A DNA stretch of 64,000 nt from Xylographa opegraphella. Its lineage: Eukaryota. The notes beneath the pieces were generated by a model. It was not told the origin of the DNA. It worked only from the letters and a program-made list of their open reading frames with translations, and did not search any database. Location of the stretch: positions 62,001 through 126,000 of the forward strand of contig JALDZX010000058.1 in the NCBI GenBank assembly GCA_022813865.1, given 5' to 3'. Positions 1 through 64,000 of this stretch are shown here, piece by piece. A program made the translations under genes and the position numbers. Within the stretch, counting starts at the first letter, position 1. Every line of letters starts with the position of its first letter.

Positions 1-1730
1 CTTGTTATATGGCTGAAACAGTGTTGACATAAGCATAAGGTACTCAACTGGACTGGCAAGACTAAGTGAAGTTGGGGGCCGTCATTTGGATACCTGCAAC
101 CGTGTTGACATAAACATACTTCAAATAACTTGAAATTGAATTCGAGGCAGAGATACCACAATTCGATGACCTCAAATTTACATTTCCAGCACGATATTGT
201 AACAGCGAATGAATAGCACGTCCGGCTGTCATTAGGCCTAGCTGTCATATTGTCGGTGGCCACCCAAAGCTTTGCCACTTCTTCCATTCGGAGGAGTGCG
301 GCATAGTCTGTCAGCAGTATCCTAAAACTGGATACCCTGCCAAGATCAATCGACGTCCTGACTCAGACAGTGACCCGACATTTTACGGACGGTACCTTTC
401 CTCAACTTTGCTACGGTCCGTAGCCCTCGCTTTCGATAAGGCCTTCATTGTATGTAGTCACGGCTTCTTGTTGTGGACTCGGATTTGGTCACGGCGCTCA
501 TCGTATGGCGCTAGGCTCTTTTTAGCAAAGGTCGGTGCCGACTATCAGTGCAGCACTTCTTCTCGCTATCGCTGAGGCAATTTTAACACGCCGACATCGC
601 CCCTTCTGCTGCTCTTATCTTCTAGAGCAAGGATGCTAGGACTTCTCGCAGGACTGGATGAGGTCACGAGGAACAGACCTGTATGTCACGGGCAGTGGCT
701 CGTGTAAAAGGGAAAATAAGCCATGGTCGGCAAGGGACGAAGGCATACACTGATACCGTTGGTCTATAATCCGCAAGGAACAATATGGAAGACAGCAAAG
801 GTACCATTTCGTATGTCTTGGCGTATCTTCAGATTTCTCGATTCCGGTCACGTGTTGGCTTTTGGGCACGCAGTTCACCTCCTGGAGCATCGAGTTCCCA
901 AGTGTGGACGTCCATTATGTCTCAACGCCACGAAATAATCTTCATTCCCGCAAGCGCGTTGTGATCTTTGCGCAAGGGTGCTCCTTCCCAGTCTAGTGCC
1001 TCGGGGTCTCTGCGATAGAGCCTCGAAATTTGCTTCTCTTCCTGTTACCTTTCATGAGAATACAGGAAATTCTTTTGCATATACTCGAACGATGTTACAT
1101 CGCTTAGCGTTGTTTCTTGCTTCGGCTTTCTCGATCATACTGGGCACATCTTCAGGGGGGAGCTCTTTTCTGATGGAGAGAGCTGTTTCCGAATAGAGGA
1201 TTGCAACGTCTTATCATCACCATGTTTATTTGTTTACTATTCTTCCGTTTTCTCTCCGAAGCTCTTTGTTCTTGCTCTCCCGGAATAACACTGTCCGAGT
1301 CTTGTAGAAGCGCTCCAAGTCGTCAAGCCATTTCCTACATATAAAGGCCGCTGCTGGTCCCAGCTTCTAATCATGCGTTATTGTTTGGTTGGCCGAAAGC
1401 TGATGTCTAGTCATGAAGTCCATACGATCGAGGACATGAGCCGGGTCATATTTTCAGATACCATCTTCCTCAAGCCCAAGTGTCTTCTCGACACCGTCTC
1501 AGCTCATACACGACGTTGTAAGCCGCTGTTACGGGTGCTTTCCTGAGCTCGACACTCTTGACCGTTTTGCTAAACAATTTCAACTCTATTTGAATCCTGT
1601 CTATATAGTATGAAATGTCTATCATCTTCATGTCTTCGCTCTCTATCATCCAAACATACCAACTCCCCATCCAATCCTTCTCAGCGATTTCTGCGTCTAT
1701 ATATCTCATCCCACAAGACCCGAGTTCCAA

Positions 1731-1771
1731 CCCCTACCCCTACGCCTACCCCTACCCTTACCCCTACCCCT
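1731..1771. repeat. Degenerate (CCCTAC)n hexamer microsatellite
   Basis: ccctacccctacgcctacccctacccttacccctacccct, just upstream of the pseudogene ATG. Confidence 0.8.
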
Positions 1772-1832
1772 GTTCTCCCCTCTCTCCTTCTACCAAGCAA
1801 CCACACAAAGCTGCAGCAGCAAGACTCCTGCC

Positions 1833-2789
1833 ATGGCTCTGGTTGTCCCATTCGTAGAGACCTGCGTCTACGTCGGCCAAGCGGTCGGAGCACTTATCCT
1901 CGGCCTCGTCGGAGAGATCAACGACAGCGACCACACGGCCGAGACCCAATTCACCAGGAACATGTGCGACCAACTGCGCGCCGCCTGTCCCCGCAAGAAC
2001 ATCATGATTGTCCACTCCAACTACTCCTCGAACCTCGTGAACGCCCAACAAGCCCACGTCTTGTGCCCAAAATCAATCAATCAATCACCTGGGCCCGCAC
2101 TCAAGGCTACACATGCATCGTTTTCGACTCCGGCACCATCCAGCTGCAGGGCGACGGCGTCTTTGAAAACTGGTGCTACAACGGGACTTACACCCACAAC
2201 GGCAACGGCAGCGTGACCTTCAACGCCATAGACCGTGAGTCAGGATGCAAAAGCAGGCGCTGTCTACCTCATTGCAAACTATCTTCCATTTCCACGACTA
2301 GTCGCGGTGACACCCCCTCCCAACCCGACAGTGCAGCTCCCTCCTCCCCCACCAACGAAAAGTCCCAATGACCGCACACCGCCGGCGTCTAGCTCGTCAA
2401 CTCGCTCAAGAACGGGCAATAGACCAGCGGCATGGCGTACGATAGACAGATGCTCCGCAACAGCGACAACAATAGGCAGCAGACGGACGTGTACGTCGAC
2501 ATCAAGGCCGACAGTACCGTCACCGTCAAAAGGGAAGGCGGCTTCCAACAAGGTACCGTCCTCCCTGCAGGCCCCACAGTCCCACCCTTGCCTGGCAGGC
2601 GTGTTCCCGGACGGAGACCGGTTCAGTACCTGGCTTGGGGCGGCTGCGGAGATCGCGAATGTGGGGGAGTTCTATCAGGTGGGCTGGGCGGCGAATTGAT
2701 GTCGCCGTATGAGGGTGTATAAGAATCGGTGGCGTGTGTTGTATGAGGGTGATGGGTGGCAGGTGTATACGGTGCATTATTGTACTTAG
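1833..2789 (+). pseudogene. Decayed two-domain fungal protein (N-domain with FDSG..GDGxFENW motif; Pro linker; C-domain ending RVLYEGDGW...HYC)
   Basis: ATG 1833 frame (..NIMIVHSNYS..LCPK) switches at (AATC)4, 2071-2086, to ITWARTQGYTCIVFDSGTIQLQGDGVFENWCYNG. Introns 2235-2301 (GTGAGT..TAG) and 2553-2598. The second domain reads HTAGV*LVNSLKNGQ*TSGMAY..GVFPDGDRF..VGWAAN*CRRMRVYKNRWRVLYEGDGWQVYTVHYCT*, with stops at 2390, 2420 and 2697 and a second frameshift in the linker. Confidence 0.65.
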
Positions 2790-3130
2790 TCGGGAAGGGA
2801 CAGGAGGGGAAAATGGGGTGAGGGTGGTATCTTGTAATGGCACATGTAAAGTATTTTGATTACTTTATTCTGGTACGGGAGATCTCTCTTGGCGATAATT
2901 GTATGTTCTTAAGCGATGGATATCAGGAACTCTACTTTTGACTATGACCCTTTCTGCCCACGGGTAGTTGGTCCGTTAGCATGTCAAGCAAATCCCCCAT
3001 TGTTTCGTCCTCTCTACCGCTACTATCACCATAATGTGCTCGGCGAAGATCCCGCGGATTCTGACTGCCTGCCTCGAAACCAAAAGATAGAGTCGCGTGG
3101 GTCAGCTTGTATATATGAAATATTGATCGA

Positions 3131-4237
3131 TCAAGCTTTTTGAAGAGTGACGTCTGCCGCAGGTCAGCTATGCGCTCCATTCCAAACACGATAACCACAT
3201 ACTAGGATTCTTCAGGATGGCTCCGTGCTCAGCTGGTAACAGAGCACCCTTCGGAGGCTGGTTCTTGCTCTTAAAGTCATCACATATATCCTCCATCTTG
3301 ACCCACTCCACTCCCGGTTTGCCGCTGATGTACTCGATCAATCGCTCCAGCATGAGGATGACGTGAGGGTGACCGCCAACGTCAGGATGTATCGTGACCG
3401 GAAAGCAGAAGTCATCTTCCTCGCGGTAGAAGAAGTCAAAGTGATCCCGCCACAGGTCTTCGACGTCTCTGGGGTTAACCCATCCATGAGAGTTTGGGGC
3501 TTTCTTGATGAACATCATCGGCGGCAGGTCGTCCAGATACCAGTTCGCAGGAATCTCCACAAGCGCAGTTTGGGGACCAGGTACAAGGGGGTGCATCCAG
3601 TGGGATGGGTCTTTACTGTAGTCTATCTTTGTTATCGTATCGCCAGTGCGGAGCCAGTATGGATGGCAGTCTTGATGTGAGAAGGAGTGGTCTGTGACAT
3701 GGATGTTCAGCACGAGATAAACGTTCCGACGGGATTGAAACATACCATATTCGATACCGTATTTCAGCATTAGCTCTGCCCCTTCCTTGCTCGCTTCCCA
3801 CCATGGAGCGACGCTCCCTCGTGGTGACTTGCCGCAGAACTCTGTCAATTGCTTGTATGTCTTGTCTAGTATTGCGTGCTGTTGTTCAATGGTCATCGAG
3901 GCTGGATTCTCGTGCGAATATCCGTGCAGACCGATCTCGTGTCCAGCATCTCGGATCATTGCACATTCTTCGGGGAACGTTTCCAAGGAGTGGCCTGGAA
4001 TATACCATGTGGTCTTAATATCGTACTTGGCGAATAGCTTCAGGAGCCGTCGAACTCCTACGGTGCCTGCAAAGTAGCCGCGTGATATATCACTGGACGA
4101 GTCCTCTCCGCCGTACGATCCAAGCCACCCTGCGACGGCATCGATATCAACGGAGATACAGCAGAGTGCGCCTAGAACGGTTCGATCAATCCTCCACGCA
4201 TATCGTAGATATCAGATCACTTACGTTTATTAGCCAT
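3131..4237 (-). CDS. Polysaccharide deacetylase (CE4, PuuE/HP0310-like), 4 exons
   Basis: Spliced [60 protein letters not shown]; 3 GT-AG introns (the middle one is in-frame and stop-free); ends ..VTLQKA*. Confidence 0.88.
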
Positions 4238-4662
4238 GATCAAGGTAATAGAGTATACCGTTGTATTTGGGCGAACATGGCTCCATCACTTTCATCATGA
4301 TAGATAGCGATAGTAGTAGCCCGGTTGCCCCGCTTATCTACCTACTTTACCTTAGGTACTCTCTGGCGGGGAAGCTCTGTTGTAACCTGTGTGACGTCGA
4401 TGTGCTCTGCATGAAGCTACGGGAGAAACATCGGCCCGTCGAGACGATCTTTACCTAGGGCTGAAGGTACTCTATTCGGCGGGAAACCCCTGTCACAAGT
4501 TTGAAACGCGTCAAGTGTAGCTCTGTGGTCGGCATTCATCCAATTCATTCCTACCAAGTCATGACTCCCGACACTCATTTTGTCATCTGATGGCACAGGA
4601 AGCTTAGACATTGACCGTCGTCTCACTTCACTTAATTCCCGGTACTCAAGTAATATGTTATA

Positions 4663-7600
4663 ATGTTCAATTTCACTCCTTTGTTGGGGGCTCAATCTAC
4701 CTCGCCTGCCTCTCAGTCCTTACTCGAATTTGAAGGTGGTGTAAAGGTCCTGATTGATCTTGGATGGGACACCGATTTCGACGTCGCTCAGCTTGAGAGC
4801 CTTGAAAAGTGAGTCTTAGAGTTGGGACAGCAGTATTCAAGTTAGAAATCGTTTGTCACTTTGCGCATTCGAAAAGTTGGAATTCTAGCATGACTTCTAT
4901 TCCATCCCATGTCTAGCTGTTTCGATATCGTTCTTATTCTTGAGCTAACATTGCAACGTATTCAGGCATGTTCCTACCCTCTCTGTCATCCTGCTTACGC
5001 ATGCGACCTCCGCTCATATTGCAGCTTTTGCCCACTGCTGCAAGCATATCCCACTATTTACCCAGATCCCAATCTATGCTACAACCCCGGTAATCTCACT
5101 GGGGAGGACTTTACTACAGGATATCTACTCGTCCACTCCACTAGCATCTTCTATCATACCACCTGCGGCACTTTCTGAAGCATCATATTCATACGCAAGC
5201 CTTAATTCGCACGCCCATCTAAACATCCTACTTCAGCCGCCGACATTGGAAGAAATATCTCAATATTTTGCGCTTATCAATCCGCTCAAATACTCCCAAC
5301 CACATCAACCACTGCCATCCCCTTTCTCTCCGCCCCTCAATGGGTTGACTATCACGGCATATAATGCAGGGCATACACTAGGCGGAACAATATGGCATAT
5401 TCAGCATGGAATGGAATCGGTTGTCTACGCTGTGGATTGGAACCAGGTGCGGGAAAACGTCTTTACTGGTGCAGCATGGCTTGGCGCTTCCAGTGCTGGA
5501 GGCGCCGAGGTCATCGAGCAGCTTCGTAAGCCAACGGCGTTGATTTGTAGCACCAAGGGAGTCGAACAGACGGCTTCGGCCGGCGGGCGAATCAAACGAG
5601 ATGAGCTTCTCCTCGATATGATACGAACCACGATCAGCAGAGGTGGGACAGTCCTTATCCCAACCGATAGCAGTGCAAGGGTGTTAGAGCTCGCGTATGT
5701 TTTAGATCATGCCTGGCAGCGGGAGTCTAGCAGCTCGGATCAAAGTGTATTGAATACTGCTAGGTTGTATCTTGCGAGTATGAATGCGGGTGCTACTATG
5801 AGATACGCAAGCAGTATGATTGAGTGGATGGATGAAAACGTTGTTCGCGACTTCGAAGCCGAGGGCGCGAAATCTAGCAATAATGACAAGCAGCATCGAA
5901 GGATGGATAGTAAGCAGATGCGCAGAGATCAAGACAACTCGAGACCGGCTGGACGGGATTCAACACCTGGAGACATGTTTGAGTTTAGACATATGAGGTT
6001 ACTGGAACGAAGATCTCAGGTTGAGAAAATGTTGTCCAAGAAAACTCCCAAGGTTATCCTGGCTAGCGATACGTCTTTGACGTGGGGATTTTCAAAAGAC
6101 GCTCTGCAACGCCTAGCAGCAGATCCTGCAAATTTGGTTATTTTGACAGAACGTTCCGGTTCTGCAGACGACAGCATACCAGAGGCTGGACAGGGACTAA
6201 GCCGGATCTTATGGAAATGGTATGCTGAGAAAAAGGATGGTGTTGCTCTTGAAACCAGCTCTGGTGGTCAAACGATTGAGCAGGCATATACTGATAATCG
6301 ACTTTTGCGATTCGTTGAACATTATCGACAACCTTTGGAAGGGAAGGAGCTGGTCATGTATCAGCAGTATCTGGCAACCAAGCGTCAACTCCAGACGACT
6401 CTTCAGTCGGGCGGTGATACTATGCTGGAGAGTGCTGCCGATGCTATTGATGAAAGTTCTTCAACAAGCTCTTCATCAGAAGAGTCCGATCCTGAACATC
6501 AAGGGAAAGCCCTCAATATGTCTGCGGCGCTTGCACAAGCTCGAAACAAATTGAGTGGAAATAAGGAAATCACTGGAGTGAACGTCCTACTTCGCCAACC
6601 TGGAGTGTACGATTATGATGTGCGTGGCAAGAAGGGCCGGGATGCAATGTTTCCTTATATTTCAAAACGTCGGCGCATTGACGACTTTGGCGAACTCATC
6701 CGGCCTGAAGATTATCTAAGGGCGGAAGAGCGGGACGACATCGATGGTCAAGATATGCGCGATACGAATGGTGAAAAGCAGCCGGGACTCGGACAAAAGC
6801 GTAAATGGGAGGATACATCCTTGCCAAGTCCTCATGGACGCCGTACATCTATTGGCTCAAGAAAGCGCCGCAAGTTTGGAGAGCCAGATCAACGGGGGGT
6901 TAATGGGATGCGCGAACCCAACGGCGCGGACGATATTGGGGGTGAGAGCTCTGACGAGTCAGATTCAGAGACCGAAGAATCATCAATTGGCCCCGCCAAG
7001 ATCAATTACAAGGACTCCTCTGTACAAGCAAACCTCCGAATCGCGTATGTTGATTTTGCTGGTTTGCACGACCAGCGCAGCTTGTCAATGCTGATACCAC
7101 TGATTCAGCCACGAAAACTTGTGTTAGTTGGGGGATCCGAGTCGGAGACCTCGTGGCTTGCTGAGGAGTGCAGGCAGAAGCTTCGGTCACGCCCTAATGA
7201 TGAAGGGACAGTGAACGATATTTTTACTCCTGTCAACGGCCAAACAGTAAGCGCAAGTATGGATACGAATGCCTGGACTGTCAAGCTGAGCGATGCGCTG
7301 GTAAGGCGTCTTCGTTGGCAAGATGTGAAAGGCTTAGGTGTCGTGACATTAATGGGTCGCCTGGGAGTCTCCAATCCTCCCGAGCAGCTCGAGGCGGACA
7401 GTTTACGGAGAAAACGACAGCGAATCATAAAGGACGAGGAGGATGCATCGAAACCAGAAGATTTTCAAGCCATGACAAAACCAGCGCCAGAACTTCCCCC
7501 AATTCTAGATGTGATACCTGCCAGTATGCAGGCAGCAACACGCTCCGTTGCGCAGCCGCTACATGTCGGTGATTTGAGGCTTGCAGATCTGCGTAGGATC

Positions 7601-7813
7601 CTTCACTCAACAGGTCACTCTGCGGAGTTCCGAGGGGAAGGAACGCTTCTGATCGATGATCTTATAGCGGTAAGAAAGTCGACTACCGGTCAAATTGAGG
7701 TTGAGAGTGGAGGTATCAGACTATCAGATTTGATGGGCAGAGACAGGGAAGAATCCTTTCAAGCCGTCAGACGAAGGATATATGAAGGCCTAGCAATAAT
7801 AGCAGGGGGTTAA
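4663..7813 (+). CDS. CFT2: Cleavage and polyadenylation factor subunit 2 (CPSF100/Cft2/Ydh1)
   Basis: MFNFTPLLGAQS start, one intron at about 4809-4965, AYNAGHTLGGTIW, YAVDWNQ, PTDSSARVLEL, C-terminal LHVGDLRLADL..AEFRGEGTL. Confidence 0.93.
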
Positions 7814-8332
7814 CCGACGGGGGAAAATGACCATTAATTATGTTGTGTATGCACGTCTAAGTCTGCGAAACTGATTCGCTCGCATTCGGTGAAAGGTCTG
7901 GCATTACGCGAACAAAGTCTTTTAATATCCACAAATTCCTGCACTGTCTTCTTCTGTGTTTGTTTCTCTGACTCTACCCATCTGATGCTGTTAGTCATGC
8001 ATCGGTGGAGAATTTGTATCTTTACTCATCTCTGGTGTTTCGTTGTCAGAGTGTGAGCAGATTCACGAGGATGTCTCATTCTGTCGATTCACTAGCAACA
8101 GCTAGGGATGACTGACCCCTATACCTTTGTCCTTGACCATCCACCAAGATTCTTCCTCCTCTAAGCATATACATCAAGATTCCATAATTCTTAGTTCATC
8201 TCAAGCCTAATTACTCTCAACTCTGTCAGCTCTTCAATCCGACGACAATAAGGAGCACGAAAATATTTCGTTCGAACCTCACTTCATCCCATCAGACCTT
8301 CACGTCTATTGACAAATCTGCGATTCAATAAG

Positions 8333-9064
8333 ATGCCTCCTACTACTCGCATACACTACAGAACAACGCATGGCGGTCCGCCGAATGGGGGAGTTCCTCC
8401 CGAACGTACTCGCGCTTCAGCTCTCGCCGCACTCTCAGGGCCGCCGCCACCATATTTCCAGCCTCCCACTTACACAGCTCATCCTGTGCGTATTGTCGAA
8501 ATAACTACTCCGAGCCCTCAACCATGCGCACCTCCGCCTTACGTCGGATACCTACCATGTTCTCCACTCACACCGTATGCTATTCCTGTGATGCAGGTTC
8601 CATTAGGGTTTTATCCTCCGCCTCTCCCGCCACCGCCGCCATCTCAGCCACCTGCTCGGCCCCAACCCACAGAGCCTCCGGGGGCAACGATGGATGGTGC
8701 GAAGATTGAATTTGATGACGGGATGTCGACTTACATCTTCCCTGAGGATCATGCCGTCATTCACTTTATGAATAACGAGCACCAGCCATGGGAGCATCCA
8801 TACGTGGAATTCGGGTTCACCGTACACAAAGTGCCTTGCTCCATGCCCATCAAGGAGCTCATCCGCCGCCTTGGCTGTCCGGGCACGTACGATCCACATC
8901 GTGGTATTGTCGAATGTTTCGAAACCGGAAATGGCGCATGGATCAAAGGGTCGACGTTCCGTCTGCACCAGGACAGATCGAAACAGCGTCTAGAGGACGT
9001 AGGGTGGACCAAGTCACGAGGCACGGACCGGAAGCCGGTTTGGTTGGCAGTCTACAAGGGCTGA
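8333..9064 (+). CDS. Hypothetical protein, Pro-rich N-terminus plus globular C-terminal domain
   Basis: Single-exon ORF of 243 codons from the ATG at 8333; protein-like C-terminus YIFPEDHAVIHF..GWTKSRGTDRKPVWLAVYKG. Confidence 0.7.
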   Translation: MPPTTRIHYRTTHGGPPNGGVPPERTRASALAALSGPPPPYFQPPTYTAHPVRIVEITTPSPQPCAPPPYVGYLPCSPLTPYAIPVMQVPLGFYPPPLPPPPPSQPPARPQPTEPPGATMDGAKIEFDDGMSTYIFPEDHAVIHFMNNEHQPWEHPYVEFGFTVHKVPCSMPIKELIRRLGCPGTYDPHRGIVECFETGNGAWIKGSTFRLHQDRSKQRLEDVGWTKSRGTDRKPVWLAVYKG

Positions 9065-9918
9065 ATCACGTAGAATCTCGGACACAGTTGGGTCCCGAAG
9101 GATGGATATTCTCTAACGAGTCTCCCCGAGACCATCCTATACGAGGACATGGCGAAAGAGTTGCTCCCAGGGCATGAAAGATGTTGAGATATGTTTTGGA
9201 TGGCTTTATGAATGAGATACGAATTGCTATGATAACGGTTTGCTGAAGTACGGAAATGCGAGTCTGCTTGCAACAGCCCTTCGGATGGCTACACAGAGGG
9301 ATCCAATCTATTTGATATGTTGAAGTTGGTCTGATTATCAATTCTTCCGGCCCTCTGTATTTTGGTAGACTAGCAGTTAGTCGCAGGCATCGATAGGTGT
9401 GTGACATCTGGATACACAGGAACATGGGAGCAGGCCTGTACAACGGTTGGAAAAGTCAGAGCTAGTAATGAACCACTAGAAATCTACTATGCGATCTAGG
9501 TGTCCAGCATGCTGATATATAGTTATTGCTGACTGTCTCTTGTCCTCTGTGACCCTCAGCAGTCCGCACTGAATCCTCCGCCGCTTTCGCAAGGACTCAC
9601 CCTTTTCGGCCTAGGCCTGACCATCGTCCCCAGCCCTAGCGCGCTGCGATAAGGCACGACCCCACCTCTGATTGTCCCCAACGATCCCCCCAATATCACT
9701 CGTGACAGCGGAATATCCATGGGTTCGGTTTAGATTTTGCCTGCTCGGACTCTGCCTTTCTCAAAGACCCGATTGCGTAGTCTTGGCCCTGGCTCATATC
9801 TTAAAAGGTACTGCCATTCCTTATGATATTGCTTCTGCACTCTTGCATATCATATTCCGCGTCTACACAGCTTTCCAGTATCTACGACTCTGTATTACAT
9901 AGGGAGCTTGCTCACGTA

Positions 9919-12171
9919 ATGTCTACCGAACAGGTTTCGTCGACGCCCACTGTTGGTGCGGCCAAGCAGCTATCAATTCATCCTTTATCGCCCTTGACGA
10001 GCTCCGAAATATCTGCAGCTGCAGGTCTCGTTAAAGGACTGTACCCATCAAAGACCGATCTCCAATTCAAGACTGTCACGCTAGAAGAGCCTGCCAAGGC
10101 TCTCTTGGCTCCTTATCTGGATGCCGAGTATCATGGACGTCCTACAGGCCGAATAGAGAGGAAGGCGTTTGTCAATTATTATATCCGCAACACAGTAAGT
10201 CGTCTAAGACTTGGTCCTGCACCAGGTATACGAAGCAGATGGCCGTTGACGATTGCAGGACAAATTTCACGAGGCGGTGGTCAATCTCACGCAACGACGG
10301 GTCGAAAGCCATTTTAGACTCGGCCCCAACAAGCATAGTCCAGGGGATGGAGAGGAGGTTCTCCTGGTCGAGAAAATTGCGCTGGAAGATGAAGGGGTAA
10401 AGGCCGAAATTGCCAAACTCCAGCTGCCCGAGGGCACGGTCGTCATCAGCGACCCCTGGATATATGGTACGAAAGCCAAAAAGCATCTATGCCGTACTTC
10501 GACTGCTAACACTGATCGAAGGTTCCGACGGTATTGACGATGACAGACGGATGTACCAATGCTTTCTGTACATGAGGGATCCTATGAACTCGTCAGATGC
10601 GGACTCCAATCACTATGCGCTGCCTTTAGCTATCTCGCCTGTCATCGATGCAGAGCAGTTCAAAGTGATCCGCATTGACTTTCTTCCCACCGGTGATGAT
10701 CATACTACCAAGGAGACGGAGCCTTACAAGATTAAGCCTCCAAATGAGTATACTCCAGAGCATCAAGACCTCAGGACAGACCTTAAGCCTTTGAATGTCA
10801 TACAACCAGAAGGAGCAAGCTTCACTGCTACAAAGACAGGAGAAACAGGGGAAATCATCGAGTGGCAGAAATGGTCATTTCGGGTTGGTTTCAATGCTCG
10901 TGAAGGCATGGTCCTCTATGATGTGAGTCATGATCTTGCTCCCGTTTTTCTTGTTCTGACACAACCAGGTTCGTTATGATGGTCGCAGTTTGTTCTACAG
11001 ATTGTCTCTCTCCGACATGAGCATCCCCTATGCTGACCCAAGGCATCCTTTTCACAAAAAGGCTGCTTTCGATCTGGGAGATGTTGGTGCTGGTGTGATG
11101 GCCAACAACTTGAAACTCGGGTGTGATTGCTTGGGTTCCATCCATTATCTTAGCGGATTACTCTCCGACTCGAAGGGCGAGCCGACCCCTATGGAAAATG
11201 TGATTTGTGTGCATGAGCAAGACAATGGCATCGGCTGGAAGCATACTAATTACAGAACCGGCCGAGCGGCTGTTGTACGAAACCGAGAACTTGTTGTCCA
11301 ATCTATCATCACGGTCTCCAATTATGAGTATATCCTGGCATTCATTTTCAACCAGGCTGGCATGATCGAATACGAGGTGCGAGCCACTGGAATCCTCAGC
11401 ACGCAGCCTATCGATGAAGGCGTCGAAGTACCTTGGGGAACTGTTGTCCATCCCGGGGTACTTGCTGCACACCATCAACACATCTTCTCACTACGTGTTG
11501 ACCCTATGATCGATGGTCATAACAATAGACTTGTTGTGGATGAGGTCCATCCCATGCCTCGGAACGACTTCAATCCCCATGGCGTTGGCTACGTGGTGGA
11601 AGAAACCGTGGTGCAAGAGTCCTGCGGCCTGGATCTCGACTTCGATGTCAACCGCACGTTTGTCATCCAGAACAACGCGGTTAGGAACCCGATCAACGGC
11701 AAGCCTGTTGCTTACAAGATCCACGCGCCTCCGTTTCAGAAGATGGTCGCGGACCCTGATAGCTTCCACCACAAACGAGCAGAGTTTGCCGACCACAACC
11801 TTTACGTCACCAAGCACAGGGATGGCGAGATTTACGCAGCCGGGAAGTATACCAATCAGTCGAGGGGCGGGGAGGGCGTTCGGGCGTGGGCAAACCGAAA
11901 AGAGAATGTCAAGGATACCGACCTGGTCGTCTACGTGCAGTTCGGGCTGCAGCACATCACGCGGATCGAGGACTTCCCGGTCATGCCGTGCGAGGTGATC
12001 AAGGTGGCGCTCAAGCCGGTCAACTTCTTCGACCGCAACCCGGCCATCGACGTGCCGCCTTCCAATCAGGAGTTCAATCGATCGACCCTCGTGGCCGAAC
12101 AGCATAAACAGCCCGCCGTTGAGGCTGTGGTGGGGGAGAAGGGGGAGGTGTGCTGTTCGAGCAAGTTGTGA
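9919..12171 (+). CDS. Copper amine oxidase (TPQ-dependent)
   Basis: HPLSPLT N-terminal motif, AFDLGDVG, LGCDCLG, TVSNYEY (TPQ site), HHQH copper ligands, EDFPVMP; 3 GT-AG introns. Confidence 0.95.
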
Positions 12172-13876
12172 GTAGGTAGAAGGGTGTTAGTCTAGGGAAT
12201 ATAGGATACCAATTCTCTTCCTTTGTGATTAATATCGAGTATGACTACAAGCTTTGCTCGTCGATCAAGACCGGGGTGCGATTGGGATTTGACTGGCACG
12301 TCATCGCTAACTTAAATATCCGAATGGCGTGCAGCCAAGCTGCCGAGCACGCTAGCGCAATTTCGAATTCTCTGCCCGGCCCGCAACCAGGATGCCAACC
12401 GTGTTTCTTGTGGCTATTGCAGCATTGCCTCATATTCCGTCTTCACTTCTGAAGCACGTATGGACAATGACTCCTACGGATGAATGAGTAAACAGAACAT
12501 GGCGCAAATTTCAGAGATCTATGGTTGGCATCGTCTCATGCGTCGTTCCTGACGGGATCAACATGGTGACATCGGTGGACGTCACAGGCGTGACCCGAAA
12601 GGGTAGTCTATCGTGACTTTCTCATGCTTATGCGCTGGCCGGTCCACCGGTGTATGCTTGTATCCTTTGTCTGCTATTGTTATGTACTAGGGCGTCCTTG
12701 TTATATCACCGATAAGGATTTTGAACAACGGACTCTAAAGGGAAATTCTGTTTGACACCTGTCACGGGAGGACTACAGAGTACCCATGATCCCGTTGTTT
12801 TACTATGGCTTCCAAATCGCTGATAGGTTACACGACTTGTAGATGGTGTCGTTCGTCAAAGACGCCGTTATCTTCTCGACGAGTTGCACGCTCAAGTGAG
12901 AATCCCGACATCAGGCCGGCATTATTGATCGCCTGAAAGGCTACCATGGTCGGTACCACGCGCTCGCATTCCATCCAATAGAGTGTCGTGTCTCTTTCAC
13001 AAAACCAGCTAGTGTACGTGTCTGCATGAAGAATATGCTTACTTACGTATCTGACGGGGATGATCCGCCACACATGGATTGCCGAGTCCTAACTTGATGC
13101 TTACTTATTTCCTGGCCGAATGAGGGTGAACGCAACCGCTCTAGTTGTCAGAATGATAGCACGGAACAATACTTGATAGGCAGGCCAGACTTACTGCCAC
13201 AAACAGTATTATTGAATCGAATCCACCATGGCAATGTCCGCCTCTATCAGATACCCTGCCGGATGTCGCCGCCGACATCAATTACATTGACTGTACAGCT
13301 TCAATCTTTCTGCAGAAGCGATTGACCAACCGATCATCTTGCATGTTGACCATTGTCCTATAGGAATGGGACCTCCCAGTCCACACTACCTCGATTGAGC
13401 GGTACGCCAAACGATCCTGCCCTTCTGTTCTCATGTGCTAGGAGCTGCACCGTCATGTTTCTAGTCGCTGTGAAGAAGGCGATGTTCCCATACCAATACC
13501 AGGATTGTAGAACCCCTCTCTGGTTGAGGTCCCCTCCATCACCTCGAATGTTTTGCCAACTTCGATTGTTTGATGGCACGTCAATACCCACCAACCGAGT
13601 CACACAAGCCCTAAGACCCCACTATTGATCCGCTGACATCCTTGATCCTTCGCTACTGCCGACAACGTGAACGTCTACTTACTCTCAGCTTTCGTCGTTG
13701 GTTCTCATGAAAGCCATTACTGATCATCCAGTCGATCGAATGGCAACCTTGTTTTTTAGGTGAAATAATCCTACATCAGTCAGTCATAAGCGCCTTCGGG
13801 CTTCATATCCTGCAGGATTACCTCGTCTTGATTGACATTACATGTCTCCTGTGTCCCAAAATTTATGCTATTAATC

Positions 13877-16046
13877 ATGACACAAGATGAGATTAGGGAG
13901 CCAGAAGTGTCAGGTGTCAGTAAAGTACTGAAAAGTGGTATGAGCAAGGATTTCAGCATCGTGAGAAACGGCACAGCGGGTGCAATGGCTACCATTCCAG
14001 ACGATGACGAGCGTCTCCTTGCCGAGATCGGATACAGACAAGTATATGACTCAAGAATGCCTCCATATTACACAAAGCTCAAGTCATTGCAGGAGTTTCG
14101 GCGGGAATTTAACAGATTATCCAGCATTTCATTTGCTATTTCCATACTCGGCGTGCTTGGAAGTGTTCCTGCAACTATCGGAAGTCCTTTGATGGCTGGA
14201 GGTCCTGCAACAGCTGTTTGGTGCTGGTTCTTTGGGTCATGTATGGCAATGTGCATTGCTAGCTCAGGTACGGAAATTATTCCCCTACTGCCTAGAAACT
14301 GCTTACGCGGGAAGTGGCCGAGCTGGTATCTGCATATCCGACAGCTGGTGGAATGTACTTTGTCACCAAAAATGTTGTCCCACAGGAGCATGTCGCGATA
14401 TGGTCCTGGGTGAGACAACCTACGTCCATGTCTGGTGACTGAACGCTCATGGAGGTAGTGCATCGGCTGGTGCAACTTACTTGGACAGACTGCAGGAGTC
14501 TCGAGTGTGGCATTTACTGTTTCTCAGATGATACTGGCGGCCGCAAGCATGAACTCAACCTTGGACGATGGGTCCTACGCATATTCTCCGTATATTATGC
14601 CTAAAAATTTTGCTTGGATATTTAACTAATAGATCGCAGGACTGCTCTTCAGACCGTTCTACTTACAATACTTTTGCTTTGCATTATGGGAGCCATATGT
14701 TCACTCACAACCCGAAGCCTACACAAGATCATCATATGGTTTGCCCCGCTGAACAGTAGGGTTTCCGTATACAATAGTATATCCAGCAGCTCATACTACT
14801 TTAGTCATGGCATCAGTGGGCATATGTATTGCTCTACTTGTGCTTACGCCTCAGAAGCAGAGTGCAACATGGGTGTTCACCAACGTTACCGATGGTTCCG
14901 GATGGGGTAGTAAGGGCTTCTCGTTTCTGCTTGGGTTAGTGATTTGACTGAATGTTGTGCGAATCTTGGCTGACAAATCGATATATTTCTCTCCGTTGCG
15001 TGGACGATGACCGATTATGATGGCGCCACACAGTAAGTTTCATGATGTACGATTGAGCTTGTTGCAGCACTAACTGATCGCAGTATGTCTGAAGAAACTC
15101 ACAATCCTGCTATTCTAGGCCCGATAGCCATCAGAACGGCTGTGTTGGTTTCTGGTATCGTGGGTTGGATGCTGACCATTACAATTTGCTTCTGTATGAA
15201 TGACATTGCTGCAATCCTGGGATCCCCAACAGGTCTGCCTGCTGCGCAAATATTTCTTAATGCAGGAGGGCGAACAGGAGGAACTATCATGTGGTTCTGG
15301 GTCATTCTGATCCAGTTCTTCACAGGGTGTGCAGCCATGCTGGCAGACACCCGAATGGCATATGCTTTCGCGCGTGACGATGCCTTACCATTTTCCGAGT
15401 TCGTATCCTACCATCACCCCCTTCAGTCGCCACGCTAATAGACATAGGTTTTGGTCTAAGGTAAACGTTTATACTCGCACACCGGTCAATGCCGTCTGGC
15501 TCGTTGTCTTCTTCAGTAGCTGCCTCAATCTCATCGGCATCGGCTCTACCCAGACCGTCGTGGCCATCTTCAATATTACAGCCCCAGCTCTAGATCTATC
15601 TTACATAGCGGTCATTATCGCACACCTTGTATACGAGCATAGAGTGAAGTTTGTGGAAGGACCGTATACTTTGGGTGCTTTGGGAAAGCCCATCAATGTC
15701 GTTGCGATCTGCTGGGTTAGCTTCATCAGTGTCGTCCTTCTCTTTCCCACGACGCGACCAGTCACCGCAGCCAATATGTGAGTAGGTTTTTCAGCCTGCT
15801 CTAGGCACTGGATTTCTGACCGAAACAGGAATTATGCGGTCGCCGTCGCGGCATTTATTGTTTTGTTCGCACTATCATGGTGGTGGGCAGGGGCAAGGAG
15901 GTACGCAACTTCCTCTCCGGCCTATATTGATAGTTGAGCCGACACATCATTGCAGGAAGTATACCGGACCTTGCACGAAGGATATCTTACAGGTTATCAG
16001 TACCGAAAGCAGCAAGGACGGAAGCCACAGTCCACAATCCTGCTGA
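13877..16046 (+). CDS. APC-superfamily amino acid/GABA/polyamine permease (one splice acceptor defective as written)
   Basis: LAEIGYRQE, SFAISILG, VAELVSAYPTAGGMY, GWCNLLGQ, WTMTDYD..HMSEET, RMAYAFARDDALPFS, TPVNAVW; about 9 introns; intron 14935-14984 ends ATAT, not AG. Confidence 0.85.
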
Positions 16047-17207
16047 CCCCACATAAATTATGCACCATATGAATGAATTGCTCTAAGCTTCTTTAGATCA
16101 AATATCAGCACGCGAATATCCGGTGCACCAAAGCTGTGACGAGTAAGAGGCCAGCGTGTGGGCTAGGCAGATATATGTATTACGTGGAAAAGCGATGGTT
16201 TTGCTCGGGCAACGGTGCAAGCGAACACTTGTTTCGTGTCACAGCCATTTTGACCTCGATTTGACAGGGTGAGCTTAGATTCATGACGGTCAGCCATCGC
16301 ATGCAGTATATCTTACTCGATCGACCGTGTCGATGTATAACACAATGATGAAATCAGATTTTCCGACTGTGGGGAGTACCTAGAATGGAGTCGAAGATCA
16401 CAATTTCTGATACATGATTCCTGTGTCCAATCATGGTATTTTGTAGATAGGCGGTCAGCAGTCAAGAATGTTTGGCTAAAATTGCATGTGTTGCCGCCTG
16501 TCTTTGGATGGAATAGGTCTGTCCCTTGAACAATATATCCGGATCAATACGGCCCAGCTCCCCTGGTATTCCTTATACAATCGTCGTGAAGAGCAAGGTG
16601 CGTATCGAGACATCGGGATCATCCCTCATTGTAGATCAGCCCAGGCATGCTTTCATATCTACCAAGTCTCCATGTCTTTTGTCACTGGCTGGGCGGGTAG
16701 GGCCGGGGATGGGGGGGCCGCGGATGTGTATATGGCGCGAGGGAAGGGGAAAGGTGAGCGGGGGGGTCGTACAGCTGAACCATTACGTTTAACGGGGATG
16801 GATGGAGTACACAGGATTTTCGCTAACGGAGGCAATCGCAGCGCTTCGGAGGGAGGATCATAGATGTAGATAGATAGATATCAAGCTCGTGAGGTATTCC
16901 ACGAAAACAGAGACGCGGTCTAGCATAGCGACTATCTCGCCGTGTAATAAAATACCCCTTTGGCGGATCGGCACCCAATCCTCGTGACGATGTATCCGCG
17001 AACGCGTGAAGTATGTTCCAATAGACCCTATACATACCTGATTCCCACACAGAGTACACATACACACATACACGCATACGCAACCCATTCCATCCATCCA
17101 GCCCAAGGCCCCGCAGAACCCCTCGACTCCCCCGTTCTCTAAGAATCTTCCTCCGTAACTCATACCATTATATATACCACTCCCCCACCACCGTCCCACA
17201 CCACCAA

Positions 17208-19324
17208 TCAATCCCCCCACCCCATCCCACCCTCCGCCTTCGCCTCACTCTTATCTTCATACCTCCCCCTCAACGCATCCACCTCCTGCTGCAAGCGCGA
17301 CAAGTCCGCCAGAACATCCGCACTCCCCCCCGCTGCCGCCTTCGAGATCACATCCGCACTGCTCTGCAACGCCGTCCCATCCTTCGAACCCGCCACCGGC
17401 ACCGCAGCCGCAACCGCAGCGGGCGCATGCTCATCCGCTCTGGGGACAGCGTCTGCACCTTTGGGCCTCGCCCCCTCGGCGACGGGAGCAATCTCGCTGC
17501 TAGGCCGTCGCAGGCTGTAGCCGCTGGCGGACGAGCCGCGGCGGCGAGGGGGCGGTGGTGGCGGGGCCATGGCTGCGGAGGAGGAGGAAGGGGAGGGGCG
17601 GTCTGCGGCGAGGGGGCGTTTGGAGATGGAGGGTGTGCGGGCGGGGGGGACTGGGGGACGGGGTTTCTCGGTTGTGGGGCTCGGTTTGAGGGGTGTGGAG
17701 GGCAGTTCGGGAAGGTTGGGCGGGTCGAGGGTGAGGGAGTTGCGGTCGGTGTTGCGGCGGCGGGGCGGTGGAGGGGCTGGGGGCTTGGTGGGTGGGGTGG
17801 CCTGCGAGGTGGGGAGGGGGGAGAGGTTTTCTTCTAGGATGGGGGCGGAGCGGCCGGTGGGAGCACCTGGTTGCTTCGAGCGGAGCTGGCTGTGGCGGCG
17901 GGCGAGAGGTGGGGTGGGGGCAACGCGAGCTCGGGAAGCGGACTCGCGGGTACTGGGTGCGTGGGTTTTCTTGTCTTTGAGAGAGAGGCCCAGAAGGCTG
18001 GCGCCGGTTTCGGAAATGATAGATGCGGGAGGGGCTGGGAGCGGTTTGTTCAAGTCGGTAGACTTGGATGTCTTGGGAGATATCGAGGCCGGCTGCTGAG
18101 TGGAAGTTGCCGGCATCTCTGCCGGGAGTTCAACGGGCGATTTTAGTATTGCAGGATTCCTGGCGTATGGGCTCGATTGTGTTTTACTTGCAGAGATGTT
18201 ATATTGCCTGGGCGAGTTCGGGGTGTCTGGCATGGAGGAGAACTTCCCAGTTGACCTTTGCAGAGAAATCTGCAGCTCTTCAGCTTCCGGCGAGCTTTCG
18301 TGAGATGTTCGCGGTGTCTCAAAGTGAGATCCGGTCTGAGATTCCAAGATAGACTGTCTCGATAAAGATGAAGTATCGGTATTACTACTGCTGTCACCGA
18401 GAATGCCCTGCAATGGCAGGATAGAAGGAGTGCTGGCCGAGGAGTCAGCATCGCCGGTCATTAGAAGTCTTGTAAATACATCCACGCCTAGTGGTGCCCT
18501 CATGCTGAGCGTGGAGGAGTTTCGAGATGGCCCCGGGCGCCCTTCTCCATCCTCATCAAATGAATTCGAATCTCGCCGAGGCATATTCTTCTGGAAAGGG
18601 TTTGATGGAATCCCTAGGGTTCTTTGTGCTTTCGGCGGCACCGATTGAGTTGTCGGTGGCGATGCTGTTTGCTGCCTGAAATTATCTTCGTCATGGCTGT
18701 CCCTTCGCGAAATACCAAGTGTTTTTTGCGCCTTGGCAGGTACTGTTCGTACGTGCTCATGTAAAGTTCTGTCACCCGCCGTGTTCCTATTGGGTAGGTT
18801 TCCGATAAGTGTCGAAGTCCTCCATGGGTTATCGGAATCGACCCCCAGTGTCACTCGTGCTTTGTTAGGTACTGATCTAACTGTCTTTCGTACAGGCGAA
18901 GGCAATTCTTCGTCTTCCTCGTTCATATCCTCAGTATCTGAAGCTGCCTGGAATGGATCCTCCAGGGGTGTATCCTCGAAAGGAGCAGTGCTTCTTCGCC
19001 CTGACCGTGGAGATTCATTTCTGCTTTCCCAGGAGGTCGGCGAGGAAGGAAATTCTCTTTGGCTACCGTCGTCACTTTCCGAACCAAGCTTGGAGGAATG
19101 TGGTGAAACGATGCGGACGTGCTTTGTGATCGGTTTGATGTTGATTTGGACGCCTTCTGTTATCTGGTCAGGAAAGGTGAATGAACTGCAGCAGAGTGAT
19201 AGGCACCAGTATCTAAAGCGGGAAAGCGAACCCCCGTCTTCGCTATCTCATCCTCCCCAGGGCCAAAGGTATCCTGACCATGTGGATTCTGCTGCTTACG
19301 GCGGAAAGGGTTGGAGCCAGACAT
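17208..19324 (-). CDS. Hypothetical Pro/Ser-rich protein with short C-terminal coiled coil
   Basis: MSGSNPFRRK start, one intron after RFPALDT, long ORF with PPPPPPRRR motifs, ends DVLADLSRLQQEVDALR. Confidence 0.75.
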
Positions 19325-20255
19325 TAGAGGTGGAACATGGTACACTCGTCATGAGGGCTGTGGTGTATATGGTGTATGTGCTGTATGAGAGGAGCCTGCT
19401 TACGCCGCGATGCTATCCCTGGCGGTGGTGGTCGGAGACGCGATCCTCCTCCCGCCGCTTCGCATCATGCATACGCATAAAGGTTGCACAATTCCGGCAC
19501 TTCGCGGCTTAAGGCTGCATATCTGTCATTATTTTTACCGGAACTCTAATGTAGATATCTCTACGTTGGAATACAGAGCCAAAGGGGGCATATAGTAATG
19601 TTATCGGAGGACTCTTGTGGTGTTCATTTACTCATGGGTTCATGCATCTATCTGAAGAAGAGCATGGCATTCTACTATTAAGCGAGTACTCGATAATTCA
19701 GTCTTCCGTCGAGTGAATTAGCATGGATCAAAAGACCAGCCACAGTGAAAATTTTAGGGGTAAAAAATATATCAAGGCCAGAAAACTCTTGATAGCCGAG
19801 AAACGCTGTACCGTAAAACGAGGCAAGGTAGAAAATTCTGGAAGGCTGTTTGACGGTGGTGATGACGCACAGCTGATTTCGCTGCTGGATATGTTCATCA
19901 TCTCTAAACCACCATCAGCCCCTGATGATTCTTCGCCGAGTCCCCAAGCAGTTGGACATTTTTGGATCGGTCCAAGATTGGATTGACTTCCAGTCTCGGT
20001 GCTCAGTAGGGAGCATTCAGGAAAAGGTTGGAATTTGACGGCCTGAAGAAAGGACTTGCATTGCTCAACAACATCGCCATCCAAGACTTTGCGATTCGCA
20101 CTTGAATGACACGCATAGATATGCTCTCCTCCAACAGCTAAGCCTGGCTAGATGCCGAAATGCTAGGGCAACCAGCTGCTCGTATCCACGAAAGGATCAA
20201 CTTTCGGCCGTTGTAAATAGAGATTTACGCCTCACATCCCACATCCAACTATCGA

Positions 20256-21031
20256 TCATTCACCCGATGGCCTCCGTCTCATCTTCTTCTCTTTCTTTGT
20301 CCCAACAGCACCTGGGTCGGCAAATAAAGACTGTAGAAGATCGTCCTTAAACCCTTCGTTGTGCATAACACACTCTTGGACGTCCTTGCGTGCGAGCATG
20401 ACCACCCTGTCATCCCACACGATAGCCTTCACCAAATTACGGAGGCCGCGATCACTGCCGACCGTCGTCTCGTATACATGGCTAGCCGCCTCTGGGAAAA
20501 GCGGGTCGATGCGATACAGTGCCAAGAGCGGTCCAAAAGCTTTAAGGACCTTCTGCTTCAGGTCTGGGAGATCATACTTGTCGGCGATGCCATACATCTT
20601 CGCGTCGAGAACCATGTCCTTAGCCTTGCGCAGATTCAAGGCCGTCTGTGGATACTGCATCGTGTAGAGATAAACTAGCATTTGTTCGATAAGAGCAGGA
20701 TCTTCGTCTACAAAGTTTAAGCTGGCTTCCCTGGCTTCCTTTGTTACGAATTAGTGCGAATTTTGCGGAAGGTGTCGATGGTACCTTGAAGTCGCCATCG
20801 CAGACTCTCTTGAAGTACTTAGAACGTGAGCAGACGATAGCGCGATGGATATGCCACGTCTTGGTGCCGCACTCGACTGTGAAGTCGGAGTAATCACTAT
20901 TGTTTAGTAGTCTTGAAGTAGACGTCAGTAGTACCGCTGGATATCGTGGTCGTAACCGCTCACTTGTGAAGGCCATCACGGGATGATTCTTTATCTTCTG
21001 TCTGCGCAGTAATGGCTTCGGCGGTCTTCAT
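20256..21031 (-). CDS. BTB/POZ domain protein
   Basis: YSDFTVECG..HIHRAIVCSRSKYF..GDFKEA..DEDPALIEQMLVYLYT..YGIADKYDLPDLK..DRGLR; 2 introns. Confidence 0.85.
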
Positions 21032-21649
21032 TTTGGGGTCCGGGTCTTTGACTAATAGCTCTGTCAAGTGAATTGAGTAGACCATGCAGGAAGTACTTGT
21101 ATATAAAATCTGAAGTCGTAGATTTCCTTCTATGCCAGTATGTGGCTGATGTTTGTATTTCAGACAGGAAAGACTTGCTGATGATACCTCCCCAAAGTCC
21201 AAGTAGCCAGAGTCCGTTGAGATTCCAACCAGTCGTCGTACTTAGCGACACACTAGATACTCAACGAATGCGCGATGTTATAGGCCCCACAGAACCCGCT
21301 ACGCTACTAACATACGGTCTGAATGAGATGAGAAAATGCAATGAAGTATCTTGTGAATGAATAACTGCCATGATGCAAGAGAGAATGAACTGATCGGTTT
21401 AAAGTAGTATGAAGGCGAAGGAGAGAGTAAGGTCTGGTCACTTCACTTCAGTCCAAGTAAGCGAACATATCTGACCTCTGTCACCTCACAGTATCATCTT
21501 TCAATATGAATTCAACCATAGTCAAGTGTCATATCTTCAAGGATTTTTCGCCTGCAAATTGCAAAACCTCAAAATGGTATAGAGCGCCAGTAAATGCCAT
21601 GCACGCCTCCGATGCAATTCCGTAGCTTCTGGTGACATTAACGTAGAGC

Positions 21650-24600
21650 TCATCTTCTTTTCGCCGGTTGAGTCCCCATCAACTCATTGAAGGAGTCTTC
21701 AAAAACGGTCTCCTTCTTACCCAAGTCTCCTTCCTTGAGATTGAGCTTCCGTACTACCTTGAAAGCCCCGGTACCAACACTCATTGACTGTCCCATAATG
21801 ATGCACTCAGAGACGCCTTCTATCTTATCGCTCTTCATACGCCAAGCAGCCTCAAACAAATGGTCTGGAGTCTTCTCGAAACTTGCAAGCTGCAGCACAC
21901 TGTCTCTCATCTTACTTAGACCAAAACGCGTGATCCCTAGAACCTCTCCCTTGAAGGTCATTACATCTGCTAGTAGTTGCATATGCCTAGGATCGATGTC
22001 CATGTCACCCATAACCGCTTGAATTTCGTCGATGATTGTCTTTCGAGCAGCTTCGATACCAAGCACTTCTCGCATCTCCATCACAGAATTTGTTCTTGTG
22101 GCCAGTCCATTAACACCTTCTGTCGTCATGCATGCCCGTAAACCGTAACCCTCGACCAAGAGAGTGTTCCTACCTTGATCATCAGTGGAGATGACAGCCC
22201 GAGAAGCTTCTGCATAGCCCCGAATTGTGATGTTTGGGAGAGCACGCTGAATTGACTCGACTCGTTGACACAGTTCTACATTGTCTTTAGCCTTAGCCTT
22301 TGTAACTTTGGCAGCACCTGTCAGCTGGACGTGTATGCGAATATAGTCCTTGTATGCTTTGATGTCCTTTGGGAGAATTTTGAGTTTCTTGTGTTTTGTT
22401 ATGGCCATGATGACGTCGTAGATAGTGATGTCTAGTTGAAGCCTACCAATCGTTTCAAAGTCAACTTTGAGCAGGAGATGACCACCATCGAGAGCCCACA
22501 TGAGTTCGACATAGTGGATGATATCTTTCAAGAATGTTTTTTCGATTCGTCCTTTGACGACGCGTGCAGCAATTATGTCCGTCTTGCTAGTCAGCTCACA
22601 GCTGATTACAGGTGTACTTATGACCTTCGATGCATTGATGATTTCTTTGATTCGAGGCACACCTTGAGTGATACTCATCCCAGCAACACCAGCAAAATGG
22701 AATGTCTTCAGGGTCATTTGCGTGCCAGGCTCTCCAATAGATTGCGCTCCTACAGCACCAACGGCATGTCCAGGCTCCACTTGAGCTCGTTTGTATTTGA
22801 CTAGGCAAGCTTTGACGAATGCTACCAGTGCTGCTTCAGATAATTTTGCAGTCCGTTCCACTGAATCTCTAGCTACTTTTCCTGAGATCCATTAGCACAA
22901 GAATAATGAGATTGGTGCAAATCATACCTTCAAGATCAGAGCCTTCTTGCTTCCAGCTTTCTAATTCACTCTTAGATGTCCCTGAAGGCATACCCAACTT
23001 CTCTCGAGCACGAGCTTGCATAAGAGCTTTGGTCTGTAGGAAATCTTCAATTGAATCTAGGAAATCCCTTGCGCTTTCCATCTGATCTATTCCGAACACA
23101 CTTCGGTCCGAATAATCGAGAACTTTTCCTCCCGGTGAATAACGAATTAATTTAGCACGTTCTTTACGGAGAAGCTCTTCACAAGTGGCACTAATTTCCC
23201 AGGGAAGAAGAGTCCTATCACGGTTACTCCAAGTCGTGGTCTAGGCATAGTCAGCATCAATTGAATTTTACTGGCTAGGTCTGTTACCTCGGCGTGGGTA
23301 AAGGTTCTTTCGAAATGTACTGGTTTTGCTTTGCCTTCCATATCCACAGGATCAAGTTTGTCGTCGCCATATTGGAATTGGATAACATTGGAGGACGAGT
23401 TTCTGACTGTATCGTCATATTGTGATGACAAGTCTTCTAACGACTTCATCAGGCGCCGGGACATGTACCCAGTTTCTGCTGTTTTCACAGCGGTATCAAC
23501 TAGACCTTCTCGACCGGAGATAGCATGGAATAAGAATTCAGTTGGTGTTAGGCCCGAGAAGAAACTGTTTCTGACAAAGCCTTTTGATGGAGGCTGACGA
23601 GCATGCTTTGGAAAGTGAGGCAAACTCCGATCTTGAAATCCATCCGGGACACGCTTGCCACCGATAATCTGCTGGCCAACGACAGCTACCATCTGAGAGA
23701 CATTGATGCTTGATCCCTTTGAGCCGGATGTGGCCATTATTAAGGGTGAGTTCCACCTACTAAGCTCTGAAATACAGTAGTCTCCAGCTTGTTGTCTGAC
23801 CTTGCTAAGGATACCAGATATCAGGTTCTCCATGGTCTGCTCTTCGTCGCAACCGGGTGCCTTTGCTAGTTGGGCGCTTCTGAAGTTTGCGATCACATCC
23901 TCACACTCAGCATAGGCGCGCTCCACAAGCTGTGTCTTGAGCTCCACCAACTTTCCTCCTGGATAGACGTCACTTATACCTATTGAAAAGCCTTGATTTG
24001 TCAGCCATCTCGCGGATAGCTTAGCCAATCGATTCATAGACTGTACAGCAGCATCGGGGCCGAAGTCACGAAGCGTGACATAGAATACCGAGTCTTTCTT
24101 TCCGGACCCTATGGTTGATTTGTCCATAACACCACACATAACTTCGGAATTTCTAATGCATAGCCACCCGTCATTTTTGTCCATATCTCGTGGCTGTCCA
24201 GCAACAGCCCGGTACTCCCGACAAGCAGCATCCAGATTGATAAGGACATTCGTGGCTTTGTTTGGACGCATCATGACATTAAAGACTTGTTTGCCGGTCC
24301 AAAGCATAACAGGCTTCAGTATTGTTGGTGGTGGGAGGTCAAGCTGAGCATTTCCGTCCACCATGTACATGCAGATATTTGTGAAAGTTTTGCGGTCATA
24401 GAAGTTGTCCTTACTACTCAAAAGATAAGCTCCAGTTATGAAATCCTGAATAGCGGATATGATAGGCTCCCCGTTCTTAGGCGTAACGAGATTATGCTTG
24501 ACACCCATGAGCTCCATGGCTTCCGTACGGGCCTCTTCGGTCTGAGGAACGTGGAGATTCATCTCGTCCCCATCGAAATCAGCATTGTATGGATTGCAAA

Positions 24601-26217
24601 CGCATTCGTTGAGGCGAAATGTTCGATGCGGCCGGACCTTGACATAATGACTGAGAATACTCAATTTATGCAAAGATGGCTGACGATTGAAGAGCACAAT
24701 GTCATTATCCTCGAGATGTCGTTCCACAATATCCCCTTCCCGTAAATTTTGCGCATGCAGGTTCAAATTTCCGTACTTCAAAAACTGCTTGATTCCTTGA
24801 TCCTTCTTTGTTATGTAATTCGCACCAGGCCATTTCCGAGTGCCGTTCAAAATACGAGTACGGAGTTTCTCGATGTTATATCGTGACACAGTTTCAGGAT
24901 ACGTAAGATTCTTTGCTACAAGCTCCGGGACTGCGACTTGATCAATACCAAGGTTGGGATCTGGCGATATGACAGTGCGGCCAGAGAAATCCACCCGCTT
25001 TCCAGATAAGTTGCCACGGAACCGGCCTTGCTTCCCTTTGAGCCTCTGGCAGAAGCCTCGAATAGCCTTGCTGAACCCAGGTTGCTGAAGCCCAGGCACA
25101 TCACTATTGATATACATCGCAACCTGTATCTGTAGAAAGTCCCATTGTTCCATGATTGTCGACACTGGCTGACCTTTTTTCAAACCCTCCCGAATCAAGG
25201 TGCTAATGTGGACGATATCCGAAAGCTTGGTAGTCACGTCGTCTTCAGTACTCGACGTATCTTGAGACACCGACGGTCGAATACAAACAGGGGGGGCTGG
25301 TACAAACTGCCAGATAAACATCTCTGGCCGTCCTTCAGCAGGATGCATGCCGAGCAATTCGCAGTCAGATGCAGAAATCCTTCGAAAAAGATTTAGCACT
25401 CTGAGCGGATTCATGTCGTCCATCGCTTTCTTGATGTGTTTATCCACCTCAGTATTGCATTTTTTGGCTTCATCGAATGACTTGTCAAACAAAGTCTTCG
25501 CTAATGGCGCTACCTTCTTCTGTGCATTTGATTGGTTGAAAGTCCGAAAACGATTATGGATTATCTTCAGAGGATGTTGGCCAGCCTTTTTTACTGTACC
25601 ATTTATGGCATGACATGAGATGCATTGCTTCGTCTTTTTACACTGCTCCTGAATCTTCTTACATATCTGAGTCTTTCTCAAATTGTCGATATTCGGCCGA
25701 CGTAAGTCTTTGAGGAAATTTCGACGCTCGGGTTCGGAAAGCAAAATTCGGGAACAGTCCTGTTAAATATCAGTCATGAAAGACAGGGATATTCCATACT
25801 CACATACTTTGCATATCTCTTGCAAGATCGTTATTATCATCTTGAAATAGCCAATATGAAAGACTGGCAATGCAAGTCGTACATGACCGAAGTGGCCGTT
25901 GCAAAGTTGAAGTGGTTGACCGCATGTCTCGCAAAATCCTGTCTTATTTGATATACCCATACGGCCATCAAGGGGACCATTGGCTCTAGGCGCCCTGTTC
26001 CGATCCAGGTCGTAAAGTGATCGGTCGCACACCTCGAGGACACCTTGATTAACGATGTCCTGTTTCGACCTTGCAGACCGTCAGCCTTTCAACCCCGGTT
26101 TGGATTGAATAATGAGCATTCCTACAGTATACCAAACTTCAGTTCCTTGATCCTCTTGGGCACTGTATCGACCACCTGTTCCTTCATCATCTCCCCAGCA
26201 GGTATGGTGGCCTGCAT
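21650..26217 (-). CDS. RPC1: DNA-directed RNA polymerase III largest subunit
   Basis: [24 protein letters not shown], catalytic [44 protein letters not shown]; no CTD; 4 introns. Confidence 0.97.
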
Positions 26218-26675
26218 CTTGAGGTCGTGTTATCGAAGGTCAAGTACAAAATCCTTCTTGACAGACCACAGCGATTTCATGGATGCGACGCTCTCTTCTC
26301 GTCTTGAAAGAGTGATTACTGCGCCGAGGCTGTCCTTGAGTCACCGCAAAGCACTGCGGAATCAGATACCAAAAATTCTCGGTGGGGTCCCAATTAGTCC
26401 GGAGCTCCCCCACTCCAACGCGAACCCTAACCTAAAGCATTTTACGCACTAGACTCGGCTGAGTAAGGTGCCTCATGGTACTGCGTACCTACATCACGAT
26501 ACCACTTTACAAGTCGAGTTCGTATATTGATGTGTCGCGGCAAAGATAATTGATAGCACGATATCAGTGTGAACTATGTGCATATTTAAGTGGTTTCGTA
26601 TTTTCGAATGCCGGTACACTCCTTTGCCCGGGTCGTACTATATAATTATGCTACCTGCAGTGCTATATTGATATA

Positions 26676-28755
26676 TCACTTCGCCAAAAACCCTCGGAAT
26701 GCTTTTTGATCAACCGTAACATTTCCGAATGCTACCCAAGTCACGTTAGCTTCGGTGAGATGATGGATGAGGATACGACTTACTTTTGAGCTTTTTCCTC
26801 CCCTCTTTTTGCCTTTCAAGTAGCTTTTTTCGCCTTGACAAATCAGTACCATTGAGCCCGTGTAGCACATTCTTGTGAAAGGGTTTCAACGTTTCTCTGG
26901 CGACGATTCGTTTTCCAGCTGTAGCCTGGATAACTACCTCGAACAGCTGGCGGTCGACGTGATTTTTGAACTTCGTAACCCACTGGCGACCCAAGCGCTC
27001 CGCCTGACTTGTGTGCACCACACGTGAGACAGCATCGACCGGGAACTTGTTGACGAGCAACTGCAATTTGACAATGTTACTCTTCCGGAACTCCGCTTCT
27101 TCGTAGTCAAGACTGGCGTAGCCTTTGGATGCGCCCTTTAGTTTCCCGAAGAAATCGTCCACAAGCTGGGCAAGCGGGAGGTCATATTTCAGGATCACCT
27201 GAGTAGCTGTAAAGAATTGAAGTTCTGTCTGCTCACCCCTGTTTCCTTCACAGAGTTCAATAACCTTTCCCAGGTACTCTTCGGGCATGGTAATAGTGAC
27301 CGAGACGTATGGTTCTTGAAGTTCAGCCACTCGAGCACGGACGATATCGCTGTCGGGAAATTCCGCAGGATTACGGATAATCTCTTCCTTCCCATTCGCC
27401 CAAACTACCTTGAAAGGCACAGTGGGTGGAGTGATAATAATGCTGGCTCCATGTTCTTGGCGGAGACGGTCTTCAAAGACTGAGCAATGTAGTGTTCCAA
27501 GAAATCCAAGTCTCCATCCAGCGCCGAGTGCTTCCGAGGACTCCTTTTGTAAAGTGACGGAGCGATCATTCAAGACGATTTGATTAATGCTGTCTTCAAG
27601 GTGTCCATAATCACCTTGATCAACTGGATAAGCAGCGACAAACACCATGGATTTTGGCTCTTCAAATCCAGGCAGTGCTTCTACCAGTAATTCAGAGCCA
27701 ACCGTTGTATAGGTGTCGCCGACCTTGGCTTCTTGGCTCCGCTTCATACCTGGATTGAAGTAGATATAGCCAAGTTGACCAGCACGTAACGATTTCTGGG
27801 GTGTCTGATCTGGATACATGATGCCAACTTCACCAACGGTATATTTAAGGCCCGTGGCAAACGAGGTGATTTGGTCGCCAGCTTTGATCGTACCATCAAA
27901 GATTCGTACCAGGAGAATCACACCTTTGTAGGTCGAGTACCACGAATCGACCAGAAGTAATCTGAGAGGTTTGGCGGCGTCTCCAGTAGGACTAGCATGA
28001 ACTTAGTAGGTGAGAACTATTGCGATCTGGAGTGCCTACGCTGGTATCTTCTCGATCACGGTAGGCAGCACAGCTTCAACGTTCAGGCCTGTCTTAGCGG
28101 ATACCAATACAGCATTCTCTACATCAAGCTCAAAACTTGTCTTAATTTGTTCGAGAGCACGAACAGCATCTGCTGATGGTAAATCGACCTTGTTGATGAT
28201 TGGTATCAGATGTAATCCTTGGGAAAAGGCGAGGAAAAAGTTCGCGACAGTTTGAGCCTGTACTCCTTGACTAGCATCCACCAGCAGAATCGCACCACCA
28301 CAACTCGCATAACTGCGGGAGACCTCTGCTCGGAAGTCAACATGTCCAGGTGTATCGACCAGGTGAAGCAAATAGTCCTGCCCTTTATACTCGTAAACCA
28401 TGCTGCATGTCTGCGCCTTCACGGTTATACCGCGCTCCCTTTCCACATCAAGTTTATCCAATACCTGTTTCTTGCCTCCAGGCTCAATGGTACCAGTAAG
28501 CTCCAGAAGTCGGTCACTCAAGGTACTCTTCCCATGGTCGACATGAGCAACTATACAGAAGTTGCGGAAGCGATCCAATGGTATTGCCGATATTCTTTTC
28601 TCAAGATCGCTCACACCGACGGTTGAGGCACGGAAAGGCGGAGAGCTTCGAAAGTATCGCAAGGAAGTCGGCAATCGTGTACGTGGACCGAACGGGCTAG
28701 TATATCCTGATGACCATTGACCAGTTTTTAGCAGTGAGCGCAAACATGACTGCAT
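26676..28755 (-). CDS. GUF1: Mitochondrial translation factor GUF1 (EF4/LepA)
   Basis: [48 protein letters not shown]; basic, presequence-like N-terminus; 2 introns. Confidence 0.95.
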
Positions 28756-29061
28756 AGGTAGATTCTGAGCATCCACCCCTTCATTCACTGGATCAATCAG
28801 TGGATTCAGTAAAAATGTTTCCGTCTTCCGAATCGTCTGGGCACCAGCTACCTTAGTCTACCAAGCTTGTATTTCAGTCTAGTCTTGCCTGCTACGGCAG
28901 GCGGTAAGGGTCTTGCGGACAAAACTCAATTTTTAAACCTGAAATCAAAAATCACACTTTCTGAAGGCTGCGTTTATGCAACGCAGGCCTGCTTTTATTT
29001 TTATCCAGGCCTATTATAGCCTTTATGCAGCCTGCTATAATTTATTATAATTTAGTAATGC

Positions 29062-29449
29062 TGTTGGAAATAGCGTTGCCTGGCAGAATCCCCTCTATAT
29101 TGCCTGCAGGCAATATAGACGCTAACCTGCTTCTAGACTAGCGTAGCCGTATATAAGGGAGCTTTCTTCCTTAAGAAGAAAGTAACCTTCTTACGCATCT
29201 TGACAGATAGTTCAATGAAGCACTTGTGACGGCTATGACATCAGTCACAGGTGATAGGGGTCGGGCTGGATCAGGACTAGCACCTTTAGTATATAGCCTC
29301 GCCCATGGAGTAGCCTCACCGCTTCTCCATCTTAATCTGGGTTGAAATCGTCCACCTAAAGCTTACGTTCTAGGCGTGCTTGCGTGGTGAGTTGATGAGC
29401 CATAACAGCACTGGTTCCACCATACTGATTCCACCCATTCATTTCAACT
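29062..29449. mobile_element. Solo LTR (TGTTGG..., about 200 bp net) interrupted by a second solo LTR
   Basis: Termini TGTTGGAAAT / ATTTCAAC(T); 5-bp TSD AATGC at 29057-29061 and 29450-29454; internal TATATAA. Confidence 0.75.
29225..29407. mobile_element. 183-bp solo LTR, copy 1
   Basis: TGTGACGGCT...AGCCATAACA termini; 5-bp TSD GCACT on both sides; near-identical copy at 63669-63851. Confidence 0.92.
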
Positions 29450-29557
29450 AATGCCCTTATATAATCTGCTATAGCCTGTTATTATTTTTATATAATTTAT
29501 TATAGTTTGCTATTGCCCCTAAACAGTTTATTATAGTACGTTGTAATTTACTATTAC

Positions 29558-29619
29558 TGTTACGGCTCGCTATCTCACCAGAAAAGCAGGCCTAGAACCA
29601 CAGCTATAGGTGAGCGATT
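29558..29619. mobile_element. Diverged relative of the 183-bp LTR in opposite orientation, truncated by the gap
   Basis: TGTTACGGCTC..CTCACCA..AAGCAGGCCTAGAAC..AGCTATAGGTG aligns with the reverse complement of the 183-bp LTR end. Confidence 0.65.
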
Positions 29620-29669
29620 NNNNNNNNNNNNNNNNNNNNNNNNNNNNNNNNNNNNNNNNNNNNNNNNNN
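29620..29669. other. Assembly gap (50 N)
   Basis: Run of N. Confidence 1.
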
Positions 29670-29728
29670 CGTCCACCTAAAGCTTACGTTCTAGGCGTGC
29701 TTGCGTGGTGAGTTGATGAGCCATAACA
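29670..29728. mobile_element. Partial third copy of the 183-bp LTR (3' end as written)
   Basis: Identical to 29349-29407 (cgtccacctaaagc...gagccataaca). Confidence 0.85.
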
Positions 29729-31436
29729 ATTTTGACTACAAAGCTCGTGACACGATTTTTAACGCGAGTCGAGTTAATATACTGATTATTAAAATATAAA
29801 TTGCGCACAGGGCGCTTGAACAGGTAAATTGAAACTGTTGCATATTTTATAAATACAACTATTTATAACAAAAACTTTTTTTAAACTTAAATTTTATATT
29901 ATATTTATCGATTAAACTCGCAGAGTCAAGCCCCTCAAAAGTTAAATTCGAAAAAAAATACTAATTGAAGCGGAAATACTGCCTTACTAGCGGTCGAACT
30001 TTTGATTTGAACCCCCCTCATCCTAATAGCAGCTACGCTGCAATCACAGGAGGAATGCTTTCAACAGCAGATACTGAGTAATCCTCGCTACTTAAAACCA
30101 CTTCGCTCCCACCCGGAATGCAGAGTAGAACTCGAATTAAGGTAGCCAAGGTCAGCACGTTTATCCTCGACAATTGGATGCCATAAATGCCTCAAGCTCA
30201 CGTTCAGCAGTCTTCGGAAACACCTTAGTGCTTGATACGCTTTTTCGCGTGCATCACCCGCACATCGTGGTACGGGGAAAGCCTGGATGCACAGACGTAC
30301 TAGATGCAGCCACCGACGAGATCGTTAAGTCGATGCGACCCTGCAATTCATATGGAGAACGAACGACTGGGGCAACCGCGGATTGCGCCATTCGCATGCG
30401 GAGCTTTGCAGAGCTCAGAGTGCACGAGTGGTGGCTTCCATTCCCCACCTAGCAAGATGAGATGAGGGGTAATTAGGGGGACGGCGCGGCGTGTATCGAG
30501 GTACTACCTATTCCGTACGGTGTAAAGCACCTACCTTACCTGAAGGTAACTCGCCAGTGGCCGTACGTGGTCGAGGGTCACCTCCTCGACCGTACCTGGA
30601 GTAGTATAATTTATCGTCGGGCTTGTCCACGATGCCGTTGCAGAACAAGCAGTAGTTCCGCGGACTGCTTACAGCAAACGACCTTTGTTCGACTCGGCTG
30701 CACGTATCATTAAGGATCGCTCGAAAGATCACTCGAAAGATCCCGCCATGTCCGTGTCCGGAGGTGCGTGATGACTAGTACGCCGGATTATTATTATTTA
30801 GTAATAACACCCACGCAAGATTGTGACCATCAGCCGACACGAGTTTCTTCGGGCCACCCATGTCGACACCCAGCAAGATTTTGCCCCACCGCACCCAGCA
30901 GCCGAAACCACGATCCACGGCTTCTACCACCCACTTTGAACTTCCCACTATTGACCATTTTTCATTTCTTCACCACGCAGTCGTCCTTCCTCGCTACCTC
31001 TCCTTCATCCTTGATCCTATCGACTCCTTGACTTCGATCGTGAACCGTTCGCGTTGGTGCTTTGGCATTGCCAACGTGCCGCCACTCCATCCTCCTACAC
31101 TCCGACGATTACCCTTACCATTTCGCTCGAACCTCCCTCTGCGACTTTCGCAGTCTCGCACCACCGCCATGGCTGATTTATCATTATAGCGTCACGGTCC
31201 CTGGGGACGCTCCTCCAAGGAAACCCTCAGAAACAGCCAGTTTAGCATTTCATATTGAAGGCTTTGTTGCTCGAGTTGAAACTTCATCGAATACGGTCAG
31301 CTGTCTAACCAGCCATCTGGGACGCAGCGAGGAAAGCACCCCTCGATTAGTACAGAGTATCGATTGCACAAGCCCGCGATCACAGATTTTATCACTCGGA
31401 AATTCGATTCTGATTCTCCATAACCAGTCGTGTATA

Positions 31437-33776
31437 ATGGCACACCATCAACACAAACACCATGAGCGGCCTTTAATGGCCCAGGTCATTTCCTTCTTCA
31501 CTCGAAATCTCTCTGATGGTGTGACAATAACAGACGAGGACGAATCTGCCTTCGATGATGACGAACCTCCGGATCATTCTTCCATCAGCAAACCTGTCCC
31601 CAGCGAAAGCTACTTCAAGCTCCCATCACTCCCTCCATCTCATACAGAGTCTCTTCTTACACAAGCCCTTCTGACGAATCCTAATTCAAGATCGCCATCA
31701 GTCAACAACATCTGCGCACCCTCACGTGCGCAATCCCTCGCGTCTACACATAGCAATGCCAGCATCGCATCGACCGCGGAACTCACGAGCGATGGAGGTC
31801 TTACAAGTCCTGCAAGGACGAACACACCAAGCCCCCCATTACCAATATCAAGGCTTACCGGTTTGAGCATCACAGCTTCCAACCCTACTGAAAGCAGCCA
31901 CAACGACGAATCTCGGAACCGCACTATCCATTATCCGACACACAACACGGTAGCTACAGTGGAGTCGGCGAACTTTGAGCATTGTTTGGCTCGTAAGAGA
32001 TGCATCACTTTCGCCTGTGGGGGCTTAAGCGTAAAGGCGTTGGAAAAAGTGGAGACACCAAAAATACAGGGAAAGGTCAAAGAAATAGCACCGGTGAAAC
32101 GACCTTGTATGTTACGATTCGCGTGTCCGTCAAAGCCTTCCATGGAAAAGGACAATAAATCTGAAAGGGTCATCATGGCTCAAACAGACAAGACACTTTC
32201 TGCTTCTCCGAACCACGCACTTGCTAGGGCGGACCCAAATCCGGGAGGACATATTCTTCAACCTACCGTCACCGTAAGTACAGAGGGTAACATTGTACAC
32301 TCTACAACGGACTTGAAGACCCAAACGTTCCCTGATGACGAATCTGCCGTCTCCAAAGAAGTAAAATTCAAGGGCATGGGCATTGAAGACGACGCATGGA
32401 TGCATGAAACTCCACGACCGAGGCACAAGATTACTGTTAGTGATACCTTACGAAAAGAAAATGCTATCAGAAAGCTTGGCGAGGAGGCAGAGGAAGAGGC
32501 TCTCGAAGAGGAGGAAGCTGAAGCTGAAGCTGATATAGATGAAGAACCTGAAGATACCGATGACGACGACGATGTCTCGGACGGGGGAAACGAAAGTGAT
32601 GATGAAGAAGGATTTGCAGACTCGGACGATGAAGAGGAGGTTGATCCCGAATACCAGTTCTGGTTACCCAGGACAAGCACCACTGCTACTTCGACGGATC
32701 AGCTTGAGCACATCCGTCCCAAAACTCGGCGTACTGCTTCTCAGTCATCGATAGAGTCCGCGATACAAGCCAATTGCATAAATATATCTAAAGCGGAGGT
32801 GAACGGTAAACATCGCAAAACAATTTGTCGGAGGACAGGGTTGAAGATGCGGCCTGGCACTCCTGAACTTCCGGATAGCACTGATTTTGTCTGTGGTACT
32901 CTAGATGAGGACCGGCCATTAGAAGCCGCATATGTCTCCTGCTTAGAACAACGCAAACTTGCGAAACGTGTTCCACTACCTCAGGATCTAGATCCAAGTT
33001 TCCCAACCTCTGACCCCGAGGATGGTGAAGAGGACTGTGATGATGCTATTCCTAGTGATGACAACATCTGGATCACCGGGTGCCCCGATGAATCCGATGA
33101 CGGTCACGGCCGTAGCAGGGTAGGAATGGGAATGAAGAAAAATACTCGCTCTCCAGCACCCTCGCCAAGACGGCTGCGGTCGCCAGCACCTCCGAAGCGC
33201 TCTGGTGTTCACAGATCACCTCCACCACTTAGACGTTTTCATCTTATCCGTTCCCCTCCATCAAGACAGCTTTTCGGTCATTCGCCACAGCGTATGCTTA
33301 CCCCTGTTCCGCGGTCTCGAAATCCTATTTCTCCTCCTTCGTCACGGCGCCCTTCGTTATCGTCGTCTTCGCGGCAAAGGATAAAAGGAATCAATATGCC
33401 CAGTCTCGCCCAACGGCCAAATCTGACCCACACAAAATCTCTTCCCAGAACACCCAATCCATTCTGGAGCCAGCATCGGAAAATGCGCACTGATCCCAAA
33501 GAGAGGCAAGACACGCACAGCCCACATGATGATGATACTGAACCGAATAACGACACACACAGTCGTGGCCCTATCGACATCGTCCAAGGGCTCGAAAGAA
33601 AACGACAGAAACGTAGGGAAAAGTATTGGCGTCAGGCAAATCGTCACCTGGGCAAAGAAAAAGAGCGCCGATGTCAACCAGGAAAAGGAGCCGAGCGCAT
33701 GCGCGAGCTTGGCCTTGAAGTCGCGGACAGGAATAAAGCTTACGGACAGCGAGCCCAGCTTGTACTATCCATATGA
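31437..33776 (+). CDS. Conserved fungal protein, DUF2457-like (acidic tract, Ser/Pro-rich)
   Basis: Long single ORF with ITVSDTLRKENAIRKLGEEAEEEA, PELPDSTDFVCGTLDEDRPLE and PQDLDPSFPTSDPE. First ATG at 31437; frame open from 31062. Family name from memory. Confidence 0.75.
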   Translation: MAHHQHKHHERPLMAQVISFFTRNLSDGVTITDEDESAFDDDEPPDHSSISKPVPSESYFKLPSLPPSHTESLLTQALLTNPNSRSPSVNNICAPSRAQSLASTHSNASIASTAELTSDGGLTSPARTNTPSPPLPISRLTGLSITASNPTESSHNDESRNRTIHYPTHNTVATVESANFEHCLARKRCITFACGGLSVKALEKVETPKIQGKVKEIAPVKRPCMLRFACPSKPSMEKDNKSERVIMAQTDKTLSASPNHALARADPNPGGHILQPTVTVSTEGNIVHSTTDLKTQTFPDDESAVSKEVKFKGMGIEDDAWMHETPRPRHKITVSDTLRKENAIRKLGEEAEEEALEEEEAEAEADIDEEPEDTDDDDDVSDGGNESDDEEGFADSDDEEEVDPEYQFWLPRTSTTATSTDQLEHIRPKTRRTASQSSIESAIQANCINISKAEVNGKHRKTICRRTGLKMRPGTPELPDSTDFVCGTLDEDRPLEAAYVSCLEQRKLAKRVPLPQDLDPSFPTSDPEDGEEDCDDAIPSDDNIWITGCPDESDDGHGRSRVGMGMKKNTRSPAPSPRRLRSPAPPKRSGVHRSPPPLRRFHLIRSPPSRQLFGHSPQRMLTPVPRSRNPISPPSSRRPSLSSSSRQRIKGINMPSLAQRPNLTHTKSLPRTPNPFWSQHRKMRTDPKERQDTHSPHDDDTEPNNDTHSRGPIDIVQGLERKRQKRREKYWRQANRHLGKEKERRCQPGKGAERMRELGLEVADRNKAYGQRAQLVLSI

Positions 33777-34499
33777 AATAAACAGTTCTATCCTATGTGA
33801 CGTCAATCTATATCCCGGGGATTATGTTTCATAACCTTCACCATCTTGGGTCCGCGCTTTCTGTGGTCATAGTACCCAAAACGTTTGCCTCGAAGGTGCA
33901 CATATTTTACTTCTTGTATCCCTCTTTATCACACTTACACTACGATTCATGACCGGCGTGCATTCCTAGAGGTACTTTTCCCGTCATCGTTTGCGCATCA
34001 TATTTGACAGAGGATACCATCGCGCATAGCAGAGAACATGGGAGGTTCCTTGGTTGAATGACTCAACACTTCAGTAGTGTTCGGAATGGCAGAATTGTAA
34101 ATAACTGCAGATATTGATAAGGACATATTGCTTTATCATTGAACTCATTGGCTACTGTGACTTAGAAACCAACCGAATCCGAGATAGTTGTCGCATCCCT
34201 AACCCAAGAGCAACGTAGTAGCGGGGCGACATGGTGCATTGTACAACTAATGCCGGTGAAATTTTCTGGTAACACATGCAAGTGGTCACGTGAAGAGCCA
34301 CCGGCATAAGGCTTCCCAGTCTCGCCAGTCTCTACTTCGTAGGCTTCGCGAACGGGGAAACGACACTTCTGCACTCGTGCATATACATGCACTGTCATAA
34401 CTCCAGTTCTCAGACTGCTCTCGCTTCCAGAAGCTCTACATCTAGATTTGAATTATTCACCATATACAGCCGTCCGATATTTACCTCAGCTTGTCCAGT

Positions 34500-35544
<1,045 letters not shown>

Positions 35545-36776
35545 TAAACCTAAAACTTTACGTCTGGCGCAAATATTGTTGAGCAGTTCTTAGGGCTTCA
35601 ATGAAAGGGCGAATCAGGCATCGAGTGTTTGATAGCGATTCATGCAAGCGTAGAACACAATTTCTCTACTTCTCTACTTCTCTACGCCAGAGGTACTCGA
35701 TCGTGGTGGGAGAAAAGCGATATGCGAAGAATATGTTGTGCTCACTTTCCATCTCTCCATTGCCCTCAAGAAAAGCCCGGCAACCTAACCCTGTATACTA
35801 CATATTCCTGCCATCTCAAAAACTGCCCCTCAAGGACTACGATGCCCATGACTTCATATCCCACAGTGATCGGGATCTGGCCGCCTTACCGTAACATTCC
35901 CTTCAGGAAATGCCGTAAAGGCTTCTTATATCACCAATTTCCTGTTATTGGCTCGAAAAACTCTCACTTGCGGTGGGGACACCAGCTCTCCCGACCCACG
36001 ATGTTTTCTTCGAGCTACCTAGCACTTTGCCTTACGTGCCTTCCTGGTACAGGATGGAGGACTGGGATTGGGCTAATATGTGTGAGCAAAGCTAACCGAG
36101 CCAGTAAGTAGTATGTATGCTATTGTGTACGATGAGGAAATGACAGGCTATCAATTGCACGGAATGATGCATAGGTGCATATATGTCACTTCAGACATGT
36201 ATTATCATCATTCATGCAAAGTAGACATATATGTGTGTACTGAATGGGCAAAGGTCAGCAGAATTCACTCGATATTAGAGAGATGCAACCCATCAGTACG
36301 ACATCATTTCCGCCTCCCTATATCTACAGCAGTATCTGCAGGGACAGGGTGGCGGAATCTCTTCCATTTTAAACTTGTCAAACAACAACAGCTCACAAGA
36401 TCGACCAACCCTAAACAGCCTCCAGCCCTGCCTCTCAACCAGCGCGTGAGCGAACTCTTCAGATGTAGCAAGTGCTCGATAGCAAACATACGAAGGCCAG
36501 TGCAACAAGAAAAATTGACAAAGGCACAACCACAGCTCGTAACCCAATACAGACAGATACCCTATTCTCCAAGCTCGCATCACGATCGTCGCCTCGAATA
36601 GCCGCCGTTGTAGGAATCGAAACGAATCGACAGGGAGGAGAGGAGAATATATAAGGTGTCGATGTGGAATTGTCGAATTAGGGAGTGTTGCCGCTACGAA
36701 ACGCGGTCGATGTTGGCTGGTAACGATATTATCTGCGCCCGAACCTGCTGCACAAGGAAAGTTTGCGTTGGTACAT

Positions 36777-37980
36777 TTACTTCTTCTTCTGTTTCCTTGG
36801 AGGAGTGACGGGCCTGCCAGTGTTCATGCCACCGTAAACGTACTTTTGTTTTTTCTCTGCTGGTTTCAAAATCTGCAGAACGAGAACCGTAGATTAGCTC
36901 CCGCACTCCCAGAACGATATGAACTGATAAAGCAATCGGCTATCGTACCTGGAACGAACACAACAAACTCTCGTCCACGCTCATCATAGCTCCCGCGTTG
37001 TCAAATTCGCCGCAGTAGTTCGGTGCGCTGAACAGAGTGACGAGCTGTCGTTTTGAAAAAAACTCGTAGCCGTCTTCGACAACTTGGTGGGCTCGGCAGA
37101 TGAGGTCCATGTCATGCTTCTGTAAGAACCGAGACACGACGTCAGGCCCAAACGTGAAGGAGACACCACGGTCATTTTCACTCCAGCCCGTGATGTCCTT
37201 GTCTGGATCTGACCACAGCAGGTCGCAGAGCAAGCCGCAGTCGGGAATCTAACGCAGTCAGCGGATCACCACGCAATTCGCGTTCCAGCTCAAGGGCAAT
37301 ACATAGTTGCCCTTGTTTTGGGAGATGAGCACAACATACATCGGTTGGACGCATCACACGTCGAATCTGCTCCATTGAGTTCAGATCGGGGCTAAGGCCA
37401 CCATGCATAGTAAATATTTTTTCGTCAATAATGGCTGCAATGGGCAAGCAGTTGAAGCAATCAGTGAAGGTTTTCCAGAGCTTGATATTGTACCTTCTCT
37501 TGCACTCATCGTAGAATCCGTAGATACGGTTAATCGAAGCACACTCATGGTTCCCTCGCAGTATGAAGAAATTCTCTGGGTATTTGATTTTGTAGGCAAG
37601 TAGCAGGCAAATAGTCTCTAAGGATTGCTTGCCTCTATCGACATAGTCGCCAAGAAATAGGTAGTTGGCCTCGGGAGGGAATCCTCCGTACTCGAAAAGA
37701 CGGAGAAGATCATAGTACTGCCCATGTATATCTCCACATATCTATGAATCAAAGTGTTTCAGTTAGCGGTCTGACCAATATATAGAATTCCCGCACTGAC
37801 CTTTATTGGCGCTTCAAGTTCCAGCAATATGGGTTGAGAGATAAAGATCTCCCTCGCTTTTGTGCAAAGATAACGAATTTCGGTCTCCAGCAACTGGACT
37901 TGCTTCCCTGGCCTGCTACCCCTCACCTCCAAGAGTCTGTCGATGATGGAGTCCAGGTCCACATCGTTCTGATCTGCCAT
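36777..37980 (-). CDS. GLC7: Ser/Thr protein phosphatase PP1 catalytic subunit (Glc7/BimG)
   Basis: [51 protein letters not shown]; 3 coding introns; unspliced tail [24 protein letters not shown]; possible alternative stop at 36729. Confidence 0.97.
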
Positions 37981-38089
37981 AGCTTACTGCTAAGATCGCC
38001 TTTGTGTATGGGTATGGTCGTTCGCAGTCTAAGCCAGACCCCGGGTCCTTCACGCGGCCGTTGTCACTGCACTGCCTTTTGACCGTCAG

Positions 38090-38210
38090 CTAGGCAAGAG
38101 TGGAAAGTGTTAGCATGGTGCCTACTTGTCAACAAAGATCTTTCCAGTAATGGGAAAAAAAGAGGCGGGTGACAATCGGTCTCAAAAAGAAGACAAGGAA
38201 GCACACCAAC
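38090..38210 (-). other. Probable 5'-UTR intron of PP1
   Basis: GTTGGT donor, GCTAAC branch site, pyrimidine tract and CCTAG acceptor about 110 nt upstream of the ATG. Confidence 0.5.
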
Positions 38211-39638
38211 CTTCGAACTATCAGCTGTTACGAGGAATAGCGAGTTTGCAGCGATGTGCGCGTCGTGAAGCAAAAACGTGGAAAGGTGATAGTGATCCCC
38301 CCGGTTGAGGAATTTCGTCAAATATCCGCCTACTTGAGTCTTACGAGCTTCTTGTACTGCTGTGATTAGGGATAATGATCCTCTCGCAATCTCTTGTGGT
38401 GCTTGGAGCTATTCTTTCGTGAGCATCGAGCTTTTCTGACACAGCGAGCTGTCGGTGCGAAGTTTTGTCAGCGGGACAAGGAGCAAGGTTATGTAGGCTT
38501 TTGCCGGAAAACACGAGTGTACCCACAAAGGGAAGAATGAAGTAGATATCGTTTTCAGTTGTCAATCAGAACTATAGAACCAGAATAATCGACTTGTTTT
38601 GGGCATGTGGATCAACGTGGCCGCGGATAGGACGTGGTGTTGCTGAAACCGAACCAACCTACTTAGCGGATCGGCCGAACAGGTTAAGCCTAATAAAACG
38701 TCTACAGACATGGATGGAAAAGCAAGAAAGCAATGTTCAAGTAATCGTGATGTCGTCCTACCACATTTCAGAACCTTTACGATGCATCACTTCTATTTTC
38801 AGGTATATCATTATTCCCTTTGGAGCGCATGGGTGGCAGTGGTAACTTGAAGCGCTTTCCATTCTCCGATTGCTATCTCAGGGCTTCGCTCGAGCCGACA
38901 ATGGCTCACATGCAGTTCCATCCCTAAACATGTTCGTTGTGAAATCAAATAAAGACGGACCGTGGGGACAGGTAGAAACCTTTACGAGTGGAAAGTTTTT
39001 GCAAACTTTTAGCTATTGCATGTGATTGTGGGAAGGTGGAAACCGCATACTGCCATTGTGATGCTATGCTCACATTCGAGATTGCACACTGAAAGACATG
39101 CATCGTCACTTTAGTTCATTAGTACATGACTAGTCCATGTGATACCAGTTGCTTCAAGGGTTTTATTGGACTTCCATGCACAAATCGATAAACTTGTCCT
39201 TGATAGACTGTGCAGCGCTTACAAATATCATCAATGTATGTAGCAATTGAAAGATCGATTTACAAAACATTGTGCGTAACCACTCGAAAGCCTTGCAGTA
39301 CTCCTTGAAATGCGAATGCCAGATCCCCTATGCATTATAGCTTGCTCAAACGACTGAGATGGTGTATCGCAACAAACGCGGATTGAGGATAACAACCGCT
39401 TAACACCAGAAACTCATGTCTAGACATGCTCACAAAGAGCATGTGAATATCCCCTTGAAGCCCACAGAGCTGCAGACCCTCAAAAACGCCACCGCACTGC
39501 CTGGGTATCATTTTACATGGATTACAGATCGTTACGTGCCACTTGTCCCGCAATCGATAACCTGTGAAATGGGAAGAAATTCTGGCTGAGAGTTTCCTTC
39601 TAGGAATTATTATGCCGTTGGATCGATGGAAAGAAACG

Positions 39639-42206
39639 TCATCCAAGTGTTCGACTGCTACTGATGATACCCTGACTTGTTGTACGCATGCTGGACATGT
39701 CAGGCTTAACAGGTGAGTCGGAGGGAAAAGACGATGTGGGTGTTTGTTGTTCTGGTGTTTGTCTATCCCATATGTCATGACTAAGGACATTCAGCCAAGC
39801 AGTACCAAATTCGCCCTTCAGAGCTTGCACTCTCTGTCTGTAAGTTGCTCCGCCGAGATCTTGCTGTAGGTGTTTTCCGAATAACTTTTGCGATTCCTCC
39901 GAATTGTTAGTTTCAGGAGAAACAAGAGGGAGTTCGGCAGGCGATCGAGCTGATTGAAAGGCTGGCAATAATGGTGGGACTGACATGATGGAATCATTGT
40001 CTTGGTGGAAGGGAAAGCCGAGCTGCGTCCTTGGCGAAGCCTGGTCGGGGTCCACAAGGACTACTTGATCGACATTCGAGAATGCCACTTGAGGTGACTT
40101 TTGAGGCACCGCCTGAGTCCCGCTAACTTGGATTTCATGTTGGCTATCGTCGATAGAAAGATCGACTATCCTTCTTCTAGGTCCCTTTCTGCGGCGACCT
40201 GAGCTAACAATGGCATCGCTTTTAGATATCTGAGGTCCAGTTCGTTGGGGTCTTGATTCGATCTGAAAGTCATTCTTTGTTGGAGCCTCTTTGGACTCCA
40301 TGAATCGAGAATGGTCGTAGTCCGACGGCATCGGCTTCACAATTGGCACACCTTCACTTTCCACAACTCTGTCTCTAAGCTGCCTTCGCTCTCCAAAGCC
40401 AGGAGCTGCGTTATCAATCACAATATCTTCAGTATAACCTGGAGTGCTCCGAAACAAGTTAAATATGGTGACTCTATAATTGCTATGAGATTTGACAAAA
40501 GGGTTGTTTAGTACCCATATATCACGAATATCCGGTATCCCAGTCAACCGTGCTGTTTCCGTTGGATCGGTGAGCTTGTTGTCTCGAAGATCAAGTCGCT
40601 CTAAAGATAGAAGCCTTTCGACGCCGGCAAGAGATCCTAAACGATTTGACCGTAGGTTGAGAGCGGATATAGCTGGTAGTGGATTTCGCGCTAATGAATG
40701 TAGAGATGCAATCATGCATTTCGAGAGGTTCAGAGCTCTCAATGCGGTTAGAGTAGCAATGGCATCTGGGACATCGGTGAACAAATTCGATGAAAGGTCC
40801 AAAGAGTGCAGAGTATTGGCCAATGGCGCAAAACTGAAGCTTGTCAAGGAAGTCAGGGAATTATCCGCAAGACTCAGATGTTTAAGAAATCTCCACTTCA
40901 ATGCCGGTAGGATGCCCATCAGGAGAAGGTTCGATGAGCTTCTATTGTGTACAGGAGAGCTGACAGACTGAGTGCTCGAATTGGAACTGCCCGATCCTGA
41001 TCTTTTCACCTTTCCACCATTACCACGACTGTGTCGATACGTGCTTTGTCGTGAGCTCGTTGGCCGTATCGGGGAAGAGCTTTCGTTGCGCGTGTGCGCT
41101 CTCGCCACAGAGACATCAAATTCGCCTCGAATGTACAGACTGTTCCGAGGACTTGAGCTTCGTCCGAACTTGTCGTCTAACACTGGTGAACTAGGAGTGG
41201 AATCGGCATGCGCGAACTCCAAGTGGCGTACTGCTGGACTTATTGCCCAGGCTGACATAGAAGAACTCTGCGCTTTTGATGATCGCCTTCGTCGTTTATC
41301 CATATCATCAAGCACAATTCCAACAAGAAGATCTGCCGGATCGTCCACATGAGCCCGCTTGACAGTCAACGAACGCAGTTGCTCAGCTAATTTATCCCAA
41401 CCAAAAAATTGGCGAAAGTCTACATCACAGATCTCGAGCGAACTCATATTCTTAAATGCTAACAGAGGAACTGCGGTATCGAAAGGGAACTCCTCATAAC
41501 CACGAATAAGCCGTGCTTTACGATCTGGTGAGATTCTTAGGCAGGGTATTTTTGTGAAAGCTGAGTACAAATACTTGATGTCAATTTCTAGCTGGGCCTT
41601 CGCCTTTTCGGTCTTGGTATTATTGTTTGACAAGCCGAACTTGGACCAGAGTGTAGATATCCCGGATAGCGCACTTCGCACGCTCGAAATGGAATGGATG
41701 GAGTCTCGATCACTACGACCTGTCGGTCTTTGAGGGTGACTCAGGAAAGAGACATAATTAGCTGGAGATTGCTCAGCCGTCAAATTTTCCAGTCGCACAT
41801 TCATAGGTCCCACAGCAATCCCAAGCTCCTCGAAACGCGATAGAAGATAAAAGAGATGGTGTGGTGTCAATGTGAGCTTGGCGGGTTTGATGTTATGAGA
41901 AGTAAAGCTCAGCGCACCAAGTGAGAAAGCGGCCGCCAGGGCGCTCGTCGCTGATGATGTTATAGTCGAGCTGGGGAAGGAAGAAAGTTGGGACGGAGAA
42001 GTGTCGCCATTGTTCCAATTCGATACCTTCTGACCGTTATTTTGCCGACGAAGTTGAAGAGCGTTTGCGAGGGCTTTTTCATGAGTGCGCACAAACTGTG
42101 CCAAATTCTACCTATGTCAGCCTAGCTCTCTTGCGAACAACTACATAAGCGGCAGTCTTAACAAGGCTTCTACCTTGATGAAGTTTTCACCATCTTCTGA
42201 TGCCAT
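39639..42206 (-). CDS. Leucine-rich-repeat protein (conserved fungal)
   Basis: MASEDGENFIK|NLAQFVRTHEKALANAL; LRRs LKHLSLADNSL, LHSLDLSSNLF, LERLDLRDNKL; LRRcap-like NPFVKSHSNYR. Confidence 0.85.
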
Positions 42207-44615
42207 TGTGGATGTTCGGTGACACCGCTACCAGTGAGGTTTGAGGGCCGGACGGCGGGTTGGGCGTACTCCACGTAGGCTCATTGTCCAATTGCGACGG
42301 CAGACGTTGGAGACCAAGTCGTGGAGAAATATTCTGCTGTGATGTATGAGTACTAATATTGACAACAACTTGGAAGGGAAGCGATTTGAAGCTACAAGAC
42401 GTTGTCGCGCTTGACAGCTGCCTAGGCACTTGACGGAACCCAGCCGCATCCACCAATGCCGTGCCAAGGATGTCAGACTTACGAATCTTTGTCTGAGAGC
42501 CTCTGCTGGCTCTGGCTTTATGGGCTGTGATGGAGGGTGCTCATGGGGCACCAACCGTCTTTACTCGTCCTGGAACTTCGGAGTCCGGCTACTTGATAGG
42601 CCGGGTTGAGGCACGTGGGAGTCAAGTGGGAAAGGAAGAAAAGGGCCGAGCTCAGAGCTGCGCTTGAGTCTTGAGACAAAGAGACAGAGTCGAGATCGGC
42701 GTCAAAGATCGAGACTTGGAGATAAGCAAGAACGCCAACTGTCGTCTACGTTGCCGTTGATTGAGAGCCTCGAAGGACAAAAGATAGAAAGCGGCCGCCG
42801 AAGGTGCCGCAGGAAGCAGAGTGTGGTGGTGTAAAGCAGGTGCTGCCTGGAGCAAGAGAACCGGAGACGGAGTCGAAGTCGAAGACGAGGGCGTGCTGAA
42901 GGTCGAGGGTGAATGAATGAATGAGGCAAGCCTTTGGCATGCTGATGGCTAACATAAGGTTAAGCAGCGACAGGCCCCTAAATCCATATGGCACCCCTCG
43001 TTATTAGTTGCTACGACTTCCCCAAGCACCTTTTTTGCTGGGTCGTTTTGTGAAGGAAATGATGATTGCGGCTATCTCGAGCTCCTCGCCAATCAGCGGT
43101 AGGCTCCTGCTCCCCTGCTCCCAGCGCTCGCACGCCCAGGCGGCCAGGGTCCCCACCCGATCAAACTTGATTCAATGAAGTTCTTGATTCTTGTCATACC
43201 GACCTCGGACGTGGCTCTCGATCTGCCTCCCATTGACGGGGTGCTCTACAAACTACCTAAGGTAACGAGCGACAAGGAGCTTGCATTTTGCGCCTCAATT
43301 TGCCCGTGCACAACAGCCTATCGTGACGGAATCGCGGCTACCAAGGACGAGGATACTGGTACCTAACTGATCGCCGAGCCTTGCCTGACACATTGTATCG
43401 CCCAGCACACCACGCTCATTCATCTTCGTGGCAGAGTCAACTGATGATATGACCATCAACGCTATCACGAGGGGGCCAGTGGTACTGCTTGGGAGGTGGG
43501 CTTATGCCCCTTGTGGGTTATGGCGCCATTCGAATGTGAGACTCTTGTCATTTGGCCACTTCGTGACGACCTCCACCGCGCTTGAAATTCTGACTAGGCC
43601 AAAGTCAACCGAACCAGGTCCGAGGCCGCACTCATCCTGAGCTATCGAGGCTGTACAACGCGCAGCATCTTTCCAAGGAAAGTATCGCGAGCAGCAGATC
43701 CCATTGTGGTGGCAGAACGCGGTACTTATGCATTGACGTTCGAGAAGACACTAATGTGGGACTTTCCTAGGTCGCCTGCAGAGCATGAGGCCGCTACATA
43801 CCAGCATTCCGAACCAATCCGTGGTACCCACGGAATTGAGCACCTTGCCTTCGTAGCTTCTCCGAACGCAGCAGCAGCTTAAAGCACTCCCTCTAAAGGG
43901 CGTCAGCATGGCCTTTTGGAGCCCCACCTTCTCTAATCAGCGGCATATTGATCACACGCTTCCTTGGCGCTCCAAATCGATCCGCCCTCTCGCTTATTGA
44001 GATTGATTCGACCCCGTCCATTGCATTGAATGAGCTCTGTAATAATGCAAAGTAGATAGATGCTCGGATGCTCGTATTCTCGCGCAAAGCGCGGCGTCCG
44101 ACAATGCCCACTATAGTGCATGAGCGGCGAAGGGTGACTGGCAATGAAGTTTTGTCAAGTTTTTGATGCAGACATAGGCAGTGCATCGGACTGGGGACGG
44201 CAGGGATGGCGACATCTTCTGCTACCGAGAATTCAAACCGCTGTGGGCTTGGGCATGTAAGATCGCTCGATATTCTTCAGTAGATCAGAGGTATTTAGAT
44301 AGCTCCTAAGCATGGGACCCGGTGTTTATGTTTGTCAGCGGCCTCATATACATGCTCGTAGTTTGTATGTCTTTGACTCTACCGTTTATTGTAATTTCCA
44401 ATAATGTAGGATAATGTAAATTCCGTGTGAATCGAACAAAGTCCGACAAGGGCGTATTGGGTTTTTTTAGCCTTGCCTTGTCGTTTGGTCGTACTACAAT
44501 GCCAAAAGCGCCGTTTAGGACGGAGGCCCGAAATACGTTATCGTAAGATAGAACCACTTTTTCAAAAAGTGCAATAAGAAATGTTCGCCTGTCTGTTCAC
44601 TATACCAACGAAGGT

Positions 44616-45678
44616 ATGAACATGGAGACCACCACCGGCTACACCGTCCCTGTGACGTTGCCTCGTGTCACAATCACCTATTGTTTGCAATGTCACTGGA
44701 TGCTACGAGCAGCCTGGGTAAGCTGATCTTCCAGATTTTCCTACCTTTCGCTTCACTCTGTTACTTTCTTCAACGAGTTCTGGGCTGTACTGCTTATCTG
44801 GAACCAAAATCAGCATGAGCCTCATCGGACGTATTGCGTACTGTAACAGGATACCCATTGTATCTTGCATTTAACTTGAGATACACCACACATTTGCTTC
44901 ATATTGGACATATCATAATATATCCTACTTATCGTCTCATACAATCATTTTCTAGCTTACTGTACTCTCTACTCATCGTGCTATGAGATTCGCTCAAAGT
45001 AGACACTAATCCGCCTTTCAAGTATGCTCAAGAGCTTCTTTCCACTTTCTCCTCGGCCATTGGTGAAATCGCGCTCATTCCTTCAAACGGAGGCGTCTTT
45101 ACTGTCGATATTGTACACGCGGGGTTGTCGGGAAGCATCGAGCATAGAGATAGTGTAACATCGACAACTTTGGGAGACGAACTCACAAGAACACGAATTT
45201 GGGACCGGAAAATCGATGGGGGATTCCCGGGTATGTACATTGTGTGCTCTTATCGTGCAGTTCTATGCTCTTAAATCGTGCATTTGGATGCTATGAGTGA
45301 GGCACCTACGAGCGAGAAGACAACGATGTCAATTGAAGCCCCGGAGAACGAAGATGCAGAGGGATCATGCAAGCCAGACTTCCAACGCACCATTGAGCTC
45401 AAAAGTTTGACTGCATGGTTTAAGACTGTTCTAATCTCTGGGCAGAGACGAAGGAGCTGAAGCGTCGTGTAAGGGACATCATCGAGCCGGGCAGGGATCT
45501 GGGGCATGTGGACGGGAAAAAGGTAAAGGGAGACTTGCTAGCAGTGGACCATACAGCAACGGAATCTAGTGTGGTGGGGCCCGGCATGAACCAGACCGCC
45601 CGAAGCAGCTCGATACCAGTTGAGTCCAGAAGGCATTCGGACCCAAGCGTCTGCGAAGATTGTACACAGGTGCTATAG
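44616..45678 (+). CDS. Rdx-family (SelT/SelW/SelH-like) thioredoxin-fold protein, Cys form; 3 exons
   Basis: Spliced PRVTITYCLQCHWMLRAAW|YAQELLSTF..GGVFTV..IWDRKIDGGFP|ETKELKRRVRDIIEPGRDLGHVD; introns at about 44718-45022 and 45231-45445; not found by the ORF track. Confidence 0.88.
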
Positions 45679-47042
45679 TTTCACGAAATGCATCAAAGAT
45701 GTAACAGAATCAACCAAAGCGGCAGCAAGTTTTGGACCTTAATGGTTGTATTTACTTCAAGATTAGACACTCCGTTCCCGTATTTTGAAGAAACCACCCT
45801 ACTTGCAAATATTGCACAGAATCGAAAGAACAGGTCTGCCAACCCCGCAGAGCATCCGCCCAATGTGTTCAGAACGCATACACACATCAGTCCTGCCGAG
45901 CTCGCTACTTCAATCACAACAGCCGCAAGCCTAAAGAAATGCACAGTCCCTCAAAGAATCGTGACACGGAATAGCGAGTAACAAAGTCACAAGACAGCCC
46001 TAGTAGTCGTTCCACTTCACTTCGCTAGGTACATGGATCCGGTGGTGCGATAGAGGGCTAGCTGAAGTATTGGTGTCGAGTATGAGTCCACAGAACGCCA
46101 CGCTGATGAATTGAGTTAAGGAGTCTCGAGCGTCCTGGGTTACATGACGATACAGCAGCCGTTGGCTTGCTGTGGTGCATAAGGGTCGTCACGTTTTTCA
46201 ACCTGTTCGTAAAAAAAAGATGATTTAGCGCTTTGCTGAACAATTACTTGTAGGGGTCAGAAGTTGGGCTGGACTTACTTGGCCCCATAGCGAGGGCACC
46301 ATGAAATCCTTAGTTGAGTTACAGTATGAAATTAAGCTACTGGCTATCAGCCTGAGGTACGAACCACGCTGGAGCCAGCTTCCCTTCACGTTGAAACTAG
46401 TACAGCGGAGATAGTTATTCGACGTACCTCATCGACGCTTCCGACACTCTTATACGTGGCCGCTCCAGGTCCTCCTTCAAGCGCATATTCAGCTCATTCA
46501 GCCTACGCAGCTTCAATTCTGCCATCGATTGCTTCTTGTTTTTACCATCTCCACCAGGACGCATCTCAAATTGTGGCATATTGGACTAGGTCTCGGACTA
46601 GCAACCAGGTTAGAATCAACATTGAAACGGCACAAGGACACTTGCGTGAACAAGGAGGTGAGGTTGATGGCCCACAGGTGAGGCTGAGTCCTCTCTCGAT
46701 CGCGATGAGCACGGCAGAAATAGAGGCAAGCTATACGTGATGGCTGACTGTAGAGATCTGCTTGAAGGCGATTCGACTTAATGGTAGAAACCGTGTGCGA
46801 TTGATCTCACCTGCACTGGTGAAGTGCTTTCCCCAGAACACAGGCACCAACGCCTTCCCGCATTTACGCTAGTTATAATTAGCGGCCTCACTTTGATATT
46901 ACCGCACAACCTAAAATCTCTACAGAGCACCTGGTGTCAAGAGTCTTGAGTTCTTCGATAGGACGTGATTGATATTTTGTGAGAACTCCAGAGAGCTGCT
47001 GAGCCATTTCTTCCTACAATCCGGTAGAAGAGATCGTCCAGC

Positions 47043-50000
47043 ATGCCTCCACCACCCCACACGAAGCCCGAGAATGTGCTCAAGGTGAGCTAACACGGTC
47101 GCCTCTCTGCTACATCTACACGCGATGATGCTGCTACAATCGATACCAATAAGGGATGATGCTGATAATTCACTAAATAGCGAGCACAAGAACTTATCGC
47201 GGTTGGCCAGTCACCGGCTGCGCTTACGATACTCCATGAACATATCACGTCCAAACGATCCCGGAACAGTCCGATTACCTCATTGGAGCCTGTGATGCTA
47301 CTGTTTGTGGAGCTATGTGTAGATCTAAAAAAAGGCAAGCAAGCGAAAGACGGGCTTTATCAGTACAAGAATACTGCTCAGAACACCAATGTGGGCACGA
47401 TTGAAGTAAGCGATACCGCGTGGCAAGGAAACCAATAGTGCTAAGGAATAACTAGCTCGTGCTTCGACACTTCATCGAACTTGCTGGGCACAAGGTCACC
47501 GAAGCTCAAGCGAAAGCAGATGAGGTGCAGTCTACTCTCGAGCCTTATGCGTCTAGTGCTGCAGGTGTGGACGACCTTGAAGCGATTGAGACTCCTGAAT
47601 CGATACTTCTCTCCACTGTCTCTGGAGAACAGTCGAGGGATCGGACCGACCGCGCTATCGTTACACCATGGCTGAAATTCCTTTGGGAAACATACCGAAC
47701 TGTCTTGGAAATTTTGAAAAACAATGCGCGGCTCGAAGTAATGTATCAAGCCACTGCACTCCAAGCGTTTGGTTTCTGTCAAACATATGCCCGAAAAACG
47801 GAGTTCCGAAGACTATGCGAACTTCTCAGGAACCATGTCCAGAATGCAGCAAAATATCAGAGTCAGATGCACGCTATCAACCTCAGTGATGCTGATACTC
47901 TACAGCGCCATCTCGATACCCGTTTTCAGCAGCTGAATGTCGCTGTCGAGCTAGAACTATGGCAAGAGGCTTTTCGTAGTGTCGAGGATATCCATACTTT
48001 ACTCAGCCTGTCCAAGCGGCCGGCAAAGAATATCATGATGGCCAACTACTATGAGAAGCTCACTCGTATTTTTCTTGTCAGCGAAAATTATTTGTTCCAT
48101 GCAGCTGCCTGGAGTAGATATTATAATCTCCTTCGACAGTCCGCAACTGTGGTGGCTGCCGGACAGAGCTTGAAAAAGGACAATCCAGCAGTTACGGAAG
48201 CCGATATGAGCCGAGCAGCATCCTTCGTCTTGCTGTCCGCGCTCTCTATTCCCGTCATCAGCACATCTAGATCTCGTGGAGCTTTAATCGATGTCGACGA
48301 GGCCAGAAAGAATAAGAACAGCCGGCTCACAAATCTGCTGGGGATGTCTCAGGCTCCAACTAGAGCTGTGCTCTTCAAGGACGCAATGAGCAAAGGACTC
48401 CTAAAACGTGCGAAGCCAGAAATCCGTGAATTGTACCAGATCCTCGAAGTCGACTTTCATCCTCTGTCTATATGCAAGAAGATTTCACCTATTCTCACAC
48501 AGATTGGTTCGGATTCTGAGATGGAGAAGTACATCATGCCACTGCAGCAGGTCATTCTTACTAGACTATTCCAGCAGCTCTCGCAGGTCTACGAATCGGT
48601 TGAGCTGAACTTTGTCTACGACCTCGCACAGTTTCCAGATCCTTTCCAAGTTACTTCGGGGACAATTGAGAAATTTATCATGAACGGATGCAAGAAAGGT
48701 GACCTTGCAATCAGAGTTGACCATGCAAGTGGTATACTTACTTTCGATTCCGATGTCTTCTCAGCTGCCAAGGCTCTGCATCCCAGTAGTGGCACCGGAT
48801 CTGCTGAATCTGAGACTGCTTCCGTGCAGCGCCTGCAGAGTACTCCGGCGGAGATTGTTCGTTCTCAACTGACACGGCTGTCTAAAACTCTGTACATTAC
48901 TTGCCAGTATGTCGACACAAGTTTCAATGTTGCTAGGCAGCAATCAAAAGCCGCAGCTTTCGCTCGAGCTGAGGCCGGAGCCGAACAAGAGCATCAAGAA
49001 ACCCTTGCAAGACGTGCTATCATTGAAAAGAAGAAAGAGCTTGCTTCCGATGCACTGCAGAAGAAACAAAAGGAAGAGGAGACACGAAAAAGACTTCACA
49101 TTCAACAACTGCAGGAGCGAGAGGCTTCCAGACTTGCTGAAGAACAGAAAGCTCGAGAGCGAAAGCGTTTGGCGGATGAACAACGCAGGGTCAAGCAGGA
49201 GACAATTGCCAAGGAGGTTGAAGAACTCAAAAAGCATAAAAATATCGATCTGGAAGGACTGGACATCGATGATCTTGACAGTGACCGCCTTCGGATGATT
49301 CGAATTGAGCAACTCGCTCGAGAAAAGAATGAGTTGAGCAACAACCTCAGAATAACTGGCAAGCGTATTGACCATTTAGAGCGAGCTTTTCGCAAGGAAG
49401 AGATCAAGCTGTTGCCGAAAGACTACGAAGCACAGCATGAGCTAGACTTTGCCAGCTTCGAGAAGAAAAAGGAGGAGACACTGAAAGAGGCCGAACGGAA
49501 ACACAAAGACGATGTTGGCCTGAAGAATCGGCTGAGTCGCCTCGTACCTGTATACGAGAGGTTTCGCAAAGACCTCCAAGAACGTCGACACGACGAATTC
49601 GAGAAGCGGAGAAGGCAAGCCGACAGGGAACTCGAGAATGCAATTCAGAAACGAAAGCGAGACGTTAGGGAGGCAAAAGCTCGAGAACAACGTGAGCGCG
49701 AAGAAGCCGAGCGACGTCAACGCGAGGAAGAGGAGAGGATGACAAGAGAAGCCGAAGAAAAGGCATCCGAAGAAGCCGAGAAGAGGCGTAAGCTTCAGGA
49801 CCTTAAAGCACAGAAAGATGCTGAACGCAGGTAAGTAGTGTTGAACCTTCCTTAATCTGATCAATGGCTTACAGACAACTCAGGGAACTCGATCAACAAG
49901 CTTCGTTACAACGGAAGCGCGAAGAAGAGGCAGAAGCAAAAATTGCAGCAAGGAAGGCTGGTGTCCCAGCTACCCGAATTCCAGACCGTACTGCGCCCAC

Positions 50001-50583
50001 CCGCACGGACTCGACCGAGAGACCTTCCGGAGGTCCACCACGTCTTGCGCTTACTGGCAACAAACCAACATGGAGAGAGCGAGAAGCACAGCGACAAGCC
50101 GACATTACTGCAATCGGCGCAGCACCTCTCTCAACATCCCCGGCTACCCCCTCTGCTGTTGCTACTTTTGATGCAGAATTGCCAAAGCAGACCGGGTATG
50201 TACCACCTGCCAAACGAGGTGATAGCGCCATATCTCGTGGTCGTACCGATACTCAGCTACCTAGCAACAGTCGCGACCAGAGTTTGGGAGGAGTTGATGC
50301 TGGTGCGAAATGGCGCCCAGCACCACGTGGTAACTCTGGTCGTGATGGTTCGCCGGCCGATGGACCTGCGCCTCGTTTCCTAACACCCGGTCGCCGCGGC
50401 CCCGATGGACCTGGTGCGCGAGATCAGTCGCCGGCCGAGCCTAAATACGTTCCGAAATTCCAGCGTGAAGGCGGTGCTGGCCGCAGCGAGACACCTCCCG
50501 CCAGAACCGACAGCCCAGCCAATGGCCAGACTGCGCCAGCCATCGGGAAATACGTTCCTCGCCATCTGAGAGACAAGCAGTAG
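47043..50583 (+). CDS. TIF32: Translation initiation factor eIF3 subunit A
   Basis: [49 protein letters not shown] region, long charged coiled coil, KYVP repeats; 3 introns. Confidence 0.96.
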
Positions 50584-50943
50584 ACTGGACAGATCAGGCA
50601 GGATATCGATAGTGATCGAAGTGTGGCGTTATATTGCAGCTGTGGTCTTCTTCTTGATCTGTATTTTCTGGAAGGATACAAAGAACGGGTGGACTTCGCA
50701 GTGCTATTGATTTGGCTTTTGAAACGTGTAATTTGTATGTCCTTCCCTACAGGTGGCTCTAGGTAGCAGCAGCAATCAGATACGCAAGCTATCTATTGTC
50801 TCGTCATGATTAAGCACCAAATTTGTCTTCAAATCCACAATCTTTGGATAGCTACTTGGTACCATCGGCATGGTCACTGTCTAATGCCCAGTCATCCAAC
50901 CGTTTCAGTGCGCCATTTATTAGAATACCACTGCGAGTAAACT

Positions 50944-52248
50944 TCATCCGGCGCCAACTTCCACACCTCCACTACTCTGCCTGGTCAACCTCTCCCTCCA
51001 GCCCGCACACACCTCTTCAAACCCACCCACCACTTCCCCACATAATCTTGCCGCCTCTCTGTCCTTCAATCTTTCATCCCAACCACCTGTCTCTATCCAC
51101 CGCATTCCCTGCTCCGCCTCCTCCACTTCCCGTCTCATGCTCTCCACTGCATCTCTAGTCGCTCGCAACCGCCGCGCTGCCAAGGTAGTTGTCTGCCGTG
51201 CCATATGTAGCGTGTCAGAAAGATAGGAGAGCGTCGACAGGAGGTCGGTAGTCGAGGCAGAAAGGCTGTGGAGTAACGGCAGTGCTGAAGTGGGCGCTTG
51301 GGGAAGTGAAAGGATCAGAGTGGGGAGGAGAGAGAGAAGAGCGTCGGTCAGCTCTACTGATGGAGGCGTTCCCACTGGCGAGAGTACCGGGTGCGTAAGA
51401 GCCTGCATGAGGCGTGTCTGGTCCATGATGTGGGTTGTCAATGCTGTATGCGCCGTTGAAAGGCTGAGAGATATTTATGTTAGTGGAGATATTCGACACC
51501 TAAGAAAAGGGGCAGCTTACCGAGTCGAGTGGCTTTCGACATCAGCCTGGGCAGTTAAGTCCTTCAGGGAGTCTGTGATTCTGACAAATACGCTGTTAGC
51601 TTCCATTCCCGTCAATACGGCGCCTTGCTTTGCCAGAGCGTGGATGACAGCCATTCGCGTCTCGAGAGACGCAGGTATCTCCAACTCCTCGATTTCAACA
51701 TGCTCGCTGTTGTCCGGGCTGTTGTAAGCGGTCTCTTTCCGTTGAGGCTTAGGCTGCATGCCGTACTCTGGAGGCTCTCGAGTGTTAAGCCACTTCTCCT
51801 TTGACTTTGATGATATTGCCACTCCGATAATGTCCTTTTCGTCTGGATCTAGGGACAGGAGCAATAGTGACTCTTCCGCCCCCCTAACGCACAACCCTTC
51901 ATCTTCCGCTTTTATACTAGATACATCTTCCTCTTCCGCTTTTATACTAGATACATCTTCCTCTTCCTCTCCCTCATCGCCTTCGTCCCAAGCTTCTGCC
52001 AGCTCATCTGCCAGATTTCCGAGGCCGTTCTCGGCTTCGGCTGATCCCCCAAAACCTCTCGAGAAATTGAACCCCTCCATCCGATCATGAGATGAAGGTG
52101 GGCGGGGCGTGGTGGGGGTAGGTAGAGATTGTATAGAAGACTTCCGACTGTGTGAAAGTCTGGCCGGTGTAAATGTGATGCTTTGTGGGCTTGAGGACGT
52201 GAAGGAAAGGGCGGAAGACCGCCGCCTTCGATGGGGAGAGTAAGGCAT
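50944..52248 (-). CDS. Hypothetical conserved fungal coiled-coil protein, 2 exons
   Basis: GLGNLADELAEAW; splice STR|LSTAHTALTTH; LSYLSDTLHMARQTTTLAARRLR..CGEVVGGFEEVC. Confidence 0.8.
51902..51961. repeat. Exact 30-bp in-frame tandem duplication (EEEDVSSIKA x2)
   Basis: tcttccgcttttatactagatacatcttcc occurs twice. Confidence 0.9.
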
Positions 52249-52719
52249 GATGGGCGGATTTCTTGAGTTGTGGTGGTCCTTACTCCATGTGACCTGGGCT
52301 TTACAGCTTATCTCACAAATTTCGCTGCAGCAATGTAAACGTCGCAGATCAAAGACTTGGCTCTGTTTGTGGTGCTCTTTGTGTGGACACTGGCCACGGT
52401 CAGTGGCCTGGAAGTGAGAGAGTCTCAGAACGCTTCTAATACCTATAAGCTTTCATACAAAATTGCACGAGATGCTCTGCCGTGCTACATAATGTCGTTT
52501 CCATTTTTTGCGTGTAATTCAAAGTCTGTCTCTAGTATCGCCCATGTCTTCGCCGAAGAAACGTGACGCGCAAAGATCGGAACTTTGTTCCACGGCATGT
52601 CTTTATCAAGCGACTTACTTCGTGTACCTATGTAGTTATATTCGCTTGTTCACGGGACTACAGTATACTAAAATTTCTGTTCATCTCAAGTCCGGGAATC
52701 TCAATCACAGTACTGTATA

Positions 52720-53415
52720 ATGACAGCACTGCGTCAATGCCGCATGACCGACCTCCTGCGCATGAGCCTCTGCAACCTCGATCCCCTCACAGAAAACTAC
52801 GATGTGCACTTCTACATCGAGTATATGGCACGATGGCCGTCACTGTTCACCATCGCGGAGAACTCAGATGGCCAAATTGTCGGCTACAGTGAGCTTCGCA
52901 GCTCCCGAGTCTCGTCGATGGTGCCTGGACTAATATTGGCGCACCGTAGTTATGGGCAAAGTCGAAGAAGACCCAGCATACTTCAGCTTCTCAGAACATT
53001 ATCTCCCCTGGCACGGCCATGTGACAGCGTTGACTGTTGCACCTCAGTACAGGCGGCTAGGGATTGCGAAGCTCCTGACAGAGGCATTCGAGCGAGCTTG
53101 TGACAATCAGAATGCCTGGTTTGTGGACCTGTTTGTGCGGGCTAGTAACGACAGAGCTATTACGATGTATCGAAAGATGGGGTGAGTTCCATAGCTATGT
53201 ATGCAAAGCCACTGACAACTGAGGCCCAGGGTCCGAATAGCTATACTGTGTTTCGAAGAGTAGTTGACTACTATAGTGACAGTCCAACCAGCAAAAGTGC
53301 TGGTGAAGATGCGTTCGACATGAGGAAGCCAATGAGGCGAGATAAGCATCGGAAGCATATCAGGGGGAACGGAGAAGAGTTCAGGATCAATCCAGAAGAC
53401 ATATACCATGGCTGA
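52720..53415 (+). CDS. NAT3: NatB N-terminal acetyltransferase catalytic subunit (Naa20)
   Basis: NLDPLTENY, MGKVE, WHGHVTALTVAPQYRRLG, FVDLFVR, EDAFDMRK; 2 introns. Confidence 0.95.
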
Positions 53416-53692
53416 CCTTGCATCCTAACAATATGAGGCTGGAGGCGCGAATGATGCTCACTGGGAGGTAATGTATGTGATATGTAATACTACACGGTGT
53501 AGCTCAGACTGTCGTCTGAAAAATGTGTCATCGAGTTTTTATTTATAATCACAGAATGAGGATTTGCAGCAAAAGCAGGAAATCCATACATTCAAGCTTT
53601 GGCTCAACAGGATCGCCAAAGCGCTCTCGCGCAGGATCCTTCTGCTCCAGATTGCTACATCCGAGCAATTACAAAATCCTTAGTATACTCAG

Positions 53693-55732
53693 TTACTTTC
53701 GTTTCGGACCGATTTCCACTTTAATGAGTGAATCTTTACTCTCTTGCAGCATTACCCATACTTTTATACCTCGGGCACTATTCGTTACTGCATCTTCCTC
53801 TCGCCCATGTTGCTTGCCGGTCTTCACCTCAACCCGAGTTCCACGCTCCTTTGACGTAATCTTTACTTGCATTTGAGGCTTTGCAGCTGTACGGTACGTC
53901 ATAGTTCCAGATGCTGGTGGCATGATCGACCGGAACACGTCCCGCGAGCCGTCCCCTGAAAGATCTAGGGGCTCCAAATCCTCATCGTCCTCGTGACCGC
54001 ACTGAGCGAGAGTGTGCGTTGCACGTCCTGAAGATTTAGCAGGACCAATAAATTGTAGCTTGGCAGATGGTGGATCCGGCTCTGTGTACTCCCGTTGCGT
54101 ACAAGCTCTCTCTAATTGTTCCACGAGATGACTAGGCTCGTATCTCATGTCATTGTGTCCATAGTCAGCAAGAGGATGGTTCACACGTCCCCAAGTCGAC
54201 ATCTTCCTCGGCTGTCCCTCTGTGTATGACTGGCCATCATGCGAAGATTCTTTATCAACCATAGCCAGCTTCCACCATTTCCACCTCTTGTGAGATGACC
54301 CTCGACCTTGTGTTTGGTTGTAGGAACGCTGTGATCGAGGTCTTGGAGCAGTGGCCGCGTATTTCTGTAGACTATGTCTTCGAGCCCTGTCCTTGGGAAC
54401 TGTGCTATGTGTTTTGCAAAAAGACTTGCTATGTTGTTCGTGCATTTCGCGGAGGAAAATTTCGTACCGATCATTGCTGCAGATATGTCTCTCCTTAGAC
54501 GGAATCATCGGACTCGAAACTGAGCGTCTGATGGCGGATCCCGGAACGTGGTCCTCATCGCCAAGGGGAAGAAGCCGTTCAGTAGTATAGGTGCAGGCTC
54601 GTGGCCGTGGATGATGAGTTGGCGTCTCAAATTGGGACTCCACTCCTGGGTTACTAATGAAGTGCTTCTCAGTATCCGAGCCGTCTCCTGAGGGATAGAT
54701 AGCATCAGTGGAACTATACCTTCCATCGTATCTACGGAGATGGTACGACCGCGTCCCACTACCTATGGTATCAACCTCTGGAACACGAGATGTGAAAGAG
54801 TCTTGCGCTGTGTTGGCATGCTTCAGGCCAGGCCTGATGGGTGCTTGGATTTCCGTACTCTGCCTTGTGAACCGTGCGAAACTTTCTCGGTCCAGCTTGC
54901 CTGTTTGGGTTTCAAGTCTGTTGTCAAAGAACTCTGGAACCGAACTTCGAGGTGTCATGGTCTCTGCAGTATCGTCTCGCCCTTGTAATGCCCGGTCTAT
55001 CATTTCCCCAATTTGCTCTGCGATACTCATTTTTTGTGTGAACAGCTTCGCTGTGGGCGAGGGATGTTGGGTAGAGACCTTCCTAAGCATTGGTCTTTTA
55101 TTTGGCCACATCCCATCCTGGTAACCATTGGCGGGTGTAGGCCTTGCAGTGGTAGGCTCAGGGCTTCCAGTATTATCTCCTATAGCCTTTCCTGAACGAG
55201 CAGCTACGTTCTGTTTGATTGTCTGCTTCCATGATGTTTCCCGTGAAAGTCTAGGCAATGGAGCTGCAGATTGAGATTGTAAAGCGGTTTTTTTCGGTCG
55301 TTCGATATCTGGAGGCGTTTTGCTTCCGTGCCCTAGAACTGCAGTATTTTTATGTCGAAGAGCGGAGGTACTAATGACGATGCTATGGTTGCGTACTACA
55401 TCAGGCACGATTTCCTCTCCGTGCTGAGGTGAATCGTTCAAGATGTAGTCGGCAAGTTGCGCATGGGACTTCGGGGAATTTTGTCGGTCTGGGGAGCGTG
55501 AACCTAATACCGAATGTGATCTCCAATCAGGAATCAGCTTGCAAGGCGGCGTTGGTGTCACAGGCGTATGGGACCGAACAACATCCAGATTGTCCCTCGT
55601 GGCATTTTGCAAAGCTTGTATACGCGCAGCAACAGTGCCTTCTTCAACAATTGGACCAGTGGCTTCGCAATAAGGCGAATGATGTCTGACGACTGAATGG
55701 CCGAGAGATCTGGGAGTGCGCGGCTCTGTCAT
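53693..55732 (-). CDS. Hypothetical, largely disordered protein
   Basis: Uninterrupted ORF of about 680 codons; short structured-looking segments VAARIQALQ and RWKWWKLAMVDK; start uncertain. Confidence 0.65.
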   Translation of the reverse strand: MTEPRTPRSLGHSVVRHHSPYCEATGPIVEEGTVAARIQALQNATRDNLDVVRSHTPVTPTPPCKLIPDWRSHSVLGSRSPDRQNSPKSHAQLADYILNDSPQHGEEIVPDVVRNHSIVISTSALRHKNTAVLGHGSKTPPDIERPKKTALQSQSAAPLPRLSRETSWKQTIKQNVAARSGKAIGDNTGSPEPTTARPTPANGYQDGMWPNKRPMLRKVSTQHPSPTAKLFTQKMSIAEQIGEMIDRALQGRDDTAETMTPRSSVPEFFDNRLETQTGKLDRESFARFTRQSTEIQAPIRPGLKHANTAQDSFTSRVPEVDTIGSGTRSYHLRRYDGRYSSTDAIYPSGDGSDTEKHFISNPGVESQFETPTHHPRPRACTYTTERLLPLGDEDHVPGSAIRRSVSSPMIPSKERHICSNDRYEIFLREMHEQHSKSFCKTHSTVPKDRARRHSLQKYAATAPRPRSQRSYNQTQGRGSSHKRWKWWKLAMVDKESSHDGQSYTEGQPRKMSTWGRVNHPLADYGHNDMRYEPSHLVEQLERACTQREYTEPDPPSAKLQFIGPAKSSGRATHTLAQCGHEDDEDLEPLDLSGDGSRDVFRSIMPPASGTMTYRTAAKPQMQVKITSKERGTRVEVKTGKQHGREEDAVTNSARGIKVWVMLQESKDSLIKVEIGPKRK

Positions 55733-56147
55733 CGTAATTTTTTTCACGACAGAATATCTTTGGAGTGGTTCCAGTGCAGGACGATGACTGTACTGCAGAG
55801 CTCAATATGTGGGTAATGAATGTTCAAACAAACGATTCGGTGATTTACGCGTTTGTTGTAAACCTAAGGGGGTTCGTAATCGATCAGAAACATACACATC
55901 GTCTGACAAGAAGTGTGAGAGACTTAAATACTCGGGTAATCATAAGACACATGATTTGGTGGCACTGTTAACTAACATCAATACGAGTAGGCAAGTGAAA
56001 GAGGAAAACATAGGTACGTATCACATTGACTCCGCGATTGAACGATGATCACAAACGGAAGGTTCAAAATGATAGCAAGTGCGACCAGAAGGGCTGCATC
56101 ACACGCTTTCCATTGAGCAAAGCTAGCAATAATTTACAAAAATGCAG

Positions 56148-57097
56148 TCAGCGCAAGGATGCTTGCAAACTCTCCAGCACCTATGGACACAATCAGTAAA
56201 TTTCAGCGCTCAACCACCAAGCATACTAGTCTTACCTCAAGCTCGATTTTCGCTTCTGCAACGTCTTGCTCACTGCCGCTTCCACCTGCTATCTTCTGGG
56301 CCTCACTAATCTGAGAACGAACAGCCTGAAAAAAATCAAAATCTTTATAACTCATCTTGTACTGTTTCGGTTCTTGCATACCTCCGCGCTAAAATCTTCC
56401 AGAGGAAAGCCCTCCACGGCGTTGATGCTGAGTTGCGAGTTTGGCTGGACAATAGCAAATCCTCCGGACACTGGGATCGGTGGATATCAGCATTGCCTAT
56501 TTGATTCCTGATAATAGATTCCAATCGTTGCCCGAGCAGATTATCATTGGCAATGATAATGCCAGTTAAGCCAACTTACAAAAGAATTGTTTGCTTCCAC
56601 CACTCTCTTCAATGATCTCCACCAGACCGGGCTTTAATTGCTCAATTGATGGAACATGATTCGCAAGGACACCCATCTCCCCAGATTCCGCGGGGATATT
56701 GACTTGCACGCTGGGTGTACAGTTCGTCAGCTTGGCGCTTAGGAGGCACATACAGTAGCTGGCTATCTTAGCTCATGAACATACACATCAGTAGATTTGT
56801 AGATAGACTAAACGATGATATCCGATCAGTAAGCCTAAGTATACATGACCAATTGATTTTTATGTAGGCATGACCAATTGATTTTTATGTAGGCATGACC
56901 AATTGATTTTTATGTAGGGAAATAGTCACTGACAATAGATGAAAACGTCGAGGATGACTTACCTGATGGGGAAGTGCCAGTGTCAATTTGATCTTATCAG
57001 ATACTGCTTCAGCATATCCTCGTCGCTGTAGCGACGTTCTGATTGCTGACTGATAAGTGCGAGAAGCCGTACGGACCATACGTAAGGCGTTCATCAT
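56148..57097 (-). CDS. ATP16: Mitochondrial ATP synthase delta subunit, 6 exons
   Basis: Presequence..RRGYAEAVSDKIKLTLALPHQ|SIYKSTDV|VQVNIPAESGEMGVLANHVPSIEQLKPG..SGGFA..AEAKIELE|VLESLQASLR*. Confidence 0.96.
56844..56918. repeat. Three exact 25-bp tandem repeats in ATP16 intron 1
   Basis: catgaccaattgatttttatgtagg x3. Confidence 0.95.
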
Positions 57098-57365
57098 GTT
57101 GTGCTCAATTGACCTTAAATGCCAGGTTGAGATTTAATGGCGAAAGCTGCACGATAGAGCCAGTCACGTGAACCTGTTCCCAAATCTAGTACTTCAGGAA
57201 GGCTTTGACGCGCAGCGAATTCCTCGGCTAACCCTCGCGCACGCCCGTAATTGCCCTGTTGTACCACGTGTCAACTGTTTTGTCACTATTCCCTGGGTGA
57301 CCCCCGCTCCTCATATTCCAACTAGTTGTTTTACTACGAATATTAATGGATATCTTTTAACGTAT

Positions 57366-57608
57366 TGTTAGAATTGGAGTCTATAAGCTCGAGTCCCCGA
57401 AGGGGGCCCCGGGGGCGGAGTATGGCTACCTGGGGATAAAAGTCTTTGAAAAATGGGCGAAAACCCTGCGAGCCTTCTTTGTTTTTTTTTTTTTTCTTTC
57501 GAACCTTCTCTGTTACGTTCGACACAGGACGCTGGCCTGTACGCATCGCTTGGCAATGCTTGGCAATTGCTTGGCGAACCCAGCCCCTTTATATAATGGT
57601 CTTCGGGC
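57366..57608. mobile_element. LTR-like fragment into which the gypsy element appears to have inserted
   Basis: Starts TGTTAG; contains repeated cttggc motifs, a poly-T run and TATATAA; ends exactly at the gypsy 5' LTR. The other end is not visible. Confidence 0.4.
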
Positions 57609-57857
57609 TGATAAGGTTCTGACCAATGTTGTGTGAAACAAGGGTCGGTGAAACCTTATTCTGGTTGCCTCCTTTGTCTTAATGGCCTCCCTTGGGAGGC
57701 ATGGGAGGCATTTTAGAACAGGATTTTTATATAAAGTGGAGAATTTCCTTTATTGTAAAAGGCGTGTTCAATTTATATTATGATTTTAAATTAATAGGCT
57801 TTAATACAATATTGTACGAAAATTATTACTCTTGAAAAACAATCAGTTTACCATTAT
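57609..57857 (+). repeat. 5' LTR of the chromovirus (3' end approximate)
   Basis: Aligns with 63597-64000 after removing the solo-LTR insertion; less mutated than the 3' copy. Confidence 0.75.
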
Positions 57858-60800
57858 ATATTTTTATTTATTTATTAACGAATTCAATTTAAATTATTAA
57901 TCGAATTATATTAATAAAAATTAAAATCGTAACACTTTAAACATTTTTAAAACAAATGTATCAGGAGTACGACCAAACTCAATTTCAAGCGTCGCAAAAA
58001 ATAATAAATAAATACTATAAAAATTAATCGTATCAAGGTAAAAAAACCCGATAAATATAAAGAAAATAGAAATCACCTAAAGAACTGATTTATACAAATA
58101 AATACATTTTTCGAGTTTTAAAGTAATGGTGTTTTAAAATTAAAAAAATCACTTTTCGTTATTATATATATATACGAGAACAAGCTTAGAAATAGATCGC
58201 TTTTTATTTTAAAAAATATCTCGAGGATTTTAACGACAAAAACTTTAAGTAGTTAAAAAACTTTGCGACATTTAAAATCGAAATCAAAAGAATTTTCGAA
58301 TTATTAAATAAAAAAATAGCAATACGAATCATATAGCATTTTAGATAAATTTTTATTATATAAAATACTCGACTCGATTTTAACAGTTTGCGACTCAAAT
58401 TAAATAAAACAACGGCGTTTTAATAATAATATACCGCAAGGGATTTAAAGACTCGATAAAAAATAAATGAATAGAAACTAATGCCGTAATCGAAAGTATA
58501 AATCAAATAATCGAGATATACATAAAAATTAATAATAAACTGTACGAAAAAGTTATAAAACGTAAACACGAAATTAAAAATACAACAAAAATTAATTATT
58601 AAAAAACGATTTTAAAGCAAAAAAAATAATATAAAACGCCAAACTTTTATCGACCAATACCAATAAAAATAAATATATTTTAAAAGTAAAAGCAGGGATT
58701 TGAAAAACAGCACTCACAAGGAAAAAAACAAAGATTATCTATTACGTATATAAATAAATCGGCCACATTACTAAAATTATCGATCAAAGAACAAAATACT
58801 TAAATTATAAATAAATATATATTTAAAATATTCGATAAAGTCGAAATTTAAAAAAAATAACCGGCTATTTTGATACAAGGAAAAGAATACAAAATTTACC
58901 TTAATTTTAAACAATCAGGTCAGTATCAGCAAAAAACACGAAAAAGTTTAAAAAACCAATATTTAGCACAGAAAAAACAGCCCTTAAATAAAAATTAATG
59001 ATAACGAAAAAAGCAATTTAAATATTAATAATTTACAAATCGAGGAAGATTTTGAGAAACAGAATATTGAGCTAAACAATCTCGAAAATTAAATTTATAA
59101 AAAAATTAACAAGTTAATAACCGATAAAAACTAAAAAAATAAATATATAAAAACATCGAGTAAATTCGAAATATTTATATTATAATCGAATATGTCATAA
59201 TATTTATACAAACACGTACTGCAAGGTTTATTAAAAAGATTATGATTACAATAATTATATAAGAAGAATTTATTGTAGTATTTAAATTTAAAATAAATAC
59301 TTTAAAAATAAATGCCCGTGACACTTTCGAGAAAAACGAAAATATTTATACTTTTTAAAATATATATAAGAATTTTGCAATAATTTTATTGTATACGAAA
59401 CTCGCTTAAAAAACGACTACGGATATTCGTTATAGCAATAGTATTTTTATAAAGAATATATAATATATATAAAAATTAAAGAAATCCACGGCTACCTCGA
59501 ACAGAAATTTTTTTTATATGTTATAGGAAAATATATAAAAATTAATATACTATACTTTAAAATATACTAAAAAAATCAGACTGTATAAATTTTATAAAGA
59601 TTTTAATTAAAATAACCGATCACCGAACAACCGTATTATTAAATATTAAAATTAATTCGAATTATATATTTAGCACTTTCGCGAAAAGCTGCGATTTCAA
59701 GTTTTTAATTTTAAAATAAATTTAAATAATAATGGCCGACGAATTATTAAGAAAAAAAGAAAAACGATATGCAAAATCACTTTTTATTGCGATTCATTAA
59801 TATTATAAATAAATAATTTTTAATATAATTATTATGGTAAAATATTATATTATTCTAGGTTTATTTTAATAAATTAAGCACAACGTGTTTTTAAACTGGG
59901 ACAGAAAAGTATTTATTAAAAAGTATATCAACTGCGTTATTAATATATATTTTATACATCGACAGAGAACGGTAGTAAATAAAGAAAAGAATCGAAAATC
60001 GATCAAGATTATAAAATTTTTATTTTTAAATAAAATTGATCTTACTCGAGGATTCGACTCGATACGCATTAATAAAAGTTAGCAGAACAAAATAAGTTAA
60101 AATTTAAAAAAAACCAATGCACCTTTTAATATTCCTAAAAAGCATAAAGTATAAACATGGTTTTTTTATGGAAAAAAAGGGCTTAATACTTTATTTAAAT
60201 ACCAACCTTGAAACTGTAAAATCAACTTCGAATCAGGGAAAAAACTAACATTTAAATCTATATACGATATGTTAAAGAAAGAACTTCAAGAGTTTCGTAA
60301 ATATATTAATAAAAATTTAAAAAAAGGATTTATACGTAAATCAAAATTTTCGACAGAATATTTCGTAATATTAATACCTAAAAAAACGAAAGTTTGAGAC
60401 CTTGTATTTATTATCGAAAGTTGAACGATGTTATTATTAAAAATCGATATTCTTTACCGAAAATTAACGAGATACGGGACAGATTTAGCAAAATAATATT
60501 TTTATTAAATTTAACCTTAAAGGCGTATACAATTTAATTAGAATAAAAAAAGACGAAAAATGAAAAACTGCATTTCGAAATAAGTATAAATACTACGAGT
60601 ATCAAATAATGCCCTTTAAATTAATTAATATATTAACTACTTATTAAGTATTAATTAATAATATATTAAAAACACACTTGAATTTAACGATAATAGTCTA
60701 TTTAAACGATGTATTTATTTACTCAAAATTAATAAAGAAATATATAAAGTATGTATTAAAAATATTTATACATCTAGGAAAAACAAGATTGCTTTTTAAA

Positions 60801-62130
60801 TTAAAAAAATATAAATTCCGTAAAAATGAAGTAATTTTTCTAGAATTTATAATTAGTAAAAACGGAATTAAAATAAACTCGAAAAAATACGAATTATACT
60901 CGAATAGTTTTAATTAATAACAGTAAAAAAAATTCTAAAATTTGCAAACTTTAATAAAACTTTTATTAAAAAATTACTTAAAAAAGGCGATACCTTTAAC
61001 GAATTTGGTATATAAAAATGTAAACATTAAATAGAATTCGAATCAACAACGAGCCTTTAATATTTTTAAAAAAAATTGTACAAAACTACCAGTTTTAATA
61101 ATATTCCAGGTAAAAAAATTTAGAAAAATCAAAATAAACGTATTAAACTTAGCCGTAAAAGCATGTCTGCTATAAATATAAATTAAAAAAATGACACCTT
61201 ATTGCATATTATTTAAAAATAATATTACAAGCAGTGTAAAACTATAATATTTACGACAAGGAATTACTCGTTATAATAGTATTTATTTAAAACTGAAGAG
61301 TATATATAGAAAATTGCTTAAAACTTATTATTTATATAAATTACAAAAATATATTAAGCTTTACGACAATAAAAGTATTTAATAAAAGATAAGTAAAATA
61401 GACAGAACTTTTAAAATTGTATAAATTTAAAATTGTATATATATCAGGCAAAGATAATAAAAGAGCAGATATATTTAGTAGAAAAAAAACCTTATAAATA
61501 AAGAACTAATAAACGAAGTATTGCTGAAATAAAATAACAATAAAGCTTTTATTTTTATAAAATAAATCGTAGCTTTCGAACTAAAAACGATTACAAAAAA
61601 TCTAACAGAACTGTTAACAGAAGAAATAATTAAATATTATTACGATGAATTAACGAATGGCCACCCAGAAATTATTAAAATAATAAAATTCATAAGAAAA
61701 AACTATAAATTTTCGAATATAAAAAAGCATGTAAAGGAATATATCAAAAAATATATATTGTGTCAAAAAAATAAATCAACAAGATATACAGTATATAAAA
61801 ATTTTCAATTTTCAAACGTTTTAGAAAAATTATGGGAACAAATCTTAATTGACTTTATTATTAAATAATTGAAATTAAAAGATTTAACTACAGAATTAAA
61901 GTACGATCCGATAATGATATTTATAAATAAATTTATTAAATACTCCATTATCGTATCTTTTAAAAAAACATTTAAAGCGGAACAACTAGCTTTTCTTTTA
62001 TTAAATAAATTAATAAAAATTCATAGGTTTTCAGCAGGAATAATATTTAATAAAAACAAACTATTTATATCGATTTCTGGAAAACTTTAATGTTTGAACT
62101 AGAAGTTAAATTAAAAATATTGATCGTTTA

Positions 62131-62321
62131 TGTTAATTGGTAGAAGCATCACTTGCTGGTAGGCATAAAGGAATACCTGAAGGCTAGTTATATTTATGTA
62201 TAGCGTAGTTCAGTACTAGCGTAGGAGGTATATGTCACGTTCTCGTGGCCTATACCGAACTTCACCGAATATACGATTACTGTTGCCCCCGCCCTGATCC
62301 AAATACACGTGCCTTTTAATA
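62131..62321. mobile_element. 191-bp solo LTR inserted in the gypsy integrase
   Basis: TGTTAA...TTAATA termini; TSD GTTTA/ATTTA; removing it restores a degraded STAYHPQTDGQTE-type integrase motif; higher GC than flanks. Confidence 0.75.
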
Positions 62322-63099
62322 ATTTATTATTTATAAACAGATAATCAAACGAAAGGAATAAATTAAAGTTTGAAAGTGTATTTACGATACTTTATTAATT
62401 TCAAATAAAATAATGGAATATTATTATTGCCTTTGGGGCAATTAGCACTAAACGACAAACAATTTACAATAACGAAAATATCGCTTTTTTCGCAAATACA
62501 GAACGATATTCGAAATTTTTTAAAAATAAAAAATTTAAACCTAATACTAATAAGATAATAACATTAATCAATGAATTAAAGAATACGCACGAAGCGTTAT
62601 TAAAAAATCGAATAAAATAACGATAAAAAGCTGCTGTAAAATATAAAAATACGACAAATAAACCTTAGCTAAAGAAAGGGAATAAAATATTTTTTAACAA
62701 ATAATTTAATAATTAATAAAAATCGAAGCAAAAAACTCGATTATATCAAGGTCGGATTATTTTTAATCAAGCAAGTCAAAGAATTAATCAACTACCTTCT
62801 CAATCTGCTAAAAAAAATGCGAGAGTACACTCAGTGTTTTATATTTTATTATTAAAATTAGCAGACATAAGTATTTTATTATAAAAAACCTTTCGTTACA
62901 ACAAAAAAACATAGGAATTCGAAGTAAAAAGAATCCTGGACAAGCAAAATCAGAACTATTTGGTCAAGTAAAAGGGATACCCAGAATTAAATAATACTTG
63001 GGAACCACTTACTAACCTTGGGAACTGCCAGGAATTTCTTTAATAATATTACCAAGTAAAGTCAAAATCTCAAAAAAAGAAACTTTCAAAGTCCCAGAA

Positions 63100-63540
63100 A
63101 AAAAAAGGGAGAAAAAGTTTGAAAAAAATCGTTGGTAAAATTTTTCGCCTCTCAAAGTTTATTGTTTTTTAGGGCTTCGATGTTAAATATTTTACGCTAA
63201 AATATTTCCCGTTCCTCATTTTTATTATTTAAAAATCGACGCTTTTTACGGCTTAAAGCTTGTAAAACCTGATTTAAAGTTTATTTTAATTTCACTATTC
63301 GACGTTTTATTTTATTTTTTGTTTTTTTAAATCACGACGATCAACCTTTATAATAATCAAAAAATAACGAGTTTTGACCGCAATATGGTTTACGCAAAAC
63401 TTCGACTCCGAAGAGATCGTATAAATTAAATACTTTTTAATACAGCGAACACAAAAATGCATCGTGAACTTTCCTTTATCACGAATACTGTACGATTAAA
63501 CCTTTCGGCGATAAACGCTTGTTAATTTATATTTTGGCAT
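63100..63540 (-). pseudogene. RIP-degraded antisense accessory ORF of the retrotransposon (Zn-cluster-like plus coiled coil)
   Basis: ATG 63540: MPKYKLTSVYRRKV*SYSIRDKGKFTMHFCVRCIKKYLIYTISSESKFCVNHIAVKTRYFL..., then a helical segment ..EEREIF*RKIFNIEALK; 3' end approximate. Confidence 0.6.
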
Positions 63541-63596
63541 AATATAAAAAAACTGCTGGAATTCTTTCGGAGTAAAAATCTGGCGGAAAAAGTTGG

Positions 63597-64000
63597 TAAT
63601 AAAATTCTGACCAATGTTGTATAAAACAAGGATTGGTAAAATTTTATTTCAATTGCCTTCTTTGCCTCTGTGACGGCTATGACATCAGTCACAGGTAATA
63701 GGGGTCGGGCTGGATCAGGACTAGCACCTTTAGTATATANTCTCGCCCATGGAGCAGCCTCACCGCTTCTCCATCTTAATCTAGGTTGAAATCGTCCACC
63801 TAAAGCTTACGTTCTAGGCGTGCTTGTGTGGTGAGTTGATGAGCCGTAACAGCCTCCCTGAGAAAATATAAAAAACATGACCTCTTTATTTTAATGGCCT
63901 CCCTTGGGAGGCATAAAAGGCATTTTAAAATAGAATTTTTATATAAAATAAAGAATTTCCTTTATTGTAAAAAATATGTTCAATTTATGTTATAATTTTA
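63597..64000 (+). repeat. 3' LTR of the chromovirus (interrupted, truncated by window)
   Basis: Matches the 5' LTR with G>A and C>T changes. Confidence 0.85.
63669..63851. mobile_element. 183-bp solo LTR, copy 2, inside the gypsy 3' LTR
   Basis: TSD GCCTC on both sides; differs from copy 1 by 6 transitions plus one N. Confidence 0.92.

Follow-up and report, generated by a model that had tools for sequence, protein, structure and literature searches.

A PP1 gene of a filamentous ascomycete with a putative optional last intron that exchanges a TPPR tail for an FGRR ending

Production of two PP1 forms from one gene is described for mammalian Ppp1cc, which gives PP1gamma1 and PP1gamma2 according to whether its last intron is retained or removed. 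In the available part of that account (PMC6930163), retention adds a few intron codons and a stop, splicing provides a new C-terminus from a small downstream exon, the switch follows residue 315, and the splice sites and exon 8 are mammal-specific. Fission yeast has the two forms Dis2 and Sds21, and the CDK-inhibitable Thr316 is present in Dis2 only and not in Sds21 or Glc7 (10.1101/190488, in the part available). PTC7 and SKI7/HBS1 of S. cerevisiae yield retained and spliced mRNAs that encode distinct functional proteins, and isoforms of this type are replaced by duplicates in other lineages (accessible sections of PMC3597508 and PMC6506691); those sections of PMC3597508 contain no occurrence of PP1, GLC7 or dis2. 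In filamentous fungi a single PP1 gene serves mitotic exit, transcription termination, polarity and the clock, and the accessible sections of the 2019 review that reports this (PMC6506691) do not address how one PP1 could be both CDK-controlled and CDK-free.

We describe here a PP1 gene in a 64,000-nucleotide stretch of DNA (the window) whose last intron is very probably optional, such that retention gives a tail with the TPPR motif, splicing gives an FGRR or NRFGRR ending, and selection maintains both. As in Ppp1cc, one gene has a last intron that is either retained or removed, but the likeness is one of working and the origins are independent, as the PP1gamma1/gamma2 splice sites and exon 8, so far as the available part of PMC6930163 describes them, are not homologous to the fungal event. 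The mammalian forms share all residues to 315 and both keep TPPR (by alignment position), whereas the window donor falls after residue 304, upstream of TPPR; splicing thus shortens the tail in fungi and lengthens it in mammals. The resemblance to Dis2 and Sds21 lies in having two PP1 forms of which one carries a CDK-inhibitable C-terminal threonine, although those are two genes rather than two splice forms and we claim no relation between FGRR and the Sds21 tail. PTC7 and SKI7/HBS1 are similar in producing retained and spliced mRNAs, but they are other genes, and what changes, according to the sections cited above, is a targeting signal at the N-terminus and not a regulatory tail at the C-terminus.

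The gene has three constitutive introns of 59, 91 and 76 nt (coordinates in Table 1). Exon 1 matches the Pfam family STPPase_N (PF16891, 88 bits) and exons 2 and 3 match Metallophos (PF00149, calcineurin-like phosphoesterase; 117 and 34 bits), all above the curated cut-offs, and the translation contains GDIHGQ, GDYVDRG and RGNHE, which we take to be PPP signature motifs. Many fungal proteins named PP1 or glc7 match window exon 3 at 100% identity, and the protein of a close relative (P0212) aligns to solved chains of PP1-beta, PP1-alpha, PP1-gamma and yeast PP1-2 with E values of 1e-193 to 1e-198 (best 3.7e-198, with collinear tails). Domain content and near-identity to PP1, rather than to PP2A, PP2B or other PPPs, identify it as a PP1 catalytic-subunit gene. 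We read it as the single such gene, the Glc7/BimG/Dis2 orthologue, of a filamentous ascomycete; the host is probably a lichen-forming lecanoromycete.

Table 1. Features of the PP1 gene and its optional last intron, in window coordinates.
Feature	Position	Strand	Basis	Remarks
PP1 catalytic subunit gene, long-form CDS	36777..37980	-	gene model and translation	325 aa
PP1 gene exons, long form	37980-37801, 37741-37340, 37248-36949, 36872-36777	-		
Alternative 5' splice site GTACGT	36838..36843	-		CAAAA/GTACGT, G at 36843
Optional intron, 99 nt	36745..36843	-	gene-model script	
Optional intron, 96 nt	36748-36843	-		version using the proximal AG
TPPR codons	36795..36806	-		ACT CCT CCA AGG, retained form only
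Long-form (retained) stop	36777..36779	-		TAA
Putative branch-site region (TACCAAC / GCAAAC)	36761..36773	-		no CTRAY consensus; TACCAAC at 36773-36767
Tandem NAGNAG 3' splice site CAGCAG	36745..36750	-		proximal CAG 36750-36748, distal CAG 36747-36745
Mini-exon	36729..36744	-		G (36744), TTC GGG CGC AGA, TAA (36731-36729); encodes (K)FGRR and stop

The donor of the optional intron is composed of the final base of a Lys codon (AAG) and the Tyr-Val codons TAC GTT, and the mini-exon behind its acceptor, with FGRR codons and a stop, sits within the 3'UTR of the long form. When the intron is retained it codes for 21 residues and a stop, completing a product of 325 aa. Removal of 99 nt through the distal AG gives ...KKQKFGRR and stop, and removal of 96 nt through the proximal AG gives ...KKQNRFGRR and stop. 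A preliminary description of the locus had proposed this anatomy (donor, TACCAAC, tandem CAG and post-stop FGRR codons), and all elements lie on the minus strand where it placed them; translating each splice option likewise reproduces the three tails that it gave (retained, KKQKFGRR and KQNRFGRR). We had considered an exitron, an intron lying entirely within a coding exon with a length divisible by three, and dropped this reading, as the acceptor is outside the CDS, 27–33 nt past the long-form stop, and the corresponding introns of related loci (54–111 nt) are mostly not multiples of three. The event amounts to retention of the last intron, with the mini-exon as the alternative terminal exon, and is recognized by a donor at Lys/Tyr-Val codons, an acceptor past the long stop, and a mini-exon of FGRR and stop.

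Conservation was assessed in PP1 loci whose protein identity to exon 3 is 93% or more (L001–L030 of 80); the others (L031–L080) are at most 87% identical, probably non-fungal, and were excluded. The preliminary description had pointed to the donor, the CAG and the FGRR mini-exon as elements to look for in orthologues, and all are kept in 15 of the 17 informative metagenomic loci, that is, related genomic loci having the donor and sufficient downstream sequence. Two loci (L025 and L029) have a donor-like site and no mini-exon; L025 is the sole Pezizomycete-like locus. Of 23 fungal loci other than short cDNAs, 20 have GTACGT, GTATGT, GTAAGT or GTAGGT at the corresponding codon; such a donor is missing from L027, L028 and L030, whose tails read KYA, KYP or KYS. 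Despite the varied intron lengths, the spliced product of loci keeping the arrangement is always KQKFGR followed by R, K or GR and then a stop, and the acceptor is tandem in 12 of 16 genomic rows. Genes with this tail switch span eurotiomycete-, lecanoromycete-, leotiomycete-, dothideomycete- and sordariomycete-like sequences, and in the lecanoromycete-like L016 and L022 the donor, acceptor, FGRR codons and stop are intact, with synonymous or conservative changes.

Within the mini-exon, F, G and R are each present in all 22 aligned rows and the fourth codon encodes R in 20, with the stop following immediately in 18 rows and one codon later in four. Positions 1 and 2 of the first two codons are invariant and those of the third nearly so (one CGN-to-AGG change), and third positions vary (TTC/TTT; GGG/GGA/GGC; CGT/CGC/CGG/CGA/AGG); the 3'UTR just beyond has an entropy of 1.6–2.0 bits per column, except for two columns at 1.5 and 1.2. 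Because the arrangement recurs in 15 of 17 loci and the mini-exon shows three-base periodic conservation, it goes beyond chance, and since FGRR is kept codon by codon beside an unconserved UTR, selection on the peptide is indicated; these codon patterns show that the mini-exon has been conserved for what it encodes. This bears on the possibility that the splice acts chiefly on the mRNA, through 3'UTR length, stability and translation, and so on PP1 levels, with the new tail a by-product. Such a role would fit with the removal of ~100 nt and the altered stop context, and a retained 3'UTR intron of mouse Ppp1cc strongly affects testis expression (PMC6930163, available part). We consider it highly improbable, however, given the freedom of third positions in F-G-R-R, the unconserved UTR behind it, and the position of the stop codons. 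NMD is triggered by a stop codon that precedes a splice junction; neither form has one, so no NMD trigger is evident, and an NMD switch was set aside.

The long tail is constrained too. Among seven loci (21 pairs) its codons differ by 148 synonymous and 55 non-synonymous changes, and a ten-residue segment is invariant as protein in all seven despite synonymous changes; judged from these counts, the TPPR tail is under purifying selection. The last 17 residues of P0212 differ from the window tail at one residue and align gap-free, column for column, with the 17-residue ending (...GRPVTPPR) of a solved PP1-beta, as expected of a homologue of the CDK site of animal PP1 and Dis2, at which phosphorylation is putative in the window protein. 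The preliminary description had assigned TPPR in this way, and both the alignment and the position of Thr316 in Dis2 (10.1101/190488, available part) agree with it. It had also set the long tail of A. nidulans BimG against KQKFGRR in Neurospora-type PP1 models, and a split between Aspergillus-type long tails and Sordariomycete-type KQKFGRR holds in the species examined, with long tails in Aspergillus terreus, A. parasiticus and Penicillium, and KQKFGRR in Fusarium oxysporum, Colletotrichum and Ophiocordyceps. Some lineages have lost the long tail: retention would read KQK and stop in L005, L014 and L018, and junk in L008.

In GenBank, Blastomyces has PP1 variants of one gene with 325, 309 and 308 aa under consecutive accessions, identical over 303 residues, and these carry exactly the three tails predicted from the window. 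The variants are identical up to ...ILKPAEKKQ and thereafter have either the 21 residues of the retained form or KFGRR-type endings. Further records are from Trichophyton rubrum (308 and 309 aa), T. tonsurans (325 aa) and Exophiala dermatitidis ('variant 1', 309 aa); we take 'variant' in such records to mean that there is transcript evidence behind them. The event in Blastomyces, Trichophyton and Exophiala is the same as in the window, which encodes all three Blastomyces tails by the same route; the annotated species are Eurotiomycetes, their records are annotations and nothing more, and the window is lecanoromycete-like. The tail switch is thus already recorded in databases, and the word 'hides' in the preliminary description was too strong, as variants are annotated in a few species. 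It is not described in the literature searched, including the accessible sections of a fungal phosphatase review (PMC6506691). Gene models of Pezizomycotina otherwise give either tail, seemingly at random, and in several lichen-fungus models the last exon is wholly misread. Protein clusters at 90% identity merge the long and short PP1 forms, which were separated by consulting the member lists.

A search of sequencing runs for the window yielded seven metatranscriptomes, sharing 0.05–0.16 of sampled words, and no RNA run of the organism itself; four of the seven (X1, X2, X3 and X5) were aligned to the window. Their contigs are ~89–90% identical at the window 3' end and therefore come from relatives, not from this organism. 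The optional-intron junction is crossed in three of the four (X2, X3 and X5): a 96-nt skip is seen as a joint in X3 and as an X5 contig running from the mini-exon at 36747 into exon 4, and a 99-nt skip is seen in X2, where a contig joins the mini-exon at 36744 directly to exon 4. Unspliced contigs through the whole optional intron are also present in X2 (record 7) and X5 (record 21), from 36500 to 36869/36872, and X3 record 15 extends past the acceptor to 36760; X1 has no joint across the optional intron and has a coverage gap at 36662–36715. Introns 1 and 3 are seen as joints, and intron 3 is spliced out in all four. Joints from 36754 to 36829 (skipping 74) and from 36760 to 36828 (skipping 67) lack GT..AG ends and are read as diverged stretches of relatives rather than splices. 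Because the retained and spliced contigs of X2 and X5 carry different 3'UTR variants, they may derive from two related taxa, each favouring one form, and not from a single organism that makes both.

Among the cDNA contigs recovered by the locus search, all seven that are ascomycete-like have the short tail, five with NRFGRR and two with KFGRR. Both junctions of the tandem acceptor, whose AGs are spaced by three bases and whose products differ by one codon, are thus represented in relatives' contigs, cDNA contigs and GenBank variants, and the choice between K and NR put forward in the preliminary description is borne out in all three. Exon 3 DNA identity could not assign the cDNA contigs to lineages (82–86% throughout, except L002–L018 at 95%), because synonymous sites are saturated. 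N-terminal peptide matching placed L003 (Sordariomycete-like) and L002 and L004 (Dothideomycete-like), but not L006 and L011, and by neither approach was a cDNA contig traceable to a lineage in which the TPPR tail is intact. With all seven cDNA contigs spliced, the long mRNA may be a minor form, or in some lineages a mere unspliced precursor.

The uniformly spliced cDNAs, together with the lineages that have lost the long tail, could be taken to mean that splicing is constitutive, with the FGRR form the sole real protein and the long ORF belonging to precursor RNA or being an artefact of gene prediction. We regard this as very unlikely, since in the window's lineage the retained tail keeps its protein sequence through many synonymous changes and must therefore be translated, its collinearity with animal PP1-beta and the 325-aa Blastomyces form annotated beside short variants point the same way, and intron-keeping contigs occur in RNA libraries from which intron 3 has been removed. 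The opposite proposal, that the intron is always retained here, only the long form being made and the mini-exon being a relic used in other lineages, would account for the long tail in every named lichen-fungus model seen (P0042, P0061, P0082, P0083, P0085, P0204 and P0212). Such models are weak evidence, as gene predictors favour the long ORF, and the window has an undamaged donor, tandem acceptor, FGRR stretch and stop, as do L016 and L022; moreover, contigs ~90% identical to the window 3'UTR span the junction at both acceptors, and permanent retention appears very unlikely. Spliced transcripts of relatives and conserved FGRR codons, the two observations on which the preliminary description had staked its proposal, are both present, and its core claim that one gene makes both tails is supported, mostly by comparison (relatives' mRNAs, the Blastomyces variants and conservation of both frames).

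The final 50 nt of the window optional intron contain no CTRAY, whereas the three other introns carry CTAAC, CTGAC and CTAAT. Similarly, 12 of 13 copies of constitutive intron 3 contain CTRAY, as against none of the 12 dual-coding alternative introns. In relatives, 11 of the 13 dual-coding rows have an [AG]CGA[AG]C motif 20–23 nt upstream of the intron end, and the TACCAAC / GCAAAC region of the window is a putative branch region, with either motif a candidate to contain the branch base. The lack of a consensus branch site in all 12 dual-coding loci suggests that the optional intron is deliberately weak.

With an optional last intron, retention would give the ancestral eukaryotic PP1 tail and its Thr-Pro site for inhibitory CDK phosphorylation, and removal would give a PP1 ending in FGRR or NRFGRR that has neither the CDK site nor the PxxP stretch; the FGRR tail is short and probably disordered. 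Lacking a consensus branch site, the intron is probably removed from only part of the transcripts, and the two mRNAs would coexist. We infer that this organism makes both forms, and their ratio is presumably regulated; by the homology of TPPR, the short form is predicted to escape CDK inhibition. More tentatively, and with the balance of probability somewhat against it, the tail switch could be an old, actively regulated mechanism in the crown filamentous ascomycetes, by which the cell, through a weak but conserved branch site that departs from consensus, sets how much of its only PP1 escapes inhibitory phosphorylation by Cdk1- and Cdk9-type kinases. Lineages dropping the CDK-sensitive form would then have made the intron constitutive, short and with a consensus-like branch site, and the conserved FGRR ending would have a role of its own, in binding or targeting.

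The tail switch matters for annotation of Pezizomycotina gene models, and offers model-fungus genetics two PP1 alleles, long-only and short-only. It is also a clean natural case of dual coding, in which a donor within Lys-Tyr-Val codons and a weak branch site are accommodated alongside protein constraints. A deeply conserved switch in splicing by which a CDK site is gained or lost would be a concrete answer to how one PP1 can be both CDK-controlled and CDK-free, and if the tail switch is indeed an old regulated device, splicing would do in these fungi what Dis2 and Sds21 do in fission yeast.

The PP1 gene occupies four exons on the minus strand, separated by constitutive introns of 59, 91 and 76 nt that all have GT..AG borders. 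Pfam places STPPase_N in exon 1 and Metallophos in exons 2 and 3, and the exon 3 protein is 100% identical to dozens of Pezizomycotina proteins named PP1 or glc7. Left unspliced, exon 4 completes a 325-aa protein with a stop at 36779-36777, and translation after removal of 99 or 96 nt gives ...KKQKFGRR* or ...KKQNRFGRR*, respectively. The donor, the TACCAAC motif, the tandem acceptor, the FGRR codons behind the long-form stop and both spliced endings had been put forward in the preliminary description; all are present as it had them, and the anatomy of the tail switch in the window is confirmed as a real feature.

Features of the PP1 gene and its optional intron in the window
Feature	Position	Strand	Remark
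PP1 exons 1-4	37980-37801, 37741-37340, 37248-36949, 36872 onwards	minus	four-exon gene
Alternative donor CAAAA|GTACGT	G at 36843	minus	made of Lys-Tyr-Val codons
TACCAAC, then short pyrimidine-rich stretch	3' of long-form stop	minus	
Tandem acceptor CAGCAG	36750-36745	minus	
Mini-exon G TTC GGG CGC AGA TAA	36744-36729	minus	directly after acceptor
Stretch matching wrong-frame models	36694-36939	minus	

Annotated PP1 tails are split between long and short forms across named records. The long TPPR tail is found in Penicillium, Aspergillus terreus, A. parasiticus, Talaromyces, Coccidioides, Elaphomyces, Geopyxis and lichen fungi (that of Wetmoreana, P0085, is identical to the window's), KQKFGRR in Colletotrichum, Fusarium oxysporum and Ophiocordyceps, and KQNRFGRR in Zymoseptoria, Elsinoe, Delphinella and Exophiala ('variant 1'). 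Pseudogymnoascus has both tail types, one in each of two strains. Consecutive Blastomyces accessions of 325 aa, 309 aa ('variant 1') and 308 aa ('variant 2') are identical over their first 303 residues and end in the long tail, ...NRFGRR and ...KFGRR. In Trichophyton rubrum two records with consecutive accessions have 308 and 309 aa, and a record from T. tonsurans has 325 aa. Databases thus already contain the splice event. GenBank 'variant' entries are generally based on transcripts. Odd endings occur in Arthrobotrys (P0076, ...KQKKKNNPFGNRSQRFE), Saitoella (P0089, ...YTYGGMGGGRFGR) and Phyllachora (P0032, ...KQKGFGRR), and could represent further splice choices or short tails of separate origin. 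In several GenBank models from lichen fungi (P0064, P0025, P0065, P0068, P0070, P0073, P0084) the last exon and 3'UTR are translated out of frame (...VQQVRAQI...). In P0064, from Xylographa bjoerkii, this peptide is almost the same as the window's and the N-terminus is identical, so that the window probably derives from a lecanoromycete near Xylographa.

A search of sequencing runs gave no RNA data set from this organism. Four soil and wood-decay metatranscriptomes (X1, X2, X3 and X5) were aligned to 36500-38100 at 80% likeness. Contigs fitting the 3' end are ~89-90% identical to the window and therefore come from relatives. As controls, the intron 3 joint (36872>36949) is present in all four runs (2, 2, 3 and 2 contigs) and the intron 1 joint in X1 and X3. 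An X3 contig (depth 18.3) joins 36747 to 36844, skipping 96 nt with ends that read CT..AC on the plus strand, i.e. GT..AG on the gene strand, and X5 record 22 (depth 21.5) covers 36500-36747 followed by 13 letters corresponding to 36844-36856. The 99-nt splice is seen in X2, where a contig reaches 36744 and then passes into these 13 letters; both tandem acceptors are therefore used in relatives. Other contigs run unspliced across the optional intron (X2 record 7, 36500-36869; X5 record 21, 36500-36872), and an X2 contig matching up to 36872 goes on with sequence that translates as ...VDETLLCSFQ, which is exon 3 with intron 3 removed, so mRNA retaining the optional intron exists in relatives. 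The retained contigs of X2 and X5 have 3'UTR variants (e.g. at 36565, 36670, 36678, 36698 and 36701) that the spliced contigs lack, and the two forms may come from two related taxa, perhaps differing in the dominant form. Joints near intron 2 (37248-37352) scatter and have a few letters between their ends, with 37248 joined to 37341, 37344 or 37352, and 37242 or 37245 joined to 37340. We do not read these as alternative splicing at intron 2, as they most likely reflect exon-border codons that differ between the relatives and the window.

With the exon 3 peptide as query 80 metagenomic loci were recovered, and the 30 with at least 93% protein identity (L001-L030) were used, leaving out the other 50. 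Seven look like cDNA, their exons following one another without introns (L002, L003, L004, L006, L011, L024 and L026), and all seven have a short tail, KQNRFGRR* in five and KQKFGRR* in two; the ORFs are complete (308/309 aa) in the first five and partial in L024. In L026 (484-783), exon 3 is interrupted by an in-frame stop (GWS*ND) and has Pro in place of a Thr, which could stem from sequencing error, a transcribed pseudogene or an editing artefact. A GT donor (GTACGT, GTATGT, GTAAGT or GTAGGT) lies at the same Lys codon in 20 of the 23 remaining loci; L027, L028 and L030 have none, and their tails (KYAYGG, KYPYG and KYSYG) look unlike those of filamentous ascomycetes. Three donor-containing contigs (L018, L020 and L021) end before any acceptor, which leaves 17 informative loci. 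The 3'-end comparison proposed in the preliminary description comes out in favor of conservation, with the donor, a YAG acceptor and the mini-exon kept in 15 of these 17 and predicted products of KQKFGRR*, KQKFGRK*, KQKFGRRQ*, KQKFGRRG* or KQKFGRGR*. The optional introns are 54-111 nt long and mostly not multiples of three, so it is the spliced product that is preserved and not a frame through the intron. The other two, L025 and L029, have a donor but no FGRR mini-exon within up to 1.1-2 kb downstream. L025 (2334-4300) has a GTACGT donor and an intact long tail one residue off the Geopyxis (Pezizomycetes) model P0207, with no FGRR mini-exon in ~2 kb downstream; based on this one contig, the origin of the splice option may postdate the divergence of the earliest filamentous ascomycetes.

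The mini-exon was aligned in 22 rows, 15 genomic (including the window) and seven cDNA, omitting L010, which is identical to L007 there. Codons 1 (TTC/TTT), 2 (GGG/GGA/GGC) and 3 (CGT/CGC/CGG/CGA/AGG) encode F, G and R in 22/22, and codon 4 encodes R in 20, with one K and one G; the stop follows immediately in 18 rows and one codon later in four. Entropy is 0 at the first two positions of codons 1-2, 0.3 and 0 in codon 3, and 0.8-1.9 bits at third positions, and the 3'UTR directly past the stop varies at 1.6-2.0 bits per column, except for two columns (1.5 and 1.2). Such a pattern of columns is characteristic of a translated peptide. TPPR tails of seven loci (window, L015, L016, L017, L019, L022 and L025; 21 pairs) differ by 148 synonymous and 55 non-synonymous codon changes, the latter concentrated in codons 16-20, and a 10-residue stretch is invariant as protein with synonymous variation in eight of its 10 codons. 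By codon comparison the retained tail is as constrained as the mini-exon. The tail of P0212, from the close relative Lobaria, is one residue from the window's and aligns without gaps to the solved PP1-beta tail, and TPPR-type tails are widespread beyond ascomycetes; the long tail is therefore ancestral, with the splice option added.

The branch-site consensus is CTRAY, and it is present in none of 12 alternative introns of dual-coding loci, where the intron also encodes the long tail, versus 12 of 13 copies of constitutive intron 3; in the window, the three constitutive introns contain CTAAC, CTGAC and CTAAT. In 11 of 13 dual-coding rows the motif [AG]CGA[AG]C is found 20-23 nt upstream of the end of the intron; the window and L016 lack it. 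Three loci (L005, L008 and L014) have no usable long tail and short introns of 54-57 nt, with consensus-like branch sites (CACTAAC, TACTAAAC and TATTGAC, respectively). The long tail is lost in L018 as well: retention gives KQK* at once in L005, L014 and L018 (GTAGGT or GTAAGT donors) and a junk peptide in L008; L018 exon 3 DNA is 95% identical to the spliced cDNA L002. Decayed tails often keep Ser/Thr-Pro with basic residues behind it (SPRTKK, SPRHKK, TPRKQSK, SPAKPKKK), although no such remnant is present in the tails of L007, L009 and L010. The weak branch site is probably maintained to keep splicing incomplete, and lineages dropping the long form would have allowed the intron to become efficient.

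No description of the fungal switch was found in the full-text literature, whose coverage leaves subscription journals mostly outside, or in the accessible part of a fungal phosphatase review, whose only examples of alternative splicing are mammalian PP1gamma and yeast PTC7 (PMC6506691); the comparative depth and functional implication of the switch appear not yet to have been described. Among known systems, mammalian Ppp1cc comes closest. There, according to excerpts of PMC6930163, intron 7 is kept in PP1gamma1 and removed in PP1gamma2, giving a 22-residue exon 8 tail, in a mammal-specific event that switches after residue 315. The two have independent origins, and relative to the CDK site the mammalian switch is downstream and the fungal one upstream. 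Conceptually, the fungal switch resembles the equivalence of splicing and paralogues at SKI7/HBS1 and PTC7 (PMC3597508, in the portion available), a paper in whose text a term search gives zero occurrences of PP1, GLC7 or dis2. CDKs inhibit PP1 by phosphorylating its C-terminal Thr in metazoans and, at Thr316 of Dis2, in fission yeast, a conserved control that is absent from Sds21 and budding-yeast Glc7 (10.1101/190488, in part); the Glc7 tail in our structure-match alignment also has no TPPR. Because its tail is without the Thr that corresponds to this CDK site, we infer that the short fungal form of PP1 would be CDK-blind.

Follow-up and report, generated by a model that had tools for sequence, protein, structure and literature searches.

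A RIP-degraded antisense gene with a Zn2Cys6-like cluster in a fungal chromovirus from Xylographa opegraphella: a putative dimeric regulator of the element

LTR retrotransposons are already known to carry extra genes in antisense orientation, and the available parts of one review give their functions as unknown (PMC7264820). In fungi, the brtn gene is located antisense between pol and the 3' LTR in the Boty elements of Botrytis and Sclerotinia (PMC7264820; PMC8365987), and BcGypsy1 is also drawn with brtn (PMC8365987). The Boty/brtn paper (Zhao et al. 2011, Virology 417:248) is cited in the accessible portions of four articles (PMC8365987, PMC7264820, PMC4227169, and PMC5987419). In plants, antisense open reading frames (aORFs) between pol and the 3' LTR include Grande gene23, RIRE2, Retand ORF4, and PvRetro13 ORF2; at least one of them, Grande gene23, is driven by a promoter of its own, and these genes have been suggested to play a regulatory role, although the excerpted text describes no clear similarity to other proteins for them (PMC7264820). 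The same source states that the 3' LTR of HTLV has an antisense promoter (PMC7264820). Within the listings obtained for the literature on retrotransposons or chromoviruses with Zn2Cys6, zinc fingers, or binuclear clusters, no paper on such a gene in a retrotransposon appears, and the terms "zinc," "Zn2," and "Boty" are unmentioned in the accessible text of the review "LTR Retrotransposons in Fungi" (PMC3248453).

In this work, we analyzed a window of 64,000 nt from the genome of Xylographa opegraphella (GCA_022813865.1, contig JALDZX010000058.1, positions 62,001-126,000 of the forward strand); all positions given below are those of the window. The segment from 57609 to the window edge and beyond (57609-64000+) is a RIP-degraded Ty3/gypsy chromovirus (Table 1). 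Its GC content is about 20-29%, compared with ~49% for genes of this heavily RIPed host, and its RIP indices are 1.0 for TA/AT and 0.7 for (CA+TG)/(AC+GT). The two LTRs share direct repeats at 57611-57679/63599-63667 (78%) and 57672-57788/63884-64000 (85%), a polypurine tract precedes the 3' LTR, and the pol domains follow the chromovirus order of RT_RNaseH (PF17917), Integrase_H2C2 (PF17921), and a C-terminal Chromo (PF00385). The start of the 3' LTR at 63594 was set by the TG that follows the polypurine tract, together with the start of the 5' LTR at 57609, and similarity is lost just left of 57609 in nine contigs of run X1. In the RIPed frames, the Pfam search found no RVT_1 at E ≤ 0.01; the read-through of pol (P0003) matches Pol proteins bearing PF00078, with a best E-value of 3.6e-33. 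Of the 7998 candidates scored in a word-based protein search with P0003, five matched at E ≤ 1e-10, and these five were rejected as close relatives of the element because they are too distant (24-31% identity).

Table 1. Positions of the chromovirus features and of the antisense gene relic within the window.
Feature	Position	Strand	Basis
5' LTR	57609-57800	+	Sharp start; right end approximate, as its 3' LTR partner leaves the window
RNase H-like domain of RT (pol), RIP stops read as X	61183-61422	+	Pfam PF17917 RT_RNaseH, E 1.8e-6, 28.5 bits (cut-off 24.8)
Integrase zinc-binding (H2C2) domain (pol)	61614-61778	+	Pfam PF17921, E 5.4e-12 / 3.3e-11
Chromodomain, end of pol	62927-63055	+	Pfam PF00385 Chromo, E 1.5e-10, 41.2 bits (cut-off 25.1)
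Antisense gene relic, whole, ~176 codons	63012-63540	-	phmmer relatives P0011 and P0012; three collinear tblastn pieces
Piece 3 (third minus frame): acidic/hydrophobic C-terminal tail ending ...KEIPGSSQG, stop TAG 63012-63014	63012-63155	-	47-aa ORF; tblastn with P0011 147-177 and P0012 143-165
Piece 2 (second minus frame): basic stretch, long helix (coiled-coil part), conserved IFNIEAL	63098-63328	-	tblastn with P0011 80-155 and P0012 57-149
Piece 1 (frame of the sequence-only reading): start codon, basic N-terminus, six-position cluster	63316-63540	-	BLASTP to P0011
Six-Cys cluster relic	63364-63453	-	TGT, TGT, TAT, TGC, CAT, TAT versus six Cys in P0011
Polypurine tract ggcggaaaaag	63582-63592	+	Read from the sequence; adjacency to LTR start probable
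3' LTR	63594-64000	+	Direct repeats with 5' LTR; continues past the window edge
Unrelated short repeat interrupting the 3' LTR	63669-63853		96% identity to window 29225-29409

In antisense orientation to gag-pol, the window contains the relic of a gene (63012-63540, minus) located between the pol end and the 3' LTR. An earlier sequence-only reading of this DNA had proposed an antisense accessory gene here. Its minus-strand frame, which starts at the ATG 63540-63538 and reads MPKYKL...MHFCVRCIKKYLIYTISSESKFCVNHIAVKTRY, contains the motif C-x2-C-x6-Y-x8-C-x2-H-x6-Y exactly as described, with both Tyr encoded by TAT. The start codon does lie near the LTR, at a distance of 53 nt (63541-63593) and not the 57 nt that had been given. 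On the left side, the proposed limit of the segment was too short, and the gene continues for ~88 nt to its stop codon (63012-63014), such that its 3' end overlaps the end of the chromodomain coding region tail-to-tail. The remainder of an intact relative (P0011, described below) aligns collinearly in the two further minus frames, from which it follows that the window copy has been frameshifted twice, and it carries four internal stops (TAA at 63498 and 63283, TAG at 63199, and TGA at 63154). The frameshift previously noticed in an A run is present (~63098-63120), but it is not the only one, as a second occurs in a T/A run at ~63316-63328. The stops had been described as TAA or TAG, which is correct for most, but the single frame has nine, namely, seven TAA, one TAG, and one TGA. 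Their suggested origin from Gln codons agrees with the TAA at codon 15 of the relic, which aligns with a Gln of P0011. Of the six cluster positions, 1, 2, and 4 still encode Cys, and the codons at 3, 5, and 6 are TAT, CAT, and TAT. The window copy is dead, having four stops, two frameshifts, and changes at three of its six zinc ligand sites.

Judged from sequence comparison, homology is the decisive evidence for a gene beyond chance. A phmmer search against 1.84 billion proteins (1.84e9 representatives), for which the query was the read-through of the piece 1 frame with stops as X (P0001), returned two matches at E ≤ 0.001: P0011 (E 1.2e-7) and P0012 (E 2e-4). These two proteins, found with a RIP-damaged query, are the only sequence homologues of the relic obtained, and both are complete ORFs. 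P0011 has 177 aa and is not RIP-like; its Met1 is aligned to the window ATG, and its cluster C-x2-C-x6-C-x8-C-x2-C-x6-C is intact (C30, C33, C40, C49, C52, and C59). It has Cys at both Tyr positions of the window and also at the His, and the proposed reversion of TAT to TGT, which followed the logic of RIP, proved correct. P0012 has 166 aa and a shorter N-terminus, and is a RIP-like copy with Tyr at four of the six cluster positions. Tyr has replaced all four of the Cys lost from P0012 and two of the three lost from the window (the third is His), and the two RIP-like copies retain different subsets of Cys. The stop codons of P0011 and the window are at most two codons apart (PGSS-stop versus PGSSQG-stop).

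The alignments extend across the entire gene. By tblastn, three collinear pieces span residues 1-75, 80-155, and 147-177 of P0011, and the matches of P0011 and P0012 to all 64 kb (E up to 1) are at this locus only. Piece 1 is identical to P0011 at 30/75 residues (pairwise BLASTP, E 1e-18) and has RIP-compatible codons at 46/75, compared with 13.4 ± 3.2 (maximum 25) in 2000 shuffles. For piece 2, the corresponding values are 23/76 identical and 44/76 RIP-compatible, with a null of 15.6 ± 3.3 (maximum 27; 2000 shuffles). A relaxed form of the six-position motif, defined post hoc, occurred in 0/300 shuffles of the element and 0/2000 shuffles of the region. In a look-up of sequence clusters, P0011 and P0012 each proved to be a singleton from ENA; P0011 is encoded on an 8706-bp contig and P0012 on one of 361,890 bp. 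Word-based protein searches gave seven candidates with none at E ≤ 10 for P0001, and 181 candidates with the self-match alone for P0011. Among JGI metagenome contigs, 478 pattern matches to alignment A2 and 130 to P0011 were found, none of which was confirmed; the same was true of 75 pattern matches to A2 among viral contigs. The ESM Atlas provided leads only, in the form of Ascomycota clusters of 103-214 aa with scores of 0.89-0.95, and the nearest of these are "hypothetical proteins."

None of the three outcomes that had been named in advance as speaking against the sequence-only reading, namely, no open frame, no Cys at the reverted positions, or a segment confined to one copy, was observed. 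Its main inference, that the element contains an extra gene, is supported and appears right.

Based on its sequence and structural model, the intact P0011 has a basic N-terminus, the six-Cys cluster, a strongly basic stretch, a predicted pairing helix of ~75 residues, and an acidic hydrophobic tail. The net charges of its segments are +5 (residues 1-29), -2 (30-59), +12 (60-100), -7 (101-135), and -6 (136-177). Gal4-type factors combine a six-Cys cluster, a linker, and a dimerising helix, and basic residues within the cluster, notably between Cys2 and Cys3, contact DNA. P0011 fits the Gal4-type spacing of C-x2-C-x6-C-x5-12-C-x2-C-x6-8-C, but its cluster is net acidic, and the stretch between Cys2 and Cys3 (IEKGLV) has one Lys. 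In the search for Zn_clus (PF00172) that had been recommended for this locus, the Pfam score of P0011 is below the threshold (11.5 bits versus a cut-off of 21; E 0.33; residues 27-44 only), with no Zn_clus match in P0012 and none at E ≤ 10 in the window frames. The earlier wording "Zn2Cys6-like" is apt for a protein with this spacing and a sub-threshold score on the intact relative. For the 51-aa ORF and P0001, Pfam returned ZapC_N alone (E 0.039 and 0.12).

The heptad-like helix noticed in the window is supported by structure prediction. An AlphaFold2 (AF2) model of P0011 built from a two-row alignment has a helix at residues 65-142 with a pLDDT of about 87-95 (>90 over most of its length), and the cluster (residues 30-60) has a pLDDT of 50-65. 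Foldseek found 0 matches in the PDB at E ≤ 0.001, and the best phmmer match among PDB sequences was unrelated (E 0.12). A dimerising product had also been suggested, and the predicted homodimer of P0011 residues 24-146 with four Zn scored 0.48, compared with 0.27 for the best of three controls; this margin (+0.21) is narrow relative to the 0.20 required. In calibration, this mark was reached by 21/30 proteins solved as same-chain pairs and 0/23 solved as single chains (17/29 and 0/30, respectively, for eukaryotes); the homodimer run carried zinc, which the calibration did not, and the alignment was unused. At least 75% of contacts were common to the runs, and the partner pLDDT was at least 77. 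The predicted coiled coil follows the cluster and is antiparallel, such that residue 78 contacts residue 110 and residue 92 contacts residue 96, whereas the coiled coil of Gal4 is parallel. The tail resembles an activation region in its acidic, hydrophobic composition.

These features bear on the possibility that the gene is real and element-borne but does not encode a DNA-binding transcription regulator. The zinc module would then be structural, and the helix and basic stretch would act elsewhere, such as in binding element RNA, Gag, or integrase, in nuclear import of the pre-integration complex, or in recruiting or blocking chromatin factors. The acidic and sub-threshold cluster and the antiparallel orientation of the predicted dimer are consistent with this, as is the lack of a Pfam family or Zn_clus in the nearest ESM-Atlas Ascomycota clusters (leads only). 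The available parts of PMC7264820, which list aORF functions as unknown, suggest roles like those of retroviral accessory proteins. The composition of the tail, which is like that of an activation region, argues for a regulator. The Gal4-type layout of the protein, in which the exact six-Cys spacing precedes a linker and a dimerising helix, points in the same direction. We regard a product other than a DNA-binding transcription regulator as unlikely, while taking it as a serious competitor.

The contigs of run X1 bear on whether the gene belongs to the element family. The best-supported differences listed for them include none in 63012-63540. Other X1 contigs cover 63142-63575 with a summed depth of 1003-1663, similar to the 793-1821 of the neighboring pol bins, and the segment is not confined to one copy. 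In one X1 contig, 63033 seems to be followed directly by 63553, such that 63034-63552 is skipped, with 20 letters on the shorter side, and some copies of the element may lack the antisense gene. Indirect evidence from sequence suggests that P0011 and P0012 are also located inside chromoviruses. The C-termini of both fit the chromodomain end N-C-Q-E-[FL]-L in the antisense phase of the window, a fit found in 24/20000 (P0011) and 12/20000 (P0012) random 15-mers of the same composition. In addition, the Tyr at Cys positions of P0012 are as expected of repeated, RIP-exposed DNA.

Alternatively, the segment could stem from a host gene, part of which was captured by, or nested into, one element subfamily; it would then be dispensable for the family, with P0011 and P0012 being host genes or duplicates. 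The apparently segment-free X1 contig would fit this scenario, as would the small size of the family in the searches done. Nevertheless, the exact fit between chromodomain and polypurine tract, the pol-like depth, the RIP-type Cys-to-Tyr changes in P0012 (expected in repeated DNA only), the C-termini that fit the antisense chromodomain end, and the 8.7-kb contig that encodes P0011 all argue against it, and we consider host capture improbable.

A plus-strand coding sequence that either extends pol at its C-terminus or forms a sense ORF3, with the minus ORFs as its shadow, is less probable still. Among the six frames, the plus frame in register with piece 1 does have the lowest number of stops (5 over 180 codons), a count reached in 1.25% of shuffles when a single frame is considered and 6.9% for six frames. 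However, few stops are expected in the register-matched frame opposite to a coding strand, and the read-through of this plus frame (P0002) has no Pfam match. The minus ORF agrees between the window and P0011 in both start and stop, and in P0012 in the stop alone, and in its product, six Cys follow a known zinc spacing and a long amphipathic helix is predicted.

The absence of any gene, with the Cys pattern having arisen by chance in an AT-rich RIPed spacer, would fit the ordinary minus-frame stop counts (as few or fewer in 31-78% of 2000 dinucleotide shuffles, which single out no frame), a purine/pyrimidine codon-class test that was built RIP-blind and was dropped as too weak and indecisive because it picked the true pol frame in 3/6 control segments, and the lack of a Pfam family in the window frames, but it is refuted by the phmmer homology (start-to-start, E 1.2e-7 versus 1.84e9 proteins), the collinear three-frame matches across the whole of P0011, and a RIP-aware codon agreement far above that of 2000 shuffles, and its probability is close to nil.

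We favor, as the probable explanation, a RIP-killed copy of a genuine antisense accessory gene of a fungal chromovirus, with a product that may be a dimeric nuclear regulator of the element. The gene fills the slot that is bounded on one side by the polypurine tract with the 3' LTR and on the other by the chromodomain of pol, where the two coding ends overlap tail-to-tail. It would be transcribed leftward from a promoter in or beside the 3' LTR, and its position between the LTRs would ensure that it is copied with the element. The product may act in the nucleus as a dimer that holds zinc, with its basic parts contacting nucleic acid or chromatin, and it may modulate the transcription or silencing of its own element, similar to antisense-encoded retroviral factors. 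A more specific version, which we consider doubtful, is that a lineage of ascomycete chromoviruses encodes an antisense miniature Gal4-like factor, built of a zinc cluster, a helix for dimerisation, and an acidic tail, which is expressed from a 3' LTR promoter and binds the LTR to switch transcription or counter silencing. Such a factor would be the equivalent of HTLV-1 HBZ in a fungal retrotransposon and the first regulator of the Zn2Cys6 type encoded by a transposon, and brtn may belong to the same family with its domains unnoticed.

What is new here is a readable architecture for one such antisense gene, namely, six Cys at a spacing like that of transcription factors, a basic stretch, a predicted dimerising helix, and an acidic tail. 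This architecture leads to the testable idea of an element that may supply itself with a dimeric nuclear regulator, in the way that some retroviruses use their minus strand. Our results also indicate that DNA reduced to 20-29% GC by RIP can still yield a gene, for which a read-through of broken frames and very large protein sets sufficed.

The gene is outside the gag-pol canon, as had been noted, but an antisense gene at this position is not unprecedented because the corresponding slot of Boty elements contains brtn. As far as brtn is described in the accessible portions of these sources (PMC7264820; PMC8365987), both are extra antisense genes between pol and the 3' LTR of chromodomain-bearing fungal gypsy elements. 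Unlike the gene studied here, brtn has neither a Cys cluster nor a coiled coil mentioned in those portions, the comparison being one of descriptions and not of sequences, and the present host differs from that of Boty in its ~49% GC genes and heavy RIP. Should brtn prove homologous, a known gene would gain a domain annotation and a broader range of hosts; otherwise, this would be a second, independent antisense accessory gene in fungi. The plant aORFs share the slot and orientation, and some of their products are nuclear, but the plant elements are mostly not chromoviruses, and no zinc cluster is stated for them in the available text (PMC7264820).

Compared with Gal4-type Zn(II)2Cys6 factors (PF00172), P0011 shares the six-Cys spacing, the linker, the predicted dimerising helix, and a fungal source. 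It differs in its Zn_clus score (11.5 versus 21 bits), its acidic cluster, and its antiparallel predicted dimer, and the whole protein has 177 aa without a middle homology region. HBZ of HTLV-1 is a small nuclear product of the minus strand by the 3' LTR, with a basic region and a dimerising helix (bZIP). The sequence of HBZ is unrelated, lacks a Cys cluster, and comes from an animal retrovirus. By analogy, HBZ may nonetheless serve as a working model for action on the gene's own element, as both are minus-strand genes that adjoin the 3' LTR and combine a basic region with a dimerising helix, which is predicted in the present case.

An LTR retrotransposon heavily mutated by RIP, the C-to-T/G-to-A mutation of repeated DNA, fills the final 6.4 kb of the window. 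GC content is 0.20–0.29 within the element vs. about 0.49 in the flanking genes, and the RIP indices are about 1.0 for TA/AT and about 0.7 for (CA+TG)/(AC+GT), compared with 0.71 and 1.27, respectively, for host DNA of the window. The left end was placed at 57609 because nine contigs of the sequencing run X1 lose similarity just before this position; the 3' LTR extends past the window end. When the plus strand was translated across stops (as X) for a domain search, RT_RNaseH, Integrase_H2C2, and Chromo were found in that order, so the element is, by its domains, a Ty3/gypsy chromovirus.

Features of the chromovirus and of the antisense gene relic that it carries (window coordinates)
Feature	Position	Strand	Basis
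LTR pair, repeat a	57611-57679 / 63599-63667	+	direct repeats
LTR pair, repeat b	57672-57788 / 63884-64000	+	direct repeats
RT_RNaseH	61183-61422	+	stop-read-through translation
Integrase_H2C2	61614-61778	+	stop-read-through translation
Chromo	62927-63055	+	stop-read-through translation
Polypurine tract	63582-63592	+	sequence reading
3' LTR start	63594	+	sequence reading
Antisense gene relic	63012-63540	-	three collinear tblastn pieces + TAG
Piece 1 (P0011 1-75)	63540-63316	-	tblastn
Piece 2 (P0011 80-155)	63328-63098	-	tblastn
Piece 3 (P0011 147-177)	63098-63021	-	tblastn

Two short repeats of normal GC content interrupt this copy. The first (62117-62315; GC 0.42) is inserted within the RIPed integrase and is absent from another copy of the element, in which, according to an X1 contig, 'TA' alone separates 62116 from 62316; the very high summed X1 depth of its bin (42,845) identifies it as a very abundant MITE-like element. 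The second (63669-63853; GC 0.50) interrupts the 3' LTR, is 96% identical to 29225-29409, 34 kb off in the window (partial copies at 29557-29728), and has a summed X1 depth above 100,000; evidently, either its insertion postdates RIP or it lacks the length that RIP requires. The host DNA contains a 25-nt unit in three tandem copies (56836-56918; 33-nt repeats, 91% identity) some 0.7 kb upstream of the retrotransposon, and a lone GC-rich kilobase is found at 17001-18000 (GC 0.657 vs. about 0.49 around).

On its minus strand, this chromovirus contains a real, once-coding gene that is dead in the window copy. The frame from ATG 63540 reads C-x2-C-x6-Y-x8-C-x2-H-x6-Y with both Tyr encoded by TAT, just as the sequence-only reading had described before reverting both Tyr to Cys. 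A phmmer search with the translation of this frame (P0001; stops as X) against 1.84 billion representative proteins returned two proteins at E ≤ 0.001, P0011 and P0012. P0011 (177 aa, E 1.2e-7) is not RIP-like in composition, aligns its Met1 with the window ATG, and shares 30 of 75 residues. Its cluster, C30-x2-C33-x6-C40-x8-C49-x2-C52-x6-C59, bears out both reversions and also has Cys where the window has His. P0012 (166 aa, E 2e-4) has an open but RIP-like frame, in which Tyr occupies four of the six cluster positions.

Running both proteins by tblastn on the region gave three collinear pieces, one per minus frame, and the ORF ends after the third at TAG 63012-63014, which together define the span of the gene. 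The "heptad helix" read earlier in a second frame is thereby the true continuation of the gene. The relic is damaged by four internal stops and two frameshifts, each in an A/T run; the earlier reading had counted one frameshift, in an A run. It had also put the ATG 57 nt from the LTR (actually 53 nt) and all stops as TAA/TAG, while the single frame has nine, one of them TGA. We scored RIP-aware agreement as codons from which the relative's residue is reachable by reversing C-to-T or G-to-A. Agreement was 46/75 codons in piece 1 (null 13.4 ± 3.2, maximum 25) and 44/76 in piece 2 (null 15.6 ± 3.3, maximum 27; 2000 shuffles each), and the TAA at codon 15 lies opposite Gln. The relaxed motif, defined post hoc, appeared in 0/300 shuffles of the element and 0/2000 of the region. 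Stop counts alone single out no minus frame, and a purine/pyrimidine codon test meant to be RIP-blind was dropped as too weak (right pol frame in only three of six control segments). Overall, we consider the reality of the gene nearly certain. A tblastn search across the whole 64 kb found no second copy. The plus frame of 63050-63593 in codon register with piece 1 has five stops in 180 codons, the fewest among six frames (1.25% of shuffles single-frame, 6.9% best-of-six); its translation had no Pfam match, and it is probably a shadow of minus-strand coding.

The gene very probably belongs to the element. It occupies the space from chromodomain to polypurine tract, and over its last ~44 nt it runs opposite the end of the chromodomain coding sequence. 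Other X1 contigs cover 63142-63575 at summed depths (not copy numbers; X1 may be the source sample) of 1003–1663, similar to neighboring pol bins (793–1821), so the segment is not private to the window copy. Indirect signs are the 8.7-kb contig of P0011 and the RIP-type Cys-to-Tyr changes of P0012, expected of repeated DNA. Moreover, both C-termini allow the chromodomain end N-C-Q-E-[FL]-L to be encoded on the complementary strand in the window phase, a compatibility seen in 24/20000 and 12/20000 random 15-mers of the same composition, an argument weakened by shared descent. Within the tail-to-tail overlap of the two genes (63012-63055), the antisense protein's conserved ...EIPG... faces the chromodomain's conserved N-C-Q-E-F-L, and each strand may therefore constrain the other. 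A single X1 contig of depth 916 seems to connect 63033 directly with 63553, with only 20 letters on the shorter side; the 519 nt omitted are almost exactly the antisense gene, a weak hint of a gene-less form or subfamily.

P0011 is predicted to combine a module of zinc-cluster spacing with a dimerizing helix. Its AF2 model (two-row alignment only) has one long helix at 65-142 (pLDDT about 87–95) and low confidence across the cluster (50–65). Modeled as a pair together with four zinc ions, residues 24-146 gave a homodimer score of 0.48, against 0.27 for the highest-scoring of three controls. That level was attained by 21/30 proteins solved as same-chain pairs and 0/23 solved as single chains (eukaryotes: 17/29 and 0/30); the P0011 job, unlike the calibration, carried zinc, and its alignment was unused. 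Runs shared at least 75% of contacts, with partner pLDDT of at least 77, and the predicted dimer is antiparallel (contacts 78 with 110, 92 with 96). PDB sequence and Foldseek searches with P0011 found nothing. ESM Atlas neighbors, taken as leads only, are unnamed Ascomycota clusters (103–214 aa, 62–646 members, scores 0.89–0.95), none with Zn_clus, which suggests a family larger than the two phmmer matches.

The six Cys of P0011 and its predicted helix and dimer support the structural core of the earlier interpretation. A specific role as a DNA-binding regulator is a tentative proposal, somewhat short of an even chance. Its main rival is an accessory role without DNA binding, because the P0011 cluster is acidic and scores under the family threshold (11.5 bits vs. 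the Pfam Zn_clus cut-off of 21); net charge is +5 at the N-terminus, -2 in the cluster, and +12 in residues 60-100, followed by acidic parts (-7, -6). In the most likely scenario, a promoter within or next to the 3' LTR would drive leftward transcription of the gene, the gene's position between the LTRs would let it be inherited together with the element, and its product would act as a nuclear dimer on DNA, RNA, or chromatin of the element itself.

Any likeness to HTLV-1 HBZ would be one of functional analogy alone. Our literature search for a zinc-cluster gene in a retrotransposon found none among the papers listed. Passages of published reports place an antisense gene in the same slot in Boty-like elements of Botrytis and Sclerotinia (brtn; PMC8365987, PMC7264820, PMC4227169, PMC5987419) and in the plant elements Grande, RIRE2, Retand, and PvRetro13, whose antisense ORFs are described there as having unknown functions and no clear similarity to other proteins (PMC7264820). 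An antisense accessory ORF is thus already known, and what is new here is the readable zinc-cluster and coiled-coil make-up. Compared by description only, brtn shares slot and strand with the window gene; if the two are homologous, the window gene is a further member of that family, with a new domain annotation.
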